Source of the DNA: Candidatus Woesearchaeota archaeon
GTDB taxonomy: Archaea > Nanobdellota > Nanobdellia > Pacearchaeales > GW2011-AR1
DNA: 64,000 bases
Assembly (NCBI GenBank): GCA_964534185.1
Contig: CAZHOH010000004.1
Location: 17,438-81,437 of the forward strand
Direction: 5' to 3'
In this document: positions 1 to 64,000 of the stretch, one piece after another
How the letters are laid out: the number at the start of each line of letters is the position of its first letter
Numbering within the stretch: the stretch's first letter is position 1
The notes under the pieces: model-generated
The model's database searches: none
What the model was told of the DNA's origin: nothing
Seen by the model: the letters and a program-made list of their open reading frames with translations, nothing else
Translations under genes and position numbers: made by a program

Positions 1-689
1 TTAAATCGCTTATTTATTTCTATTTTAGTTTCTTCCCAACTTGGACAGCAAATAACATTAGGATTATCTTGATAACCAGTGCTATGAGAATATAAAAAAA
101 TTAATCCTTTATAATTTTGAGGAAGATTTCTTACAACGTCAGGATTATCATCTATCGTTCCTACGACTTCTGGAAATAAAAATTCAAGAAGTTTTGCTTT
201 CCATTCGTCGCTATCGTTAATACATAACTCCTCAAGAAGGTTTTGTTCTGGTTCCATAATGATCTTTCTTTTAGGAAACTTATGCCTTTCTAACCACGCA
301 CTAGTAGATTGATGAAATCCGGATGGTCTTCCAGTTAAGTAAGCTACAATTGGAATTGTTTTGTCTATCTCAAATACTGCTTCTCTCGCTCTTGGTACAG
401 GAGGATATAAATTAATATAATCTCCTGATCTGAAACATTCTTCTATTACTTGCTGTTTGTGGGGATCTTGCCAATAAGGAACATTCCTAACATAACGATA
501 TTTTGCAATGATCTCTCCTGGGAACAACCCTTCAGGATTACTAAAGAGTATGTGAAATCTTTCTGCGAAAAAAAGATTAGCGGTTGTTATTGTGTCATCT
601 ATATCTAAACAAATTCCAGTTGTGCCGGATTTGATCAAGGACTCTTTTAGTTCTCTGTAATGTTCTTCAAGTTTCTTATGGTCTGCCAT
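1..689 (-). CDS. HAD-superfamily hydrolase (possible 5'(3')-nucleotidase-like), 3' end beyond window start
   Basis: Minus-strand ORF starting at the ATG complementary to 687-689 (MADHKKLEEHYRELKESLIKSGTTGICLDIDDTITTANLFF...). It carries HAD motif I, DxDxT (LDIDDTI). It is not in the ORF track because it runs off the window edge; I translated it by hand. Confidence 0.55.
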   Translation of the reverse strand, partial: MADHKKLEEHYRELKESLIKSGTTGICLDIDDTITTANLFFAERFHILFSNPEGLFPGEIIAKYRYVRNVPYWQDPHKQQVIEECFRSGDYINLYPPVPRAREAVFEIDKTIPIVAYLTGRPSGFHQSTSAWLERHKFPKRKIIMEPEQNLLEELCINDSDEWKAKLLEFLFPEVVGTIDDNPDVVRNLPQNYKGLIFLYSHSTGYQDNPNVICCPSWEETKIEINKRF

Positions 690-853
690 TCTATTCAATT
701 ATACTTCTTCTTATAATTTCTTGTTGCTATCTCATTAAAGAGTGCTTGTTTTTAAGTTTTACTATTCTATAGTTAAAACATATTTTCATCTATAAGATTA
801 AATAAACCAAATTTACCAACCGCTAACTTTACAATGTCAGGTGATGTAAAGAT

Positions 854-1876
854 ATGATTGAAAAGGTTAAAATAATCTTAGTTTCTTATTTTTTTATGTA
901 TAATGATGCTGGTTTAACACCTGTGCAATATTTTGCTATGAAGAAAAGTATTGAGTTGGGAAGAATTTTACAGAGAGAGCATCCAGAGATAGCAGAATTA
1001 TTTCGAAGGGGTAATACTTTGGTAGAAATTGTAGAAGAGTTATCCCTTGAATCAAAATATGGTGTGAATCAAAATGCAGCAAGTGCTGCAGTTCAAAGGG
1101 CTATTTCAGGTTATGCAGGCAATTATTCTGGTATTGATTTTGAATATGAAGGACTTATAGAAGAAGATGAAAGAATTAGGATTGGAAAAGAACATAAGTT
1201 AAAAAGTAGTTTTGAAAATGCGCATATATTAATGGAAGAAAAAAGAGGGATATTTGGAAAGACTTTAGAACAACGTGCAGAAGAGGGACGTAGGAATTAT
1301 CATAGAAGTTTGGGGAAATTAACAACAGAACAACGCAGAGCATTTGGTAAAGGGGCTTATCAAAAAGGGTTAGCTAAAAGAACGACAGAACAACGCAGAG
1401 CAGATGCCCATAAAGGAGGTATTGTACAAGGGAATATGCCTTGGACTGATGAGGAAAAGGAATATGTCTATCAATTATCTTTAGATCCGAAATACCAATA
1501 TTCTGAAGGCCCAAATAAAGGTAAAAATGATAGATGGAAAATTATGTCGGAAGTAAATCAAAAATTTCATAGAGGTAATGAAGTTAGAAGTTTGAATTCT
1601 GTAAGTTTGATGATTTCTTATTTAAGAAAAAATTGCGGGGATAAAATTTATACTGTTCCAAAGTGGACAGATGAAGAAAGAGAGCTTATTCGCCAATTAT
1701 CTTTAGATCCGAAATACCAATATTCTGAAGGAAAATTAAAAGGAAAAGTTAATAGGGATTTGGTCTTAGGAGAAATTAATAAGATTTTTCATGGTGGAGA
1801 GGAAGTTAGGACTATCAATGCTTTGAGTGCTGCTCTTTGTGCAATTAGAAAACAGAATAGAATGAAGTCTGATTGA
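854..1876 (+). CDS. hypothetical protein with internally duplicated modules
   Basis: 340-aa ORF. TTEQRRAFGKGAYQKG/TTEQRRADAHKGG and QLSLDPKYQYSEG..(K/N)G modules each occur twice. The DNA repeats ~40 nt near 1470 and 1692, and 18 nt at 1326 and 1386. Confidence 0.5.
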   Translation: MIEKVKIILVSYFFMYNDAGLTPVQYFAMKKSIELGRILQREHPEIAELFRRGNTLVEIVEELSLESKYGVNQNAASAAVQRAISGYAGNYSGIDFEYEGLIEEDERIRIGKEHKLKSSFENAHILMEEKRGIFGKTLEQRAEEGRRNYHRSLGKLTTEQRRAFGKGAYQKGLAKRTTEQRRADAHKGGIVQGNMPWTDEEKEYVYQLSLDPKYQYSEGPNKGKNDRWKIMSEVNQKFHRGNEVRSLNSVSLMISYLRKNCGDKIYTVPKWTDEERELIRQLSLDPKYQYSEGKLKGKVNRDLVLGEINKIFHGGEEVRTINALSAALCAIRKQNRMKSD

Positions 1877-1910
1877 AAAGGTTTTTAACTGAATTTCCTG
1901 TCTGATAGTT

Positions 1911-3632
1911 ATGGCAATTCGACAGCCGATTGTGACAGTTGCAGGACATGTTGATCATGGAAAGACTAGTATTCTTGATTATCTTAGACGGAGTACTATT
2001 GCAGATTATGAAGCAGGGAATATTACACAGAAGATTTCTTTTACGCTTTTTCCTGCAAGATATATCTATGAGAGTTGTCCTTTGATTGACAAGCGTGGGA
2101 TTAATCTTGAGATTCCTGGATTTTTGTTTATTGATACACCGGGGCATGCAGCGTTTAATAATTTAAGGAGGCGGGGCGGGAGTTTGGCTGATTTGGCGAT
2201 TTTGGTTATTGATATTAATGAAGGGATTAAACCGCAAACTGCTGAGGTTTTGCAGTTGTTGAAGCAGAATAAGACTCCATTTATTATTGCTTTGAATAAG
2301 ATTGATAGGATTGGTGGGTGGAATAAACATAGTGATGATTTGAAAGAGAGTATTGAGAAACAGCCACAACATGTTCGCGAAGAATTTGAAGAGAAGTTTT
2401 ATACTTTGGTTGGTGCGTTGAGTAATTATGGTTTTGAGGCAGAGTTGTATTATAAGATAGATGATTTTACTAAGAAGCTTTCTTTGGTTCCGTGTTCTGC
2501 AAAGACGGGTGAGGGAATTCCTGAATTGATGATGGTACTTTGTGGTTTGTCGCAGAAGTTTTTGAAAGAGAGATTGAAGTTAGGAGATAATGCGAAAGGT
2601 GTTGTGCTTGAGGTTAAGAAGGAGAGGGCTATGAATTATATTGAAGCAATTTTGTATGATGGAGTTTTGAAGACAGGTGATGAGATTGCTGTTGCGAGTT
2701 TTGATAATCCTGTTTTTACAAAAGTGAAAGCGATTGAAGAGATTCAGCCGGTTTCTAATAAGTTTAAGGGAGTTAAGGAAAGTTTTGCTGCCTCAGGTAT
2801 TAGGATTCAGACAACGATTCGTGAGAGTTTGTTGCCAGGAATGCCTTTTACGACTTTTGATTCTGTTGATGAGGTTAAAGATATTGGAAAAGAAGTTTCT
2901 CAAAGTGTTAGGTGTGATAAAAAAGGGATTATAGTTAAAGCAGATTCACTTGGGAGTTTAGAGGCGATGATTACACTTTTGAAAGAGAAAAATGTTAAGA
3001 TTGTTAAGGCAGGGATTGGAGATATTAATAAGTCTGATATTTTAAGTGCAAAGGCTAATCTTGATATTGAACCTGTTGATTCTATTGTGTTAGGTTTTAA
3101 TGTTGATGTTGATGATGAAGTAAAAAATATGTCTGGGGTGAGGGTGATAATTGGAGATGTTGTTTACAAACTTATTGATGAGCTTGAAGAATTTCGGCAG
3201 GAGAAGAGCAAAGAAATTGAAAGGCAGAGATTAATGGGGTTGGCTACTGTTGGGAAATTTGAGATTTTGCACGAGTATGTTTTTAGGAATACAAGTCCTG
3301 CGATTTTTGGGGTGAGAGTTGTTGGAGGGAAATTGAAGTCTGGTTTGGAATTGATTGATGAAAATGGCGAAAGTGTTGGGAAGGTTAAAAATATTCAGGC
3401 TGAGAAAAAGAGTGTTAATGAAGTTAATGAGAGTATGGAGGTTGCGATTTCTGTTCCTGGGATTAATTTTGAGAGGAAGATGAAAGAGAAGAGGTTTTTG
3501 TATTCTAATTTGTCTGAAAAAGAGTTTAAGAAGTTTAGAGATAATCGTGATTTGCTTTCTTCTTCAGAGATTTCTGTTTTGCAGGAAATCAAGAGGGTAA
3601 AGCAGAAGGTGGAGGAGGGGTGGGGTGGTTGA
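1911..3632 (+). CDS. infB: translation initiation factor aIF5B (IF-2 family GTPase)
   Basis: G1 motif AGHVDHGKTS, G3 DTPGH and G4 NKID are present. Domain order and length (573 aa) are consistent with archaeal aIF5B. Confidence 0.9.
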   Translation: MAIRQPIVTVAGHVDHGKTSILDYLRRSTIADYEAGNITQKISFTLFPARYIYESCPLIDKRGINLEIPGFLFIDTPGHAAFNNLRRRGGSLADLAILVIDINEGIKPQTAEVLQLLKQNKTPFIIALNKIDRIGGWNKHSDDLKESIEKQPQHVREEFEEKFYTLVGALSNYGFEAELYYKIDDFTKKLSLVPCSAKTGEGIPELMMVLCGLSQKFLKERLKLGDNAKGVVLEVKKERAMNYIEAILYDGVLKTGDEIAVASFDNPVFTKVKAIEEIQPVSNKFKGVKESFAASGIRIQTTIRESLLPGMPFTTFDSVDEVKDIGKEVSQSVRCDKKGIIVKADSLGSLEAMITLLKEKNVKIVKAGIGDINKSDILSAKANLDIEPVDSIVLGFNVDVDDEVKNMSGVRVIIGDVVYKLIDELEEFRQEKSKEIERQRLMGLATVGKFEILHEYVFRNTSPAIFGVRVVGGKLKSGLELIDENGESVGKVKNIQAEKKSVNEVNESMEVAISVPGINFERKMKEKRFLYSNLSEKEFKKFRDNRDLLSSSEISVLQEIKRVKQKVEEGWGG

Positions 3633-3671
3633 TTTTTTTAGTATAGTAATTTTTATAAATGATGGGTTTTC

Positions 3672-4265
3672 TTGGGTTTGATGGATGAGAACAATATTCG
3701 ATTTGAGCTTGTTAATGGAGATGAGAATTGTCCTGTTAATCTTTCAGTTATGTATGTTCCTGTTATGAGTAGTGAGGGTTTAAAATTCAGATATTTGCTG
3801 GGATATGTTGACTTGGATAATCCCTCTCTTGATGTTGATAATCCTGATTCTTTTGATATTTCTAGGCTGGATTTTTATGCAGATAGGGAAAGTTATTTTG
3901 CAAGACTTGGTAATCTGGATGTTTATAAATCTGAAAATCCTGTTTTAGAACACGCGAGATTGAGAGATATTGATGGATGGTTAACTGAATCTATGGGGTT
4001 GGTTCTTAGAGATGTTTTAGAAAGTGAGGCTTGTCATGAATTTCCTACTGATGATGAAGTTTTGGACGTTTTTTATTATGTTGAGCATATTAAAGGTGAG
4101 GGGCATGCTATTTCCCTTTATAATGTTATGTCTGAAGTAATGCCTTCTGAGATTGCTCCTAAAGTTGTTGAGAGGAAGCTGGAAAGAATGGTGAAAGAGG
4201 GTAAATTGGAATGGAATTGGGAAGGAAAATTGAAATTATCAGATGATTATTTTAGTCTTTTTTAA
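3672..4265 (+). CDS. hypothetical protein
   Basis: 197-aa acidic ORF with no recognisable motif. It is tightly packed after infB. Confidence 0.4.
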   Translation: MGLMDENNIRFELVNGDENCPVNLSVMYVPVMSSEGLKFRYLLGYVDLDNPSLDVDNPDSFDISRLDFYADRESYFARLGNLDVYKSENPVLEHARLRDIDGWLTESMGLVLRDVLESEACHEFPTDDEVLDVFYYVEHIKGEGHAISLYNVMSEVMPSEIAPKVVERKLERMVKEGKLEWNWEGKLKLSDDYFSLF

Positions 4266-4886
4266 TTAGTTCCCCATGTAGAGAGTTTCCCATCTTCTGA
4301 TCATGTGTTCTGGGACTTCGATTTTGTTTTTGTCTTTTTTTATTTTTTGTTGGTTGAATCTGAAGATTATTCCGAAGATTGCGCCGAATGCGATTCCTGA
4401 AAGGTGTGCGATGTGTCCTGTGTTGTCTGGGATGAAAATTCCTACTGCGTCGATGATTATCCAGATAACTGCTGCAACTGCCATTGGGACTATCATGCCG
4501 AATGCCCATACCATCATTGTTGGGCGGATTATTGCTAAAGCTCCGATTATTCCCATTATTGCCCCTGATGCTCCTAAGGATGAAGGGTAGAAATTGAATG
4601 CTATGAAATTTGCCAGAATTCCAGAGATTAAGAAAATTCCGAGGAATTTTTCACTGCCGACTGTTTTTTCTAAAATGAAACCGAAAAGTATTAGTGCGAA
4701 TAGGTTTGAGAGGATGTGTGAAAGACTTCCGTGAAGGAAAATTGCTGATATGAATCTCCAAGGTTGTGTTATTGATAGTTGGTTTAGAACTAAGGATTCT
4801 GTGAATCCATTGATAACTTGTTGTAGTATGAAGACTGCGATGAGGATTAGTGCAATCCAGAGGGTGTAATATTTTTCTTTTGCCAT
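4266..4886 (-). CDS. rhomboid-family intramembrane serine protease
   Basis: Multi-TM protein with the GASG catalytic-serine motif (LGASGAIMGIIG) and a downstream His in AHLSGIAFG. Size fits a 6-TM rhomboid. Confidence 0.8.
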   Translation of the reverse strand: MAKEKYYTLWIALILIAVFILQQVINGFTESLVLNQLSITQPWRFISAIFLHGSLSHILSNLFALILFGFILEKTVGSEKFLGIFLISGILANFIAFNFYPSSLGASGAIMGIIGALAIIRPTMMVWAFGMIVPMAVAAVIWIIIDAVGIFIPDNTGHIAHLSGIAFGAIFGIIFRFNQQKIKKDKNKIEVPEHMIRRWETLYMGN

Positions 4887-4928
4887 TTAGATTATTGTTT
4901 TTGATGGTATAAAAAGTTTCTTGAAAAA

Positions 4929-5210
4929 CTACATAAATTTCCTTTTTATGGGGTCATTTAATCGTTCTTCAAATTTAGATAATGGATATTCTTCAATAAC
5001 ATCTCTTATACTTTCAAATGCAGCACTACTTTTTGGATGATATCCTATTCCACTAGCTTCAAAAAGAGTTTCTAACACTTCGGGAGTTAATCTTAATCTA
5101 TTTATTATATCTTCATTATTGCCGTCGTAATTTAATGCAGCATCAGGATCATTAATGAACCAAGAGCTAGCCCATCCATTGATTCTTCCGCGCCTGTATA
5201 GTCTTACCAT
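4929..5210 (-). CDS. hypothetical protein
   Basis: 93-aa ORF with no recognisable motif, located immediately upstream of tRNA-His. Confidence 0.35.
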   Translation of the reverse strand: MVRLYRRGRINGWASSWFINDPDAALNYDGNNEDIINRLRLTPEVLETLFEASGIGYHPKSSAAFESIRDVIEEYPLSKFEERLNDPIKRKFM

Positions 5211-5297
5211 AGGGTTTAGGTTTTTTTTTGTTTTATAAATCTTATTATTTTGCTGTGCTCGTTAAGTTTTTATAAGGTGATTTTGTGATATTTCTAT

Positions 5298-5370
5298 GGC
5301 GGTCGTAGTTTAGTGGCAGAACGCACGGTTGTGGTCCGTGAAACGAGAGTTCGATTCTCTCCTTCCGTCC
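5298..5370 (+). tRNA. tRNA-His (anticodon GTG) with extra 5' G(-1); acceptor stem imperfect
   Basis: Read by eye. G-1 is followed by GCGGTCG, U8 A9, D-stem GTTT/GAAC with loop AGTGGCA, and anticodon stem CACGG/CCGTG with loop TTGTGGT (anticodon GTG, U33, G37). The T-arm is GAGAG-TTCGATT-CTCTC and the 3' strand is CTTCCGT-C73. Acceptor pairing is 5 of 7 (G1.U72 wobble; U5:U68 and C6:U67 mismatches). G-1:C73 is as expected for His. Confidence 0.6.
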
Positions 5371-5419
5371 TTTTGTTAATTATATAAATCCTTATTAATC
5401 TGTTATTAATTATCGGTTT

Positions 5420-6586
5420 ATGATATTTGACGATTTGGTAAATTTATTGAGGGATAATTTTGGGCATATTGAAAGGGGAGATAAAAGGCATGTAGGACTT
5501 TTAGAGAGGCTTGAAGATACTAGAAGGTTAGCTGATGAAAGTGGAAATCCCGAAAAGTTTTATGAAGAAGTAAAAAATTATTTAGATAGTTCTCTATTCA
5601 GAGAATTTATATTAGACCAATATGGCTTAATTACTACTGGTGCTTTATTAACAGAGTTAGAAAGAGAGTCAAAATTATTTCTTTTGGATTATCCTATTGT
5701 TGATTCTTTATATGGTGAACCTCATGGAAATTTAAACTATGCAGATTCTATTCGATTGCCTTTTCCTTCAATGTTTTTTGAATTTGAAGAGCCTTTACGA
5801 GTAAGTAGGTTTAATCATGAAGAAGGAGATCTTGCTGCAATGATATTTAGGAACGGACAAGATTCACAAAAGTTTTTATGGAGGTCTTCAAGGAAACTGC
5901 AGAGAAATATTTCCTTTTTGGATGATTTTTTTAGAACCAATATTGATGATGCTGGTTCTCCAGACGAAGAAGAATATGATATAGATGCTATTTACACTAA
6001 AAATGGGAGATTGATTCCAAATATGGATAGGATTGTATTCGATAGAAATCGTTTGCCTAGTTTCCAGATTTATTTAGGTAATGGTGCTTATTGTTATGAT
6101 AGCTCTTCAGGAACTATTGAGCATAGGTTAATGAATAGGAACATGTTAGCGTTTGAAAAAGATGGAAATATAAAAATAATGAGAGAATTTGAATCTGATG
6201 ACTCTGGCCATGATTTTAGTTCTCCATTGAAAATAATTGATTTAGTCTTGAATACTATAAATTATGTTAATGCCCAAAATATCATTATTCAATCTGATAG
6301 GGGGAAAAGAAAAGTTGGTAGGGGCAGACAACCTCCCTCTTCAAAGAAACCTTATTATTGGGTTGAAGTAAAAAAGACCTATGTGCAACCAGAAGAATTC
6401 ACTGGAAAATCTTGGCAGTTAAATTATAGGGTTTGGGTTAGAGGGCATTTTAGACATTATCAAAATGGGAATTGTAGTTGGATACAACCTTATGTTAAAG
6501 GTCCTGAAAATGCTCCGTGGAAACACAATAGATATAAGTTATTATATGAAAAAACTATTCAACCTTTTAGAGAAGGAAAGGAATAA
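5420..6586 (+). CDS. hypothetical protein
   Basis: 388-aa ORF of unknown function with a basic, W/Y-rich C-terminus. It lies directly downstream of tRNA-His. Confidence 0.4.
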   Translation: MIFDDLVNLLRDNFGHIERGDKRHVGLLERLEDTRRLADESGNPEKFYEEVKNYLDSSLFREFILDQYGLITTGALLTELERESKLFLLDYPIVDSLYGEPHGNLNYADSIRLPFPSMFFEFEEPLRVSRFNHEEGDLAAMIFRNGQDSQKFLWRSSRKLQRNISFLDDFFRTNIDDAGSPDEEEYDIDAIYTKNGRLIPNMDRIVFDRNRLPSFQIYLGNGAYCYDSSSGTIEHRLMNRNMLAFEKDGNIKIMREFESDDSGHDFSSPLKIIDLVLNTINYVNAQNIIIQSDRGKRKVGRGRQPPSSKKPYYWVEVKKTYVQPEEFTGKSWQLNYRVWVRGHFRHYQNGNCSWIQPYVKGPENAPWKHNRYKLLYEKTIQPFREGKE

Positions 6587-6593
6587 AAGGAGG

Positions 6594-7316
6594 TTATTCT
6601 CCTTTTGGTGGCTGGACTGACTGCATTTTGATTTCTTCTATTATTGCGTCGTCTGGGAGTTTTAGTAAGAATGCAATTGTGTCTGCGATGTTTTCTGGTT
6701 TGATTGCTTTTGAGGTGTTTGTTTTCCAATCTGTTTTGTCAAAGAAAGGAGTGTCTACTGTGCCTGGCATGAAGTTTGTTACTCCAACTTTGTATTTTCT
6801 TGCTTCTTCTCTTAGTGAGTTTGTGAATCCTCTTACTCCGTATTTTGCAGCTGTGTATCCTGAACATTTTGCACAGAATTTTTCTGCCCAGAGTGATGTG
6901 AGATTTACTATGCGTCCCTGCTTGTTTTTGTAAATGTGTGGGAGAGAGTATTTTGTCAGAAGGAAAGTTCCTTTTAACATTACGTCTATGTGCTTGTCAA
7001 AGTCTTCGGGTTTCATATCTTCGACGTTTTCAAATATTCCGAGCCCTGCGACGTTGATTAGGATGTTTACTGTTTTGTATTTTTTTATTGTTTCTTTTAC
7101 TGCATTTTCAATGTCTTTTTGTTTTGTTACGTCTGTTTCTACTACAAGTGCTTCGCCTCCTGTTGTTTCAATTGCCTCTTCTAATTCTTTTAATTTTTCT
7201 TTTGAACGTGCTAATAAGACGACTTTTGCCTCTTCTTCTGCGAGTTTTATTGCTATTTGTTTTCCTATTCCAGAACTGGCACCTGTAACAATCACGACTT
7301 TGTTTTTTAGTTCCAT
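6594..7316 (-). CDS. short-chain dehydrogenase/reductase (SDR) family oxidoreductase
   Basis: N-terminal TGASSGIG Rossmann motif, NVAG, and the YxxxK active site (YTAAK). Length is 240 aa. Confidence 0.85.
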   Translation of the reverse strand: MELKNKVVIVTGASSGIGKQIAIKLAEEEAKVVLLARSKEKLKELEEAIETTGGEALVVETDVTKQKDIENAVKETIKKYKTVNILINVAGLGIFENVEDMKPEDFDKHIDVMLKGTFLLTKYSLPHIYKNKQGRIVNLTSLWAEKFCAKCSGYTAAKYGVRGFTNSLREEARKYKVGVTNFMPGTVDTPFFDKTDWKTNTSKAIKPENIADTIAFLLKLPDDAIIEEIKMQSVQPPKGE

Positions 7317-7876
7317 ATAAGTTTTTAGTGTTTAAGTTATATAAGTGTTTTGGAAAGTTATTTAAAATCTTTTTGTTGATTAGTTTAATGAAAAGATAAA
7401 CTAAGGAAAATTTAAATTTAGTTTCTTTAGTTGCAGGGATTGTTTTGATAATAACTGGTTTAGGAGGTTTTGCAATTACTATTCCTACAAAAGAGGTTAT
7501 TGTTATGGTTCCTGTAATTTCTTTGATTGTTGGGGCGGTGTTGGCTTTAATGGGCGGACTTCGAAAATGGGGCTAAGTGAGAAGGAGATTATTTTATTAA
7601 ATTTTAGACACTAAACTTATCTTACTTATATAAGTGTAATTTGGACTGTTGCTATTTCTTTATTTGTTGGCATTATCTCTTATATTTTTGTGTCTATTAA
7701 AACTTTACTTATGGATTTATACTTTCTTGTAATTTTGGTATCAATTTTAATTTTTATAGAGATAGCTTTTATTTCTGTTTATTTCTGGATTAATAGTAAA
7801 AAAGATAATTTGGAAAACTTGGTGAGAATTAAATTTAACTAGAAAGTTATTTAAGTTTTGAATTTGTGATTTTTTT

Positions 7877-8230
7877 ATGGATAGGAAAATTAGGAATGTT
7901 TTTTTAACTTTGATTTTGATGATTGCTGGACTTGTTTTTTTAAAATTTATCCCAATGGAAGTTTATGGTTATGATATTTTGTTTGATGCTTCTGCGCATT
8001 TTGTTATTGTTGCTTTTGTTCTTTATGCAATTTATTTTTTTATTGACCAGAATAAATCTTGGAGGATTCCTTATTTTGTTTTTGCTTTTGTTGTTTTGGG
8101 AGTTGTTTCTATTCAGAGGATTAATATAAATGCGCATAATGATATTGGGTTGTTATTGGGTTTGCTGATTGTTGTTTTTTCTATTGGGATTTCGCATTGG
8201 ATGGATATTAGGGGGAAGATTGATTTTTGA
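7877..8230 (+). CDS. hypothetical membrane protein
   Basis: 117-aa ORF with 3-4 hydrophobic segments. Confidence 0.4.
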   Translation: MDRKIRNVFLTLILMIAGLVFLKFIPMEVYGYDILFDASAHFVIVAFVLYAIYFFIDQNKSWRIPYFVFAFVVLGVVSIQRININAHNDIGLLLGLLIVVFSIGISHWMDIRGKIDF

Positions 8231-8550
8231 ATGGGAAGTTATTTATAGTTTCAAGTGTTTTAGTTAAGATGGTTGATATGTTGGAGATTATTGCTAGGAG
8301 ACCAAAATTTGAAGAAATAAGAAATTATAAATCTATAGAAATTTTAGATAGTTCTGTTGAAGTTTGTCCGAATGATGGTGCGAGATTGGTGTATTTTGGT
8401 ATGGGAAAGCATTCTGGTTCATTAGGTTTTCGAGAAGAATATTTTTGTGAAAGATGTGGGTATCGAGCTTTGGTAAAACCTTCTGAAGAAGCTATGATAA
8501 AATATGAAGAAGAAAATAGCCATATGAAGTTTAAGTCTGCGGATGTTTAA
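8227..8550 (+). CDS. hypothetical zinc-ribbon protein
   Basis: 107-aa ORF with two Cys pairs (CPNDG...CERCG). Its start overlaps the stop of the upstream ORF. Confidence 0.4.
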   Translation: MNGKLFIVSSVLVKMVDMLEIIARRPKFEEIRNYKSIEILDSSVEVCPNDGARLVYFGMGKHSGSLGFREEYFCERCGYRALVKPSEEAMIKYEEENSHMKFKSADV

Positions 8551-8591
8551 TTTTAACATAATTTTTTAAAGTATTTTGTATTTGGTTATTT

Positions 8592-9740
8592 ATGGAAACT
8601 GTGAAAGGATTTAAGGATTATGACGGCGAGGAAGCTTTAAAGCGGGCGAAGATTCGTGAAATTGTAGTTGGGACTTTTGAAGAGTTTGGTTTTGAACCTG
8701 CTGAAACTCCTGTGATTGAGGATGAGGAATTTGTTAAGGGAGACAATGAAAAGGACGAGGCTGTGAGTGATGTTTATCGTTTGGGTGATAAGGGAGGAAG
8801 GAAACTTGCTTTGAGGTATGAATTTACTTTTCAGTTAAAGAGGCTTGCTAAGAATAAGAAGCTGCCTTATCGTCGGTATCAAATTGGAGTTGTTTTTAGG
8901 GATGAGCCTGCGACTGGGAATCGTTCAAGACAGTTTGTTTCTTGCGATGTTGATGTGATTGGGGCAAGTGTTAAAAACGAAGCTGAAGTTTTGAGTGCTG
9001 CTAGTGTTTTGTTAAAGAAATTGGGAATTAAAGGAATAATTTATGTTAATAATCGGAAATTGATTAATGAAATTTTAGATAGTGAAGGGGTTAAAGATAA
9101 GGGGGCGGTTATTCGTGAGATTGATAAGCTAGACAAGATTTCTGAGAAAGAAGTTAAGGCGAATTTGAAAAAGTATGGTGCTGAAAGTGTTGTTGGGATT
9201 TTTAAAAAACCTGAGAGTTATTTTAAGAAGTATGAAAGTTATAATGAGATTGAAGAGTTGAAAAAGTATTGTGGTTATTTTGGTGTTAAGGTTGAGTTTT
9301 TGCCGAGTCTTGCACGGGGTTTGAGTTATTATAATGGGACGATTTTTGAGATAAAGGTGGGAGGGATTCGCGAGACGATTTTTGGGGGTGGTGCTTATAA
9401 TTTTAATAATGTGCAGGGTTTTGGTTTTGGAGTTAGTCTTGAAAGGCTGAGTATTGTTGCTAAGATTAAGATTGAGAATGAAAGTGTTTTAGTTATTTCT
9501 ATTGATAAAGATAAAGAAGCGATTAAATTGGCTAGTGATTTGCGGGGGAAGGGGGTTGGATGTTTTGTTTATTATGGAAAGAGTGGAAAGGGTTTGGATT
9601 ATGCAAATGCAAAGAAAATGAAGTATGTTGTTTTTGTCGGTGAGCGTGAAGTTAAAAGTGGGAAGTTTACTTTGAAGGATTTGAATTCTGGAAAAGAGTT
9701 TAAAGTGGATGTTAAAGAGATTGTTAAGAAGTTGAGTTAA
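8592..9740 (+). CDS. hisS: histidyl-tRNA synthetase (class II)
   Basis: Class II HisRS motif 2 region (LRYEFTFQLKRL...YRRYQIGVVFRDEPATGNRSRQFVSCDVDVIG). The C-terminus looks like an anticodon-binding domain (VISIDKD...VFVGEREVKSGKFTLKDL). At 382 aa it is somewhat short. Confidence 0.8.
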   Translation: METVKGFKDYDGEEALKRAKIREIVVGTFEEFGFEPAETPVIEDEEFVKGDNEKDEAVSDVYRLGDKGGRKLALRYEFTFQLKRLAKNKKLPYRRYQIGVVFRDEPATGNRSRQFVSCDVDVIGASVKNEAEVLSAASVLLKKLGIKGIIYVNNRKLINEILDSEGVKDKGAVIREIDKLDKISEKEVKANLKKYGAESVVGIFKKPESYFKKYESYNEIEELKKYCGYFGVKVEFLPSLARGLSYYNGTIFEIKVGGIRETIFGGGAYNFNNVQGFGFGVSLERLSIVAKIKIENESVLVISIDKDKEAIKLASDLRGKGVGCFVYYGKSGKGLDYANAKKMKYVVFVGEREVKSGKFTLKDLNSGKEFKVDVKEIVKKLS

Positions 9741-10536
9741 GTTTATCTTCGAATTTTGATTCTATTTTGTTTGTGATTATATCGTCGTATTGTTGGAATT
9801 TTTTTGTATCTTTGTGAATCCATATTTCTTCCAGATGATTTTCTTGATGTAGCCAGAGTTTGTTTGTGTTGTCTAGGTGAAGAAGAGGTATGAATGTTTC
9901 TATTTTTTCTTCTCTTTTTTGTCCTGCGAATTCGCTGAATTTTATTTTTTCGTTTGTTTCAAAGAGTGATTTTATTCTTGTGTGGATGTGTTTTATTCTT
10001 TCTGCGATGTTGATTGTTTTTTTTGGAATGAATAATTTTGTTTTTTCGATTTGTTCTTTTTCTATGCGTTTCTTTATTAGTCTTCTGTTTTCTGTTGTCA
10101 TTGCTTTGCTTAGCGCTGACATTAGTTCGTTAAGGCTGACTTTTTTGTATCTTGGGAGAGGGGTTCTCGGCATGAGTTCTGGAATGTCTTCGTCTTCTAT
10201 TTCAGATATGTCTAGTTTTTGTTGAATTTCTTTTTTGTTGTTGAATAAGACGTCATCTAAGTCTTTTATGTAACGATTCATCAAGAGTTCTGATTTGATT
10301 CTTAATAGAAGGGAGCAGACTAACAGGACTTTGCTGCTTAGTGAGAAATTTGCTTCTTCGAGAATTCTTATTTTTTCAAGGTATTTTTGGGCGAGAAATG
10401 AGAGGTTGATGTCCCAAGGGTCAAGTTGTTCTGTGTTGATTAAATCGTAGATTATTTCCTGCCATGTTATTTCTTTTTCGAATAAAAATGATTGGAATTC
10501 TTCTTGTCCTATTTTTTGGGGCTTGTTTTCTTGCAT
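9724..10536 (-). CDS. scpA: segregation and condensation protein A (ScpA/kleisin)-like
   Basis: N-terminal region EITWQEIIYDLINTEQLDPWDINLSFLAQKYLEKIRILEE resembles the ScpA N-terminal helix motif. The rest is acidic coiled-coil. Confidence 0.5.
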   Translation of the reverse strand: MQENKPQKIGQEEFQSFLFEKEITWQEIIYDLINTEQLDPWDINLSFLAQKYLEKIRILEEANFSLSSKVLLVCSLLLRIKSELLMNRYIKDLDDVLFNNKKEIQQKLDISEIEDEDIPELMPRTPLPRYKKVSLNELMSALSKAMTTENRRLIKKRIEKEQIEKTKLFIPKKTINIAERIKHIHTRIKSLFETNEKIKFSEFAGQKREEKIETFIPLLHLDNTNKLWLHQENHLEEIWIHKDTKKFQQYDDIITNKIESKFEDKLNSTS

Positions 10537-10567
10537 AATAGGAATTAAGGAAAAGGAGTTTATAAGA

Positions 10568-10744
10568 TTAGTTGTCTCTGTTGATTAATGCACCGTTGCT
10601 TTTTATTGGGACTTGGAAAACTGTTTTGCATTTTTCACATTGTGCTGTTACTATGATTGTTATTGCTGTGAGGACTTTGCAGCCTTTTGTCATGAGTTTT
10701 GAGCCCATTTTTATTTCTATTTCGTTTCCGCACTGACATTTCAT
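10568..10744 (-). CDS. small zinc-ribbon protein (58 aa)
   Basis: Hand-translated ORF MKCQCGNEIEIKMGSKLMTKGCKVLTAITIIVTAQCEKCKTVFQVPIKSNGALINRDN with CxC...CxxC. It is below the 60-aa cutoff of the ORF track. Confidence 0.3.
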   Translation of the reverse strand: MKCQCGNEIEIKMGSKLMTKGCKVLTAITIIVTAQCEKCKTVFQVPIKSNGALINRDN

Positions 10745-11112
10745 AGAATTAGTTGAATAGGGAGGGTTTTAAAGATTTTGATTATTTAGATAGATTTTTT
10801 ATGAAATTGCCTGAAATGGCATTAGTCATTTTCAAAGGGTAACATAATCGAAAGGTTTAAATAGTAGTGGAATGTGGTATTATTAATCACCTCTTTTTCC
10901 CCATTAGAGGCAATCCAACACTCTTTTTGAACGTTGGGTTTCCTCTTCTCGGGGTTATGTTCTTAAGTTAATACTGAACTCTTGGATGATAAAAATGTAG
11001 AGTTTACTTAAATGGACTACAATCAAGAGAAAAAGAGGTATTGACTTATATTAATTATTGTATGGTGATAACAAATAGAAAGGTTTAAAAGTTAGTATTT
11101 TATTGATATTTT

Positions 11113-12816
11113 ATGATTCGCAATGGAAGAAATTTTGTTGTAAGAGAAAATCCTGAATCTAAGCAGGTTATTGTTTATAGTGGTAATACTCAGAGATTTC
11201 TTTCTTCTGAAGAGTTTGAAGAATTAAAATTCCAGATTAAGGATGTTAGGATTTTGGCAGGAAAAACATTGGGTTCAAGAAGTGGATATCTTTATTCTAA
11301 TGATAGAGAAGATATGGAAGAGTTTTATGGGCTTCCTGATGAAGTGATTATAGGGCAAGTTATTTTTGGAGAAAGAGATTTGGAAGAGAATTCTCAAGAA
11401 TTTGAAAAAGCTTCTACTCGTGCTAATGTTTTTGCAAAAAGGATTCCACCTATTTTTGACAGAGATTCTGAATCATTCAAAGAATACGAAGATGAAGAAG
11501 GGAAATCTTATAGGAGATTTCCAACAGTTGATGCTATAATTAATATTTTTGCAGGTAGTAAACCTTTTAGAAGTTTTGTAGATAAATCAGAGCTTGAAGA
11601 TATTTTAATGTTTGCAGATTTGGGTACAAAGGGATTTTCAGAACAAACTAAAAAACAAGTTTTAGACAAAGTTGCTCGACATTATCATTTCAAAGATACA
11701 GAATCCAGAGAATATGTTTTAGAAAAAGCTTCTGAAGCTTTTGATATGTTACAGAAGGAACTTCCACCAGTATCAAGAGATGGGCTTGTTCTTGTTTATG
11801 GAGGAGAAGATACAGCAGAAATTGTTAATCGACCTTTTTGGTATTTGCATTATAGTCCTCAATCAGTTGATAAAGTTCTTGAAAGTTATTGGCAAGAATT
11901 GGGCAGAAAAATTGAAACTCATGAACCTGTTGATAAAAAGGATATAGATACTGCTATTAGAAATTTAGAATTATTTCCTGAGAATGTTCCTGCGAATGTT
12001 TATGGATATTTTGAGTATGCTCAGGAGAGAGGAATTTCTCCTCAGATACTATTTGCAGCCAATAGTAAAGCTAATGAAATAGTTGAAACTCAAAATTATT
12101 CTGTTTTATCAAGGTCAACATTAAATCATTGCTCTGATGAATTGAGAGAAAGTTTATTGTCAGGATTAGAAGAATTTGTTGTTCATAGAATGGCCCCGGA
12201 GATATTGGGTTCTAATTCTCTTGGGAATGCGATTAAACAATTAGGACTTCCCAATATTGAGGGATTGGGAGAGACTTATGAAAATGTTGTTGGCAGGGCA
12301 ATTGATGATTATTTACAAAATCCTTTTGAATATATGGATTTTGGGAAGTTTATTGGAGTTGTAAATAGAACTCTTGGAGGGCATTTTATTGGAACAAAAG
12401 TTGCACAGAGTGTTGAAAGAATGAAATCTGAACCTGATTTTTATAAGAGGTTTGTTGAATATATTGATAGTTCTGTTCAACTTGAAAGTATGAGATTACC
12501 TTTATCTGAAGTAAGAACTTTGGTAGGGGTTTCTTCACAAAAACTTAAAGATGTTGCTAATCAGGCAATTGATGGAGCTCATAAGATGAAACTTCAAGGA
12601 CTTAATGATGCGGAATTTGCTAAATATGTCTCTAATGTTTCTTTATCTTCAGGAAAAGTTCAGACACAAGATTATGTTTTAAGAAGAGTTCATGGAATGG
12701 TTTCAGAGGATTTAGAAAAGGGTGTTTCTTTTCGGCAAGCCCTTAGAAATGTAGGTATTACAAAAGCTCCGGCAATAGTGAGAAATTCTTTTGAAGCTCA
12801 ATATAGTTTTAATTAA
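11113..12816 (+). CDS. hypothetical protein (567 aa)
   Basis: Long ORF with no recognisable catalytic motif, flanked by ORF-poor DNA. Confidence 0.45.
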   Translation: MIRNGRNFVVRENPESKQVIVYSGNTQRFLSSEEFEELKFQIKDVRILAGKTLGSRSGYLYSNDREDMEEFYGLPDEVIIGQVIFGERDLEENSQEFEKASTRANVFAKRIPPIFDRDSESFKEYEDEEGKSYRRFPTVDAIINIFAGSKPFRSFVDKSELEDILMFADLGTKGFSEQTKKQVLDKVARHYHFKDTESREYVLEKASEAFDMLQKELPPVSRDGLVLVYGGEDTAEIVNRPFWYLHYSPQSVDKVLESYWQELGRKIETHEPVDKKDIDTAIRNLELFPENVPANVYGYFEYAQERGISPQILFAANSKANEIVETQNYSVLSRSTLNHCSDELRESLLSGLEEFVVHRMAPEILGSNSLGNAIKQLGLPNIEGLGETYENVVGRAIDDYLQNPFEYMDFGKFIGVVNRTLGGHFIGTKVAQSVERMKSEPDFYKRFVEYIDSSVQLESMRLPLSEVRTLVGVSSQKLKDVANQAIDGAHKMKLQGLNDAEFAKYVSNVSLSSGKVQTQDYVLRRVHGMVSEDLEKGVSFRQALRNVGITKAPAIVRNSFEAQYSFN

Positions 12817-12819
12817 TAA

Positions 12820-13056
12820 TTATTCTTTCTTTTCTTGTTCTTTCTTTCCAACAGATTTGAATTCTGTGTAATGACAGTTTCCGCAGTATTGGCGATTGCT
12901 AGAATCTAGAAGAAATATTCCTGGACCGCATCTTGGGCAAGAAGGTGCTCTTTTTATTTTGTCGCCTTCTATTGTGTATTTTGTATATTTTTTACTAGTC
13001 TTTTTATTTCTGTGGGGTTTTTTTCCTTTTTTTTCTACTTTCTTTTTCTTTGCCAT
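12820..13056 (-). CDS. rps27ae: ribosomal protein S27ae (eS31)
   Basis: C4 zinc ribbon CPRCGPG...CGNCHYTEF. A basic KKKK N-terminus is typical of eS31. Confidence 0.85.
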   Translation of the reverse strand: MAKKKKVEKKGKKPHRNKKTSKKYTKYTIEGDKIKRAPSCPRCGPGIFLLDSSNRQYCGNCHYTEFKSVGKKEQEKKE

Positions 13057-13075
13057 TTGTAATTTTCAACTTTCT

Positions 13076-13501
13076 TTATTGAGGGTTTTCCTCTTGTTTA
13101 GGTTCTGATTCAGCATTTTGTTCTTGGTTTTCTTTTGGTGTTTCTGTTTGTTCTGCCGGTTGTTCTTGTTCTGCTTTTTGTTTTGCCTCTTCTTCAGCTT
13201 TCTTTTTTTCTTCTTCAGCTTTTTTAGCTTCTTCAATTTTCTGTTTTCTTTGTTTTCGCGTTATTGTTTCATATTTTGTTTTGTTTTCTGTTGAGTCGTA
13301 GATTTTTGCTTTTATCCAGAATTTTTTTTGTCCGAATTCACCTTTAATTGACTCTATTACTATGCTGTCTTCAGATGAGCTTTCTTGTTCTGCTATTTGT
13401 TTTGCTATGTCTTGTGTTGAAGGAGCTGAAGCTGACTCTAAGACCAAGGTTATTTCTTTTCTTTTTAATAGGGGGTTTTGTTTTTCCTGAATTAGTTTCA
13501 T
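13076..13501 (-). CDS. rps24e: ribosomal protein S24e (eS24) with K/E-rich C-terminal extension
   Basis: N-terminal ~95 aa match S24e (NPLLKRKEI...FGQKKFWIKAKIYDS). They are followed by a ~45-aa lysine/glutamate-rich tail. Confidence 0.8.
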   Translation of the reverse strand: MKLIQEKQNPLLKRKEITLVLESASAPSTQDIAKQIAEQESSSEDSIVIESIKGEFGQKKFWIKAKIYDSTENKTKYETITRKQRKQKIEEAKKAEEEKKKAEEEAKQKAEQEQPAEQTETPKENQEQNAESEPKQEENPQ

Positions 13502-13725
13502 TTTTGTTTTTGGAAATAATCTGCTTTTTTATCAAGGTTTAGGTTTTTTGCAAATTCTGATTGTTCTGCGTTGAATATAATAACTCTTCCTCTGATTTTG
13601 TCGCTTTGGATTTTTTCAAGTTTTTCAGGCTTCTTTTTTTCCTCTGGTTTTTCTTCTGTTTGTTGTTCCTGAGTATTCTCTTGTGTTCCTGTTTGTTCTA
13701 TAGGGTTTTTATTTTGTTCTTCCAT
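13498..13725 (-). CDS. spt4: Spt4/RpoE''-like transcription elongation factor lacking the zinc ribbon
   Basis: C-terminal GRVIIFNAEQSEFAKNLNL matches the Spt4 NGN-binding core. The N-terminal ~45 aa are Q/E/K low complexity with no Cys. The gene sits between rpoE and S24e, as in the canonical archaeal operon. Confidence 0.55.
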   Translation of the reverse strand: MEEQNKNPIEQTGTQENTQEQQTEEKPEEKKKPEKLEKIQSDKIRGRVIIFNAEQSEFAKNLNLDKKADYFQKQK

Positions 13726-13726
13726 T

Positions 13727-14329
13727 TTATTTTTTCTTTGTAGGTTTTGCAGATTTTTCTTCTGCTTTTAGTGCCTGCTTTGCCGCTTTTTTAGATTGCT
13801 TTTTTTCTTCGATTATCCATTCTATTTTTCCTAATCCTGGTTGTCTCATTGTGAGTCCAATTTTTGCTTCGCCCATTTTGTGGCTTATTGCAACTATTCT
13901 TGCTATACAGTTGTCTCCTTTTTTTAGAGACTTTTTGTTTGTCTTTCCTGTTAAGGTGTTTGTTTTTGAGAAACTTACGTAGTCATCCATTGTTTGGCTG
14001 ATATGAATCATTCCTTGCGCTGCACCTAAATCAATGAACGCTCCGAAGTTTGTTATTTCTGCGATTGTTCCGTATACTAATTCTTGTAATTCGGGTTTCC
14101 ATACAACTATTTTAAAGTTTGATTTGTAATATGCTGCTCCGTCGCCAGGAATTATTACTCCTTCTTCTATATCTCCTACTTCTGCTACTGCGATTACAGA
14201 GCCGAGTTCTTTGTCAAAATATTCTGCGTAGGTTTCCTTTAGCTGGGTTTTAACAGCTTCCTGAGTAGGCAATCCGAATAATTTCGGTTCTACCCTTATG
14301 TAATCCTCTACGTCAACTAAATAGAACAT
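13727..14329 (-). CDS. rpoE: DNA-directed RNA polymerase subunit E (Rpo7/RpoE')
   Basis: N-terminal MFYLVDVEDYIRVEPKLFG and an S1-like domain (GTIAEITNFGAFIDLGAAQGMIHISQ). The C-terminus has a K-rich tail. Confidence 0.85.
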   Translation of the reverse strand: MFYLVDVEDYIRVEPKLFGLPTQEAVKTQLKETYAEYFDKELGSVIAVAEVGDIEEGVIIPGDGAAYYKSNFKIVVWKPELQELVYGTIAEITNFGAFIDLGAAQGMIHISQTMDDYVSFSKTNTLTGKTNKKSLKKGDNCIARIVAISHKMGEAKIGLTMRQPGLGKIEWIIEEKKQSKKAAKQALKAEEKSAKPTKKK

Positions 14330-14419
14330 TTTATATAAAATGAGGTAAATTGAGGTTTATAAAGTTTGTGAGTAGTGAAAATTGCAAAGTTATTTTAATT
14401 ATTCTTATTTAAGGTTTTT

Positions 14420-14680
14420 ATGGTAAATATTCTTTATTTGACATTATTTAGGAAATGGTTTGATGAGGTTTTGCAGGGAAAGAAGAAGATTGAGTTTAGA
14501 GAGATAAAACCTTATTGGACTAAAAGATTGGATGGGAGGCAGTATGATTATGTTATTTTTAAAAATGGATATTCAAAAGAGGCTCCTATGATGAAAGTTG
14601 AATGTCTTGGAATTAGAAAAAAGGAGAGGTATGAGATTTTACTTGGCAGGATTTTGGAAACTGCTAATTTGAAATTATGA
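14420..14680 (+). CDS. ASCH/PUA-like domain protein
   Basis: 86 aa. The FRKWFDEVLQGKKKIEFREIKPYW pattern resembles the ASCH-domain N-terminus (GKKTxExR). Confidence 0.45.
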   Translation: MVNILYLTLFRKWFDEVLQGKKKIEFREIKPYWTKRLDGRQYDYVIFKNGYSKEAPMMKVECLGIRKKERYEILLGRILETANLKL

Positions 14681-15070
14681 AAATTTAATCTGTGTTTTTT
14701 GACGGATTGTTAGGAACTGAGTTTGGGGTGCTTTATTTTTTATTTTTTGTTTTAGGTTTCTGTCAAGGGTTGCTATTGTTACTTTATTTTTTATTGTAAA
14801 TGCGATCATGCCTGCGTCAACATCGGGAGTTTTTATTGAAGGGGTTTTTATTTCAGAGGGGTTTTTTTGAATTATTAGTATTGCGAGTTGTGCTGCCTGC
14901 TTTTCTGTTGTTTTTGTTTCTTTGCTTGATTGGAGCTTTTTTATTTCGTTTATTACTTCAAGGGGAATTATTATTTCTGGATTGTCAATTAGATTTTTTA
15001 TTTGTTCTAGTAAATCTATTTTTTGTTTTAATGCCGTTATGATAAAGTTTGTGTCTAGCAGGACTTTCAT
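14675..15070 (-). CDS. PIN-domain nuclease
   Basis: N-terminal acidic motif LLDTNFII, a later DVDAG...ATLD and 131 aa are typical of the PIN fold. The start overlaps the stop of the upstream small membrane ORF (ATGA). Confidence 0.7.
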   Translation of the reverse strand: MKVLLDTNFIITALKQKIDLLEQIKNLIDNPEIIIPLEVINEIKKLQSSKETKTTEKQAAQLAILIIQKNPSEIKTPSIKTPDVDAGMIAFTIKNKVTIATLDRNLKQKIKNKAPQTQFLTIRQKTQIKFS

Positions 15071-15303
15071 TTTTTTTTACCTGAATATTTTTTAAAATCA
15101 TCGGCTAAATGGTAAAAACTTTTTTCTAGATTGGCTAATCTTGTTTCGGTTCTTGTTATTTTTACTGCGATTCCGAAAACGATTGTTAAGATGAACATAA
15201 GGATTGTTTGTTCAAATGTTGGTGAATTGCCGAATAAGTACCATGTCCCTGTTGCTATTGAAAGGATTATTAGAATCCATAAAATTATATCATACCATTC
15301 CAT
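15067..15303 (-). CDS. small membrane-anchored protein co-transcribed with PIN nuclease
   Basis: 78 aa with one N-terminal TM helix and a charged C-terminal helix. There is a 4-nt overlap with the PIN gene. Confidence 0.4.
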   Translation of the reverse strand: MEWYDIILWILIILSIATGTWYLFGNSPTFEQTILMFILTIVFGIAVKITRTETRLANLEKSFYHLADDFKKYSGKKK

Positions 15304-15452
15304 TTATACTCCTTTGAAAAAGGAGATGATTAGTATTATGAAAGCAATTGCTATTAAAACCCAAATAACAATGTCTCTCCAGTCAAGAGATTTATTTTTC
15401 ATTTTGTTTTATAGGAAAAAATGTTTAAATAGTCTTTGTTATTTGTTTTTGT

Positions 15453-16010
15453 ATGAAAGAGGTTGAACATGTTGTTTCTTTGTTGATTGATGCGAAGAAA
15501 GCTGTGCAAGAAGGAGATGTTGTTAAATTACGCGACTTGAGTAATCAGACTGTTCATACTTCTTCTATTTATCAGGATGAAGATAATGTTCTTGTTGCGG
15601 TTTTTATTTATGCTCTTTCAAAAATTATTGAAAAAGGCGAAAAATATTATAAGCAGGATTATCAGAAGTATGTTGGCTTGTATGTTAAAGTAATTGAAAA
15701 ATCTGTTCGGCATTTGAATAATGGAGATGAAAAGGGCTTTAGGAAAGATATTAGTTTTGTTTTGAAATCTAAGGAGGCGAAAGGTGACTTGAAAAAGTAT
15801 TTACAGGATATTTTGAGAAAAGCGAGGATAAATAAAGCTTCACATGTTTATGAGCATGGGATTTCTATGAAAAAAACTGCTCGCCTTTTGGATATTTCTC
15901 TTTGGGAGCTTGCAGAGTATGCAGGACAGAAAGGGGTTTCTGATTCTAATTATAATTTTACTAAAAGTGTTAAAGATAGAATTAAAATTGCTGTGGAGCT
16001 GTTTAAATGA
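15453..16010 (+). CDS. hypothetical protein with C-terminal HTH-like segment
   Basis: 185 aa. GISMKKTARLLDISLWELAEY resembles a helix-turn-helix. A 4-nt ATGA overlap couples it to the downstream gene. Confidence 0.4.
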   Translation: MKEVEHVVSLLIDAKKAVQEGDVVKLRDLSNQTVHTSSIYQDEDNVLVAVFIYALSKIIEKGEKYYKQDYQKYVGLYVKVIEKSVRHLNNGDEKGFRKDISFVLKSKEAKGDLKKYLQDILRKARINKASHVYEHGISMKKTARLLDISLWELAEYAGQKGVSDSNYNFTKSVKDRIKIAVELFK

Positions 16011-16690
16011 AAATCTTGATTTTTGATTCAGGGACTTTGATTACTTTATCTATGAATTGTATGCTCGGAATTTTGCATAAGTTGAAAGAGGATTTTGATG
16101 GAAAGTTTGTTATTCCTGAAGAGGTTAAAGAAGAGATTGTTGATCGTCCTATGAATATTCCGAAATATAAACTTGGTGCAATGAGGCTTAAAGTTTTGAT
16201 TGATAGGGGTGTTTTGGAATTTCCAGATAGTTTGGGTGTTGATAAAGCAAGGATTAAGAAAAGAAGTAAAGAGATTTTGAATTCGGCTAATGCGTTTTTG
16301 TATGCTGATGGAAAATCAGTTCATTTAATTGATGATGGTGAGGCTGCAGTGATTGCTTTAAGTAATCTGCTTGATGAAAAGGGGATTGAGAATGTTGTTG
16401 CTATGGATGAGAGAACGACAAGGGTTTTGTGTGAGAAGCCAGAGAATTTGAAAAAACTTTTAGAGAATAAACTCCATACAAAAGTCATTATTAAGAAAAA
16501 AAATTATGAGACGAAATTTTTTGGTAATGTAAGATTTATTCGTTCGCCTGAACTGATTTATGTTGCGTTTAAGAAGGATTTTATCGAAGATAAATCTAAG
16601 GATATGCTTGATGCTATGTTGTATGGGGCAAAGTATAAAGGGGCTGCAATTTCAAGTTCTGAGATAAAAGCGATTGAAAGGATGGTTTAG
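16007..16690 (+). CDS. hypothetical protein, possible PIN-like N-terminal domain
   Basis: 227 aa. N-terminal KILIFDSGTLITL resembles PIN motif I (xLDTSALI). Confidence 0.35.
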   Translation: MKILIFDSGTLITLSMNCMLGILHKLKEDFDGKFVIPEEVKEEIVDRPMNIPKYKLGAMRLKVLIDRGVLEFPDSLGVDKARIKKRSKEILNSANAFLYADGKSVHLIDDGEAAVIALSNLLDEKGIENVVAMDERTTRVLCEKPENLKKLLENKLHTKVIIKKKNYETKFFGNVRFIRSPELIYVAFKKDFIEDKSKDMLDAMLYGAKYKGAAISSSEIKAIERMV

Positions 16691-16725
16691 AAATATTTAT
16701 AAAGTTTAATTTTTTTAAAGTAAAA

Positions 16726-17613
16726 ATGAGGTGGAAAATAACTTTAGTTTTTGGGTTGATGCTTTTACTTGTTCTTACAGTGAGTGCGCGGGAAGTTAAT
16801 TACGAAGTTAATACTTTGGAGGGAGTTGAGGTTTATCTTGCTACACTTAATGCTGATGCGGTTTATTCTTCTATTGATTCTAAGTTAATAAAACCTAATG
16901 AGACGATGGATGGAACTTTTAAGACTGTTCTTGAGAGTGATGATATGATTGATTTGTATACTTTAGTTAAGAAACATGATGTTAAAATATTTATGAAAAG
17001 GTTCGAAGATTTTCAAATTACAGGCAATACTGTTTATTTGAATTTAGAGGATGATGATAAAGCTCAGATAAGTAATGAACCTCTTGTTGAAGGGGCTGTT
17101 GAAACTGGGGAAGAGGTTGAGGTAGAGGGTAATGATTCGGTTGAAGGTAATGAGAGTGAGGAAGTTGTGGTGTTAGATTCTGAAAATGAAGAGGTTGAGA
17201 GTGAGGAGGAAGTAGAAAATTCTTCTGCTGAAAATTCTCAAGTTACTGGATTGGCTGCTTTGGGCGATGCTACTGGGAATGTTACCTCTTTTATTATGGA
17301 GGTTAAGTATTATTTGTTATCTGGAATTGTTTTGATTATTGCTGGTTTGCTTGTTTTTAGATACAGAAATAAGTTAGGTTCGGGAAGAGGAAAAAGTAAG
17401 GAGAATGAAAGTGATGACAGACCGCCGAGTGTTTTTGGAGCTCAGATAAGTGATGCTGAAAAGAATTTGATTAGGGCTAAAAAAGAGTTGGCTGAGGTTG
17501 AGGCAGAGTTTGGAAAGGTTAAAGATAAAGAGGGAAGATTAGAAGTTGCTCGACGGAAACTTGAAGAGGATAAAGCTGAACTTGATAGGTTGCAGAAAGG
17601 CGAAGAACGATAA
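16726..17613 (+). CDS. membrane/surface protein with acidic E/V-rich region and coiled coil
   Basis: N-terminal signal/TM segment, an E/V/S acidic stretch, a second TM helix (SGIVLIIAGLLVF), then a coiled-coil C-terminus. Confidence 0.45.
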   Translation: MRWKITLVFGLMLLLVLTVSAREVNYEVNTLEGVEVYLATLNADAVYSSIDSKLIKPNETMDGTFKTVLESDDMIDLYTLVKKHDVKIFMKRFEDFQITGNTVYLNLEDDDKAQISNEPLVEGAVETGEEVEVEGNDSVEGNESEEVVVLDSENEEVESEEEVENSSAENSQVTGLAALGDATGNVTSFIMEVKYYLLSGIVLIIAGLLVFRYRNKLGSGRGKSKENESDDRPPSVFGAQISDAEKNLIRAKKELAEVEAEFGKVKDKEGRLEVARRKLEEDKAELDRLQKGEER

Positions 17614-17664
17614 TTCTTTATTATTAGATAGTCTTATAAAGTAAGAAAAATATTTTTAGTTATA

Positions 17665-17809
17665 GGGTGCATAGTTTAATGGTAAAATAGGCGGCTCCAG
17701 ATGAAGGAAACCTAAGTTTCCTCTCACACACCTTAAAGGGTGTTTGTTAATGTAAGTTGTGAGAATATGGAGTGACCGCCGGCTGGGGGTTCGATTCCTC
17801 CTGCACCCA
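17665..17809 (+). tRNA. tRNA-Trp (anticodon CCA) containing a 74-nt intron after position 37
   Basis: Acceptor GGGTGCA/TGCACCC with discriminator A, D-arm GTTT-AATGGTA-AAAT, anticodon stem GGCGG (17690-94) with loop CTCCAG. The intron spans 17701-17774, then A38 and CCGCC (17776-80). Variable region GGCT and T-arm GGGGG-TTCGATT-CCTCC follow. Exon CTCCA pairs with intron-end TGGAG, consistent with a BHB motif. The intron has the hairpin GGAAAC-CTAA-GTTTCC. Confidence 0.8.
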
Positions 17810-17815
17810 TTTTTT

Positions 17816-19225
17816 ATGAAGGAAAAAATTAAAAAAAAGGAAAGAGGAAAAGTTGAGAAGTCTTTGAAGTATTCTATAAAAGAGGGAAGTGCGACTTCTT
17901 TTATGTCAGGAGCTGGAGAATCTTATATAGTTCCTTTTGCTCTTGCATTAAATGCTTCGAATGCGCAGATTGGTTACTTAACAAGTTTTGTTGGTTTGTT
18001 CCGTTCTTTTTCACAAATTTTTGGGAGTCGGGCAGTTTATAATGTCAGTCGTAAAAAAATTGTTTTAGTTTCTGTTTTTTCTCAGGCGCTTATTTGGGTT
18101 TTGATTTCTCTTCTTGGTTTTCTTGTTTGGAAAGGAGTTGTTAATGCTTATGCTGCGATTTTTTTAATTATTATTTATAGTATTTATGGAATTGTTGCAA
18201 GTTTTCCAGGACCTGCCTGGTTTTCATGGACGGGTGATTTAGTTCCGAATGAAAGACGGGGTGATTATTTTGCGAACAGGAATAAAATTGTAGGGATTGT
18301 TTCTATGACTGTTACACTTATTGCTGCGTTTTTTCTTGACTATAGTGAGGGTAGTGGTTTTTTACTTCTTGGGTTTATTGTATTGTTTTTGATTGCAGCT
18401 TCGGGAAGATTTGTTTCTGGTTATTATTTTACAAAACATTATGAACCAAATGCAGAGTTTAATCGAGAAGGTTATTTTACCCTTTTGCAATTTATTAAGA
18501 AAGCTCCTTTTAATAATTTCGGGACTTTTGTGATTTTTGTTGCTTTGATAAATATGGCGACGAATTTTGCTGCACCTTTTTTTGCAGTTTATATGTTGAA
18601 GGAGCTTGGATTTAATTATTTTTGGTTTATTGTTGTTGGAATTTCAGGAACTTTATTTACGATTATTGCTATGCCGATGTGGGGAAAAGTTGGTGATGCT
18701 TATGGGAACAGGACTTTATTGAAGATTGGAAGTTTTCTGATTGTTTTGCCTCCTTTTCTTTGGTTATTTGTTGACAAACCTTTGGAGATAATTTTTAGTG
18801 TGAGTGTTTTTGGGGGTTTTGGGTGGGCGGCTTTTAATCTTGCTGCTTCTAATTTTATTTATGATGCTGTTACTCCTCAAAGAAGGGCTATTTGTGTTGC
18901 TTATCATACTGTTTTTTCAGGAATTGGTGTTTTTGTTGGGGCTTTGCTTGGAGGTTTGTTTGTTGAATATGTTTCTTTAAGTTTTACAAATATTTTCTTT
19001 GCAGTGTTTTTTATTTCTAGTTTTTTGAGAGGAGTTTTTGGATTGATATTTATTCCTAGGATAAAAGAAGTTAGGAATTTTCCGAGTTTTGAAAAAAGAA
19101 TTGGGGCTTTGACTTATGCGACTCTTTTGATACCTGGGCCGTTTTATAGTTTGTTTCGTGGCGTGCGGGGGGCGTTTGGTTCTGTCGGCGAGCACGCTAA
19201 GAATGTTGTAAAGAGGAAAAGTTAG
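17816..19225 (+). CDS. MFS-type transporter
   Basis: About 12 hydrophobic helices in two halves, typical of the major facilitator superfamily. Start moved to ATG 17816 because the tracked start at 17759 lies inside the tRNA-Trp. Confidence 0.65.
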   Translation: MKEKIKKKERGKVEKSLKYSIKEGSATSFMSGAGESYIVPFALALNASNAQIGYLTSFVGLFRSFSQIFGSRAVYNVSRKKIVLVSVFSQALIWVLISLLGFLVWKGVVNAYAAIFLIIIYSIYGIVASFPGPAWFSWTGDLVPNERRGDYFANRNKIVGIVSMTVTLIAAFFLDYSEGSGFLLLGFIVLFLIAASGRFVSGYYFTKHYEPNAEFNREGYFTLLQFIKKAPFNNFGTFVIFVALINMATNFAAPFFAVYMLKELGFNYFWFIVVGISGTLFTIIAMPMWGKVGDAYGNRTLLKIGSFLIVLPPFLWLFVDKPLEIIFSVSVFGGFGWAAFNLAASNFIYDAVTPQRRAICVAYHTVFSGIGVFVGALLGGLFVEYVSLSFTNIFFAVFFISSFLRGVFGLIFIPRIKEVRNFPSFEKRIGALTYATLLIPGPFYSLFRGVRGAFGSVGEHAKNVVKRKS

Positions 19226-19446
19226 AGATCTCTATAATGTCTTCTTAATCTGTTTCTAAGTTTTATTCCATCTGATTCAATTTTTTCAAAAGTATCATAG
19301 CACGGAGAATAAAGAGGATGTTCTTGTAGTTCTTCTCTCTGTTTGCCTAATTTATTAGTTTGTTGTAAATCGGATTCTAGTGGATAATATTCTTGTTTTT
19401 GGATGTCGGAAGTTTTTGTTGAAGGATTTATGTGTTGAGATTTCAT
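19222..19446 (-). CDS. hypothetical protein
   Basis: 74-aa Q/E-rich ORF at the end of the tandem small-gene array. Confidence 0.3.
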   Translation of the reverse strand: MKSQHINPSTKTSDIQKQEYYPLESDLQQTNKLGKQREELQEHPLYSPCYDTFEKIESDGIKLRNRLRRHYRDL

Positions 19447-19465
19447 TTTATGATTTTATCTCCAG

Positions 19466-19722
19466 TCATGAAGATAGTTTGAATCTATCTGGGGGTGTGA
19501 ATTCAGAAAGAGTATCTGACGGCCACGGATCTTCAAAATTTTCTTGGAAATATTCTCTTTGTCTTTTTCGTAATTCTAAAAATTCCCCCCAAGATAATTC
19601 GCGATTTGGAATTCCATTTAATTCTAATGGAGTTTCTTGTTGTTGATAAGGTTGTTGATTAATAGAATTATATAATTCAAATAATTCTTGTGCTTGTTGT
19701 TGGGAGGCTTCATATTGTTTCA
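19466..19722 (-). CDS. hypothetical protein, member of tandem paralog array (MKQY.. N-terminus)
   Basis: Start set at MKQYEASQQQ (ATG complement at 19722). The upstream extension in the track is the out-of-frame image of the neighbour's conserved 3' end. It shares its N-terminus with the 19725-20150 gene. Confidence 0.4.
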
Positions 19723-19724
19723 TT

Positions 19725-20150
19725 TTATGAGGTATGTAGAACTCCGCATCCCATAACATCGCCTGGGGCAAGTACTACACTATCATCAAAAAGGACGTCA
19801 TCGACGCGTTTCATTAATTTATATAAATCTTCTTCAGTTGAGTGATGATTATCTATTGCATCCTGTAGGCTTTTGACAGCACAAGTAAGAACTGGACCTC
19901 TTACTGTGAATAAATTTTCTTCAATTCTTTTGTCTATTTCCCATTCTATAAGGATACTAGTTGTATGGGGACTTATTTTGCCTTCATAAAGAGAAGGTAT
20001 CCTTCCATATACTCTCATTCTATTTATTGTTCTGAGAGCTTGATTTAATTCTTCATTCTGATAAGAAGGTTGTCTTACTGACTGATTGTATAATTTAGGA
20101 TTGTCAAACATTTTTGTTTCTTGTTTTTGGGTTGCTCTGTATTGTTTCAT
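19725..20150 (-). CDS. hypothetical protein, tandem paralog (MKQY... start, ...GCGVLHTS end)
   Basis: 141 aa. The C-terminal ~60 aa (GPVL..VK.LQ..I.N......EDL.K.VD..LF......L..G.V.GCGVLHTS) is conserved with the next gene. Confidence 0.5.
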   Translation of the reverse strand: MKQYRATQKQETKMFDNPKLYNQSVRQPSYQNEELNQALRTINRMRVYGRIPSLYEGKISPHTTSILIEWEIDKRIEENLFTVRGPVLTCAVKSLQDAIDNHHSTEEDLYKLMKRVDDVLFDDSVVLAPGDVMGCGVLHTS

Positions 20151-20151
20151 T

Positions 20152-20478
20152 TTATGATGTATGTAGAACTCCGCATCCTTGAACTTCTCCTACGGTAAGT
20201 ATTATATTTTCTCCGAATAGAATCTCATCCACGCGTTTTGCAAGGTCTTCTATTCTTGAGGAATTTTGAGGATCATTTCTAATTGTATGTTGTAATTGTT
20301 TTACGGTACTTTCAAGAACAGGTCCTTTTTCTTTAAATAATGCCTCTCTAATTGTATGATTCATTTCCCAATATGCTACAATATCTATTGTTTCTGGATG
20401 TATTTCTCCATTATACTCTTGTAATCTTTGTTTGTATTCTGATTGGGGATTAAATATTCTTGAGATTATATTGTACAT
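20152..20478 (-). CDS. hypothetical protein, tandem paralog (...GCGVLHTS end)
   Basis: 108 aa. The C-terminal domain is paralogous to the 19725-20150 gene and ends in the identical GCGVLHTS. Confidence 0.5.
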   Translation of the reverse strand: MYNIISRIFNPQSEYKQRLQEYNGEIHPETIDIVAYWEMNHTIREALFKEKGPVLESTVKQLQHTIRNDPQNSSRIEDLAKRVDEILFGENIILTVGEVQGCGVLHTS

Positions 20479-20704
20479 TTTTATATTAATATTTGGAGGT
20501 TTATAATATTTATTATATTAGAAGGAAAAGTTTATAATTGCTGAAAGAGTTTTTTTCAAATGGTAGTTGGATGGATGATATTTGTGCTTGCGATTGTTGC
20601 GTTTATTATTGGGTGGCAGTCGCTTAGAGTTTATCGGAGAAGGAAAGAGGCGCAACTTGGACAGCAGTTTGACAAGAAAGATTTTATGTTTAATTAGTTT
20701 GAAA

Positions 20705-21289
20705 ATGCCTCGGGATAATTTTGTTTTTAGAAAGAATAATCAGCTTGGAAAGGCCGATAAAAGTATTCGGCAGGAGTGGGATGAGAGGATTGCTGGGTTG
20801 TGTGAGCTGATTAATTGTTTTGATAATTATTATACTACTTCGAGTTGTTCTGGGCGTGTGTTGTTGTTGTTTGATTCACGAGAGAAAAGAGATGATTTAT
20901 TTTTGAAAGTTTGGCATGATGAAATTGATTTTGAGGATTTGAAAAAGGTTTTAGGAGGGATTGATTCTTTGCAGATGATTTATTTTAAACAAGAGCCGTG
21001 TATTCTGCATGTTGCGTGCCGGAGTTTGGAGGATGCACAGAAAATGCATGATTTGGGGAAGGCGGCTGGTTGGAAGAGGTGCGGGATTATTGCAAGTGAT
21101 AAAAGGTATGTTGTTGAGCTGAATGCAAGTGAGAAATTAGAGTTCCCTGTTTTTGCTGATTTTAAGGTTTTGGTTAGTGATGAATTTTTGAAAGTTGTTG
21201 TTTCTGAGGCGAATAAGAAATTGGAGAGGAGTTGGGAGAGGATTTCTAAATTGAAAGAGTTGATTCAGCCGCTGAAAGGGCTGTCGTGA
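20705..21289 (+). CDS. taw3: tRNA wyosine-derivative biosynthesis protein Taw3 (TYW3 family methyltransferase)
   Basis: Signature YYTTSSCSGRV of the TYW3/DUF207 family. Start set at the ATG at 20705 (MPRDNF...); the tracked upstream part begins at a TTG. Confidence 0.7.
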   Translation: MPRDNFVFRKNNQLGKADKSIRQEWDERIAGLCELINCFDNYYTTSSCSGRVLLLFDSREKRDDLFLKVWHDEIDFEDLKKVLGGIDSLQMIYFKQEPCILHVACRSLEDAQKMHDLGKAAGWKRCGIIASDKRYVVELNASEKLEFPVFADFKVLVSDEFLKVVVSEANKKLERSWERISKLKELIQPLKGLS

Positions 21290-22800
21290 GAGGCCATTCC
21301 ATGAGCTTTTTTGTATACGTCGAAAATTGTAAAGCATGTTTCTGATGCAGTGTTTGCTGCTATTTTTCTTACTAGTTTTTCTCCATAACTGTCTTTTTTT
21401 ATGTTGTCTGCCGAGTTTATTTCTTTGTCTTTTTTTGAGTTTTTGCTTTTGAATAAGTCTGTGAAGCCACTGAAAAGTGCTGAAAAAGGATTTGTGTCTT
21501 CTTGATTTTGTTCTTCCTGGTTTTTTTCTTCTGGTTTTTCTTTTCCTTGCAGGTAGTGGTCTATGTCGCTTTGCAGTTCGTCTATGCTTTCTGTTGTTAT
21601 GCCTTCAATTAATTTGAATGCGTCGTTTACGTCTGAATTTTCCATTTCTTTTTTTAGTAGCTTTAGTTCATCTTCGTTTAGTGCATAAGCCTGAAAGTTT
21701 ACTGTTGCTTTTCCACCAAATAAATAGTGCTGTCCTGCTTTTTGAGGTATTCCTCTGAAATGAAAGTCTACTACAACAATTGAATAGTATTCTCTTTTTG
21801 GAATTGATAATCCGCCTGGGAGATTTGTTTTGCCTATTTCTTTTTCTACGTCTACTTTATTTTTTCCGAATAGTGCTAATTCAAGGACGATTGTGTTGAA
21901 GTTTGTTACAATTTCTGGAGATGATTCGTTTGAGAGTTTTTCATTTTCTTCTAATTTTGTTGCTGCTTTGAGATATGGTTTTACCCATCTTGAATAGAGT
22001 TTTAAACTATTGACTTGGCTTTTTAGGTAGTTTCTTTCTATGTTGAATCTTTTTTGTAGTTCTTGTTTGCTTTGTTTTGTCCATTCTTCGAATTCTATGA
22101 ATCTTGGTTTTAGGATTCTTTTTACCCTGTCGTTTAAGTCCATTTTTTCAATGTGTGAGACTGATTTTGCTGCCATGAATCCATCTCTTAGTGTTATGAA
22201 CTGGAGGTTTCCTGATGCTAGTGCGTTTATACTTCCTTGTCCTCTTTTTATGTCTACGTTGTCCATCCAGATTTGTTTTAGTGCGAGCATGCCTGCTTCT
22301 TTTCTGTCTTTGTCGCTTGATTCTAATGCTTTGTAGTGGTCGAGTCTTATTTCAAATTCTTTTAAGTCATATATGATGTTGATTATGCTTTTGATTACTG
22401 TGTTGATTGTTCCCATTGTTTCTGTTACGTTTTTCTGCATTAAGGATTTTCTCTGTCCCATTTCTGAAAAGTGTCCTGAGCCTGGGGAGGATGAGAAGTT
22501 GTCTATTAGTTTTTCGACTTTTCCGCCGAAGAAATTGTTCATCATGTCAAGTATCCAGAAGTAGATTGGTTCGAGTGTTTCTGATGAGGAGTCGTATACT
22601 ATTTTGTGTGCTCTGACTGGTTTTGCCCTTGCCTTTTCTGCAGCGTGGGTTGTTCCCTTTTCTTTTATTAGTTCTTTAAACTCTTTTAGCTTTTGAGGTG
22701 ACCCACCATAATCATGATAAAGTTTTGGATTTGTTGTTGCGATTATTTGAGCTATGCTTGCCATGTTCTTTTTTAATATATTTTGAATTATATAAAACAT
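21265..22800 (-). CDS. hypothetical protein (511 aa)
   Basis: Large soluble ORF with an acidic KEKPEEKNQEEQNQED segment. No motif recognised. Confidence 0.45.
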   Translation of the reverse strand: MFYIIQNILKKNMASIAQIIATTNPKLYHDYGGSPQKLKEFKELIKEKGTTHAAEKARAKPVRAHKIVYDSSSETLEPIYFWILDMMNNFFGGKVEKLIDNFSSSPGSGHFSEMGQRKSLMQKNVTETMGTINTVIKSIINIIYDLKEFEIRLDHYKALESSDKDRKEAGMLALKQIWMDNVDIKRGQGSINALASGNLQFITLRDGFMAAKSVSHIEKMDLNDRVKRILKPRFIEFEEWTKQSKQELQKRFNIERNYLKSQVNSLKLYSRWVKPYLKAATKLEENEKLSNESSPEIVTNFNTIVLELALFGKNKVDVEKEIGKTNLPGGLSIPKREYYSIVVVDFHFRGIPQKAGQHYLFGGKATVNFQAYALNEDELKLLKKEMENSDVNDAFKLIEGITTESIDELQSDIDHYLQGKEKPEEKNQEEQNQEDTNPFSALFSGFTDLFKSKNSKKDKEINSADNIKKDSYGEKLVRKIAANTASETCFTIFDVYKKAHGMASHDSPFSG

Positions 22801-22829
22801 TATAAATGTTGTAATTCCACTATAAAAAT

Positions 22830-23954
22830 ATGTCGCTTACTGTGATAGTAAAACCAACTCACGATTGCAATATTTCTTGCAGACATTGTTATATTGATGA
22901 AGCTGCTGAAAGTGGGACTATGACTGAATCTACTTTGTATAATACTCTTTTTCAATCTTCACAAAATGCTAAGGATGGTTCTGTTCAGTTTATTTGGCAT
23001 GGTGGAGAACCTCTTCTTATGGGGTTAGGTTTTTATCAAAAAGTTTCGGAGATGTCTGATGAACTTAGAGCTAAAGGATATAATATTGGAAATTCTATTC
23101 AAACTAATGGAATTTTGATTACTGATGAGTGGCTTGATTTTATTGAAGAAGAAAGAGATTTTAGATTGGGGCTTAGTTTAGATGGTCCTAAAGAGATTAG
23201 CGATGCTACAAGGGTTTATTGTGATGGAACTAGTGCATTTGATGATATATTAAGAGGTATTAGAAAAGTTAAATCAAGAAAACAGGGAGATAAAGTAAGG
23301 AAGGGAGCATTTGGTGGAGGGGCTATTGTTACTTTGAACAGACATCATCTTGGAAGAATAAAAGAGACATATGATTTTTTTAAGTCTGAGGAAATAAATA
23401 TGAAAGTTAATCCCCTTGTCAATTGCGGAAGAGCCAGTTTGAATGAAGATTTGAGGATAACCCCAAAAAATTATGGAGATTCTATGGTGGAACTATTTGA
23501 TTTGTGGGTTGAAGATTATGAAACTATTGATATAGAACCTTTTACAATGATTATGGGAAATTTGTTGACAGGTAAACCTGTTGGTTGTAATTATTCAACT
23601 TCCTGTAGAGAGAATTACGTTTCTATAGGACCAAATGGAGAAGTATATCCTTGTGGGAGATTTAATGGGAATTTGGATTTTTTAATGGGGAATGTGAATG
23701 ATGAGAATGGTTTGACAAATGCTTTGAATTCTCAGGTTAGTCAAAACTTGTTTGAGATGAGACAAGAATCTTCTCTTGGTTGTGGCAATTGTGATTATAT
23801 TGCTGTTTGTAATGGGGGATGTATGCATAATGCTTTTGTTGCTGGGGATATTAGAGGTAAAGATGAATACTGTTTTGCATACAAAAAGATTTTTAACCAT
23901 GTGGCCCAATTTTTAGATGATGAGTTAAGTAAAGCGGAGGTAACAGATGACTAG
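22830..23954 (+). CDS. radical SAM / SPASM-domain protein (COG0641 AslB-like peptide or protein maturase)
   Basis: N-terminal CNISCRHC (CxxxCxxC) radical-SAM cluster motif preceded by VKPTHD. The C-terminus has the SPASM-type Cys cluster CGNCDYIAVCNGGCMHNA plus further Cys. Confidence 0.8.
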   Translation: MSLTVIVKPTHDCNISCRHCYIDEAAESGTMTESTLYNTLFQSSQNAKDGSVQFIWHGGEPLLMGLGFYQKVSEMSDELRAKGYNIGNSIQTNGILITDEWLDFIEEERDFRLGLSLDGPKEISDATRVYCDGTSAFDDILRGIRKVKSRKQGDKVRKGAFGGGAIVTLNRHHLGRIKETYDFFKSEEINMKVNPLVNCGRASLNEDLRITPKNYGDSMVELFDLWVEDYETIDIEPFTMIMGNLLTGKPVGCNYSTSCRENYVSIGPNGEVYPCGRFNGNLDFLMGNVNDENGLTNALNSQVSQNLFEMRQESSLGCGNCDYIAVCNGGCMHNAFVAGDIRGKDEYCFAYKKIFNHVAQFLDDELSKAEVTDD

Positions 23955-24255
23955 CTTAGTTGATTTAATGGGGAGAACTGTAGATTTAGATCTAATTGAA
24001 AATCCTCATTTGAGAAGAGCTATTCGTGAAAGACTTGGAGATTTTTTATTTTTTTATAGAGATCATACTGATCACAGCGAATATGGAGATCATACAGAAA
24101 AATATTCTGAAAAATATGGTGATTATTATGATCATACTGATAGCAATAAGCGACATGATGATGACGGCAATCCTGTGGAGGAAGTAAGAGGTCATTGGAA
24201 AAAAGACAGGAATGTTGGAGTAAGGAAGTATAGCGATGAATGGTATGATTATTAA
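23947..24255 (+). CDS. His/Asp/Tyr-rich small protein translationally coupled to the radical SAM gene
   Basis: 102 aa. Its start overlaps the rSAM stop (gATGACTAG). The central region HTDHSEYGDHTEKYSEKYGDYYDHTDSNKRHDDDG has repeated DHTD/EKY elements; the DNA shows gatcatac(t/a)ga three times. Confidence 0.5.
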   Translation: MTSLVDLMGRTVDLDLIENPHLRRAIRERLGDFLFFYRDHTDHSEYGDHTEKYSEKYGDYYDHTDSNKRHDDDGNPVEEVRGHWKKDRNVGVRKYSDEWYDY

Positions 24256-24287
24256 TTCATAGCAAATTTTAAAAGAAAAGGATTCTT

Positions 24288-24740
24288 TTGGGAAGTATGG
24301 TTTTTGGGTTTAAGAAAAAGAGGACGATTGATTTTACAAAACTGCCTGCTGATGCACGGCGGGTCCCTGTTAAGCGGGACTTTAAGACGCAGGGAGATTT
24401 TGTTGATTTAAGTGATGAGGACATGGCTAAAGTTCAGAATGATTTGAATTCTTCTGGAGGTTCTGTTAGTTCTTCTAATGTTTCTTCTAGTTCGTCTGGC
24501 GGAGATTCTTCTGGGGGTTTTGGGTTTTTGAATTCTTTGGCTTCTTCTGGAAGTTCTTCACCGGATGTTTCAAGTTACGGGCATTCTGAAAATAGCCCGG
24601 ATGTTTTAGATATTAAGAGGAAGATGAGAGATATGACAAGCAAGATTGAAGATTCTTCGAATGAAGTTTATAGACTGACGCAGAAGATTGAACTGCTTGA
24701 AAAAAAGATTGAGAGGTTGGAAGGGGGGAGAGGATATTGA
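24288..24740 (+). CDS. Ser-rich / coiled-coil hypothetical protein
   Basis: 150 aa. A poly-Ser/Gly low-complexity middle is followed by a C-terminal heptad coiled coil (KIELLEKKIERLEG). Confidence 0.4.
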   Translation: MGSMVFGFKKKRTIDFTKLPADARRVPVKRDFKTQGDFVDLSDEDMAKVQNDLNSSGGSVSSSNVSSSSSGGDSSGGFGFLNSLASSGSSSPDVSSYGHSENSPDVLDIKRKMRDMTSKIEDSSNEVYRLTQKIELLEKKIERLEGGRGY

Positions 24741-24774
24741 TAAGATTTATTAATGATTTTTGGTTTTAGTTTTT

Positions 24775-26439
24775 ATGAAAAAAGAATTTTCTGATGAGAT
24801 TTATGCTTATGCACTTGAAAATGCGATGCATTATGGCAAGGCAAAGGAGGGGGCTGTTTTGCCGAAGCTGTTTCAGCATGGGCTTGAGAAGGGTGAGATT
24901 AAAGATGTAATGCCTGAAATTTCTAAGGTTGTTAAAGAGGTTAATGGCTTTGATAAGGATAAGGCTGAGAAAGAGTTTGAGAAATATAAAGAGTATCTTA
25001 AAGAGAGGGTTAAGGAGGAAAAGGGTTTGAAGGAGCTTAATAATGTTAAAGGGAAGCAGGTTTTTCGGATGGCGCCTTTTCCGTCTGGGAGTCTGCATTT
25101 GGGAAATATGAAAACTTATATGCTTAATGCACTTTATGCTGAGAAATACAAAGGAAAAGTTCTTTTGGTTATTGACGACACGATTGGGAGTGAGGCAAAG
25201 CCGATTACGCCTGAGGCTTATGATTTGATTCCTGAGGCGTTTGATTTGTTAAAGGTTAAGTATTCTAAACCTGTTAAGTATAAATCTGATAGGCTTGATA
25301 TTTATTATAGATATGCTGAGAAGTTGATTAAGAAAGATAAGGCGTATGTTTGCTCTTGTAATGCTGAGGAGTTGCGTGAGAATCGGGTTAAGATGAAAGA
25401 GTGTTCGTGTCGGCAGTTTCCTGTTGAAGAGCAGATTAAAAGGTGGAAGAAGATGTTTAAGGCGCGAGAGGGAGATTATACTTTGAGGATAAAGACGTCG
25501 ATGCAGCATCCGAATCCTGCTTTTCGTGATAGGGTTATTTTTCGAATTTCTGAGAGGAAGCATGCTCGGGTTGGGAAAAAGTATAAAGTGTGGCCTTTGT
25601 TAGAGTTTTCATGGGCTATTGATGATCATTTGTTCAAAGTTACGCATGTTATTCGCGGTAAAGAGTTGATGATTGAAGGTGAGATGCAGAAGTATATCTG
25701 GGATATTTTTGGGTGGGAGCATCCTGAATTGATTTATGTTGGATTGGTTAAGATTGATGGTATTGGGGGGAAGCTGAGCAAGAGTAAGTCGCAGAAAGAG
25801 GTTAAGAGTGGGGAGTATAGTGGGTGGGATGACCCGCGGACTTGGAGTGTGCAAAGTTTGTTTCGGCGGGGGATTTTAGCTGAAAGTCTTAGAGAGTTTG
25901 TTGAGAAAATTGGTTTGAATCAGAAGGAGATAACTGTGCCTATTGATGATTTGTATGCGATTAATCGACGGAATATTGATGATAAAGCTGACAGGTATTT
26001 TTTTGTTGCAAATCCGATTAAGGTGAAAATTGAGAATGCGCCTGAGATTTTTGAAGTTAAGGCAAAGGTTCATCCTGAGCGTAAAAAGATGAAGACGTTG
26101 AAAGCTGGTAGTGAGATTTTTGTGAGTTCTAAAGACTTGGCAGAACTTGGGGGGGAAAAGGTGAGGTTGATGCATTTGTATAATATCAAACTTGGGCGGC
26201 GGGCAAAATTTGTTGATATGGAGAAGGGTTTAAAGTTGAGGAAAATTCATTGGGTTTGTGGAGGGGTTAAGGTGCGGGTGATGGGGGTTGATGGGAAATA
26301 TATTCGTGGAATTGCTGAAGATAATATTAAGAATTTGAAAAAAGGTGATGTTGTGCAGTTTGAAAGATTTGGATTTTGTCGTTTTGATAATTATGATAAA
26401 AAAGAGGAGGAGTATGAATTTTGGTATACTCATGACTGA
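24775..26439 (+). CDS. gltX: glutamyl-tRNA synthetase (class I, Glu/Gln family, archaeal type)
   Basis: PSGSLHLGN is a HIGH-like motif and KLSKSKS a KMSKS motif. LLVIDDT resembles the GluRS (L/I)RxDDT(D/N) motif. N-terminal YAYALENAMHYGKA resembles archaeal GluRS starts. ATG at 24775; the tracked start at 24760 is TTG. Confidence 0.75.
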   Translation: MKKEFSDEIYAYALENAMHYGKAKEGAVLPKLFQHGLEKGEIKDVMPEISKVVKEVNGFDKDKAEKEFEKYKEYLKERVKEEKGLKELNNVKGKQVFRMAPFPSGSLHLGNMKTYMLNALYAEKYKGKVLLVIDDTIGSEAKPITPEAYDLIPEAFDLLKVKYSKPVKYKSDRLDIYYRYAEKLIKKDKAYVCSCNAEELRENRVKMKECSCRQFPVEEQIKRWKKMFKAREGDYTLRIKTSMQHPNPAFRDRVIFRISERKHARVGKKYKVWPLLEFSWAIDDHLFKVTHVIRGKELMIEGEMQKYIWDIFGWEHPELIYVGLVKIDGIGGKLSKSKSQKEVKSGEYSGWDDPRTWSVQSLFRRGILAESLREFVEKIGLNQKEITVPIDDLYAINRRNIDDKADRYFFVANPIKVKIENAPEIFEVKAKVHPERKKMKTLKAGSEIFVSSKDLAELGGEKVRLMHLYNIKLGRRAKFVDMEKGLKLRKIHWVCGGVKVRVMGVDGKYIRGIAEDNIKNLKKGDVVQFERFGFCRFDNYDKKEEEYEFWYTHD

Positions 26440-26960
26440 TGGTTGATGTTTATGTGATTTCTGGTGGACCTGGAACTGGAAAGACTACTACTGTGAATGC
26501 TATTGAAAAAAAAGGATATAAAGTTATGAAAGAGGTTGCTCGGAAACTTGCTGGTGTGGAATTCAAGGGGAAGTCTATTAAAGAGATTGATATGAAAGTT
26601 TTTCAGTCTAAGATTTTTGATTATCAGATTAATCGGTTGAAGAAATTGAAAAGTGAGAAAGCGGTTTTTTCTGATAGGGGGTTAGGAGATACTTTGGCTT
26701 ATTCTGAATTTCATGGAGTTAAACCTGATAAAGAAGATATTTCTTTTGCTAAGTCTTTTAAGTATAAAGGAATTTTTATTCTTGATTTTTTAGATGATTA
26801 TGCTAAGGATGAGTTGAGGCAGGAGAGTGAGGCAGAGCAGAAGAAGATTCATAAGTTGATTATCAAAGAGTATAAGAAGCTTGGGTATAAAGTTGTGATT
26901 GTTCCTGTTATGGGTGTTGAGGAGAGAGTTGATTTTATTTTGTCGAGGATTAGACGTTAG
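26439..26960 (+). CDS. P-loop NTPase / small kinase-like ATPase
   Basis: Walker A ISGGPGTGKTT at the N-terminus. At 173 aa it is nucleoside/nucleotide-kinase-like in size. Confidence 0.55.
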   Translation: MVDVYVISGGPGTGKTTTVNAIEKKGYKVMKEVARKLAGVEFKGKSIKEIDMKVFQSKIFDYQINRLKKLKSEKAVFSDRGLGDTLAYSEFHGVKPDKEDISFAKSFKYKGIFILDFLDDYAKDELRQESEAEQKKIHKLIIKEYKKLGYKVVIVPVMGVEERVDFILSRIRR

Positions 26961-26990
26961 ATTTATAAAGAGGAGAGTTGTATTATTGTT

Positions 26991-27452
26991 ATGAAATTAA
27001 ATAACAAAAGAGGTGTTTCAGGTGTTATTGTTGCTGTTTTAATGATTCTTATTGTTATTGCAGCGATAGTGATTCTTTGGGCTGTCTTGCAACCTTTTAT
27101 CAGTTCAAGTCTTGAAGAGGGTATTGACACTACTGAATGTATCGACGTTAGTTTTGAGATGAGTGATGTGGATTATGCAAATACTCAAGGCGGGCCTGAG
27201 TCTGACATTACTTTTACTGTAACACATACTTCAGGAGATACTGAGTTTGATGGACTTAAGATACTTCTTGATGGACAAGAAAAACCTGTCGATAGTGAAA
27301 GTGTTTTTGGTTCTACAGAAGTAAAGGGTGTTGGTGAAAGTCAGGGATATACTATCTTAGACGTCGCAGATGCTTCTGGATCTGAGATACAATATGTTGC
27401 TTTGAAAGGTGACAATGTTTGTGGAATACCTGCAACTGGAACTGTACCTTAA
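26991..27452 (+). CDS. archaeal type IV pilin-like protein (class III signal peptide)
   Basis: N-terminus MKLNNKRG|VSGVIVAVLMILIVIAAIVILW matches the prepilin-peptidase (PibD/FlaK) site, K/R-G followed by a hydrophobic helix. The rest is a secreted Thr/Ser-rich domain. Confidence 0.65.
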   Translation: MKLNNKRGVSGVIVAVLMILIVIAAIVILWAVLQPFISSSLEEGIDTTECIDVSFEMSDVDYANTQGGPESDITFTVTHTSGDTEFDGLKILLDGQEKPVDSESVFGSTEVKGVGESQGYTILDVADASGSEIQYVALKGDNVCGIPATGTVP

Positions 27453-27564
27453 ATTTTTTAGAATCTTTTATCTGCTTTTTCTTATTTTTTTAATTTGTTT
27501 TAGTTTTGAATCTAATAAAATTTAAAACAAATATATTTAAAAACTCGTTTTAATCTCTAATTAT

Positions 27565-27915
27565 ATGGATGTAATAGATGGATTAGTTGAATATACTGAG
27601 CACCCTCTTAATAAGATTGTTGAGGCAATGGCAACTAATAATCTGGGATTTAACCCAAATAGAGATAGACATTGTAATGAAGGTGTTTGTTTTAATTATG
27701 TTGATTGTAGAGGGTTGTCTTATGAGGAATCACAAGATGTTGATCCGAATGATACTCTATGTCCAATCATTCAAACTGATGATGCTGATATCTCGAATTT
27801 ACATTGGCACCTTCATAGAATGGATTATGAACGAGTACTTCCTTGGTTTCGAGAAGGTGATGGGGAAATACCAAAATATTCTAAATTTGAATATAGTCTT
27901 ATTACGTTTCCTTAA
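27565..27915 (+). CDS. hypothetical protein
   Basis: 116-aa ORF with several Cys/His. No defined motif. Confidence 0.35.
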   Translation: MDVIDGLVEYTEHPLNKIVEAMATNNLGFNPNRDRHCNEGVCFNYVDCRGLSYEESQDVDPNDTLCPIIQTDDADISNLHWHLHRMDYERVLPWFREGDGEIPKYSKFEYSLITFP

Positions 27916-29333
27916 CCAATATCTTTAATCATATAATCGCCTTGTAATTTGTATCCTAATTTTTTGTAATATTCTCTGACGCCGATTCCAGATATTACTG
28001 CGAGCTTTTTTAGTTCTGGATGGTTTTTTGCTTTTTGTTCTTTTATTATTTGTTCTGCTTTTTGCATTAGTTGTTTTCCTATTCCAAGATGTTGTCCGCC
28101 GCTTGTGTTTTTTGCGCCGATATCAAGGGCTTGTCCGTAAACATGCAGTTCTCTTACAATTGCCGAGTTGTTTAGTTCTTTTATGAAGTGTTTTTTGTAG
28201 TTGCTGGGGATTCTTAGTCTTAAAAGTCCGAAAAGGATGTTGTCTTTGTTTACTGCTTGGATGAAGAATTCTTTTCCTTTGCTTGCGTTGTATTCTAGGG
28301 TTTTTATTTTGTATTCTGGGCTGATTTTTTTCTGATATTGTTTTGCGAATCCTATTTCTCTGAATCTTATTTCTTTTATTTTTTCTTTTTGTTCTCTTAG
28401 TCCTTCTTCGACGTCTTTTCTTAATGATATTCTTGTTGTTCCTGCGATTATGTGTTCTGGTGTGAACTGGCGCATTACTCTCATTGTTCTGCAGTATTCG
28501 GGTATTTCTTTGAACATTCTTATTAGTAGTTTTTGTGTTTGTTCTAGTGTGTAGGGTTTGTATTTTCCTTTTAGGTAGTCTTTTTCTATTCCTGTGTTTT
28601 TTATGACTTGTGTTGGGTATATTTTTAGCTGGTCTGGTTTGAATTCGTTTTCTTTGAATACTTTTTTGAAAAGTTTCAAGTCTTTTTCAGGATTTGATTT
28701 TGGAAGTCCTGGCATTATGTGGTATCCGAGTTTGAAGCCGGCGTCTTTTAGAGTTTGAGTTGCGTTAATTACGTCCTGAACTGTGTGTGCTCTGTTAATG
28801 TGCTTGTATATTTCGTCATCTAGAATTTGGACTCCGACTTCCATTCTTGTGCAGCCAAATTCTAGTGCTCTTTTTATTTCTTTTTCGCCTGCGAAGTCTG
28901 GACGGGTTTCTATGCAAAGTGCGACGCATCGATGTTCTGCTGTTTCATTGAATTTTTTTGCTTGTTCTAAGGATTCTGAAACAAATCCGTTTAGTCCGTC
29001 GTAGCATCCTTTTATGAATTCGTACTGGTATTTTACTGGGTAGGAAAGGAAAGTTCCGCCGAGAATTATGAGTTCGATTTTTTGGGTTGGGTGGTGCATA
29101 AGTTCAAATGCTTTTATTCTTGATTCAATTTGTCTTTTTGCGTCGTATTTGTTTCTTTCTGCCCTTAGGACTGAAGGGGATGAGGGGGTATAAGATTGGG
29201 GGACGTTGAAGACTGGACAGTATCTGCAGACTCCGTGGGAGCAGGGGCGGGGTTTTACCATTACTGCAATTGGAGTTACGCCTGATAATGATTTTGTTGG
29301 CTTTCTAACTTCACCGATTTCTGGTAGTTTCAT
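27912..29333 (-). CDS. elp3: elongator complex protein 3 homolog (tRNA uridine-34 carboxymethyl modification radical SAM / GNAT)
   Basis: N-terminal radical-SAM motif region TPIAVMVKPRPCSHGVCRYCP. The C-terminal GNAT acetyl-CoA motif QHLGIGKQLM and the 473-aa length match archaeal Elp3. Confidence 0.85.
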   Translation of the reverse strand: MKLPEIGEVRKPTKSLSGVTPIAVMVKPRPCSHGVCRYCPVFNVPQSYTPSSPSVLRAERNKYDAKRQIESRIKAFELMHHPTQKIELIILGGTFLSYPVKYQYEFIKGCYDGLNGFVSESLEQAKKFNETAEHRCVALCIETRPDFAGEKEIKRALEFGCTRMEVGVQILDDEIYKHINRAHTVQDVINATQTLKDAGFKLGYHIMPGLPKSNPEKDLKLFKKVFKENEFKPDQLKIYPTQVIKNTGIEKDYLKGKYKPYTLEQTQKLLIRMFKEIPEYCRTMRVMRQFTPEHIIAGTTRISLRKDVEEGLREQKEKIKEIRFREIGFAKQYQKKISPEYKIKTLEYNASKGKEFFIQAVNKDNILFGLLRLRIPSNYKKHFIKELNNSAIVRELHVYGQALDIGAKNTSGGQHLGIGKQLMQKAEQIIKEQKAKNHPELKKLAVISGIGVREYYKKLGYKLQGDYMIKDIG

Positions 29334-29401
29334 AACAATAGTTAAGATAGGGTGTTTAAAATGTTTTCTGATGCAATAATTTTTATAAAGTAGAGTTTAG
29401 T

Positions 29402-29905
29402 TTGTTTGGGATGGCGACGCATCTGGGATATCAAATTCATCATCCTTCTGAATTGGCAAATGACGGGATAAGGAGACATAATATTGGAGGGTTTTTTGAT
29501 AGTCCTCAAGAGGTTTTTAGAACATTAGTCTTTGATTATAATCTTGGTTCTTATTGTGGCACTAATATAGGAATGCCTTTTGGGAGTTATTCTAAAGGAA
29601 AAAGTCTTGTTATTTCTGAAATTGAAGAGGGTTTTGGAATGGGGAATCTTGAAGAATTAATAAAAAGTGGCAGGCTTGACGAATTTCGTTGTGAAAGGCG
29701 GCTTTCAGATAAAGAAAAAGCAGAAATTGCAGTAGGTATTGGAAATATTTTTAGTTTTGGAAATGTTGGAGTTTCTGATACTGAAAATTATGTTTTTATT
29801 TTGAATGTTTTGGGATATCCTAAATCTTATGAAGATTTGCGTGCGCTTATTCCTTTTCCTGAACCTATTGAAGGAGGGTTGAAGCACTTGCCTCAAAATC
29901 CTTAA
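29402..29905 (+). CDS. hypothetical protein
   Basis: 167-aa Gly-rich ORF, unrecognised. Confidence 0.35.
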   Translation: MFGMATHLGYQIHHPSELANDGIRRHNIGGFFDSPQEVFRTLVFDYNLGSYCGTNIGMPFGSYSKGKSLVISEIEEGFGMGNLEELIKSGRLDEFRCERRLSDKEKAEIAVGIGNIFSFGNVGVSDTENYVFILNVLGYPKSYEDLRALIPFPEPIEGGLKHLPQNP

Positions 29906-29906
29906 A

Positions 29907-30101
29907 ATGAAACACCTAAGAAGATTGTCAAAGATTGTTAAAGAAGGGACGTTGTGTAAAATTGGGATTCATAATAAAGAGCAAGTTGGTTCTGTTCTTG
30001 TTTATCGTCCTTCTCCTGAAAGTCCGATATATGAAATGGTTAAGGAGTATAGATTTCAGTGCGCTAATTGTGGACATGAAAAGAATTATGTTCAGAGATA
30101 G
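29907..30101 (+). CDS. small zinc-finger protein
   Basis: 64 aa with a C-terminal CANCGHEK plus an upstream Cys. It lies 2 nt after the previous ORF. Confidence 0.35.
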   Translation: MKHLRRLSKIVKEGTLCKIGIHNKEQVGSVLVYRPSPESPIYEMVKEYRFQCANCGHEKNYVQR

Positions 30102-30111
30102 TTTTAGGTTT

Positions 30112-31050
30112 TTACAATCCTAAGATTATTCTTGCGATTTTATCAGCGTCGTGTCTTGCTGTTATGAATCCTCCGATTTCCTGTTCTATTAAAAATTCGT
30201 CCTTGATTATGTTTTCTTTATCTATGTCAGGTTCTACAAAAAAACTTTCTTCCTGCTGGTATTTATCTACGATTTTTGCTGAAGGTTTTTTGGTGTTGCA
30301 GATAACATAGTCGACTTTTTTTCCTAAGTATTTTTCTATTGTTTTTAGAAAATCACTTGCTTTGAACCCGAAAGTGCCTTGTTTTGTGACTAGGTTGCAT
30401 ATGTAGACTATTTTTGCATTTGATTCATTTAGTGCTTCTTTGAATCCGTTTACTAAGAAATTTGGAATGATGCTTCCGTATGTTTCTCCTGGTGAGATTA
30501 TGATTAAGTCAGCTTTTCTTATGAGGTTTGCAGACTCGTTGTATATGAATGCGTTTGGTTCGAGCCATAATTTTTCTATGTCTCTTGCTTGTTTTGAATG
30601 GTTTACTTCTGATTCTCCTTTTAGGATTTGTCCTTGTTTTGTTTTTGCGTAAAGTATTGAATTGTTCAATGATACGGGTAGGACTTTTGCTTTTAGGTTT
30701 AATATTCTTGAGACTGCTTTTACAGCGTCGCCCATGTTTCCGTATTTTTTATTTAAGGCTGTTAGTATTAAGTTTCCGAGGCTGTGGTTTGATAAGTTTT
30801 TTGATTCGTTTGAAAATCGATATTCGAAAATGTCTTTTAGGTCTGCTGTTTTTGAATCATCTGTGAGTGCAAGGAGGCAGTTTCTTAAATCTCCTGGCGG
30901 GAGGATTCCGAATTCTGCTCTTAATTTTCCAGAAGAGCCTCCATCATCAATGACATTAACAATTGCTCCGAGTTCGATGTCGTATTTTTTTAATCCTCTT
31001 AGAAGAGTGTATTGCCCTGTTCCTCCTCCGATTGTAACTATTTTTTTCAT
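30112..31050 (-). CDS. YvcK/UPF0052 (CofD-like) family protein
   Basis: N-terminal IGGGTGQYTLLRGLK and DDGGSSGKLR..GILPPGDLRNCLLAL are diagnostic of the YvcK/CofD-related family. Confidence 0.8.
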   Translation of the reverse strand: MKKIVTIGGGTGQYTLLRGLKKYDIELGAIVNVIDDGGSSGKLRAEFGILPPGDLRNCLLALTDDSKTADLKDIFEYRFSNESKNLSNHSLGNLILTALNKKYGNMGDAVKAVSRILNLKAKVLPVSLNNSILYAKTKQGQILKGESEVNHSKQARDIEKLWLEPNAFIYNESANLIRKADLIIISPGETYGSIIPNFLVNGFKEALNESNAKIVYICNLVTKQGTFGFKASDFLKTIEKYLGKKVDYVICNTKKPSAKIVDKYQQEESFFVEPDIDKENIIKDEFLIEQEIGGFITARHDADKIARIILGL

Positions 31051-31086
31051 GGAAAAAGATAAATAGTGTAGTATAAAAAATTAATT

Positions 31087-31707
31087 ATGGAGCAGGAAAA
31101 AGTTTGGGATGAAATTGCAGGATTGTGGAATGAGTATAAGCAAAAGCCGTTTGGAGTAGAAGGGGATTTAGTTGAAGGTTTTATTGAGAAGGGTGATAGG
31201 GTGTTGGATTTGGGGTGTGGAAGCGGGCGGAATTTTTTTAAGTTTGGGGGAGAATTGTATGGGGTTGATTTTTCTTCTGAAATGTTAAAGTATGCGCGTG
31301 CGAATGCTGACGCGTTTGGTATTGATGTTAAATTGTTTAAAAGTAATTTTTGGGAATTGGATTTTTCTGAGGGGTTTTTTGATAAGGTTGTTTTTGTTGC
31401 CTCATTTCATTGTGTTGAAGGCAAAGAAAAAAGAATTGAAAGTTTGAAAGAGATTTATCGGGTTTTGCGTTCTGGAGGTAAATTGCTTTTGACTGTTTGG
31501 AATAAGAATTCTGATAGGTGGAAAAATAAGCCGAAAGAGAAAATGGTTTCGTGGGAGGTTGGGGACAAAAAGGTTATGAGGTATTATTATTTGTATGATT
31601 ATGGGGAGTTGGTTTCTGAATTGGAGGGTGTGGGGTTTAGGGTTTTGGATAGGAGGGGTGGAGATGGTTCGAGGAATATTGTTTTAGTTTGTGGTAAGTT
31701 AACTTAA
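31087..31707 (+). CDS. class I SAM-dependent methyltransferase
   Basis: Motif I VLDLGCGSGRN and a post-I acidic residue. Length is 206 aa. Confidence 0.75.
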   Translation: MEQEKVWDEIAGLWNEYKQKPFGVEGDLVEGFIEKGDRVLDLGCGSGRNFFKFGGELYGVDFSSEMLKYARANADAFGIDVKLFKSNFWELDFSEGFFDKVVFVASFHCVEGKEKRIESLKEIYRVLRSGGKLLLTVWNKNSDRWKNKPKEKMVSWEVGDKKVMRYYYLYDYGELVSELEGVGFRVLDRRGGDGSRNIVLVCGKLT

Positions 31708-31727
31708 GATAACAAGATTTTTTACAA

Positions 31728-32435
31728 TTAATCGTATTTATGTTGAATATCCTTAACAAATGATTGGATTTCTGAATTTTTCTGCTTCTTAAAGAAATCT
31801 TTAGCAACCCCGTAATCAAGAATACGCCCCCCTTTCAAAAAGAGAACTTTATCAGCAATAGATTTTGCAAAAGAGACGTGATGAGTAACAACTAACATTG
31901 TATATCCTTCATCGGCTAATTCGTGAATTAAATCCAAAACACTTTTAGTAAGTTCAGGGTCAAGTGATGAAGTTATCTCATCAAGAAGCAATATATCTGG
32001 CTTAATCATTAATGAACGAATCAAAGCCACTCTTTGTTTTTGTCCTCCTGATAATTCATGAGGGTATGTTTCTATATACTTCTCTAATTCAAATTTTTTA
32101 AGTAGTTTTATGGCTTCTTTCTTTATGGTTGTTTTGTTAGTCGGATTTTTTAATTCTGGGGCTAGTGTTAAATTTTCTAAAACATTTAGGTGAGGCCATA
32201 AAGTATATTCCTGAGAAACATAACCTATTTTTGCTTCATCTCCAAACGAGTAAGACCCACCATCTTGTTTCTTTAATCCAGCAAGTAATTTTAATAATGT
32301 TGATTTGCCAGAACCACTTGGGCCTATAACAGCGACTACCTCTCCTTTTCTCACTTTAAAAGACACGCCTATTATTCCCTCTTTTGAGTTTTCAAAATTG
32401 GAGTATCTTTTTGTTAGATGGTTTACTTTAATCAT
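31728..32435 (-). CDS. amino-acid ABC transporter ATP-binding protein
   Basis: Walker A GPSGSGKST, ABC signature LSGGQKQRVAL and Walker B ILLLDE. Confidence 0.85.
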   Translation of the reverse strand: MIKVNHLTKRYSNFENSKEGIIGVSFKVRKGEVVAVIGPSGSGKSTLLKLLAGLKKQDGGSYSFGDEAKIGYVSQEYTLWPHLNVLENLTLAPELKNPTNKTTIKKEAIKLLKKFELEKYIETYPHELSGGQKQRVALIRSLMIKPDILLLDEITSSLDPELTKSVLDLIHELADEGYTMLVVTHHVSFAKSIADKVLFLKGGRILDYGVAKDFFKKQKNSEIQSFVKDIQHKYD

Positions 32436-33090
32436 ATTCGATCACACTCCTTTTTTTATACCATGTGATGAATAAATGAAGGGGAGCAAGAATTATTACA
32501 AAGAATAAAACTAGAAGAGAATATATAGAGACTGGGTCATACACCATTGCGTTTATAGATTGAGCAACTCTGAATAACTCTGGTACAGAGATTAGGCTAG
32601 CGAAAAGAGTATATTCCAACATTGTTGCTTGATTTAATGAAACGCTTGGTAAAACCCTTTTCATCAAAATCGGTAATTCTATATGTCTAATGATCTGGCT
32701 CTTGCTCAGCCCCAAAGTTATACCTGCTTCGCTATAGGCAACAGGAAGTAATCTTAATTCTGATTGGATAATAAATGCTACAGCAACAAGATTTACAAAA
32801 CCAAGAGCAATTATTGTAGTCCAAAATGGATTAATGACCACTCCAAGAAGTGCTTGAAATGGGAAATGTAACCAAAACAAAAGAACAAGAACAGGGATAA
32901 CCTTTGTTACAAATTTTAAACTAGAAATTAATCTAAAAATTGTCTTTGAATATCTGCCTCCAATTACGCCAAAAAAAACTCCAAGAGGAACACCAACGAG
33001 AATTATTAAAGCCCATAATTCAATTGTTTTTAAAAAACCAGCAAAAAATAAATGTCTATACTGGATTAAGACTTCAAACATTGCGACCAT
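32428..33090 (-). CDS. amino-acid ABC transporter permease (polar amino acid family)
   Basis: 220-aa multi-TM protein. The EAA-like loop EAGITLGLSKSQIIRHIELP is typical of HisM/GlnP-type permeases. It overlaps the ATPase gene. Confidence 0.8.
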   Translation of the reverse strand: MVAMFEVLIQYRHLFFAGFLKTIELWALIILVGVPLGVFFGVIGGRYSKTIFRLISSLKFVTKVIPVLVLLFWLHFPFQALLGVVINPFWTTIIALGFVNLVAVAFIIQSELRLLPVAYSEAGITLGLSKSQIIRHIELPILMKRVLPSVSLNQATMLEYTLFASLISVPELFRVAQSINAMVYDPVSIYSLLVLFFVIILAPLHLFITWYKKRSVIEYD

Positions 33091-33091
33091 A

Positions 33092-33907
33092 TTACTCTAT
33101 CCTATAATAATTTTCTACATTATGTTTCTCTAATATTCTTTGGATTTCTTCGCTATCAATTAGTTCTTGAATTGCTTTATCCCATTTTTCTCTTAATTCT
33201 GCATCTTCTTTATTGAAAGCAAAACTATTTCCAAAAGATCTGACAGGTTCATCATTAACTCTATCTAAACTATTTGGATGAGATTTAAGAAAATCTTCTG
33301 TTGCGGAAGGTTCTGCAAATGTTATATCGGCTTTGTCTTGAACTATATTGAGAAATACATCAGCATATGAAGATAATTGTGGAAGAGCCACAAGTTGTGC
33401 ATTTGGATAATCTTCTTGGGCTATAAACATAGCCATCTCCCCATCAAGAGAAGTTATTTTATACTGGTTTGAATTAAGCACAGATAAATCATCAGTAAAT
33501 CTAGTATCGCCTTTTTTAACATACCCATATATAACACTATCCATCGGAGCAATTGAAAATGAAACAACCTTTTCTCGTTCTGCATTAGGCCACATTTGAG
33601 TTCCCAATATATCATATCTATTTGTTTTCAATCCCTCTAAGGATGTTCCCCAACCCACTTCTTCGGTCCATTTAGTTTCAATCCCCATTTTTTCAGCAAC
33701 GGCTTCAACAATATCATAAGAAACCCCCTGAAATTGTCCAGTATTGGCATTTTTTTCCAATAAGGGGGGATAAATTATGTACCCTATTCGAAGAGTGTTA
33801 TTCTTTAATGAGTTATCATTTTTGCTTATTGAAAATAATCCAATTGCCATAACCAGAATGGTAATAATTCCTATTGCTAAATAAATCTTATTTTGTTTGT
33901 TCATCAT
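33092..33907 (-). CDS. amino-acid ABC transporter substrate-binding protein (SBP family 3)
   Basis: N-terminal TM/signal anchor, then the pattern LRIGY...FQGVSYDI...A..MG of family-3 solute-binding proteins. First gene of a 3-gene operon. Confidence 0.75.
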   Translation of the reverse strand: MMNKQNKIYLAIGIITILVMAIGLFSISKNDNSLKNNTLRIGYIIYPPLLEKNANTGQFQGVSYDIVEAVAEKMGIETKWTEEVGWGTSLEGLKTNRYDILGTQMWPNAEREKVVSFSIAPMDSVIYGYVKKGDTRFTDDLSVLNSNQYKITSLDGEMAMFIAQEDYPNAQLVALPQLSSYADVFLNIVQDKADITFAEPSATEDFLKSHPNSLDRVNDEPVRSFGNSFAFNKEDAELREKWDKAIQELIDSEEIQRILEKHNVENYYRIE

Positions 33908-34186
33908 AAGCTTCTCATTAGTTTATTATATAATACACTAACTAACTTTTAAATGTTTGTTTATTTTTTCGGGGAAAAAGATTAAATGTCTGAAGGACTA
34001 GGGAATTCCTATATTAATCCAAAAACGAATTTGTGCATGTCTATCCTGTTGGGTGGGAGAAAAAAGATTGTTTCCTATTTCTTGGTATTAACTTATCATC
34101 TTAGGGGTTCTGTTGAGATTTTCAATATAGTAAGATTTATATATTTTAAATATATTACATATAATAAATAAATTTGGAGATATAAA

Positions 34187-34417
34187 ATGCCGATAATAAC
34201 TTTGTCAATTCCAGAGGATTTGAAAGCAGAAATGGATAAAACTAAGTTCATAAACTGGTCTGAAGTTGCAAGAGAAGCTATAAGAGAAAGAGTATCTCAG
34301 TTAACAGTTTTGAATGCAGTTGCTGCAAAATCTCAACTTACTGAAAAGGATGCTTTGGAAATTGGGCGGAAAATTAAAAAAGCTATGTGGAAAAAATACC
34401 AGAATAAAGGCTGGTAA
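34187..34417 (+). CDS. ribbon-helix-helix (CopG/VapB-like) antitoxin
   Basis: 76 aa. N-terminal beta-strand ITLSIPEDL followed by helices. The stop overlaps the start of the downstream PIN fragment. Confidence 0.55.
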   Translation: MPIITLSIPEDLKAEMDKTKFINWSEVAREAIRERVSQLTVLNAVAAKSQLTEKDALEIGRKIKKAMWKKYQNKGW

Positions 34418-34662
34418 TGAAAATGGAGTTAGTTATTGATACAAATTGTTTGATTTCTGCGTTGATTCTTCCTGGAAAATCAAGAGAACTTATTACTTCC
34501 TTTAAATTATCTTTGTTTGCTCCAGAGGAAATAATTAAAGAAACTTTTGCTCATAAAAAAGAAATTCTGGATAAGTCAAAAATTAGTGAAGAAGATTTTG
34601 ATTTGTTGTTTAATATTCTCTTTTCAAGAATAGAAATAATTTCTCATGAAAGTTTCTGTTAA
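34417..34662 (+). pseudogene. truncated PIN-domain (VapC-like) toxin fragment
   Basis: 81 aa beginning MELVIDTNCLISAL (PIN motif I). It stops after about half of a normal PIN domain and lacks the C-terminal acidic residues. Confidence 0.45.
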
Positions 34663-34722
34663 AGTTATTTTAACTTCTGAGTTAATTGAATTGGTAAAAT
34701 CTTTCTAAAAATATTGTTTATT

Positions 34723-35145
34723 TTAAAGTGAATTATTAACAATCTCTAGAGATTTTTTTTGATTGTCCCAAGTTAGAAATTCGCGGGCTTTTTTGAAGTC
34801 GAGCCATTTGTAACTTGAATGCTCTCGTTTGTCGATTATGACTTTTTGGTTTTGAACTTTGACTGAGTAAAGTGTAAAAGTTTGTCCGATGTATGGGCGT
34901 TCGATTTTGTTTGTATATTTGTATTTTCCTTTTAGATTGTGTTTGTTTATTTTTATGGGGTTTAGGTTTGTCTCTTCTTTTAGTTCTCTGTGTATTGTTT
35001 CTAGGTTTGATTCTTTTGGTTCTTTTCCGCCTTTTGGGAATTCCCAGCCTTTCCAGTGGAGTTTTCTTTTTAGAAGGAGATATTTTGGTTTGTTTTTTAT
35101 TATTTTATATGCGACTATGAAAACCCCTTTTCGATATTTTTTCAT
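34723..35145 (-). CDS. Nudix hydrolase
   Basis: Nudix box GGKEPKESNLETIHRELKEETNL (Gx5Ex7REUxEExGU). Confidence 0.85.
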   Translation of the reverse strand: MKKYRKGVFIVAYKIIKNKPKYLLLKRKLHWKGWEFPKGGKEPKESNLETIHRELKEETNLNPIKINKHNLKGKYKYTNKIERPYIGQTFTLYSVKVQNQKVIIDKREHSSYKWLDFKKAREFLTWDNQKKSLEIVNNSL

Positions 35146-35195
35146 GTTTTGAGAAATGTGGCAAGATTTATAAAAGTTCGGCTTGAGTTTATTTT

Positions 35196-35792
35196 ATGGA
35201 TTTTGAGAATTTGGGGGGAAGAATTGAAAGAGCAAAGATAGTTGAAGCTAAAAATTCTATTTATGGTCTTGGTGAGCTTAGAGGGGTTAATGAGGGTATT
35301 TATATTAAGAATGCTGTAGATTTTGTAGGCCAGGAGGTTCTTGTCAAAATTGCTATGCATACTAATATGTCTTATTGTTTTCCGCGTGTTAATTTTTTGG
35401 CTAGACATATTCCTGAAGATTTTCCTCAGGAAGGGATACGTGATAGGGAAGCTGTTTTGTATGGGAGGTGGATTGGTAATTCTGTTCCTTCATTGGATGA
35501 GTTAAATAAAAAGTATGATCCTGGACACATAGGAGCTTTTTTATATGTTGGAAAGGATAGGTTTTTTATTGAGGAGAATGAAGGGGAAATCTCTTCTCCA
35601 GATTTTTGGGATTTGGCAGGACAATATTTTGATAAGATGCCAACTAAGCCAGGGGTTGTTATTTTTGAAGGCAAAAATAATGATTATCGTCCTTTATTTC
35701 TTAATCATGTTTTGGAAAAAAAGGGTCGATTTCCTATTAGAATGGATGAGCTTGACAGAACTAAATCTTCTTTACAATATCAAACAAATTAA
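35196..35792 (+). CDS. hypothetical protein
   Basis: 198 aa. Unrecognised. Confidence 0.35.
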   Translation: MDFENLGGRIERAKIVEAKNSIYGLGELRGVNEGIYIKNAVDFVGQEVLVKIAMHTNMSYCFPRVNFLARHIPEDFPQEGIRDREAVLYGRWIGNSVPSLDELNKKYDPGHIGAFLYVGKDRFFIEENEGEISSPDFWDLAGQYFDKMPTKPGVVIFEGKNNDYRPLFLNHVLEKKGRFPIRMDELDRTKSSLQYQTN

Positions 35793-36252
35793 CTTTTTCG
35801 AATTTCAGTATTGAATGTGTTTTGTCATCTATGTGGACTTTTATTATTCCCATGTCTGTTGTTATACAGTTAAGATTCCATACAAGTTTTCCGTCTACTT
35901 TTTGAACTATTGCAATTATTTTTTGAAGTTTTGAAGTGATAGTGTTGTTTTTCATTTCGTCTTGAACAAGTCCTTTGAGTGTATCTAAGTCAAGATTGAT
36001 TTCTTCAGTTATTTGTTCTGGTATTTTTTTGTTCTGAGGTTGTGCCTTTTTCATTTCGATTTTGCTATCAAGTGCAAATGTTGCCATGTCTTTTGATTTT
36101 GGATTGTAATAGTCTATTTGGTGAAGGTGTTTCTTTTCTGCGAAATCTAAAACGAAAAATCCTGCAGACATATATGCCTCTGGATTTTTGCTTTTGAAAT
36201 TCTGGAATTCTTTTGAATTATTCAATTTGTCTAGATAAGGCTGGATTTTCAT
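35761..36252 (-). CDS. hypothetical protein
   Basis: 163 aa. Unrecognised. Its start overlaps the thrS stop. Confidence 0.35.
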   Translation of the reverse strand: MKIQPYLDKLNNSKEFQNFKSKNPEAYMSAGFFVLDFAEKKHLHQIDYYNPKSKDMATFALDSKIEMKKAQPQNKKIPEQITEEINLDLDTLKGLVQDEMKNNTITSKLQKIIAIVQKVDGKLVWNLNCITTDMGIIKVHIDDKTHSILKFEKVNLFDIVKKI

Positions 36253-37937
36253 TTTCTCTTTTTTATTTCATCCTGAATGTTTTTAATAAATGTTTCTATT
36301 GATTGTTGTTTGATTTTTTTTACTCCTCTTTGTCTTAATGCGATTTTTTTTGCTTTTTGTTCTTTGTCGCCGACGACAATTATGTAGGGAATTTTCATTA
36401 GTTCTGCGTTTCGTATTTTTGTTCCTAATGGGGCTGATTCTAAGTCTGTGCCTATTCTTAGTTGCGGAAATTCTTTTTTTATTTGTTTGAAGATTTTTTC
36501 TGCGTATTTGTTGTTTCTGTCTGTGTAGTTTATTACTCTTGCCTGTATTGGCGAAAGCCATGTCGGGAGTGCGCCTTTGTAGTGTTCTAAAAGGATTCCG
36601 ATGAATCTTTCTATGCTTCCGTAGATAACTCTGTGAAGCATGACTGGGCGTTGTTCTTGAGATTTGTTGTCAATATATTTTAAGTCAAATCTTTTAGGCA
36701 TTGCAAAGTCTAATTGGATTGTTGCACATTGCCATGTTCTTTCTAAAGAGTCTTTTATATGGAAATCTATTTTTGGACCGTAGAACGCTCCGTCGCCTTT
36801 GTTTATTTTGTATTTTATTTTATTTTTTTTCAAAGTTTTTTCTAAAGTGTTTTCTGCTATGTCCCATATTTTTTCATCTCCGATTCTTTTTTCCGGACGT
36901 GTTGAAAGTTCGACGTGATAATCAAAGTTGAATATTTTGTAAGTGTTGTCAATCATTTCAATTATTTTTTTTATTTCTTCTTCTATTTGGGATTCTGTGC
37001 AGAAAATGTGGGCGTCGTCTTGTGTAAATTGGATAACTCTGAATAATCCGCCGAGAACTCCTGAAAGCTCCTGCCTGTGGACAACCCCTAATTCTGCAAC
37101 TCTTAATGGTAAGTCTTTGTAAGATTTTGGAGTTGCTTTAAAGACGAGCATTCCACCAGGACAGTTCATTGGTTTTACTGCCATTTCTTTTTTTTCATAA
37201 TTTGTTAAGAAGATATTGTCTTTGTATTTTTCCCAGTGTCCTGAAATCTGCCAGAGTTTTTTGTCTAGGATTTGAGGGGTTTTTATTTCTTGATAATCTG
37301 CTTGTTTGTGAATTTCTCTCCAGTATTTTATTAATTCGTTGAAAATTATTAGTCCGTTGTTGTGCCAGAAAACCATTCCCGGGGCGACTTCGTTGAATGA
37401 GAATAAGTCTAGTTTTTGTCCTATGATTCTGTGGTCGTTGTCTTTTAGTTTTGAAGTGTCGAGTTTTGTTTTTGAAATTTCTCTTAAAAGTTGTTTGTAG
37501 TCGTATGATTCTTCTTTTGATCTTGGTTCTATATTTCTTGAAAGTTCTGAAAGTGGGTGTCCTTTTACTTTTAGTTCAAATTCTTTGTAGTAGCCGAAAG
37601 GTGCTTTTTCTACTATTTTGAACTCCTTTTTTAATTTTGTTTTTGCGTCAGCGAGAGTTTTTTGTGCTGTGTCTGGTGATGATAGGTTTGAGCTTAAGTG
37701 AGCATAAGGATATAAGACTATGTTTTCTGCCTTGACTTGTTTTGCTATTTCTTTTACGTTTTGTATTAAGACTTTTGTTGATTCTTCGTTGTCTCCTTTT
37801 TCTACTGCGATTAGAACTACAAGAGGTTCTTTGATGTGTTTTTCTTCTTCTTCACCTTTTTCAAGTTCAATTGAGCTTAATGCTTTTTTTAGTGGTTTGA
37901 ATTTTATGTAGTCGCTGTGCAATGTTAGGATTTTCAT
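36249..37937 (-). CDS. thrS: threonyl-tRNA synthetase, archaeal type with N-terminal editing domain
   Basis: Class II catalytic core (HRIIGQKLDLF..., FRVIQFTQDDAHIFC, motif 3 region) and a C-terminal anticodon-binding domain. The N-terminal ~140 aa are the archaea-specific editing domain. Confidence 0.9.
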   Translation of the reverse strand: MKILTLHSDYIKFKPLKKALSSIELEKGEEEEKHIKEPLVVLIAVEKGDNEESTKVLIQNVKEIAKQVKAENIVLYPYAHLSSNLSSPDTAQKTLADAKTKLKKEFKIVEKAPFGYYKEFELKVKGHPLSELSRNIEPRSKEESYDYKQLLREISKTKLDTSKLKDNDHRIIGQKLDLFSFNEVAPGMVFWHNNGLIIFNELIKYWREIHKQADYQEIKTPQILDKKLWQISGHWEKYKDNIFLTNYEKKEMAVKPMNCPGGMLVFKATPKSYKDLPLRVAELGVVHRQELSGVLGGLFRVIQFTQDDAHIFCTESQIEEEIKKIIEMIDNTYKIFNFDYHVELSTRPEKRIGDEKIWDIAENTLEKTLKKNKIKYKINKGDGAFYGPKIDFHIKDSLERTWQCATIQLDFAMPKRFDLKYIDNKSQEQRPVMLHRVIYGSIERFIGILLEHYKGALPTWLSPIQARVINYTDRNNKYAEKIFKQIKKEFPQLRIGTDLESAPLGTKIRNAELMKIPYIIVVGDKEQKAKKIALRQRGVKKIKQQSIETFIKNIQDEIKKRK

Positions 37938-37986
37938 ATTTTTTATAGGAAGGAGTTGTTTTTAAAAGTTCTCAATTTTTCCAGAA

Positions 37987-38469
37987 TTATCTTAGTTTTA
38001 ATTTTGAAATGTAGTATGGTTTTTGAAATGTAATGTTGGCTCCTGTTTTTTCCTGCATTCTTATGCTTGAAAGGTTTTCTGGGGAAATGGTTGCCATAAT
38101 TTCATCACATCCAAGAGCTTTTGCAAGTTCTATTTGAGCTTTTTTTAATGCTGAACCAATGCCTTGGTTCCTGAATTCTGGTGCGACGTAAATTCCTTCA
38201 CCCCTGTAAATTTCTTTTGATTCAAGTCTTTCTTCTTTAGGAAATCCTATCCCTTGTACAATTCCTGAGGCATACCCAATAACTTGGGATTTTAGTCTTG
38301 CAATCCATAAGTCATAGAGATGATTCCTTAGGCTGATTAATTTCTCTAATGCTTCGTCTTCTGTAACTGGGCGTTTTAGATATATTTCATCATCTGCTTG
38401 TTTTAATGGAATAATGTCTAATAAGTCCTCATCATTTTCTACTAATCTGACAGTTAAGTCTTGAACCAT
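37987..38469 (-). CDS. GNAT family N-acetyltransferase
   Basis: Acetyl-CoA binding motif RNQGIGSALKKAQIELAK (Q/RxxGxG/A). 160 aa. Confidence 0.75.
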   Translation of the reverse strand: MVQDLTVRLVENDEDLLDIIPLKQADDEIYLKRPVTEDEALEKLISLRNHLYDLWIARLKSQVIGYASGIVQGIGFPKEERLESKEIYRGEGIYVAPEFRNQGIGSALKKAQIELAKALGCDEIMATISPENLSSIRMQEKTGANITFQKPYYISKLKLR

Positions 38470-38498
38470 AATTTTTATTTTATTAAGTACTTTATAAA

Positions 38499-38879
38499 TT
38501 ATTTGGAATATTTCTTTAGTGCTTGTTCTATTGTATGATATATTTGCTGTGTTGTTGTTATTATGAGTCCGTCTATTTCTCCATTTAATGATAAAGAGTA
38601 TGTATTGAATCTTCCTAATTCTTCTTCATCGTCTTCTTTTGTTAAGTCTATGAACTTTCCTGTTATTTCTGTTTTTTCCATGTTGGCTGAAACTTTGTCT
38701 TCTTTAGGATTGTATGTGAGAAATTCTCCTATTGTTTTTGTATTGCATTCGACAGAGGCATTGAACTTTTCTCCTAAAACCTGCACCATTCTGTTTAATG
38801 GGCCTGTTTTTGTTTGTTCTAATGTCAGGCGATTTTTGAAATCTATTTTGTGTGTTTGGAGTGTTTGTTCTAGGTCCAT
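38499..38879 (-). CDS. hypothetical protein
   Basis: 126 aa. Unrecognised. Confidence 0.35.
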   Translation of the reverse strand: MDLEQTLQTHKIDFKNRLTLEQTKTGPLNRMVQVLGEKFNASVECNTKTIGEFLTYNPKEDKVSANMEKTEITGKFIDLTKEDDEEELGRFNTYSLSLNGEIDGLIITTTQQIYHTIEQALKKYSK

Positions 38880-38953
38880 ACCCTTTTTTGCAACTATAGT
38901 TATTTAAATTTTAGTATAGAAATTTTTATTAAGTAAATATTGCTTTTTTTATT

Positions 38954-39127
38954 ATGAGTGAAGTTAATAATTATGAAATTCGAATAACAGGTAATGATAA
39001 TTTTTATGGGCAATATTTGCCTTCTGGTGAGAGATTTTTAGGGCCTGGACTTTTTGATAGTCAAGGAAAGAGGGTTATTGATGATGATTTTAGTTTTGAT
39101 GAAGTAGGGGAAGATATTGTCTTTTGA
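38954..39127 (+). CDS. small hypothetical protein (57 aa)
   Basis: Hand-translated MSEVNNYEIRITGNDNFYGQYLPSGERFLGPGLFDSQGKRVIDDDFSFDEVGEDIVF. It is below the track size cutoff and speculative. Confidence 0.2.
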   Translation: MSEVNNYEIRITGNDNFYGQYLPSGERFLGPGLFDSQGKRVIDDDFSFDEVGEDIVF

Positions 39128-39130
39128 ATT

Positions 39131-40240
39131 TTATTTGTTTTGTCTTAATCTTTCTGCATATTGTCTTATTAGTTGTTGGGTTTGCTCCCAAGATATGCAG
39201 GCGTCTGTTATTGATACTCCATATTGTAGGTTTTGTATTTGTTCTGGTGTTTTGGGAAAGTCTTGTTTTCCTTGATTTAGATTTGATTCTAACATGATTC
39301 CTGTTATGCTGTTGTTTCCTTGGGTTATTTGGTTTAATACATTTTCCGCTACTTGAATTTGTTTTTCGTGAGTTTTGTAGGAGTTAGCGTGGCTACAGTC
39401 GATGACTATGTTTTCTGGAAGTCCTGCTTTTTTTATTAGTTCGAGTGTTTCGCTTAGTTTTTCTGGATAGTAATTTGGTTCTCCGTTGCCGCCTCTTAGT
39501 ACTACGTGGCAGTATTTGTTTCCTTTTGTTTGTATGTTTGTGATTTTTCCGTTTGCGTTGATTCCTGGGAATTTGTGAGGATGTTCTGCAGTTACACAGC
39601 TGTCAATTGCTACTTTTATGTCGCCTGAAGTGTTGTTCTTAAACCCTACTGGCATTGATAGTCCTGAGGCTAGTTCTCTGTGTATTTGAGATTCTGTTGT
39701 TCTTGCGCCGATTGCTGCCCATGAAATTAAGTCGGCCAAGTATTGGGGTAAATCAGTTCTTAAAAATTCGTTTCCACATGGCACCCCCAGTTCATTAATA
39801 TCTAATAAGAATTGTCTGCTTGTTTCAATTCCCTTTTTTAAGTCTTGAGTGTTGTCTAAGTCTGGGTCGTATAAAATTCCTTTCCATCCTATTGTTGTCC
39901 TGGGTTTTTCTAAGTATGTTCTCATAACTATATATAATACGTCGCTGACTTCGTCTGCAAGAGATTTTAGGTTTTTTACATATTTCAGGCTTTGTTCTGG
40001 TGAGTGGATTGAGCATGGGCCACATAGGATGAGTTTTCTTTTGTCTTTTTTATCTAAAATGTTTTTTATTGTTCTCCTTGATTCTAGAACTGTTTGTTTT
40101 GCTTTTTCTGTTAAGGGGTAGGAGTTTTTTATTTCTCTAGGAGTAGGGAAATCTTCGTAGTTTTCTATATTTGCGTCTTCTAAAATTTCTTCCATACCTT
40201 TATTTTTTGAACCTAACATTTTTAAACTTATGCAGGACAT
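39131..40240 (-). CDS. aroG: 3-deoxy-7-phosphoheptulonate (DAHP) synthase, class I alpha (AroG/AroF/AroH type)
   Basis: Near-colinear with E. coli AroG: LILCGPCSIHSPEQ, KPRTTIGWKG, WAAIGARTTESQIHRELASGLSMPVGFKN, CHVVLRGG..PNY, IDCSHANS, GVSITDACI. The true start is possibly the internal Met at 40195. Confidence 0.9.
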   Translation of the reverse strand: MSCISLKMLGSKNKGMEEILEDANIENYEDFPTPREIKNSYPLTEKAKQTVLESRRTIKNILDKKDKRKLILCGPCSIHSPEQSLKYVKNLKSLADEVSDVLYIVMRTYLEKPRTTIGWKGILYDPDLDNTQDLKKGIETSRQFLLDINELGVPCGNEFLRTDLPQYLADLISWAAIGARTTESQIHRELASGLSMPVGFKNNTSGDIKVAIDSCVTAEHPHKFPGINANGKITNIQTKGNKYCHVVLRGGNGEPNYYPEKLSETLELIKKAGLPENIVIDCSHANSYKTHEKQIQVAENVLNQITQGNNSITGIMLESNLNQGKQDFPKTPEQIQNLQYGVSITDACISWEQTQQLIRQYAERLRQNK

Positions 40241-40462
40241 CCAGAAATCTAAAAGAGAATAAAGTCTTCAAGAACCTGGAGTGTCCAGACTCTTATTTAA
40301 AATAAAAGAAGTTGAAACTAGAGAAATTCCAAGTTGTTAAAGCTCTAGTCTTTTTCATGGGTTTTTTATGGTGTCGGGGTATATAAAGTTTTTTGGTGGT
40401 AGAAAAGTTTATAAATTAAGTAAATTGTAGTTTAGCGTGATTTTCTTTTATATGATAACTAC

Positions 40463-41251
40463 TTGAAAGAGGTTACAATTAATAAAATGGAATTTAAATA
40501 TAAGAAACTGAGTGAGAAATTTGCGAATCGTCTAGCTTTGGCTTCGCTTCTTGGTTTTGGAGCTTTGGTAGGTTATGATTCTATTGCTGAGCCAGAGGCT
40601 CGTGGGTTTGGTGCATATGTTTATGAAAGGGATTTAGAGGATATGGAGGGTAGTGAGGATTTAGAGGATAGAGTTGGAAGTGAGGATTGGGAAGAGAGGA
40701 TTTTTAATTTAGATATGATGCTTGGAGCTGTTGATGATTTAGAAGACTATACTGAAAAGTATTTGCTTCCTGAAGAACAAAGGAATGAAGATAATGTTAA
40801 GATTATTGCTGAGGCGCTTTATGCTGAGGCGCGGGGACTGTATCAGAATGAAGATTATCTTAAGAATGTTGGGAGTAGTGTGATAACTCGTGCTATGGAG
40901 AGAAATGAAAGGGTTAGTGATGTTTTGTATAATGGAGAGTATAGCTATGCAAATTCAGGGGATCCAAATAAGAAGATTGTGGGGATGGCAGAAGAGCATG
41001 CTTCTCAAAATTATAAAGATGAAAAAGCATATGAAGTTTGTTTGAAGGTTGCAAGTGACTTGGTTTATAATGGAGCTGATAAATTGCTGACTCATTATTT
41101 TGTTCGTAAGAAAAATAGTGATAATTTTCCTTCTTGGGCAAAGGGCGAGCCAGATGCTGTGATTGAACATGGCGATAGAGTAACAAGATTTTATTACTTG
41201 TCAGATAACGCTGCTAATGAGAAAGGGCAAGTTTTTAGTGGGAAAGTTTAG
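40463..41251 (+). CDS. SleB/CwlJ-like cell-wall hydrolase domain protein with N-terminal membrane anchor
   Basis: N-terminal TM helix (LALASLLGFGALVG). The C-terminal domain has the Hydrolase_2 pattern (AEALYAEARG...VITRAMERN...VSDVLYNGEYSYANSGDPN). Confidence 0.6.
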   Translation: MKEVTINKMEFKYKKLSEKFANRLALASLLGFGALVGYDSIAEPEARGFGAYVYERDLEDMEGSEDLEDRVGSEDWEERIFNLDMMLGAVDDLEDYTEKYLLPEEQRNEDNVKIIAEALYAEARGLYQNEDYLKNVGSSVITRAMERNERVSDVLYNGEYSYANSGDPNKKIVGMAEEHASQNYKDEKAYEVCLKVASDLVYNGADKLLTHYFVRKKNSDNFPSWAKGEPDAVIEHGDRVTRFYYLSDNAANEKGQVFSGKV

Positions 41252-41664
41252 GCAGCTTTTTTTCTGAAGAAGTTTGAAACTTTTGAATATGCGCTTTTTA
41301 TTTTACTTTCTTTTGAATCATTGTATTTTTTCATAGCTTTAAGGGTTTGGTTCTTTTCTTGTTTTTTGTCAAGCCTTTGTTTTTCTTTAGCTAAATAACT
41401 TTTTGCTTCTTCTAAATCTGTTCTATTTCCTTTGTAATTTTCTTCTACGCTATTTATTTGTTTTTGGACAAATTCATAACCTTGTTTACTTAATTGTCTT
41501 CCCTCTTTTTGATATCTTGTTAAATGGTAAATCATTTGGTTAGCGGTTTTTTCTTTTGTAGAATTATCTTTTAATTTTGATTCGATTGTTGCTCTGTCGT
41601 TTTGTCTGTTTCTTATTCTTGTTTCATCATTTTTTCTATAGATATAATAATTGTTTGTGTTCAT
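41248..41664 (-). CDS. coiled-coil hypothetical protein
   Basis: 138 aa, K/E/Q-rich helical. Confidence 0.35.
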   Translation of the reverse strand: MNTNNYYIYRKNDETRIRNRQNDRATIESKLKDNSTKEKTANQMIYHLTRYQKEGRQLSKQGYEFVQKQINSVEENYKGNRTDLEEAKSYLAKEKQRLDKKQEKNQTLKAMKKYNDSKESKIKSAYSKVSNFFRKKAA

Positions 41665-41755
41665 AAAAAACGCAGAATATTGGTGTTTTTAAAATTAATT
41701 GTTTTAGTAATTTTTTAGAAAAAGGTTTTATAAAGTGTGGAGTATCTTATTAATT

Positions 41756-42820
41756 ATGGGAAATGTATTAATGGTAGATAATGAGAAACTTGTGAAGGAT
41801 TTTGGAGCTAGTCGTATCTTTCAGTTAAAAGATTTACCTGACTTTTATACGTTTAAGAAAGGGTTAATATACTCACATAGAGATTTTGATAAGTTTTTTA
41901 GAGCTTTGAAAAAAGGGGAAAAGTGTGCGATTGTTTCTGGGGCTAATGCTTCTGGGACACTTCATTTAGGACATAAAGTTGTTTTTGATACAAATCTTTA
42001 TTTTCAAAAAAAATATGGTGTGCCAGTATTTGTTCCTATTTCTGATGATGAAGCTTATGTTGCTGGGAAAGTTAAAACCCAGGAAGAGGCTTTAAAAAAT
42101 TCTAAAGAACTGGCAAGGCAGTTTTTGGCATATGGTTTTGATCCGCATAAAACTTATTTTATTATAGACCAGGTTTATACTAATATTTATAATTTGGCTA
42201 TAAAATTGTCTAAAAAAATAAATTATTCTGAGATTAAGGCAACTTATGGTTATTCTCCTGAAAATAATATTGGATTGCATTTTTATCCTGCTGTTCAATC
42301 TGCCCATATTCTTTTTCCTCAAGAGAAATTAGGCATAAAGCATGTATTGGTTCCGATAGGTCCTGATGAAGATGCCCATATTAGAATTTGTAGGGATATT
42401 GCTGGAAGAATTGGTTGTGAGAAACCTTCAATATTGCATCTAGCTTTTATGCCAGGAATAGACGGAACTAAAATGTCTAAATCAAAGAATAATGCTATTT
42501 TTCTAAATGAAGATAGTAAATTAGTAACTAAAAAAATTAATCGGGCTTTTTCTGGTGGGCAAAAGACGATTGAAGAACATAGAAAATTAGGGGGCAATCC
42601 TGACGTTGACATATCCTGTCAATACTTATCAAAATTGTTTTTAGATGAGAAAGAAGGAAAGAAATTATTTGAAGATTATAAGGAAGGGAAGTTGTCGAGT
42701 GGGGATGTGAAGAAAATGCTTTCTGAGAAATTAGTTAAAATGCTTGAAGGATTTCAAAAGAATGTTAAAAAGGTTAAAGATTCTGATTTGAATAAAAGTA
42801 TTATGAAAAATGAATTTTGA
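41756..42820 (+). CDS. trpS: tryptophanyl-tRNA synthetase (class I, Trp/Tyr family)
   Basis: HIGH-like motif TLHLGH and the KMSKS motif as KMSKSK. Length fits archaeal TrpRS. Start chosen at ATG 41756; the tracked start at 41735 is GTG. Confidence 0.7.
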   Translation: MGNVLMVDNEKLVKDFGASRIFQLKDLPDFYTFKKGLIYSHRDFDKFFRALKKGEKCAIVSGANASGTLHLGHKVVFDTNLYFQKKYGVPVFVPISDDEAYVAGKVKTQEEALKNSKELARQFLAYGFDPHKTYFIIDQVYTNIYNLAIKLSKKINYSEIKATYGYSPENNIGLHFYPAVQSAHILFPQEKLGIKHVLVPIGPDEDAHIRICRDIAGRIGCEKPSILHLAFMPGIDGTKMSKSKNNAIFLNEDSKLVTKKINRAFSGGQKTIEEHRKLGGNPDVDISCQYLSKLFLDEKEGKKLFEDYKEGKLSSGDVKKMLSEKLVKMLEGFQKNVKKVKDSDLNKSIMKNEF

Positions 42821-42873
42821 TTGTTGAATTTTCATTGAGAAATATTTAAATATAGAGTTAATGTTATTCTATT

Positions 42874-44952
42874 ATGGATAGAAAATTGGTGATTTTGGGG
42901 TTTGCTTTTGTATTTGGATTTTTGCTTTTTTCTTCGATTAATGTAAGTGCTAATGTTTATTTTACAGGACAGCCACAGGAAGTTTATAATCTTGGTGATA
43001 GAATTGACGTCGGTTTTGGGACTGATGGGACTCCGGGTTGGTTGCAGATAGATTTGATGTGTGGGAATTTGAGTCGGATGGTGGATTTTAGATATTTGGA
43101 TGAAGAGGAGGTGGAGTCTTCGCTTAATATTCCTCTTACAAATAATTTTCTTAGGAATTTGAAAGGTGATTGTTCTTTGAAAATGACTTTTGAGGATGAG
43201 GTCAAAGAGAGTTTAGGATTTAAGATTTCTAATGAAGTGATTACTGAGATAAGTTTTAATCAGAATAGTTTTAATCCGAATGAGACTCTGATTTATACTG
43301 GTAGTGTTCGAAAGCCTAATGGAGAGGATGTTGTAGGATTTGCTGAGGTTTCTTTTAATGGTGTTGAGTTGGAAAGTGTGGTTCCTGTTAATGGTGATTC
43401 TTTTTCTGGAGAGATTTTTATTCCAGGGAATATTGCTTCTGGAAATTATGCTGTTGAGACTTTTGTTTATGAAAAGGACAAGAATGAGGAAGTGACTAAT
43501 TTTGGTTTTTCTAATGCTAGTGTTACTGTTTTACAGCAGCCAAAAAGTTTAGAGGTTGAAGTTTCTAATAGCATTACTCCTGGGGAGAATCTGGAGTTTA
43601 GTGCGATTCTTTTTGATCAGGCAGGCTATAATATTGATGCTGTTCCTGTTGAGTTTGAGATTTATAATGTTGAGGGTGAAAGAGTGTTGAATGTTTTGGG
43701 TGAGACAGGAACTTCAAGTTCTTATAGTATTAGAAAAAATGCTCCTTATGGTTATTGGAATGTAAGTGCAAATGCTAAAGAGTTATCTGATTTGAAGAAT
43801 TTTTATGTTGATAAGTATCAGGAGGCGGAGTTTGAGTTGGTTAATAATACATTGAAAATTACGAATATTGGGAATATTAATTATGATAAGCATGTTGAGA
43901 TTGGTGTTGGTAATCAGACAGAGGTTAAGAATTTGAACTTGAGTTTGGGAGAGAGTGCTGAATTTAAGCTTTCTGCTCCTGATGGGGAGTATGAAATTAA
44001 TGTTAAGGATGGAGTTTCGAGTATTACTGGGAATGTTGTTTTGACTGGAGATGCGATTTCAATTGAACCTGTTCGGCGAGGGGTTTTGGGATGGTTGAGT
44101 GGCAATTTCTTTGCTTGGATTTTTATTATTTTAGTTTTTGGTTTGTTTATCTTGCTTACCTATCGGAAAGTTGTTCAGAAAAAATTTGTTTTGAATTTTG
44201 ATAGTTTGAAATTTGGAAAGAAAAATAAAGAGGAAGGTAAACCAACTTCTATGAAAGTTAGTAAAGGAGGGGTTTTGAAAGTTGGAAGTGATGGCAAAAA
44301 GTCAAGTGTTGATAATGTAGGTTATGAAGCGAGTTCTTCACTTGTTATTGATGGACAGAAGCAGAATGCAGGGATTCTTGCTTTGAAAATTAAAAATCAT
44401 TCTGAATTGGATAAGGTGAAGGGTTCGAATGCTCATGAAGCAATTAATAAGGTTGTCGATAAGATTTCGCATAATGGGGGAAAGGTTTATCGGGCGAATG
44501 ATTATATTGTGGGGATTTTCAGTCCCAGCATTACAAAGACTTTTGATAATAGTTTGAATGCTATTAAGACTGGGAAAGAGATTTCAGATATTTTTGCAGA
44601 GCATAATAAAAAGTATAGTCATAAGATTAAGTATGGAATTGGGGTTAATGAGGGGGAAATTGTTACTAAAAAAGATAATGGGAAGTTTTTGTTTACTCCT
44701 TTGAGAAATGTTTTGTCTCAAAGCAAAATGATTGCAGATATTTCTGAGGGTGGTGTTTTGATGAGTGAGAGTTCTCAGAAAAAAGTTATGTCTAAAGTGA
44801 AGGCAATTCCTAATCAGTCTCAGAGAGGTATTAAGACTTTTGCTATTGGAGAGATTAATGATAATAGGGAGAATCAACAGTTTATTGAAGAGTTTTTGAA
44901 AAGGAATAAGGGTGATTTTAAACAATTGAGTGATTATAGGTTGAGGAAATAG
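42874..44952 (+). CDS. large membrane protein: signal peptide, extracellular beta-sandwich-like repeats, single TM, cytoplasmic nucleotidyl-cyclase-like (degenerate) domain
   Basis: N-terminal signal/TM and an internal TM (WIFIILVFGLFILLTY). The C-terminal ~170 aa resemble a class III cyclase fold (ILALKIK...NDYIVGIF...KIKYGIGVNEGEIV) but the first metal-binding Asp is replaced by Lys. Confidence 0.45.
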   Translation: MDRKLVILGFAFVFGFLLFSSINVSANVYFTGQPQEVYNLGDRIDVGFGTDGTPGWLQIDLMCGNLSRMVDFRYLDEEEVESSLNIPLTNNFLRNLKGDCSLKMTFEDEVKESLGFKISNEVITEISFNQNSFNPNETLIYTGSVRKPNGEDVVGFAEVSFNGVELESVVPVNGDSFSGEIFIPGNIASGNYAVETFVYEKDKNEEVTNFGFSNASVTVLQQPKSLEVEVSNSITPGENLEFSAILFDQAGYNIDAVPVEFEIYNVEGERVLNVLGETGTSSSYSIRKNAPYGYWNVSANAKELSDLKNFYVDKYQEAEFELVNNTLKITNIGNINYDKHVEIGVGNQTEVKNLNLSLGESAEFKLSAPDGEYEINVKDGVSSITGNVVLTGDAISIEPVRRGVLGWLSGNFFAWIFIILVFGLFILLTYRKVVQKKFVLNFDSLKFGKKNKEEGKPTSMKVSKGGVLKVGSDGKKSSVDNVGYEASSSLVIDGQKQNAGILALKIKNHSELDKVKGSNAHEAINKVVDKISHNGGKVYRANDYIVGIFSPSITKTFDNSLNAIKTGKEISDIFAEHNKKYSHKIKYGIGVNEGEIVTKKDNGKFLFTPLRNVLSQSKMIADISEGGVLMSESSQKKVMSKVKAIPNQSQRGIKTFAIGEINDNRENQQFIEEFLKRNKGDFKQLSDYRLRK

Positions 44953-44985
44953 TAAAATTTAAATTGGGAGTTCTTTCTGAATTGT

Positions 44986-45285
44986 ATGGTAAAATTAGAA
45001 ATGTTAATCGATAATATTGTAGGACCTGGAGCTTTTGGGTGGATTTATCCTTATATGGCTCGCACTTCTATTAGGAAAGTATGTGAGGATATGAGTAATT
45101 CTGTTATTTCTATTAATCTTCCAGTTTATGTAACCTCTCTTTATACAGGAATGATTGCAAGTTCTGGATATATTTTATATAATGTGATAAATTCTGATTT
45201 TCCTTTAAGAGAGATGGGATTTTTAGCTGCGACAAATCTGGCTTCTTTGGGTTATGAAAAATTTGCGAGAAGAAATTCACCATAG
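44986..45285 (+). CDS. hypothetical small membrane protein
   Basis: 99 aa, hydrophobic. Confidence 0.3.
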   Translation: MVKLEMLIDNIVGPGAFGWIYPYMARTSIRKVCEDMSNSVISINLPVYVTSLYTGMIASSGYILYNVINSDFPLREMGFLAATNLASLGYEKFARRNSP

Positions 45286-45334
45286 TTAATTTTATAAAGA
45301 ATTTGTACGATATTATTGGATAGTTGGAGAAGTT

Positions 45335-45835
45335 ATGGAAAATAGAAAACTTGGAGGTTTGTTGATTGTAATTGCTCTTTTGGTAGGAGGAATTCTTATT
45401 TATTATAATTCACAATTAACAGGAGAGGCAGTTGCAATAGGATGTTATTCTTCAGATAGTGATTGTTTGCCGATTGAGAAAAGTTTATCTTTGAGTCATT
45501 TTGCAATTGGGGTATTTTCTTTTATCCTTGCACTTGGGTTTTACCTTTTATTTTTTAATAAAACAGAGCAGGCGATTTTGAAAAGACTTGAAGATGATAA
45601 AAATCAGAAGGTTACTGGTGAAATGTTTAAATGGGTTTTGATGGCTCTTGATTCTTATGAAAAGAGGGTTATGGAAGAGGTTAAGAAGCAGGAGGGGATA
45701 ACTCAGAATACTTTGAGATTAAGGACAAATATGTCTAAAGCAAAATTGTCTTATGTTTTACAAGAACTTGAAAAAAGGAATCTTATTAAAAGAGTTAGTA
45801 AAGGTAAGACTCTTCAGGTGTTTTTGAAAATTTAA
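45335..45835 (+). CDS. membrane-anchored winged-helix (MarR/PadR-like) transcriptional regulator
   Basis: Two N-terminal TM helices, then GITQNTLRLRTNMSKAKLSYVLQELEKRNLIKRVSKGK (wHTH). Confidence 0.5.
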   Translation: MENRKLGGLLIVIALLVGGILIYYNSQLTGEAVAIGCYSSDSDCLPIEKSLSLSHFAIGVFSFILALGFYLLFFNKTEQAILKRLEDDKNQKVTGEMFKWVLMALDSYEKRVMEEVKKQEGITQNTLRLRTNMSKAKLSYVLQELEKRNLIKRVSKGKTLQVFLKI

Positions 45836-45918
45836 AAAGGGTTTTGAACGTTCTATTGCTTAAATTTAAAGGTTTCAGGCTTTTTTAACGGTGTTGTTCA
45901 TACCCTAAGATATATAAT

Positions 45919-46704
45919 ATGGACTATTTTAAAATAGTGATGAAAAATTTGAAAGGAGGTTTTATGAGTGAAGGAAATCAAGAAAGTCAAGGTGAAGGTT
46001 TTACAGTTAAGAAGCTTACACTTTGGAAAGGTCTAACAGGACTTTTTGCTGTGCTCTTTGTTGTCTCGTTGATGACTGGAGGATTTAATTTGTCTGGTAG
46101 TGGTACTGGTGCTGTTGTTGCAGATGCTGGAAATAATCCTAATCCCCCTGCTGTTAATGGCAATACTGAAGTTTCTATTAGCGATGATGACCCTATTTTA
46201 GGTGATAAAGATGCCGAGATATCAATTGTAGAGTTTTCTGATTTTCAGTGTCCGTTCTGTGAAAGGGCTTATTCAGGGGCTTTGGCTCAGTTTAAGCAGA
46301 GTGATTATTTTGAGAATGGCGAAGTGAATCTGGTTTACAAGCACTTTCCTTTAAGGAGTATTCATCCTGATGCTCAAAAGGCAGGAGAAGCTGCTGAGTG
46401 TGCAAGGAGACAAGGAAAGTTTTGGGAATACCATGATACTTTATTTGAGAATCAGAGAGCATTAGATGGTGCAAGTTTGAAGTCTTATGCTTCGCAGTTA
46501 GGACTTGATACATCTAAATTTAATTCATGTCTTGACAATGGAGAGGCAACTGCAAAAGTTAATGCAGATTTAGATGAAGCAACTGCAGCAGGTGGTAGAG
46601 GAACTCCATACTTTGTTTTGATAAACAGTGATGGAGAGACTCAGACAGTTTCAGGAGCTGTTCCTTGGAGCAACTTTGAATCTGCAATAAAGGCTTTGCA
46701 ATAA
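45919..46704 (+). CDS. DsbA-like thiol:disulfide oxidoreductase, membrane anchored
   Basis: TM anchor, then a thioredoxin fold with active site CPFC (FSDFQCPFCERAY) and a downstream cis-Pro region. Confidence 0.8.
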   Translation: MDYFKIVMKNLKGGFMSEGNQESQGEGFTVKKLTLWKGLTGLFAVLFVVSLMTGGFNLSGSGTGAVVADAGNNPNPPAVNGNTEVSISDDDPILGDKDAEISIVEFSDFQCPFCERAYSGALAQFKQSDYFENGEVNLVYKHFPLRSIHPDAQKAGEAAECARRQGKFWEYHDTLFENQRALDGASLKSYASQLGLDTSKFNSCLDNGEATAKVNADLDEATAAGGRGTPYFVLINSDGETQTVSGAVPWSNFESAIKALQ

Positions 46705-46748
46705 TTTTGTTTTTTTTATTTTTGCTTCCTTTATTTTTTTAAAATGGA

Positions 46749-47261
46749 ATGTTTAAAATGGAATGGGAAAATCGTAAGAAGAAAATAAAGAAGGCGCTTC
46801 TTGAAAAGCCGTATGTTTTTATTTTTTTAATTGTGTTTATAGGCTATCTTGGTTTGAATGCATGGATTAATGACTTTGAGGTTACTTCAGGTGTTTTATT
46901 TACTAATTATTATACCGGTTTTATTGTGCCTTTTTTGATTTTGATGGTTTTGGTTGGGGGTTTGACTGCTTTGACTGTTAATCTTGTATTGGTTAAATAT
47001 GTTGAGTTGAAAATGTTGGCAGGTGTGAGTGGTTTTGCAGGGGTAGGGGTTTTTGTTGGTTTGTTGGGAGGAGCGTGTCCGGGGTGTTTTGCTGGATTGT
47101 TTCCTGCTTTTGTTGGTTTATTTGGAGTGAGTGCAACACTTGGAAATCTTCCTTTGTATGGTTTGGAGATTCAGATTTTATCGATAGGTTTATTAATGAT
47201 TTCTGTATTTTTTTTAACAAGCGAAACTAAATGTAAGGTGAAATATAAGAAAAATGGCTGA
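46749..47261 (+). CDS. membrane protein with CPGC motif (possible disulfide relay component)
   Basis: 170-aa polytopic protein. CxxC (GGACPGCFAG) lies within a hydrophobic segment. Confidence 0.4.
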   Translation: MFKMEWENRKKKIKKALLEKPYVFIFLIVFIGYLGLNAWINDFEVTSGVLFTNYYTGFIVPFLILMVLVGGLTALTVNLVLVKYVELKMLAGVSGFAGVGVFVGLLGGACPGCFAGLFPAFVGLFGVSATLGNLPLYGLEIQILSIGLLMISVFFLTSETKCKVKYKKNG

Positions 47262-47736
47262 GTTTAAATGTGTTGAATGTGAGAAAGAGTTTTTATCTAA
47301 GGATGCTTTGGATATGCATAATAATTCAAAACATTATACTGCTCCTAAGTTTAATTTTGATAAACGGAAAGTTCGAAATTGGGGAATTTTTGTTTTCATT
47401 GTTATTGTGATTATTTCTGGAGGTTATGCTATGACTGTTGTTGATTTAGAAGGAGAGCATGATGAATTTGCGCAGTGTATGACTGAAGCTGGTGTGAAAA
47501 TGTATGGGGCTTATTGGTGTTCAAATTGTGCTACTCAGAAAAACATGTTTGGAAGGAGCTGGGAGCATGTTGAGCATATTGAATGTGCTTTTCCTAATAA
47601 TGCTCAAGGGCAGAAACAGATTTGTGTGGATGAAAGTATTGAGGCTTATCCGACTTGGGAGTTTTCAGATGGTTCTCGGGTTGAAGGTGTTATAAGTCTT
47701 GAGAGACTTTCTGTATTAAGTGGCTGTGAATTGTAA
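47254..47736 (+). CDS. C2H2 zinc-finger / TM / thioredoxin-like fusion protein
   Basis: N-terminal CVECEKEF...H..SKH (C2H2), one TM helix, then the thioredoxin-like WCSNC active site and AYPTW cis-Pro motif. Confidence 0.55.
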   Translation: MAEFKCVECEKEFLSKDALDMHNNSKHYTAPKFNFDKRKVRNWGIFVFIVIVIISGGYAMTVVDLEGEHDEFAQCMTEAGVKMYGAYWCSNCATQKNMFGRSWEHVEHIECAFPNNAQGQKQICVDESIEAYPTWEFSDGSRVEGVISLERLSVLSGCEL

Positions 47737-48298
47737 GATGGAAGAGTTTATCAATAATGTTGTGGGGCTTGGAGTTTTTTTAATGCAAATTGCTTTTTTA
47801 GTTGGGGTTGGGGTTTTTATTTATGTTAAGAAAACTGGGAAGGTTGTTCCTTCTTATTTTAGATGGGTTTGGTATTTTGTAAAGGATAATTCTCTTTTAT
47901 TGGCTTTGGTTATTGTTACAGGAAGTACTATTGGAAGTTTATATTATTCTTATGGTTTGGGATATGCGTCTTGTGATTTGTGCTGGTTTCAGAGGGCTAT
48001 GATTTATCCCCAGGTTGTTATTTTGGGTGTTGCATTTTTGAAAAAGAATAAAGAAATTTTTGATTATGTTATTGGGTTGAATGTTGTTGGATTTATTATT
48101 GGGGCTTATCAGTATTATTTTCAAATGTTTGGTAATGCAGAAGCTTGCCCTATTGGAGAGGTTTCTTGCTTTTCGATTTATGTTCTTGAAATGAATTATA
48201 TTACAATTCCGATGATGTCGCTGAGTGTTTTTGTTTTGGTAGGGGTTTTAACTTATATCTGGAAGTATTATGATGAAGAGAATCCGAGGATTGAATAG
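47720..48298 (+). CDS. dsbB: disulfide bond formation protein B (DsbB/BdbC family)
   Basis: 4-TM protein. CDLCWFQRAMIYP closely matches the BdbC/DsbB first-loop CxxC-W-QR..YP motif. A second Cys pair lies in the later loop (CPIGEVSC). Confidence 0.75.
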   Translation: MAVNCKMEEFINNVVGLGVFLMQIAFLVGVGVFIYVKKTGKVVPSYFRWVWYFVKDNSLLLALVIVTGSTIGSLYYSYGLGYASCDLCWFQRAMIYPQVVILGVAFLKKNKEIFDYVIGLNVVGFIIGAYQYYFQMFGNAEACPIGEVSCFSIYVLEMNYITIPMMSLSVFVLVGVLTYIWKYYDEENPRIE

Positions 48299-48332
48299 TT
48301 AGTTTTAAATATAGTATGATTTCTTTAGGAAT

Positions 48333-49049
48333 ATGGACGGAACTTATTCGCCCCAGGATTTGAGAAGATTGTTTAGGGGAGTTAGAGCTGGAAAATCCTT
48401 ATTAGATTTAGCAGTAGCTCTTGGGCGTAGTGAAATTGGGGTTGGAGCTCATCTTGAAAAACTTTCCAGACAATCTCTTTATTGGCAATCTGTAGGGGCT
48501 GGGCGAGTATTAAAAGAATATGGCAGTTTGAAATGGAGAAGACCTCGAGATAGTTCTGAAAAAGTTGAAAAAAGTAGAGAAGAAGTCAGCAAATATTTGA
48601 GAGAACATCCTAGTGCGACTGTTAAAGATTTAGAAGAGGCTGGTTTAAGCTATCATTTGTCTGTTGGATATGATAATCGGCTTAATGATGCCCGGAGAGA
48701 AGTTGGAATTGAGGAATCTCCTAAGGGAAAACAGCCTCTAAAGAGTAGAAGAGAGTATAGAGAAGATGCTTTGGATTTTATTAGGGATAATCCTGATGCA
48801 ATATTTGAAGATGTTAAAAATGTTGGCTATTATTCTGATTTATGGTGCGAGGGTGAAAGTATAACGCAACTTAGAATTGATGCAGGAGTTATTCCTGAAG
48901 ATTCTATTAAAGCTGTAGAAGCAGCGCAGATTTTGGGAGTGAGCAAGACAACAATAACTAATAGAATAAAAGCAGGAAAACTTTCAGGATTTAAAAGAGG
49001 TGTTAATCTTTACCTTTCACGTTCAGAAGTTGAAAAATATTCCCGATAG
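48333..49049 (+). CDS. DNA-binding protein with C-terminal excisionase/MerR-type HTH
   Basis: C-terminal AAQILGVSKTTITNRIKAGKLSGFKRGVNLYLSRSEVEKY matches the Xis/MerR-family HTH. The gene is visibly more G+C-rich than its surroundings. Confidence 0.5.
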   Translation: MDGTYSPQDLRRLFRGVRAGKSLLDLAVALGRSEIGVGAHLEKLSRQSLYWQSVGAGRVLKEYGSLKWRRPRDSSEKVEKSREEVSKYLREHPSATVKDLEEAGLSYHLSVGYDNRLNDARREVGIEESPKGKQPLKSRREYREDALDFIRDNPDAIFEDVKNVGYYSDLWCEGESITQLRIDAGVIPEDSIKAVEAAQILGVSKTTITNRIKAGKLSGFKRGVNLYLSRSEVEKYSR

Positions 49050-49315
49050 TTTTACAATTATTTACACTTTTATCTTCTTTATCTATGTATTCTCCTTTTA
49101 ATCTTGGTAATCTTATAGGTACTCTCTCTATTGGTTTCTCCCAAACTACTTTTCTTTGATCTTCTTTGGCTCCCAATCCTTATTGTAATTATTACTACTG
49201 CTAATGCTTGTCCTACTAATTTTGGTTCCACCACTTATCTTATTCGTGGATATCTTTAAACTTTCTGGAATTTCGCAAAATCTTTAATAGTTAATTATAT
49301 AAATCTAAAAGACTA

Positions 49316-49519
49316 ATGACAATTATGACATCAGTAATTGTTCCTACAGATAAATTGGACAAAGTTCTTAGAGATATGGAAATGTTGGTAGAAGATGTAG
49401 CTTTGCTTATGAATCAGGAAGAAGTAGTCAAGAAGAGGATTTCAGATATTAAAGTTAATCCTTCAATTGCACTTTCTGAAAAAGAGCTTGAGGATTACAT
49501 TCATAAAAGAGGATTGTAA
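49316..49519 (+). CDS. putative antitoxin of RelE/ParE system
   Basis: 67-aa ORF located 2 nt upstream of the RelE/ParE-like toxin, in typical TA arrangement. Confidence 0.45.
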   Translation: MTIMTSVIVPTDKLDKVLRDMEMLVEDVALLMNQEEVVKKRISDIKVNPSIALSEKELEDYIHKRGL

Positions 49520-49521
49520 AA

Positions 49522-49830
49522 TTGGAATGGGTGATTAAATTACATCCCGATTTTTTGAAAGATTTAGATAAATTAGACAATAAAAATTTAGAAATATTTT
49601 ATAAGAAAAAAGCAAAAATTAAAAAGAATCCTTTAAGGTTGAAGCATTTAAGCGGAGGAGAAAATTGTTATAGAGAAGAAATAACTCAGAACATAAGATT
49701 AGTTTATTATATTGAAGGAAATATCATTTGGTTTCTTACAGTTGGAAAGCATGATAAATCTTATAATGAATATTTGATTAGATTGCGCAATCTTAGACAA
49801 AAATTAAATAAGGGAGATTTTTATGAATAA
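49522..49830 (+). CDS. RelE/ParE-family toxin
   Basis: 102 aa. KDLDKLD....I..KI.K...NP, then RLVYYIEGNIIWFLTVGKHDKSY, matches the RelE/ParE C-terminal core. Confidence 0.65.
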   Translation: MEWVIKLHPDFLKDLDKLDNKNLEIFYKKKAKIKKNPLRLKHLSGGENCYREEITQNIRLVYYIEGNIIWFLTVGKHDKSYNEYLIRLRNLRQKLNKGDFYE

Positions 49831-50122
49831 AGAGGAAATTTATTTTAGGTTGAAACAAGTTCCTAAAGGCAAAGTTATTACTTATCGTGATTTGGCGAGG
49901 AGTTTTGGTTCTCGGGCAGCGCGTTTTATTGGAAAGTGCATGAAAGAAAATTCGAATCCTGATGATGTGCCGTGTTTTAAAGTTATTCGGAGTGATGGTT
50001 TTGTGGGGGAGTATTCTGGTGGGGGGCGGGATGAGAAAGTTAGGCGGCTTCGAGCGGAGGGGATTGGGGTTGTTGAGGGGCGGGTGGATTTGGGGCGGTT
50101 TGGATTTAAGTTCAGGATATAA
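49823..50122 (+). CDS. methylated-DNA-protein-cysteine methyltransferase C-terminal domain protein (mini-MGMT / ATL-like)
   Basis: 99 aa. VITYRDLA..GSRAARFIGK...NP..VPCFKVIRSDG..GEYSGG matches the MGMT DNA-binding/active-site domain (PCHR equivalent PCFK; Cys retained). There is no N-terminal domain. Confidence 0.6.
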   Translation: MNKEEIYFRLKQVPKGKVITYRDLARSFGSRAARFIGKCMKENSNPDDVPCFKVIRSDGFVGEYSGGGRDEKVRRLRAEGIGVVEGRVDLGRFGFKFRI

Positions 50123-50154
50123 ATCTTTAAATAATCTGGATTGATAGTTTTGAT

Positions 50155-50511
50155 ATGGTAAAAGAAGTTGGACGTTCTGAAAGAGAAATTGCAAATGAAA
50201 GTTTTGTTGATAGATTGGAAACAATTGCTAGAGAGACGTTTCCAAATGTTGATGTCAGTAAATCGTCATTTTATCTTCATGTTCCTTTTGATATTGAAGG
50301 TGTTAGACATTTCCTTCAAGTTTCTACCTTAGGTCTTCCTGGTCGTCCTCAATATGAAATCTATGTTCCTGAACCCGGATTGATGGATGCTGCTTATAAA
50401 TTAGCAGAAGCTTATGAAAACGATTCTGAAGTAAGAGAGAGGATGGCTAGGGAAGGTGTTACAGATATTATTGTCAAAAGAAATTATCCTGATAGAGTTT
50501 CAATTCAGTAA
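50155..50511 (+). CDS. hypothetical protein
   Basis: 118 aa. Unrecognised. Confidence 0.35.
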   Translation: MVKEVGRSEREIANESFVDRLETIARETFPNVDVSKSSFYLHVPFDIEGVRHFLQVSTLGLPGRPQYEIYVPEPGLMDAAYKLAEAYENDSEVRERMAREGVTDIIVKRNYPDRVSIQ

Positions 50512-50517
50512 AATTAA

Positions 50518-51255
50518 TTAATCTTGTTCTACCCATCCATATCCTTTTTCTTCTAATTGATTTACAAGTTCTGCTGTTCCTTCTTGGGCAATTTTTCCAT
50601 TTATGATTATTGAAAGTTTGTCCGGGTTTATGTATTCGAGTATTCTTTTGTAGTGAGTTATGATTAGTATTGCTTTGTCTTTTGACATGATTTTGTTTAT
50701 TCCGTTTGCGACAATTCTTAATGAGTCGATATCAAGTCCTGAGTCTGTTTCGTCGAGGATTATTAATTCTGGATTGAGGACTGCCATTTGCAATATTTCT
50801 GATTTCTTTTTTTCTCCGCCTGAGAATCCTTGGTTAAGATAACGCTGTGCAAATGATTCTGGGAGTCCTAGAAGGGAGAGTTTTTCGTTTAGTAGTTTTC
50901 TGAATTGGATTAGTGATAAGTCTTCTTGTTTTAAGGAATTTAGCGAGGTTCTAAGGAAGTTTGAAATTGTGACTCCTGAAATTTCTGTTGGATATTGGAA
51001 AGATAGGAAGATTCCTTTTTTTGCTCTTTCATTTGGTTCTATTTCTGTTATGTCTTCGCCTTTGTATAGAATTTGCCCTTTTGTTATTTTGTATTTCGGG
51101 TTTCCTGCTAAAACATTTGCGAGTGTTGATTTTCCTGAGCCGTTTGGACCCATGAGTGCGTGGATTTGTCCTTTTTCGACTTCTAAGTTTAGTCCTTTTA
51201 GGATTTCTTCTCCTTCTATTTCAACATGGAGGTTTTTAATTTCTAGGAGTTTCAT
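50518..51255 (-). CDS. sufC: Fe-S cluster assembly ATPase SufC
   Basis: LEIKNLHV...GPNGSGKSTL Walker A, ABC signature FSGGEKKKSEIL and Walker B ILDE. At 245 aa with no permease partner, it is typical of SufC. Confidence 0.85.
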   Translation of the reverse strand: MKLLEIKNLHVEIEGEEILKGLNLEVEKGQIHALMGPNGSGKSTLANVLAGNPKYKITKGQILYKGEDITEIEPNERAKKGIFLSFQYPTEISGVTISNFLRTSLNSLKQEDLSLIQFRKLLNEKLSLLGLPESFAQRYLNQGFSGGEKKKSEILQMAVLNPELIILDETDSGLDIDSLRIVANGINKIMSKDKAILIITHYKRILEYINPDKLSIIINGKIAQEGTAELVNQLEEKGYGWVEQD

Positions 51256-51613
51256 TTTGGATTGCGATTTTTAGCGTTTTGAAACAAAGCAGGGCGCATT
51301 TTAGTCTTGCAGGACTTATTTCTATTTTGAGCATTTCTAAAAGGTCTTCTGGTTTTAGGGCTTTTACTTTTTGTAGGGGCATGTTTTTTATTTTGTCTGT
51401 TAGAATTGAAGTTGAGGCGATGCTTATTGCACATCCGTTTCCTGTGAATTTTACGTCGGTAATTTTGTTGCTTTCTATTTTTAGGTTGATGGTTATTTCG
51501 TCTCCGCATAAAGGATTTAGTTCTTTAGCGCTGTGGGTTGGGTTTTTTAGGTTTCCGAAATTGTGTGGGCGCTTGTATAAATCTATTATTTCTTCTCGGT
51601 AGATGTTGCTCAT
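51236..51613 (-). CDS. sufU: SufU/IscU-like Fe-S scaffold (NifU N-terminal family)
   Basis: NPLCGDEITI...GNGCAISIASTSIL pattern with the conserved Cys. Start placed at MSNIYREEIIDLYKRPHNFG (ATG 51613), which overlaps the upstream gene's stop. Confidence 0.7.
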   Translation of the reverse strand: MSNIYREEIIDLYKRPHNFGNLKNPTHSAKELNPLCGDEITINLKIESNKITDVKFTGNGCAISIASTSILTDKIKNMPLQKVKALKPEDLLEMLKIEISPARLKCALLCFKTLKIAIQNETPRN

Positions 51614-52254
51614 TTGAAAACCTCTGCTAAAATTTCGAGTGTTTGGTCCCATTTATAGGGTTTTTTTATTTTATTAGGAGGTATGTCTTTTATCTGCATG
51701 TTGGCTAAGTTTCTTAATATCTGTTCTGATTTTTTTCTTCCTGCATGGACGTATCTTTTTTGAGCTTCCAAATATAAATCTTCAGAAGTCCATGTTCCAA
51801 ATGGCTGGAATGCCTGAAGCATTTGTGCCCTGTCTAAGTAAATTATTGCAGTTAGTTCTCCTATTAGTTCTCTAATTACGTGAGGTTTGACTGCTCCATT
51901 TAGATTTCGGTTATAAAATTCTGGTTGTGTTTTTGAATGGAGGTAATGTCCTAATTCATGCGCCAAGCTGAAAGTTGTTGTCATATTCCAATCTGCTTGT
52001 TCATATTCTCCTCCATTAAGATGATTTTTGCTAGGAGTTTCTAGAACTATTTTTTTATCCTCTATAAAAAAATTGGCTTTTGTGTTCTTAAGTGGCTTAC
52101 CTATTTCTACTCTTAGATTTTTTGGAGGTCTTTGAAGTCCAAAGTATGGATGCATTTCCACTAAAAAATCTCTTTGGAATTTTGGTATTAGAGATTCTAT
52201 AGGGCCTTTTACTAGTGAGTTTATTGTTTCTGTGCTTTGTTTTCTTGGACTCAT
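51610..52254 (-). CDS. HExxH-motif protein (putative zinc metallopeptidase) embedded in suf operon
   Basis: 214 aa with LAHELGHYLH (HExxH). It is otherwise unrecognised and overlaps both neighbours. Confidence 0.45.
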   Translation of the reverse strand: MSPRKQSTETINSLVKGPIESLIPKFQRDFLVEMHPYFGLQRPPKNLRVEIGKPLKNTKANFFIEDKKIVLETPSKNHLNGGEYEQADWNMTTTFSLAHELGHYLHSKTQPEFYNRNLNGAVKPHVIRELIGELTAIIYLDRAQMLQAFQPFGTWTSEDLYLEAQKRYVHAGRKKSEQILRNLANMQIKDIPPNKIKKPYKWDQTLEILAEVFK

Positions 52255-53462
52255 TTGAAAATTTCCTGTGTGTGTTTAAGTGCTTGGATTGTTTTGTCGA
52301 TGTCTTGTTTTGTATTGTAAATTGAAAGTGATATTCTTGCTGTGCCTGCGATTTTTAATTTTGACATTAATGGCATGCAACAGTGATGTCCTGCGCGGAT
52401 GCATATTTTGTAATCGTTTAGTATTTGTGCGACGTCGTGTGGGTGGATGTTTTTTAGGTTGAATGAGATGATTGGTGCTGAATTTTTTGAGCTGTAGATT
52501 GTTATGTCTTTTAATTTTTTTAATTCTTTGATAGTGTATTTTGTTAATGCTTTTTCCTGACGTTCTATGTTTCTTAATCCTATTTGATTTATGAATTTTA
52601 TTGACTGTCCTAGTGCTATTGCGCCTGATATGTTTTGAGTTCCTGCTTCGAATTTTTGAGGAGGGTTTTGGAAAGTTGATTCTTTAAATGAGACTGAGTT
52701 AATCATGTCGCCGCCGAATTTAACTGGAGGGATTTTTTGTAATAGAGAGTATTTTCCGTATAAAACTCCGATTCCTGTTGGTGCAAAGGTTTTGTGTCCT
52801 GAAAATACTAGGAAATCGCATCTGAGTTTTCTTACATCAACTTTTGTTTTTCCGACTGACTGCGCTGCGTCTAGGATTAAGATTGCGTTGTGTTTTTTTG
52901 CTAATTGGGATATTTTTTTTATATTGTTGATTGTTCCTAATGAATTTGAGATATGACAGAGTGAGATGATTGCTGTGTTTTTGTTTATTATTTTTTCTGC
53001 GTGTTTGTAGTCGAGGGTTAAATCTTGTTTTATTTTTATGAATTTTATTTTCATGTTGTGTTTTTTTGCTGCTTCCTGCCATGGGACAATGTTTGAATGA
53101 TGCTCCATTTCTGTTAATATGATTTCTTTTTTGTTTTTGAAAATTTGTGGCAGGGAATTTGTTAAAATATTTAATGAGTCTGTTGTTCCTGATGTGAAGA
53201 TTATTTCTTTTGGTGAAGCGTTTATGAAGTCTGCGATTATTTTTCTTGAGTTTTCGTATTCTTGTGTTGCTTTCTCACTTAAATCGTAAATTCCGCGATG
53301 GATGTTTGCGTTGGTATTTGTATAGAAATTGTTTATTGCGGTTATGGCTTGTTCTGGTTTTTGAGTTGTTGCAGCGTTGTCTAGGTAAATTGTTTCTGGG
53401 TTCTTTTTGAAAAATGGGAAGTTTTGTTTCATTTTTGTTGTTAGTTGTTTATTTTTTAACAT
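52251..53462 (-). CDS. sufS: cysteine desulfurase SufS (class V aminotransferase)
   Basis: PLP-lysine region SGHKTFAPTGIGVLYGK, the HHSN motif, and the C-terminal active-site Cys region (HHCCMP). 403 aa. Confidence 0.85.
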   Translation of the reverse strand: MLKNKQLTTKMKQNFPFFKKNPETIYLDNAATTQKPEQAITAINNFYTNTNANIHRGIYDLSEKATQEYENSRKIIADFINASPKEIIFTSGTTDSLNILTNSLPQIFKNKKEIILTEMEHHSNIVPWQEAAKKHNMKIKFIKIKQDLTLDYKHAEKIINKNTAIISLCHISNSLGTINNIKKISQLAKKHNAILILDAAQSVGKTKVDVRKLRCDFLVFSGHKTFAPTGIGVLYGKYSLLQKIPPVKFGGDMINSVSFKESTFQNPPQKFEAGTQNISGAIALGQSIKFINQIGLRNIERQEKALTKYTIKELKKLKDITIYSSKNSAPIISFNLKNIHPHDVAQILNDYKICIRAGHHCCMPLMSKLKIAGTARISLSIYNTKQDIDKTIQALKHTQEIFK

Positions 53463-54862
53463 ACAGAATTCTCGATTTCAAGTTCTATTAGTCTATTGAG
53501 TTCGACTGCGTATTCAAGAGGAAGTTCTTTTATTATAGGTTCTATGTATCCTGCAACTATCATCTGAGTTGCTTCTTGTTCTGTTAATCCTCGGGACATT
53601 AGATAAAATAGTTGTTCTTCGCCGACTTTTCCAACTGCTGCTTCGTGTGCGACTTTTACGTCGTGTTCGTGGACGTCCATACTTGGGAATGTTAGTGCCT
53701 TGCTTTTGTTGTCAATCATTAATCCGTCGCAGGCAACACTTGATTTTACTCCTTTGCATCCTTTTTTTATTTGAATTAAACCTCTGTATGAACTTATTCC
53801 TCCGTCTTTGCTGATTCCTTTGCTTAAGATGTTTGAGGAAGTGTTTGGGGCGAAGTGGTGGACTTTGCATCCTGTGTCTTGATATTGTCCTTGTCCTGCG
53901 TATGCGATTCCTATGTAGTCTGATTTTGCGTTTTCGCCTACTAAGACTGAGCAAGGGTAGAGCATTGTAATTTTTGAACCCATGTTTCCATTTATCCATT
54001 CAATTATTCCATTTTCTTGAACAACTGCTCTTTTTGTGTTTAAGTTGTAAGTGTTTTTGCTCCAGTTTTCAATGCTTGAGTATCTTGCTCTTGCGTTTTT
54101 CATGACGTGAATTTCTACACATCCAGCGTGGAGTGAGTTTTCAGTGTATTGGGGCGCTGAGCATCCTTCTATGTAATGAATTTCTGCGTTTTCATCTACG
54201 ATGATTAATGTGTGTTCGAATTGTCCACCTTTTTTTGCATTCATTCTGAAGTATGCTTGTAATGGGATGTTTACTTTGACGTTTTTAGGTACGTAAATGA
54301 AAGTTCCACCTGACCATACTGCTGCGTGGAGTGCTGAGAATTTGTGGAGTTTTATTGGGACGCAGTTTGTCATAAAGTATTTTTTTACAAGTTCTGGGTG
54401 TTCCTGAACTGCTTCGTCCATGTCTAAGAATACGACTCCTTTGTCTTCCCATTCTTTTTTTAGGTTGTGGTAGATTGTTTCTGATTCGTATTGTGCACCG
54501 ACTCCGCCTAATGATTTTTTTTCTGCTTCTGGGATTCCTAATTTGTCGTAGGTGTTTCTTATATCTTCTGGGACATCTTCCCATGAATGGGATTTTTTTG
54601 CGTCAGGTCTTAGATAGTAATGGATTTTTGTTAAGTCTAAGTCTGATAGGTCTGGACCCCATGTTGGGATTTTTAGTTCTTTGAATGCTTTTAATCCTAG
54701 AAGACGTTTTTTTAGCATCCATTCTGGTTCGTTTTTGTCTTTTGATATTTGTCTTACTAAGTCTTCTGTGATGCCTTCGTCTGCTTTGAAAATTAGTCTT
54801 TCTTCGTTAAAAGAGTCATAGTTTTCTCTGTTTATTTCTATATTTTGTTCTTGCTGGCTCAT
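53456..54862 (-). CDS. sufB: Fe-S cluster assembly protein SufB
   Basis: 468 aa with a SufB-like beta-helix core (LIYVPKNVKVNIPLQAYFRMN..., EGCSAP..., HVMKNARARYSSIENW). Confidence 0.8.
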   Translation of the reverse strand: MSQQEQNIEINRENYDSFNEERLIFKADEGITEDLVRQISKDKNEPEWMLKKRLLGLKAFKELKIPTWGPDLSDLDLTKIHYYLRPDAKKSHSWEDVPEDIRNTYDKLGIPEAEKKSLGGVGAQYESETIYHNLKKEWEDKGVVFLDMDEAVQEHPELVKKYFMTNCVPIKLHKFSALHAAVWSGGTFIYVPKNVKVNIPLQAYFRMNAKKGGQFEHTLIIVDENAEIHYIEGCSAPQYTENSLHAGCVEIHVMKNARARYSSIENWSKNTYNLNTKRAVVQENGIIEWINGNMGSKITMLYPCSVLVGENAKSDYIGIAYAGQGQYQDTGCKVHHFAPNTSSNILSKGISKDGGISSYRGLIQIKKGCKGVKSSVACDGLMIDNKSKALTFPSMDVHEHDVKVAHEAAVGKVGEEQLFYLMSRGLTEQEATQMIVAGYIEPIIKELPLEYAVELNRLIELEIENSVC

Positions 54863-54919
54863 GGAAAATTAACTATTGTTAAGTATAAAAGGTTTTTGGG
54901 TTAAAGGTTTTTTATAGGA

Positions 54920-55261
54920 TTAAATTCCGCTACCTTGTTCTTGGTTTGAGTAGTCGGCTTGTATTGTTAAAATTCTTTGAACGTAGTCATGGCTTACTGG
55001 CTGTTTTATTAAGCTTTCTGATGGAAGTTCTAGAGGAATTCGAGATTCTAATCTAAAATTTGATTTTGGATCTCCATTTGAATAAAAAGGTTCTGAAACA
55101 ATGTGGGGCTTTATGTAAGCAGTGCCTTCTTCTATGTTTTCTATTTGCCCTAATAACTCTCCTCCACCCCCTGGAACAATTAATCTGTACCATCCAGTGT
55201 ATTCACTAGGTTTACTGGGGGTATTTCCATTTGTAAATCCAATTTGTCTTCTTCTTTCCAT
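54920..55261 (-). CDS. hypothetical protein
   Basis: 113 aa. Unrecognised. Confidence 0.35.
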   Translation of the reverse strand: MERRRQIGFTNGNTPSKPSEYTGWYRLIVPGGGGELLGQIENIEEGTAYIKPHIVSEPFYSNGDPKSNFRLESRIPLELPSESLIKQPVSHDYVQRILTIQADYSNQEQGSGI

Positions 55262-55332
55262 AATTTTTCAAGTTAGAGGGGTTTTATAAAACTTTCGATT
55301 AAGTATTTCTTTCAAGTAGTAACATAATAGAA

Positions 55333-56019
55333 TTAGTCGTATTTTTCAAAATGTATGTTTTCTTTTTGTATGTTGTTTTTTTCTAGGAGGGTTTTTACTT
55401 CATTTACCATTTCTTTTAATCCGCAGATGTAGAATTCAGTTTCAGGATTTAAGTGATTTTTCAATAGTGTTTGGACTCTGCCTTTGTGTCCTTTGAAGTT
55501 TTTTGATGGGCGGCTGATTATTGGCAGGTAGATAAAATTTGCGTGTTTTAGTTGGAGTTCTTTGAATTCTTTGTCATATAGGATTTCGTTTTCGTATCTG
55601 TAGCCTGCTATTAGGATTATTTGTTTTTTGAAATTGTTTTTTAGTAGGTGATTGATTGCTGATTTGAAAGGTGCTACGCCTGTTCCATTTGATATGAAAA
55701 CTGCTGGATTTTCTGGCTGGATTTTGAAATGTCCTAACGGGCCTAGGAGGTTTATTGTGTCTTTGGGCTTTAGGTTTTTTAGTGTTGAGGTGAATATTCC
55801 GTTTTTGACTATTTTGATGCAAAGTTCTAAATCTTGATTTTGTTGGGAGGCGATTGAGTAAGGGCGGATGATTTTTTTATTGTTTGATTCTGAGATTATT
55901 GAAACGTATTGTCCTGGAATAAATTCAAAGTCTTTTGGTGTTTTTAGAACGAGGTTTATTGTATCTTTTGTCAGATTTTGTACTTGTTTTATTTCTGTTT
56001 GAAATTTTTTTGGTTTCAT
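55333..56019 (-). CDS. ferredoxin-NADP reductase-like FAD/NAD(P)-binding oxidoreductase
   Basis: FAD motif RPYSIAS and NAD(P) motif GTGVAPF. 228 aa, with no Fe-S Cys cluster. Confidence 0.7.
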   Translation of the reverse strand: MKPKKFQTEIKQVQNLTKDTINLVLKTPKDFEFIPGQYVSIISESNNKKIIRPYSIASQQNQDLELCIKIVKNGIFTSTLKNLKPKDTINLLGPLGHFKIQPENPAVFISNGTGVAPFKSAINHLLKNNFKKQIILIAGYRYENEILYDKEFKELQLKHANFIYLPIISRPSKNFKGHKGRVQTLLKNHLNPETEFYICGLKEMVNEVKTLLEKNNIQKENIHFEKYD

Positions 56020-56056
56020 AGATAAGACTTAAATAGTTAACACTCTTAAAGATTTT

Positions 56057-56422
56057 ATGGTTAAGTTAATGCCGCAGGAATTAGAAGTTTGGTATCTTTT
56101 GCCTGCTCTTCGAAAGAATTTGTCAAGGATACTTATAGAAAAGCATGGATTAAAACAAAAACAAGTTGCTAGTTTGCTTGGAGTTACAGAGTCTGCTGTT
56201 TCGCAGTATTTGAAATCTAAAAGGGCGAATGAATTGAAGTTTACAAAAGATGAGATGAAAGAGATTGAAAGATTTTCTGATGAAATTGTGAAAGGTAAGG
56301 ATGTTTCTGAGGAGGTTTATAGATTGTCTTTGAAATTAAGAGGGACGAAAAGTTTGTGTGAGTGGCATAAAAAACATGATAAGTCTGTGCCGCATGATTG
56401 TAAGATTTGTAATGGGAGTTAA
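56057..56422 (+). CDS. HTH (XRE-like) transcriptional regulator with C-terminal Cys/His metal site
   Basis: QVASLLGVTESAVSQYLKSKR HTH. The C-terminus is C..H..C.IC. Confidence 0.55.
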   Translation: MVKLMPQELEVWYLLPALRKNLSRILIEKHGLKQKQVASLLGVTESAVSQYLKSKRANELKFTKDEMKEIERFSDEIVKGKDVSEEVYRLSLKLRGTKSLCEWHKKHDKSVPHDCKICNGS

Positions 56423-56751
56423 TTTTTCATATCATCTATTTTTGCAGCTTCTATAAAATCATTTTTGCTGAGTCCGCCTATTGCGTGTGTTGAGAGTGTG
56501 ATTGTGACTTTTTTGTAATCGTGGAGGTGGATGTCTGGGTGGTGGTCTTCTGATTCTGCGATTTCTCCGACGCGATTTATGAATTCTAAAGCTTCTAAGA
56601 AATTATTAAGTATGAATTCTTTTTTTATTGAGCTGTTATCAGGTGTTACCTGCCAGTCTTTAATCTGTTTCAAATGTTCTTCTATTTCTTCTTTTTCAAA
56701 AGGTCTTTCATAACCTTCGCATGCTTCGCATTTTTTATCTTTTAAGTTCAT
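56419..56751 (-). CDS. pterin-4a-carbinolamine dehydratase (PCD/DCoH)
   Basis: Signature EDHHPDIHL (E-x-HHP) plus KVTITLSTH. 110 aa. Confidence 0.75.
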   Translation of the reverse strand: MNLKDKKCEACEGYERPFEKEEIEEHLKQIKDWQVTPDNSSIKKEFILNNFLEALEFINRVGEIAESEDHHPDIHLHDYKKVTITLSTHAIGGLSKNDFIEAAKIDDMKN

Positions 56752-56785
56752 AGTGTAGGAAATGAGGGGTTTTATTTATAATTTG

Positions 56786-57826
56786 TTATTCGTTAGGCAA
56801 CATTTTTCTTGAGCAATAATCTCCTGAGGTGTAATCTTGATTTTTTGTTGCTAGTTCGAAGAATTTTGGAAAGTCGATGAAAGATTTCTTTTTTAATGAT
56901 TTTTTCATTAATAGGAAAGCCCTTGAAGGGATGTGCTGTCGGACGTATTCGTATTCTGGAAGGTGTTTTAAAAGTTTGTCTGAGAATTCTTTCATTTCTT
57001 TCATGCCAGGCATGTTATCTCTTTTATAATACTTTTGACTTGCACCCACCCACATATAGGATTTTAGTTCTAAAAAATCTGGCTCGCCTCTTTTTATTAA
57101 TTCTGCATATTCTTTAAACTTTGACATATTTTCTTTTTTAATTAATGAAAGTCTTATGCAAGTTCTGTATTTTCTTGTTTTTAGTAAGTCAAGTGCTTTG
57201 AGCATTCTTTCCCAGTAATCGTCGAATAATGGACGGTCGATTTTTTTGAGGAGAGGTTTTGTTGGGGCGTCTATGCTTAAATATAATTGGGTTACGTGAT
57301 TTATTTTTTCAATTTGCTCTGGGAATTGAGCGTTTGTTACAAGGAAAGTTGAGATTTTGTTTTTGTGAAAATCATTAAGTATTTCATTTATTTTTGGGTA
57401 GGTGATTGGTTCGCCTGTTAGTGAAAGTGCGACGTGTCTTACGTTTTTCATTTCTTTTACTTTTTCTTTGTCGTGGTTTTCATACCCTTTTCCTTTGAAG
57501 CCTTGTAATAAGTCTTGGTGGGCTTTTAGTGAGCCTTTTATTATGTCTTTTGGAGAATCTGTTTTTCCGTACCATGTTTTTGATACCGGGGCTTTTAGTC
57601 CGCGCCAACAGAAAGTACAACGTGATGCGCAATACATTGAAGTTGTCATCTGCATGCATTGGTGACTTCTTATTCCGTAGAAAACATATTTGTAACATCC
57701 ACCTCTTCCGCGAATCATATTTTTTGTCCAGCCGCAGGTTTTTACAGATGAATGACTTCCAACCATTCTATAGCCCTGTTTTTCTAAAAGTTTTTTCTGT
57801 CCACTTAACAATTGTTCATTTTTCAT
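56786..57826 (-). CDS. taw1: 4-demethylwyosine synthase Taw1 (TYW1 radical SAM)
   Basis: HQCMQMTTSMYCASRCTFCWR carries the radical-SAM CxxxCxxC motif and upstream auxiliary-cluster Cys. Length of 346 aa is typical of archaeal Taw1. Confidence 0.7.
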   Translation of the reverse strand: MKNEQLLSGQKKLLEKQGYRMVGSHSSVKTCGWTKNMIRGRGGCYKYVFYGIRSHQCMQMTTSMYCASRCTFCWRGLKAPVSKTWYGKTDSPKDIIKGSLKAHQDLLQGFKGKGYENHDKEKVKEMKNVRHVALSLTGEPITYPKINEILNDFHKNKISTFLVTNAQFPEQIEKINHVTQLYLSIDAPTKPLLKKIDRPLFDDYWERMLKALDLLKTRKYRTCIRLSLIKKENMSKFKEYAELIKRGEPDFLELKSYMWVGASQKYYKRDNMPGMKEMKEFSDKLLKHLPEYEYVRQHIPSRAFLLMKKSLKKKSFIDFPKFFELATKNQDYTSGDYCSRKMLPNE

Positions 57827-57905
57827 AAGTTTTTGAAGGGGCGGGGTTTTATAATGTTTTTGTTATTACATAAATATTTAAAAATGCTTATTTTCTTGAG
57901 AGATT

Positions 57906-58175
57906 ATGATGGATGAACGAGAATATGTTGGATTATATATTGCTGGTGAAAGTGAGCCAGTTGGAATTATAAGAAAAGACTATAGGGTTAAAGTAATAGA
58001 TCCAGGTATTTTTCCAGGGACTCAATGGACAAGAGAATTAACACCCGAGCAAAAACAACAAATTGGAAGAGATTTGATGAATAGTCAAAGAGGAATTGAA
58101 GAAGTTTCTGGAAATTATAATATTAGATTGCGTCCTCATACAGGAGCACCAATAATTATAAGGGAAAATGATTGA
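57906..58175 (+). CDS. hypothetical protein
   Basis: 89 aa. Unrecognised. Confidence 0.3.
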   Translation: MMDEREYVGLYIAGESEPVGIIRKDYRVKVIDPGIFPGTQWTRELTPEQKQQIGRDLMNSQRGIEEVSGNYNIRLRPHTGAPIIIREND

Positions 58176-58285
58176 ACTATAATTTAATGCAAGAATTCTA
58201 AAATATCACTTACTGTTGAAATTGTGTGTGTTGGCATTCCTGTTTGTTCGTTTGGAGCTTCATGAGAGTATTCTCCTCTGTTAAT

Positions 58286-58507
58286 CTAATATGTTTCGCA
58301 GCCTAAGATGTTTCCTGCTTGTATTCCTCTTATTGTTCTGTCATCGACAATTGCTATTTGCTCTGGTTTTAACCCTCTTTCTTCTAAAAAATCTTCATAA
58401 TCTTGGATTCTTTTTGTCCTTGATATTTTTATTGCACTAAAGTAATGCATGACTCCTGAATCTCTAATTTCTTCATATCTTTTCTCAGAATTTGCAAGGC
58501 TGAGCAA
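58286..58507 (-). pseudogene. HAD-hydrolase C-terminal fragment (likely gene remnant)
   Basis: IAIVDDRTIRGIQAGNILG resembles HAD motif IV. There is no N-terminal DxD motif. The in-frame upstream sequence hits a stop beside an inverted repeat. The tracked start is TTG. Confidence 0.35.
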
Positions 58508-58567
58508 TGTAGATTTACAATCTCTGTTTTGAAGTTCAATTAATGTTTGTAAAGAATCAGAGAACAG

Positions 58568-58590
58568 CCCTATATTTTTTTAGTATAGGG
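58568..58590. repeat. inverted repeat / hairpin CCCTATA-(9 nt)-TATAGGG
   Basis: Read directly from the sequence: 7-bp perfect stem around a T-rich loop, immediately upstream of the HAD fragment. Confidence 0.4.
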
Positions 58591-58705
58591 TTCCTGTCTA
58601 ATCAAATAAGACTTCTTTTATTTTATTTTGTCTTTGAATTATCACTTTATTTAGAGTATTGTTTATTTAATAAAGATTTTTATAGTCTTGATTTTTATTT
58701 GATGT

Positions 58706-59497
58706 ATGTTTGAACTTAATCGTGATGTTCGCATGGCGAGGCGGGCGTTTAAGAAAGGTGATGTGAAAGAGATGATTGCAGCTCATGAAGGTTATAATAA
58801 ACATAATCACCATAAGACAGGGGGGAAGTATGTTAAGAGTATTGTTTATGGAGGGTTGGATGGAATTATTACTACCTTTGCAGTTGTTGCAGGTGTTGCA
58901 GGGGCAGGGCTTGCTGCAGGTATTGTTTTAATTCTTGGTTTTGCGAATCTGATTGCCGACGGTATTTCAATGGCTGTGGGAGATTATTTGAGTTCAAAAT
59001 CTGAGAAAGAGTATTATGATGCTGAGCGTGAGAGGGAGAAGTGGGAAGTTGATAATTATCCAAAAGGTGAAGAGAAAGAAATGATTGAATTGTACACAAG
59101 GCAAGGTTTGAGTGAAAAAGATGCGAAGTGTATGGTTGAGGTTTTGAAAAAGAATAAAGATGTTTGGATTGATACTATGATGGTTGAAGAATTGAATTTG
59201 ATAAAGAGTGATGAGTCGCCTGTTATGAATGGGATTGTGACTTTTTTTTCATTTGCTTTTTTTGGATTGATTCCTTTACTTGTTTATATTTATTCTTGGT
59301 TTTTTCCAGGAGTTATTTCGAATAATTTTTTGGCGGCGATTGTTTTAACTGGAGTTGCATTGCTTGGTCTTGGGTTTGCAAAAGTTAAGGTTACTGAAAA
59401 GAGCTGGTGGCGGAGTGGGATTGAAACTTTGCTGATTGGTGGAGTGGCGGCTGGGGCTGCTTATTTTGTAGGTTATTTGCTTGGTGGGATTGTGTAG
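58706..59497 (+). CDS. VIT1/CCC1-family iron/manganese transporter
   Basis: GGLDGIITTFAVVAGVAGAG and a second TM cluster at the C-terminus. An N-terminal His-rich cytoplasmic segment is typical of the family. Confidence 0.75.
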   Translation: MFELNRDVRMARRAFKKGDVKEMIAAHEGYNKHNHHKTGGKYVKSIVYGGLDGIITTFAVVAGVAGAGLAAGIVLILGFANLIADGISMAVGDYLSSKSEKEYYDAEREREKWEVDNYPKGEEKEMIELYTRQGLSEKDAKCMVEVLKKNKDVWIDTMMVEELNLIKSDESPVMNGIVTFFSFAFFGLIPLLVYIYSWFFPGVISNNFLAAIVLTGVALLGLGFAKVKVTEKSWWRSGIETLLIGGVAAGAAYFVGYLLGGIV

Positions 59498-59527
59498 TAT
59501 AGAAATATTTATATAAATGGCAAGTGA

Positions 59528-59764
59528 TTGTTTTGTTATATGGAATCATTGAGATTTCCTTTAGAAAATTGTGATGATACTCGAGATCCTTCTATTATTC
59601 TAAATACTTCTGAAGAATTAAGAGATAGTGTTTTTGATTATAAATTAAGACTTAAGGAAATGGAAATGAATGGACCTTCTTTAAGACATTGGGGAGAGAG
59701 GGTTTATGACCAAATTGGAGTTGATTTTATGATAAATCAGCCCCATTATCATTTGAGAAGTTAA
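59528..59764 (+). CDS. hypothetical protein
   Basis: 78 aa. Unrecognised. Confidence 0.3.
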   Translation: MFCYMESLRFPLENCDDTRDPSIILNTSEELRDSVFDYKLRLKEMEMNGPSLRHWGERVYDQIGVDFMINQPHYHLRS

Positions 59765-59812
59765 TTAATCTATTTGGGAAACTTTAATATATTTGTGATG
59801 CTTTAGTTTTTT

Positions 59813-60124
59813 ATGATAAGTAGTTCAATTTTTGATAAGGTGGGGAATTCTGAAGATGGAGAAAAAATTAGAAATATGGCTTTGAGAGAATTAACTTATG
59901 TGCATAATAAGATGAGCAATATTAGAGGTTATATAGGAGTTCCAGGAGATATGTGGTTTAAAGAAGCAAGTAGTTATATGTCAAGACATGATTGGGAATT
60001 AAGTGTGGGGATTTTGGTTAGTACTGGAGAGGTGAGGGTTAAGGAAGATTTGGGAGTTAAGGGATATAAAGGGCGCAAAATTGGTAAAGCTCATTTTAAA
60101 CCTTCATCTAAGAATCTTCATTAA
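59813..60124 (+). CDS. hypothetical protein
   Basis: 103 aa. Unrecognised. Confidence 0.3.
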   Translation: MISSSIFDKVGNSEDGEKIRNMALRELTYVHNKMSNIRGYIGVPGDMWFKEASSYMSRHDWELSVGILVSTGEVRVKEDLGVKGYKGRKIGKAHFKPSSKNLH

Positions 60125-60147
60125 TTCGCAAGTTTTAAAAGTATTCT

Positions 60148-60432
60148 TTGAGAAGTTTAGTTATGGCAAAGCTTACTCGGGTTGATGAGGATGGAAGTGA
60201 AGAAAGTGTTGAGATTGTTGAGGGTGATGAAGTTATAGATGGGGCTGAGGAGTTGGGGGTGCCGTTTGGATGTCAAGATGGGCGGTGTGGTTCTTGTCTT
60301 GCAGAAGTGACTGAAGGCTATGATAACTTATCTGAGATGACTCAGGAAGAATTGGATATGGAGCTTGAAAAGCCGCATAGGTTAATGTGTCAGTGTAAGA
60401 TAAAGAATGGAGAAGTTAAGATTCGATTTTAG
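60148..60432 (+). CDS. [2Fe-2S] ferredoxin-like protein
   Basis: CQDGRCGSC (Cx4Cx2C) plus a downstream Cys pair (LMCQC). 94 aa. Confidence 0.6.
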   Translation: MRSLVMAKLTRVDEDGSEESVEIVEGDEVIDGAEELGVPFGCQDGRCGSCLAEVTEGYDNLSEMTQEELDMELEKPHRLMCQCKIKNGEVKIRF

Positions 60433-60466
60433 AAAAATATAAAAGTGGTGAGATATTAGGTTTTTT

Positions 60467-60697
60467 ATGGAAAAAGACATTGGAAAATTAAGGAAGAATG
60501 AGAATACTGAGATTGTGGTTCGGGTTGATGACTTTGGAGGTAAGCCAGGTTTGACGATTCGGGAGTTTGTTACAGGTGACAGGTATACTGGTTTTACAAA
60601 AGCTGGGACACGAATTGCGAAGGAAAATTTTGAGCAGTTTAAAGAGATGATCAATTCTATTGAAGAGGGTGATTTTGAAAGTGAAGAATCTTCTTAA
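60467..60697 (+). CDS. PC4/YdbC-like ssDNA-binding transcriptional coactivator
   Basis: 76 aa. IVVRVDDFGGKPGLTIREFVTGDRYTGFTKAGTRIAKENFEQF matches the PC4-fold pattern. Confidence 0.5.
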   Translation: MEKDIGKLRKNENTEIVVRVDDFGGKPGLTIREFVTGDRYTGFTKAGTRIAKENFEQFKEMINSIEEGDFESEESS

Positions 60698-61151
60698 AGA
60701 TATGAGGGAGAATTGGGAAGTTTTGGCTGGTTCGTTTATTGTGGTTTATTTTACTGCTTTTGTAGGTAGTTTGTTTACTGATATTGGTAATTGGTATGAA
60801 AGTGTGCGTCCTGCGATAACTCCGCCCAATTATGTTTTTCCGGTTGTTTGGAATATCTTGTTTTTTATGATTGCTTTATCTTTGTTTTTTGCTTATATTT
60901 CTGGGAAGAAGAGAAAGTTAGTGGTTTTAGTTTATGGGATTAACTTGGTTTTGAATGGGTTTTGGAGTTATCTGTTTTTTGGTTTACAAAAGCCAGGTTT
61001 GGCTTTTTATGGGCTGATTGCTTTATGGTTTTCAATTTTGTGGATGATTTTTGTTGTGTGGAGGATTGATAAGAAATTTGTATGGCTTCTTGTGCCTTAT
61101 TTGTTGTGGGTTGGTTTTGCAGGATATCTTAATTATTTAATTGCTTTCTAA
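60660..61151 (+). CDS. tspO: TspO/MBR family (tryptophan-rich sensory protein)
   Basis: Five TM helices with Trp-rich motifs (PPNYVFPVVWNILFFMIAL, NGFWSYLFFGLQKPGLAF). Confidence 0.75.
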   Translation: MKRVILKVKNLLKDMRENWEVLAGSFIVVYFTAFVGSLFTDIGNWYESVRPAITPPNYVFPVVWNILFFMIALSLFFAYISGKKRKLVVLVYGINLVLNGFWSYLFFGLQKPGLAFYGLIALWFSILWMIFVVWRIDKKFVWLLVPYLLWVGFAGYLNYLIAF

Positions 61152-61883
61152 TTCTTCTAAGGCTTTTGTTGGGTTGGATGCTTCTTTTATGTTGATTAAA
61201 GGCTGGTTTATTGAAGTTATGTCATCTGTTCCTATTCGCGGGCAGGATGTGTTAACCCAGGCTTTTATGAAAGGATAGTTTTCTAAAAGTGATAAGTCTA
61301 AAGTGTCGTCTATGAAAATGTATGCTTTTTTGTTTTGTTTTTGTAAATGTTTTTTTAGGTTTTTTGCTGTGTTGAGATATTGCTGTCCGGGTTTTGTTGT
61401 TACTAAAATTCCGATTGTGTCTGCGTTTATGAACATTTTTAGATTTCTTTTCATTTTTTGGATTTGTGCTTGGATTGTTGATTTGTCTATGATTGACATT
61501 TGTTTTGATATTGGGTCGTAGATTAGGATTGGTTTCACGGTTCTGTTTTTTGATTGTGCTAATAGGAGTGCTTTTGGGTGGAATAATCCGTCCCCTATGT
61601 AAATTGTTAAGTCTGAAGCTGTTATTATGTCGTCTTCAAAAGAATCGTGATAGGCGTCGCATCCAAGGATTTGCATTTCATTGCTTGTTCGTTTTGCTTT
61701 TGTTGTCTTTAGTTCTATTTTTAGTTCTTCAAGTTGTTTTTTTATTTCTTTGATTTCTGTGAATTGAGTTGCTGCGAAAATTGCGATTGATTTTATTTTA
61801 TTTTTTTTTAGGTAGTTTAGGACTTCGTCTGTGAATTTTATTTCTCCTAAGTATTTTGCGTCGATGAAAATTTGTCGTGTCAT
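61137..61883 (-). CDS. dph2: diphthamide synthesis protein Dph2, C-terminal two domains (split gene, part 2)
   Basis: Aligns by eye to domains 2-3 of P. horikoshii Dph2: ILGCDAY (2nd cluster Cys), IYIGDGLFHP, ILVTTKPGQ, and WVNTSCPRIGTDD (3rd cluster Cys, the ACPR motif). Confidence 0.7.
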   Translation of the reverse strand: MTRQIFIDAKYLGEIKFTDEVLNYLKKNKIKSIAIFAATQFTEIKEIKKQLEELKIELKTTKAKRTSNEMQILGCDAYHDSFEDDIITASDLTIYIGDGLFHPKALLLAQSKNRTVKPILIYDPISKQMSIIDKSTIQAQIQKMKRNLKMFINADTIGILVTTKPGQQYLNTAKNLKKHLQKQNKKAYIFIDDTLDLSLLENYPFIKAWVNTSCPRIGTDDITSINQPLINIKEASNPTKALEELESN

Positions 61884-62176
61884 TATAAGTACACTCCTTG
61901 AAGTTTGTTTATTAATGTAAGTGTCATTTCTTCTCTTTGAGATTTAAGTCCTTCTAAAGTTGCATTTTCTATATCTACATTTCCATATTCTTCTATATGT
62001 TCTTCAAAATGTTCTATTAAGAGGGTTGTTTTTCTGTATATTTCTAAGTAAAGTTCATAATTTAATTGAGATGGTTTTCCTATTTCTGGATTCATTAATT
62101 GAGTAAACAAAAATAGTCTATCTAAGTCTTCGGTTATTTTTTCAATTTTTTCTTTTGATTCTTGTTCTGTTTTCAT
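61883..62176 (-). CDS. hypothetical protein (97 aa) inserted between dph2 halves
   Basis: Start MKTEQESKEK overlaps the LMW-PTP stop (ATGA). Its stop overlaps the dph2-C start by 1 nt. Confidence 0.45.
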   Translation of the reverse strand: MKTEQESKEKIEKITEDLDRLFLFTQLMNPEIGKPSQLNYELYLEIYRKTTLLIEHFEEHIEEYGNVDIENATLEGLKSQREEMTLTLINKLQGVYL

Positions 62177-62589
62177 TTTTCTGAAAATTCTGATAAAATT
62201 TTTTGTTTTATTTGTTCTCTTATTTGTTTTGTTCTTTCTAAATCTGCAGTTTTTGGATCTTCTATTTCCCAATAAATTGCTTTTGATGAATTTTTTAAGT
62301 AATTGGGTATTGTTTCTGGCTCTGCCATTACAATTATTTTATCATATTCGGTTATCATGTTTTCAGTTAATTGTTGGGGCATATTTTTTGATAAGTTAAT
62401 TCCTTCTTCAGCCATGGCTTCTAGAAGTATCTCTGTTCCTTTTATTTGGCCTAATGTTGATTTACTTCTTTCTTTAGTTACTTTTGTTCCTACTGAATCT
62501 GCTTGATTAGGATAAAAGCTATTATGATATGCTTCTGCCATCTGACTTCTTCCTATGTTTGCCCTACATACATATAATATTTTTACCAT
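62173..62589 (-). CDS. low-molecular-weight protein-tyrosine phosphatase / ArsC-like (CX5R P-loop)
   Basis: ILYVCRANIGRSQMAEAY is the LMW-PTP/ArsC P-loop. Start placed at ATG 62589, overlapping the stop of the dph2-N fragment (gaATGgtaa). The longer tracked ORF (62697) would overlap dph2-N. Confidence 0.7.
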   Translation of the reverse strand: MVKILYVCRANIGRSQMAEAYHNSFYPNQADSVGTKVTKERSKSTLGQIKGTEILLEAMAEEGINLSKNMPQQLTENMITEYDKIIVMAEPETIPNYLKNSSKAIYWEIEDPKTADLERTKQIREQIKQKILSEFSEK

Positions 62590-62846
62590 TCTTTTGTTTT
62601 CCAGTATCGGTTGTGTCCGAATTGGATTGCTAAGTCGATTTTTAGGTTGCTGAGTCCGAGGGGGAGGTCGCATGCACCAAAGCAACTTCCGAACCAAAGA
62701 AATGCTTGTGCGGATGTTTCTTTTTCTATTTTGTCGATAACTTTGTCTGCTTGGTTTTTTAGGCCGTCAGGTAGCTGGATTAAAACTTGCTTTGCGCCTT
62801 GTTTTTTTATTTCGCTTACAACTTTATCTAATTCTAAATCATACAT
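62583..62846 (-). CDS. dph2: Dph2 N-terminal domain (split gene, part 1)
   Basis: KQGAKQVLIQLPDGLK and GSCFGACD (first cluster Cys) followed by IQFGH match Dph2 domain 1. The ORF stops right at the domain 1/2 boundary. Confidence 0.7.
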   Translation of the reverse strand: MYDLELDKVVSEIKKQGAKQVLIQLPDGLKNQADKVIDKIEKETSAQAFLWFGSCFGACDLPLGLSNLKIDLAIQFGHNRYWKTKEW

Positions 62847-62926
62847 GTTATTACTCTTTATTGAGGATTTTAAAATGTTTTGATAAGAAGAATAATCTTT
62901 AAATTTAGTCTTTTATAGTTTATTTT

Positions 62927-63295
62927 ATGTTATCAGAAGGAGATATATTAAGAATAACGCTTCAAGAAGCTGTTGGTGAAGGGAGAAGGATATTTAATGA
63001 AGGTCTTAATTTAATGAATGAAGGAGATAAAGAGCTTGCAGAAGCAAGATTTCTAACTTGTTTTGGAATTTATAAAACTGCGAATTATGGTGAAGGACTA
63101 AATTATTGTGAAAAGGTCTTAGAAAAATTAGGAGTTTCGATTTATCAAGAGATTAGAAAACATTCTTATTATAGTGATTTTATGAAGAGGACATCTGATA
63201 AAGTAATTGATGTATGTGAAGATAATATTCGAAATGGAAGGAATCAAGAGGTAGTGTCTATAGGAGATATGGTTTTTGTTCGGGAAGTTATTTGA
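62927..63295 (+). CDS. hypothetical protein
   Basis: 122 aa. Unrecognised. Confidence 0.35.
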   Translation: MLSEGDILRITLQEAVGEGRRIFNEGLNLMNEGDKELAEARFLTCFGIYKTANYGEGLNYCEKVLEKLGVSIYQEIRKHSYYSDFMKRTSDKVIDVCEDNIRNGRNQEVVSIGDMVFVREVI

Positions 63296-63375
63296 AGAGA
63301 TTGTTTAATTCTTTAGATTTTATTTCAAGATAAATTTATAATGTTTAATGTTTTATTATAAGAAATTAGGATTAA

Positions 63376-63897
63376 ATGAAGAAACCAAATAGGATTTATA
63401 TTATTGGCACTGCAGGTTCTGGGAAGAGTTGGTTAGCTGGTGTTTTGTCTGAGAAACTTAGTATTTCTAATTATGATTTGGATGATGTTTATTGGATTAG
63501 GAAATATACTAAAAAAAGAAGTGAGAATAGTAGATTGAACAAAATTAAATTGTTGATTGGAAAAAGAAAATGGATTTTAGAGGGAGTTTATGGTTCTTGG
63601 ATTGATGAAGCTATTAAAAAAGCTGATTTAGTTATTTGGTTAGACCCTCCATTTAGGGTTTTGTCTTGGAGGATTTTTCTTCGACATTTGAAAAGAAAAA
63701 TTAATGGAGGATCTGGAGATACGTTGAAAGGAACTTTTGGACTTGTTAAATATGCCGGACGTTATAAAAAGAAAAGTAATGAAGAGACTTCAAGTTATAA
63801 AGGCCATAAAGCAATAATTGAAAAACATAAAGTCAATTTTGTGGTGATTCGAAATAAGAAGCAAATGAAGAAATTTTTAGGTAGCTTTTCTGATTAA
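63376..63897 (+). CDS. P-loop kinase-like ATPase (topology-modulation protein FlaR / adenylate-kinase-related family)
   Basis: IYIIGTAGSGKSWLAGVLSEKLSI..YDLDDVYW closely matches FlaR-type small kinases. Confidence 0.6.
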   Translation: MKKPNRIYIIGTAGSGKSWLAGVLSEKLSISNYDLDDVYWIRKYTKKRSENSRLNKIKLLIGKRKWILEGVYGSWIDEAIKKADLVIWLDPPFRVLSWRIFLRHLKRKINGGSGDTLKGTFGLVKYAGRYKKKSNEETSSYKGHKAIIEKHKVNFVVIRNKKQMKKFLGSFSD

Positions 63898-64000
63898 TTG
63901 AATAACTGATTTAACTCTTCTATGCTTTGGCATTGCATGATTTGTTTTCTTAATTGCGGTGCGCCTTGAATTCCTTTTGTGAATGAGACCGCATGATTTT
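63898..64000 (-). CDS. 3' end of a minus-strand gene continuing beyond the window
   Basis: Minus-strand frame reads ...NHAVSFTKGIQGAPQLRKQIMQCQSIEELNQLFN-stop, ending at ~63898. The 5' part lies outside the window. Confidence 0.25.

Follow-up and report, generated by a model that had tools for sequence, protein, structure and literature searches.

A split dph2 gene with a labile gap between its halves in a Pacearchaeota-type DPANN archaeon

Dph2 is the radical-SAM enzyme of the first step of diphthamide synthesis on EF-2. The intact archaeal form is a homodimeric [4Fe-4S] radical-SAM ACP transferase, and each of its domains is built on a four-stranded parallel sheet. Zhang et al. are said to have reported in 2010 that the cluster ligands of PhDph2 are C59, C163 and C287, one from each of three domains.

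Separate NTD and CTD genes for Dph1/2 have been described in DPANN archaea (Narrowe et al., 2018, GBE, PMC6143161; Dombrowski et al., 2019, PMC6349945), and DPH2 of the Nanoarchaeote Nst1 was recorded as Nst222 plus Nst440 (Podar et al., 2013, PMC3655853); the passages of these three papers that deal with the split do not give its break point, gene order or gap content. Two other systems are comparable in layout. In phage Aeh1, insertion of the homing-endonuclease gene mobE divided nrdA into nrdA-a and nrdA-b; function is recovered when the fragments assemble non-covalently, for which the terminal tails newly created at the break are important (Crona et al., 2011, PMC3045599). Fractured genes, which combine a split intein with an endonuclease, are mainly phage-borne (2009, PMC2677866).

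The locus described here lies in a compact window (34% G+C), by which we mean the whole 64-kb stretch of DNA that was analyzed. Four minus-strand ORFs were confirmed at the positions originally predicted, with identical calls from the gene callers of two sources. The features, in the direction of reading, are as follows.

Positions 62868 to 62876, minus strand: TATA-like box ATTTTAAAA, read from the sequence, 22-30 nt 5' of the dph2-N start.
Positions 62583 to 62846, minus strand: dph2-N, 87 aa; the bulk of domain 1 with the GSCFGACD loop, in which cluster ligand C59 lies.
Positions 62173 to 62589, minus strand: LMW-PTP/ArsC-superfamily gene, 138 aa with a single cysteine; matches PF01451.
Positions 61883 to 62176, minus strand: U97, 97 aa, cysteine-free; member of the 'U' family, no database family match.
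Positions 61894 to 61898, minus strand: AGGAG, Shine-Dalgarno-like by its letters, in the 3' end of U97 and 10 nt 5' of the dph2-C ATG.
Positions 61137 to 61883, minus strand: dph2-C, 248 aa; domains 2 and 3 and the predicted last strand of domain 1.

Successive genes had been predicted to overlap at their stop and start codons, and all three overlaps were found: ATGGTAA between dph2-N and the phosphatase (7 nt), ATGA between the phosphatase and U97 (4 nt) and TAATG between U97 and dph2-C (1 nt). The same four-gene order was present in an independent lineage (loci L001-L003 and L086) assembled from several samples. Because the order recurs there and the gene callers agree, the arrangement is neither a chance juxtaposition nor an assembly artefact. 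The closest homologues, at 74-76% identity, belong to Candidatus Pacearchaeota or Nanoarchaeota MAGs, in agreement with a DPANN host. EF-2 is expected to have about 730 aa, and the 64-kb window holds no ORF of that size.

The window's split dph2 is an instance of the published DPANN trait and is not new; it shares with the described cases the separate NTD and CTD genes. Set against the passages on split Dph1/2 in PMC6143161, PMC6349945 and PMC3655853, the present data add the nested phosphatase and U genes, a range of adjacent, nested and unlinked arrangements, and a break placed before the last strand of domain 1. The nested layout had been called unusual in the original prediction. That description does not hold: the split itself is published for DPANN, genes are nested between the halves in 17 of the 59 species with linked halves, and in other species the halves are unlinked. 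Modestly new are the U family and the hot-spot behavior of the gap. As a whole, we consider it likely that the locus is a compact minus-strand operon of a Pacearchaeota-type DPANN archaeon, carrying an anciently split dph2 with a labile gap and encoding an enzyme that would be assembled in trans.

The proposal that the two outer ORFs map to non-overlapping parts of Dph2 was borne out by profile searches, in which their matches were complementary. Against PF01866 (cut-off 33.2 bits), Dph2-N matched model positions 1-59 (35.9 bits) and Dph2-C positions 76-289 (128.7 bits); against TIGR03682 (arCOG04112), they covered positions 2-66 and 73-293, respectively. The Pfam and TIGR matches also dispose of the concern that the N-terminal ORF might not be homologous to Dph2. 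With TIGR00322 (cut-off 35), Dph2-N scored 74.4 bits (E 1e-20), Dph2-C 134.1 bits and the concatenate of the two (N+C) 216.9 bits in a single stretch; the TIGR03682 equivalog cut-off of 202.8 was narrowly missed, even by N+C (197.3).

Dph2-N aligned with residues 6-84 of Methanobrevibacter smithii Dph2 (MsDph2, 6q2d), and residues 1-321 of N+C aligned continuously with residues 6-312 of the same protein (E 9e-37). Relative to intact PhDph2 (3lzc/3lzd), CmnDph2 (6bxm) and MsDph2, N+C is collinear over 321 residues at 27-29% identity and shares the predicted fold, the three cluster cysteines and the conserved motifs; unlike them, it is divided between two polypeptides (87 and 248 aa), with a conserved ...K-x-x-x-W tail where the chain is broken. 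The summed length of 335 aa falls within the 325-342 aa of intact Dph2. At the junction, FGHNRYWKTKEW before the break and MTRQIFIDA after it were aligned with YGHTPLPL--KYEVPTLFIEA of M. smithii Dph2, and the break adds only 2-4 residues with respect to intact archaeal Dph2.

The cysteine motifs noted at the outset (GSCFGACD, ILGCD and TSCPR) are all present in the two ORFs. The ligand cysteines are C59 in Dph2-N (GACD) and C75 (LGCD) and C214 (CPR) in Dph2-C; they align with those of 3lzc, 6bxm and 6q2d, C59 with the GACD cysteine of PhDph2, and are invariant in alignments A1 and A8. Also invariant in the alignments of the halves are G77, H78 and the CPRI segment. MAFFT misplaces the minority set when N and C fragments are mixed. 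Dph2-N ends in the conserved tail N-R-Y-W-K-T-K-E-W, of which W87 is invariant in alignment A1. Internal repeats were sought by comparing the profiles of the two halves with each other, and none emerged (probability 2%).

N+C is predicted to have the three-domain Dph2 fold. The final AlphaFold model (pLDDT 81.6) was built on a C-only alignment that left the N part without depth, and pLDDT fell to about 44 at the junction; a single-sequence model of N+C reached pLDDT 40. In Foldseek comparisons the N+C model matched 6q2d, 6bxm and 3lzc with TM scores of 0.62-0.69 over 325-344 columns (E 1e-19 to 2e-22).

The break had been placed exactly at the domain 1/2 junction, and this point needs correction: it falls in the connector that joins the FGH(N) strand of domain 1 to the strand QIFID. 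Secondary structure predicted from the N+C model comprised a strand at 72-76, a low-confidence loop at 78-88, a strand at 90-94 and a helix at 106-114 that opens domain 2. In the C-half profile, LLLIDAK aligned with VVFIEAR at residue 91 of 6bxm. Most likely, the break is in a short connector that precedes the final strand of domain 1. From there it is about 15-18 residues to the helix that opens domain 2, and this final strand is therefore most likely contributed by the C half.

A natural split gene, rather than a random disruption, had been proposed, and the comparison with related DPANN genomes agrees with it. The same break was found in 80 of 80 related species genomes (fused loci, 0/80) and in hundreds of metagenomic proteins. 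N homologues of 86-90 aa numbered more than 120, and the best 120 C homologues were all 238-258 aa long. An N half is present in roughly 468 GTDB genomes. Over nine pairs, dN/dS was 0.03-0.12 for the N half and 0.04-0.17 for the C half. Since the break is common to all 80 species and dN/dS is only 0.03-0.17 overall, the halves are not products of decay; the fission of dph2 is ancient and fixed in the clade. These conservation data refute the reading of the ORFs as decaying pseudogene pieces or as an assembly or sequencing artefact, which we regard as almost certainly wrong: C59, C75, C214 and the other motif residues are invariant, independent assemblies agree, purifying selection acts on each half and the 64-kb window holds no further copy of dph2.

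A single Dph2 polypeptide might instead be restored by split-intein trans-splicing, ribosomal recoding or RNA trans-splicing. The locus resembles fractured genes (PMC2677866) in that a half gene, one or more intervening ORFs and a second half gene follow each other on one strand; it differs in having neither intein halves nor an endonuclease gene, and in being archaeal and chromosomal. The 335 aa are collinear with intact Dph2, and the 2-4 extra residues at the junction are too few to accommodate intein halves. Across species the dph2 halves differ in spacing and frame (-7 to +70 nt, with other genes or more than 5 kb between them in some), a variation that excludes a conserved recoding signal. 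Such a restoration is thus extremely improbable.

The gap between the dph2 halves is evolutionarily labile. Among the 80 species loci, the halves abut in 42 and are separated by inserts in 17; in the remaining 21, of which 11 have sequence extending 4 kb or more to either side, no C half is nearby. The contents of the gap among relatives are an LMW-PTP/ArsC-like gene, one or two U members, both, or unrelated ORFs. L001, with the phosphatase and a U gene, and L006, with a 7-nt gap, differ by a dS of only 0.5-0.75.

This turnover bears on how the split arose. A U ancestor or another mobile cassette may have been inserted in a loop of an intact dph2, abutting halves then being secondary, after loss of the insert. 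Such an origin has a precedent in Aeh1 nrdA (PMC3045599), likewise an essential enzyme gene in two pieces with another gene between. It would fit a gap that acts as an insertion and turnover hot spot, in which sister species carry unrelated inserts (L049 and L052; L036 and L042), a U family that reaches distant branches including L048, inserted genes that begin exactly at the stop of the N half, and an ATGGTAG motif at both ends of the phosphatase gene in L019 and L023. Flanking repeats resembling target sites were, however, limited to L019 and L023 (ATGGTA at both ends) and L007 (AAAATGACA), with no general pattern. Unlike in Aeh1, the intervening genes lack an endonuclease or mobility domain: no nuclease, integrase or intein domain was detected in the window's nested genes and the scanned U-family inserts; the unrelated inserts of L015, L042, L052 and L071 lie outside this set. 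The nrdA split is that of one phage, whereas the dph2 split is ancient and clade-wide, with a gap that is empty in most relatives. Adjacent halves dominate every major branch of a neighbor-joining tree (about 335 positions), including the deepest, so that a split preceding any insertion is at least as parsimonious. We therefore hold an origin by insertion to be unlikely.

The first gene in the window's gap matched PF01451 with 55.1 bits (cut-off 23.2; E 1e-14). Its true start is the ATG at 62589 (138 aa) and not 62586, because only the former keeps the CX5R loop and because in L019, L023 and L044 the homologous genes also begin at this overlapping ATG. As in the LMW-PTP/ArsC superfamily, the protein has a CX5R(S/T) P-loop near the N-terminus (V-C8-RANIG-R14-S15), a conserved Asp in an Asp-Pro pair (D111-P112) and the right length; C8, R14, S15 and D111 are invariant in alignment A9. 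The nearest solved structures are the single-cysteine Corynebacterium arsenate reductases 3rh0 and 3t38 (E 1e-9). The protein scored below every NCBIfam equivalog cut-off. Glutaredoxin-type ArsC (TIGR02689) was rejected at 45.1 against a cut-off of 157.6, and thioredoxin-coupled ArsC (TIGR02691) at 39.7 against 174.3; with one cysteine the protein has no redox pair and is therefore not a thioredoxin-coupled ArsC.

Orthologues of the phosphatase are nested in dph2 in L001, L019, L023, L038 and L044 and in about nine metagenome contigs. About 10 of 80 relatives are nested in this way and about 70 are located elsewhere; since most sit elsewhere, the phosphatase is most likely a passenger. We know of no link between the LMW-PTP/ArsC superfamily and diphthamide synthesis. 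The description of the nested genes as two unrelated genes suits the phosphatase; it is less secure for U97, which is of a family seen only in this gap.

U97, presumably helical, had no match in Pfam, NCBIfam, PADLOC, PHROG or the PDB. Word-indexed and exhaustive HMMER searches of 5.8 billion and 1.84 billion proteins retrieved no homologue of U97 beyond the query; a hit of the exhaustive search to P0242 (899 aa), over a 33-residue stretch with E 3.2e-4, was treated as spurious. Among the syntenic ORFs, phmmer likewise found no homologue of U97. The family became visible only by Smith-Waterman z-scores and leave-one-out profiles, in which 8 of 10 syntenic ORFs ranked first of 16,068 ORFs and U97 ranked second (E 0.12). 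Its members are about 100 aa long and about 20% identical (BLASTP E 0.49 between syntenic copies), and no cysteines or known motifs were found in them. PDB profile, PADLOC and PHROG searches with the family gave nothing consistent. PF09638 (Ph1570) was rejected as the identity of the family, being matched by L014 alone (E 0.0016) and not common to the other members.

The U-family ORFs detected all lay between dph2-N and dph2-C, directly upstream of dph2-C and abutting or overlapping it, in at least nine lineages across the tree (the window, L001/L086, L088, L007, L008, L011 with two copies, L014, L048 and L049). U97 thus appears to belong to a very divergent family seen only in the dph2 gap, a modestly new observation, and with a family confined in this way a link to dph2 has to be entertained. 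The restriction of the U family to the gap sits uneasily with a view of its members as pure passengers.

The U protein, and possibly the phosphatase, might serve split Dph2 specifically as an accessory made together with the C half, for instance as a subunit for assembly or clamping or as an adaptor for cluster or electron delivery. The position of the U ORFs, always next to dph2-C, would be consistent with this role, as would the recurrence of the phosphatase in the gap in three clades and the metagenome contigs. Most species with a split dph2 nevertheless have neither gene, the halves being adjacent in 42 of 59 linked loci, and relatives as close as L001 and L006 differ in carrying the nested genes. 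U evolves extremely fast and offers no cysteine or recognizable motif for such a role, and most phosphatase relatives lie outside dph2. We find an accessory role quite doubtful. A bolder combination, also improbable in our view, is that the gap is a long-lived privileged insertion site with an undescribed U family living only there. A U ancestor would then have caused the fission by insertion in a domain-1 loop, or the U proteins would be assembly or accessory subunits, and the end of dph2-N (AAGGAG..ATGGTAA) would be a translation-coupling socket that captures incoming genes.

The favored reading, an anciently split gene in a compact operon, implies a simple expression scheme. The divergent intergenic region 5' of dph2-N (62847-62926, 80 nt) holds the TATA-like box. 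TATA-like motifs at -45 to -15 were present before 45 of the 78 ORFs of the window, against 7/78 in the control. The box is probably the promoter of the operon, and the leader would then be short or missing altogether; expression would most likely start there, and the four genes would be co-transcribed. Translation of the phosphatase would begin at the ATG contained in the last letters of dph2-N (gaATGgTAA), and for the internal cistrons ribosomes would terminate and reinitiate where stop and start codons overlap. No SD-like motif precedes the phosphatase start or the U97 start. At 36 of 60 loci such a motif stands before the start of the C half (control, 15/60); in the window at large these motifs are not enriched (15/78, the same as the control). 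Translational coupling at the overlapping codons appears a reasonable reading.

At the protein level, function would come from two polypeptides assembling in trans. Dph2-N and Dph2-C would join non-covalently, the C half probably donating its strand to complement domain 1. Assembly would gather C59, C75 and C214 around one [4Fe-4S] cluster, and, as the intact enzyme is a homodimer, the analogous complex would be (N.C)2.

At its core, the observation is a trait already in print, and the points that follow leave the basic picture as it is. Dph2 serves as a single-copy completeness marker, and the relevant passage of Narrowe et al. (PMC6143161) warns that the two-gene form miscounts; nested or unlinked dph2 halves lead to such miscounts in archaeal genome completeness tests. 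With its three cluster ligands on two polypeptides, the split enzyme indicates that the fold of Dph2 can accommodate a break within domain 1, and it is in this respect a natural design for split-enzyme experiments. To our knowledge, no Dph3-like partner is known for these organisms. The gap hot spot and its U family could reveal the origin of the fission or a helper of diphthamide synthesis.

The interval 61137-62846 holds four ORFs on the minus strand, with successive stop and start codons overlapping.

62846..62583, minus strand: Dph2-N, 87 aa; PF01866 positions 1-59 (35.9 bits), TIGR00322 (E 1e-20), TIGR03682 positions 2-66
62589..62173, minus strand: LMW-PTP/ArsC-superfamily gene (the phosphatase), 138 aa; PF01451 (55.1 bits)
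62176..61883, minus strand: U97, 97 aa; no family match
61883..61137, minus strand: Dph2-C, 248 aa; PF01866 positions 76-289 (128.7 bits), TIGR03682 positions 73-293

The original prediction of a split dph2 with two genes nested between its halves was correct as a whole, and the overlaps that it described (ATGGTAA, ATGA and TAATG) were borne out. Its phosphatase start was corrected to 62589, the sole start that keeps the catalytic loop; the same overlapping ATG starts the homologues at L019, L023 and L044 (related loci from other genomes or metagenome contigs, as are all L numbers below). One public source gives the phosphatase a later ATG and a length of 122 aa; that start is probably mis-called because the catalytic CX5R loop would be removed.

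The halves map to complementary parts of Dph2 in both PF01866 and TIGR03682, as had been proposed. Their concatenate (N+C) was aligned with M. smithii Dph2 in a single continuous stretch (1-321 to 6-312, E 9e-37), and the alignments with CmnDph2 and PhDph2 were just as continuous. At the junction, FGHNRYWKTKEW followed by MTRQIFIDA of the C half lies opposite YGHTPLPL--KYEVPTLFIEA; compared with intact archaeal Dph2, 2-4 residues are extra and none is lost. The cluster cysteines C59 (GACD), C75 (LGCD) and C214 (CPR) align with those of intact Dph2 and are invariant across the alignments of relatives. TIGR00322 matched the concatenate in one stretch (216.9 bits), and the strict archaeal equivalog TIGR03682 was narrowly missed (197.3 vs a cut-off of 202.8). 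An AlphaFold model of N+C, built from the C-half alignment only and with no alignment depth for the N part, gave a pLDDT of 81.6 and a pTM of 0.69, and matched the intact structures 6q2d, 6bxm and 3lzc over the full length (TM 0.62-0.69, 325-344 columns). By sequence and by model, Dph2-N and Dph2-C would together make up one complete enzyme, and the earlier interpretation that activity needs assembly of the two polypeptides in trans was judged right on this need.

The split had been placed exactly at the domain 1/2 junction, which is imprecise. The predicted secondary structure of N+C runs H6-16, E20-25, H27-44, E47-52, the cysteine loop and E72-76, followed by a low-confidence connector (78-88) and by E90-94, which corresponds to C-half residues 3-7; the next domain unit opens with predicted H106-114 and E119-124. 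Domains 2 and 3 have the same predicted pattern of helix, strand, helix, strand, cysteine loop, strand, (helix) and strand, and the C-half profile 'LLLIDAK' was aligned to 'VVFIEAR' of intact CmnDph2 (residue 91). Each Dph2 domain was reportedly described as four-stranded by Zhang et al. in 2010. On the strength of the strand in the C half, the repeated pattern and the CmnDph2 alignment, the break is most likely within domain 1, in the predicted connector before its last strand and about 15-18 residues ahead of domain 2. With the break there, the domain-1 sheet would be completed by the C half, which would make a tight heteromer of the two halves plausible.

Decay of a once intact gene was weighed against a natural split. 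Among the best 120 database matches, N-half relatives (59-76% identity) were mostly 86-90 aa, with a few of 97-107 aa, and came mostly from Pacearchaeota or Nanoarchaeota MAGs; the best 120 C-half relatives were all 238-258 aa. One genome per GTDB species was then scanned, 468 genomes had a relative, and the best 80 loci were analysed. The N ORF was mostly 80-94 aa in these (99-111 aa in three), and a fused dph2 was found in none of the 80. For both halves, dN/dS was 0.03-0.17 in nine pairs. An intact dph2 elsewhere would favour pseudogene pieces, and no second copy was found within the 64-kb window. The pseudogene reading was therefore rejected on half lengths, missing fusions and dN/dS, and the natural split that had been proposed was upheld. 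Conservation of the split across the 80 loci likewise led to rejection of an assembly or sequencing artefact. An intein was rejected for want of space for intein halves at the junction, and recoding because the halves are spaced by -7 to +70 nt in some species and separated by other genes or >5 kb in others, so that no conserved recoding signal is possible.

The gap is labile. Of the 80 species loci, 42 have halves that abut or overlap, with a gap of -7 to +70 nt, and 17 have something between them. No C half was seen in the other 21; in 11 of them, sequence extends 4 kb or more in both directions, and these 11 include the complete 648-kb chromosome CP070794.1, with a lone 83-aa N half.

Types of insert between dph2-N and dph2-C
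Phosphatase alone: L019, L023, L038, L044
One ~100-aa ORF: L007, L008, L014, L048
Two small ORFs: L011, L049
Unrelated ORFs: L015, L042, L052, L071
Phosphatase and small ORF: window, L001/L086

Gap states are scattered over a neighbour-joining tree of N+C, and L001 (phosphatase and U) is separated from L006 (7-nt gap) by a dS of just 0.5-0.75. Between the halves, sister species can differ entirely: L049 has two ORFs, of 82 and 120 aa (5306-5933), and L052 an unrelated one of 162 aa (5285-5771); L036 has 500 nt with no clear ORF (3664-4165), and L042 an unrelated 156-aa ORF (5267-5744). Since the Dph2 halves of these sisters are nearly identical (dS about 0.8 for L049/L052), the content of the gap turns over very fast.

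The phosphatase has a P-loop (C8-X5-R14-S15), D111-P112 and a single cysteine, and among solved structures it is closest to 3rh0 and 3t38, arsenate reductases of Corynebacterium. Of 80 metagenomic loci that carry a relative of it, only about 10 have that relative nested in dph2, and the gene looks like a passenger. In L019 (1990-2010 and 2410-2430) and L023 (1790-1800 and 2195-2210), ATGGT(A/G)(A/G) flanks the phosphatase gene at both ends; the phosphatase ends in W-stop as dph2-N does, and dph2-C begins 'MV' from the ATG within the distal motif. The repeat looks like a duplicated junction left by phosphatase insertion. On the 1.8-kb contig L089 (930-1325), the match of the nested phosphatase is broken in two (residues 2-69 and 74-130), possibly by a frameshift, pseudogene decay or an error in sequencing.

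No homologue of U97 was found in a word-indexed search of 5.8 billion proteins, and no credible one in an exhaustive search of 1.84 billion representatives, where the only other match (P0242, 899 aa; 33 residues, E 3.2e-4) was treated as spurious. U97 and the syntenic 102-aa ORF of L001 matched at a BLASTP E of 0.49. Pairwise similarity of the ~100-aa gap ORFs exceeded z 3 in 7/45 pairs (maximum 5.8), against 0/46 pairs involving unrelated inserts. In a leave-one-out profile test on 16,068 ORFs from all the loci, 8/10 left-out members ranked first, with E as low as 5.5e-5; U97 ranked second (E 0.12) and L014 ninth. This excess of weak similarity, with the ranks, argues that the ~100-aa gap ORFs, U97 included, form one very divergent family (U), probably with two subfamilies, of which L011 has both. 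Within the loci analysed, U was seen only between dph2-N and dph2-C, always immediately upstream of dph2-C, and it had no counterpart in Pfam, PDB, PADLOC or PHROG. Its absence from most species with a split dph2 means that the split enzyme can do without it. In L001 (4650-4976) and L004 (4649-4999), the strand of dph2-N also carries an unannotated ORF of 108-116 aa immediately before that gene, abutting it in L004; the U profile did not match this ORF.

TATA-like motifs 15-45 nt upstream of starts were strongly enriched among the long window ORFs (45/78 vs 7/78 in the control) and Shine-Dalgarno (SD)-like motifs were not (15/78 vs 15/78), which suggests that transcripts of the organism are mostly leaderless or short-leader. 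A TATA-like motif, ATTTTAAAA, precedes dph2-N at -30..-22. The phosphatase start, overlapping the N stop, has no promoter-like or SD-like element, and AGGAG lies within U97 at -15..-11 of dph2-C. The 3' end of dph2-N in relatives is typically AAGGAG..TGGTAA, and an SD-like motif precedes the C start in 36/60 loci (15/60 in the control). The ATG embedded in gaATGgTAA starts the C half in several species and the inserted phosphatase in others. One transcript for the four genes, with reinitiation at the overlaps, would be the most economical reading.

The surroundings of dph2 in the window (55333-60432) are rich in iron-sulfur and redox genes; these and other genes are listed.

Other genes of the window
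42874-44952: MG2 (alpha-2-macroglobulin-type) domain protein, 692 aa
55333-56019, minus strand: FNR-like flavoprotein
56786-57826, minus strand: Tyw1-like radical-SAM wyosine enzyme
58706-59497: VIT1 iron transporter
60148-60432: 2Fe-2S ferredoxin
60467-60697: PC4-like protein, 76 aa, slightly under the Pfam cut-off
60660-61151, strand opposite dph2-C: TspO/MBR membrane protein, 3' end overlapping the dph2-C stop by 15 nt

Fer2 and VIT1 again adjoin dph2 in L001 (8491-9931), and Tyw1-like, NifU and cysteine-desulfurase-like genes are again near it in L004 (7251-10261). A possible reductant for archaeal Dph2 and Tyw1 is the pair of ferredoxin and FNR-like flavoprotein.

Split dph2 of the Pace-/Woesearchaeota type was also present in L020, L058, L065, L068 and many 'uncultured Methanosarcinales' records (L024-L026, L029, L030, L033, L035 and others). 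The titles of these records name Acidobacteriota, Patescibacteria, Paceibacterota, Aminicenantes or Methanosarcinales, although such a split dph2 is typical of Pace- and Woesearchaeota; mislabelling or misbinning of the contigs or bins is probable.

A split with foreign genes nested in it had been regarded as unusual, which was wrong on rarity and novelty, as three papers already record the split. Narrowe et al. (2018) report NTD and CTD genes for Dph1/2 in DPANN and warn that the gene should not serve to score completeness (PMC6143161). The split is recorded for Parv-, Pace-, Woese- and Altiarchaeota by Dombrowski et al. (2019; PMC6349945), and DPH2 of the nanoarchaeote Nst1 is given as split (Nst222-440) by Podar et al. 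(2013; PMC3655853). The dph2 of the window is a member of this published split Dph1/2 class. It resembles NrdA-a/NrdA-b of phage Aeh1 (PMC3045599) in that a gene lies in pieces whose products, here by analogy, would assemble non-covalently, but it lacks the mobile endonuclease of Aeh1; unlike the 'fractured genes' (PMC2677866), it lacks a split intein and endonuclease. The additions made here to the known trait are modest: the U family, the arrangement of nested phosphatase and U, and a gap that behaves as a hot spot.
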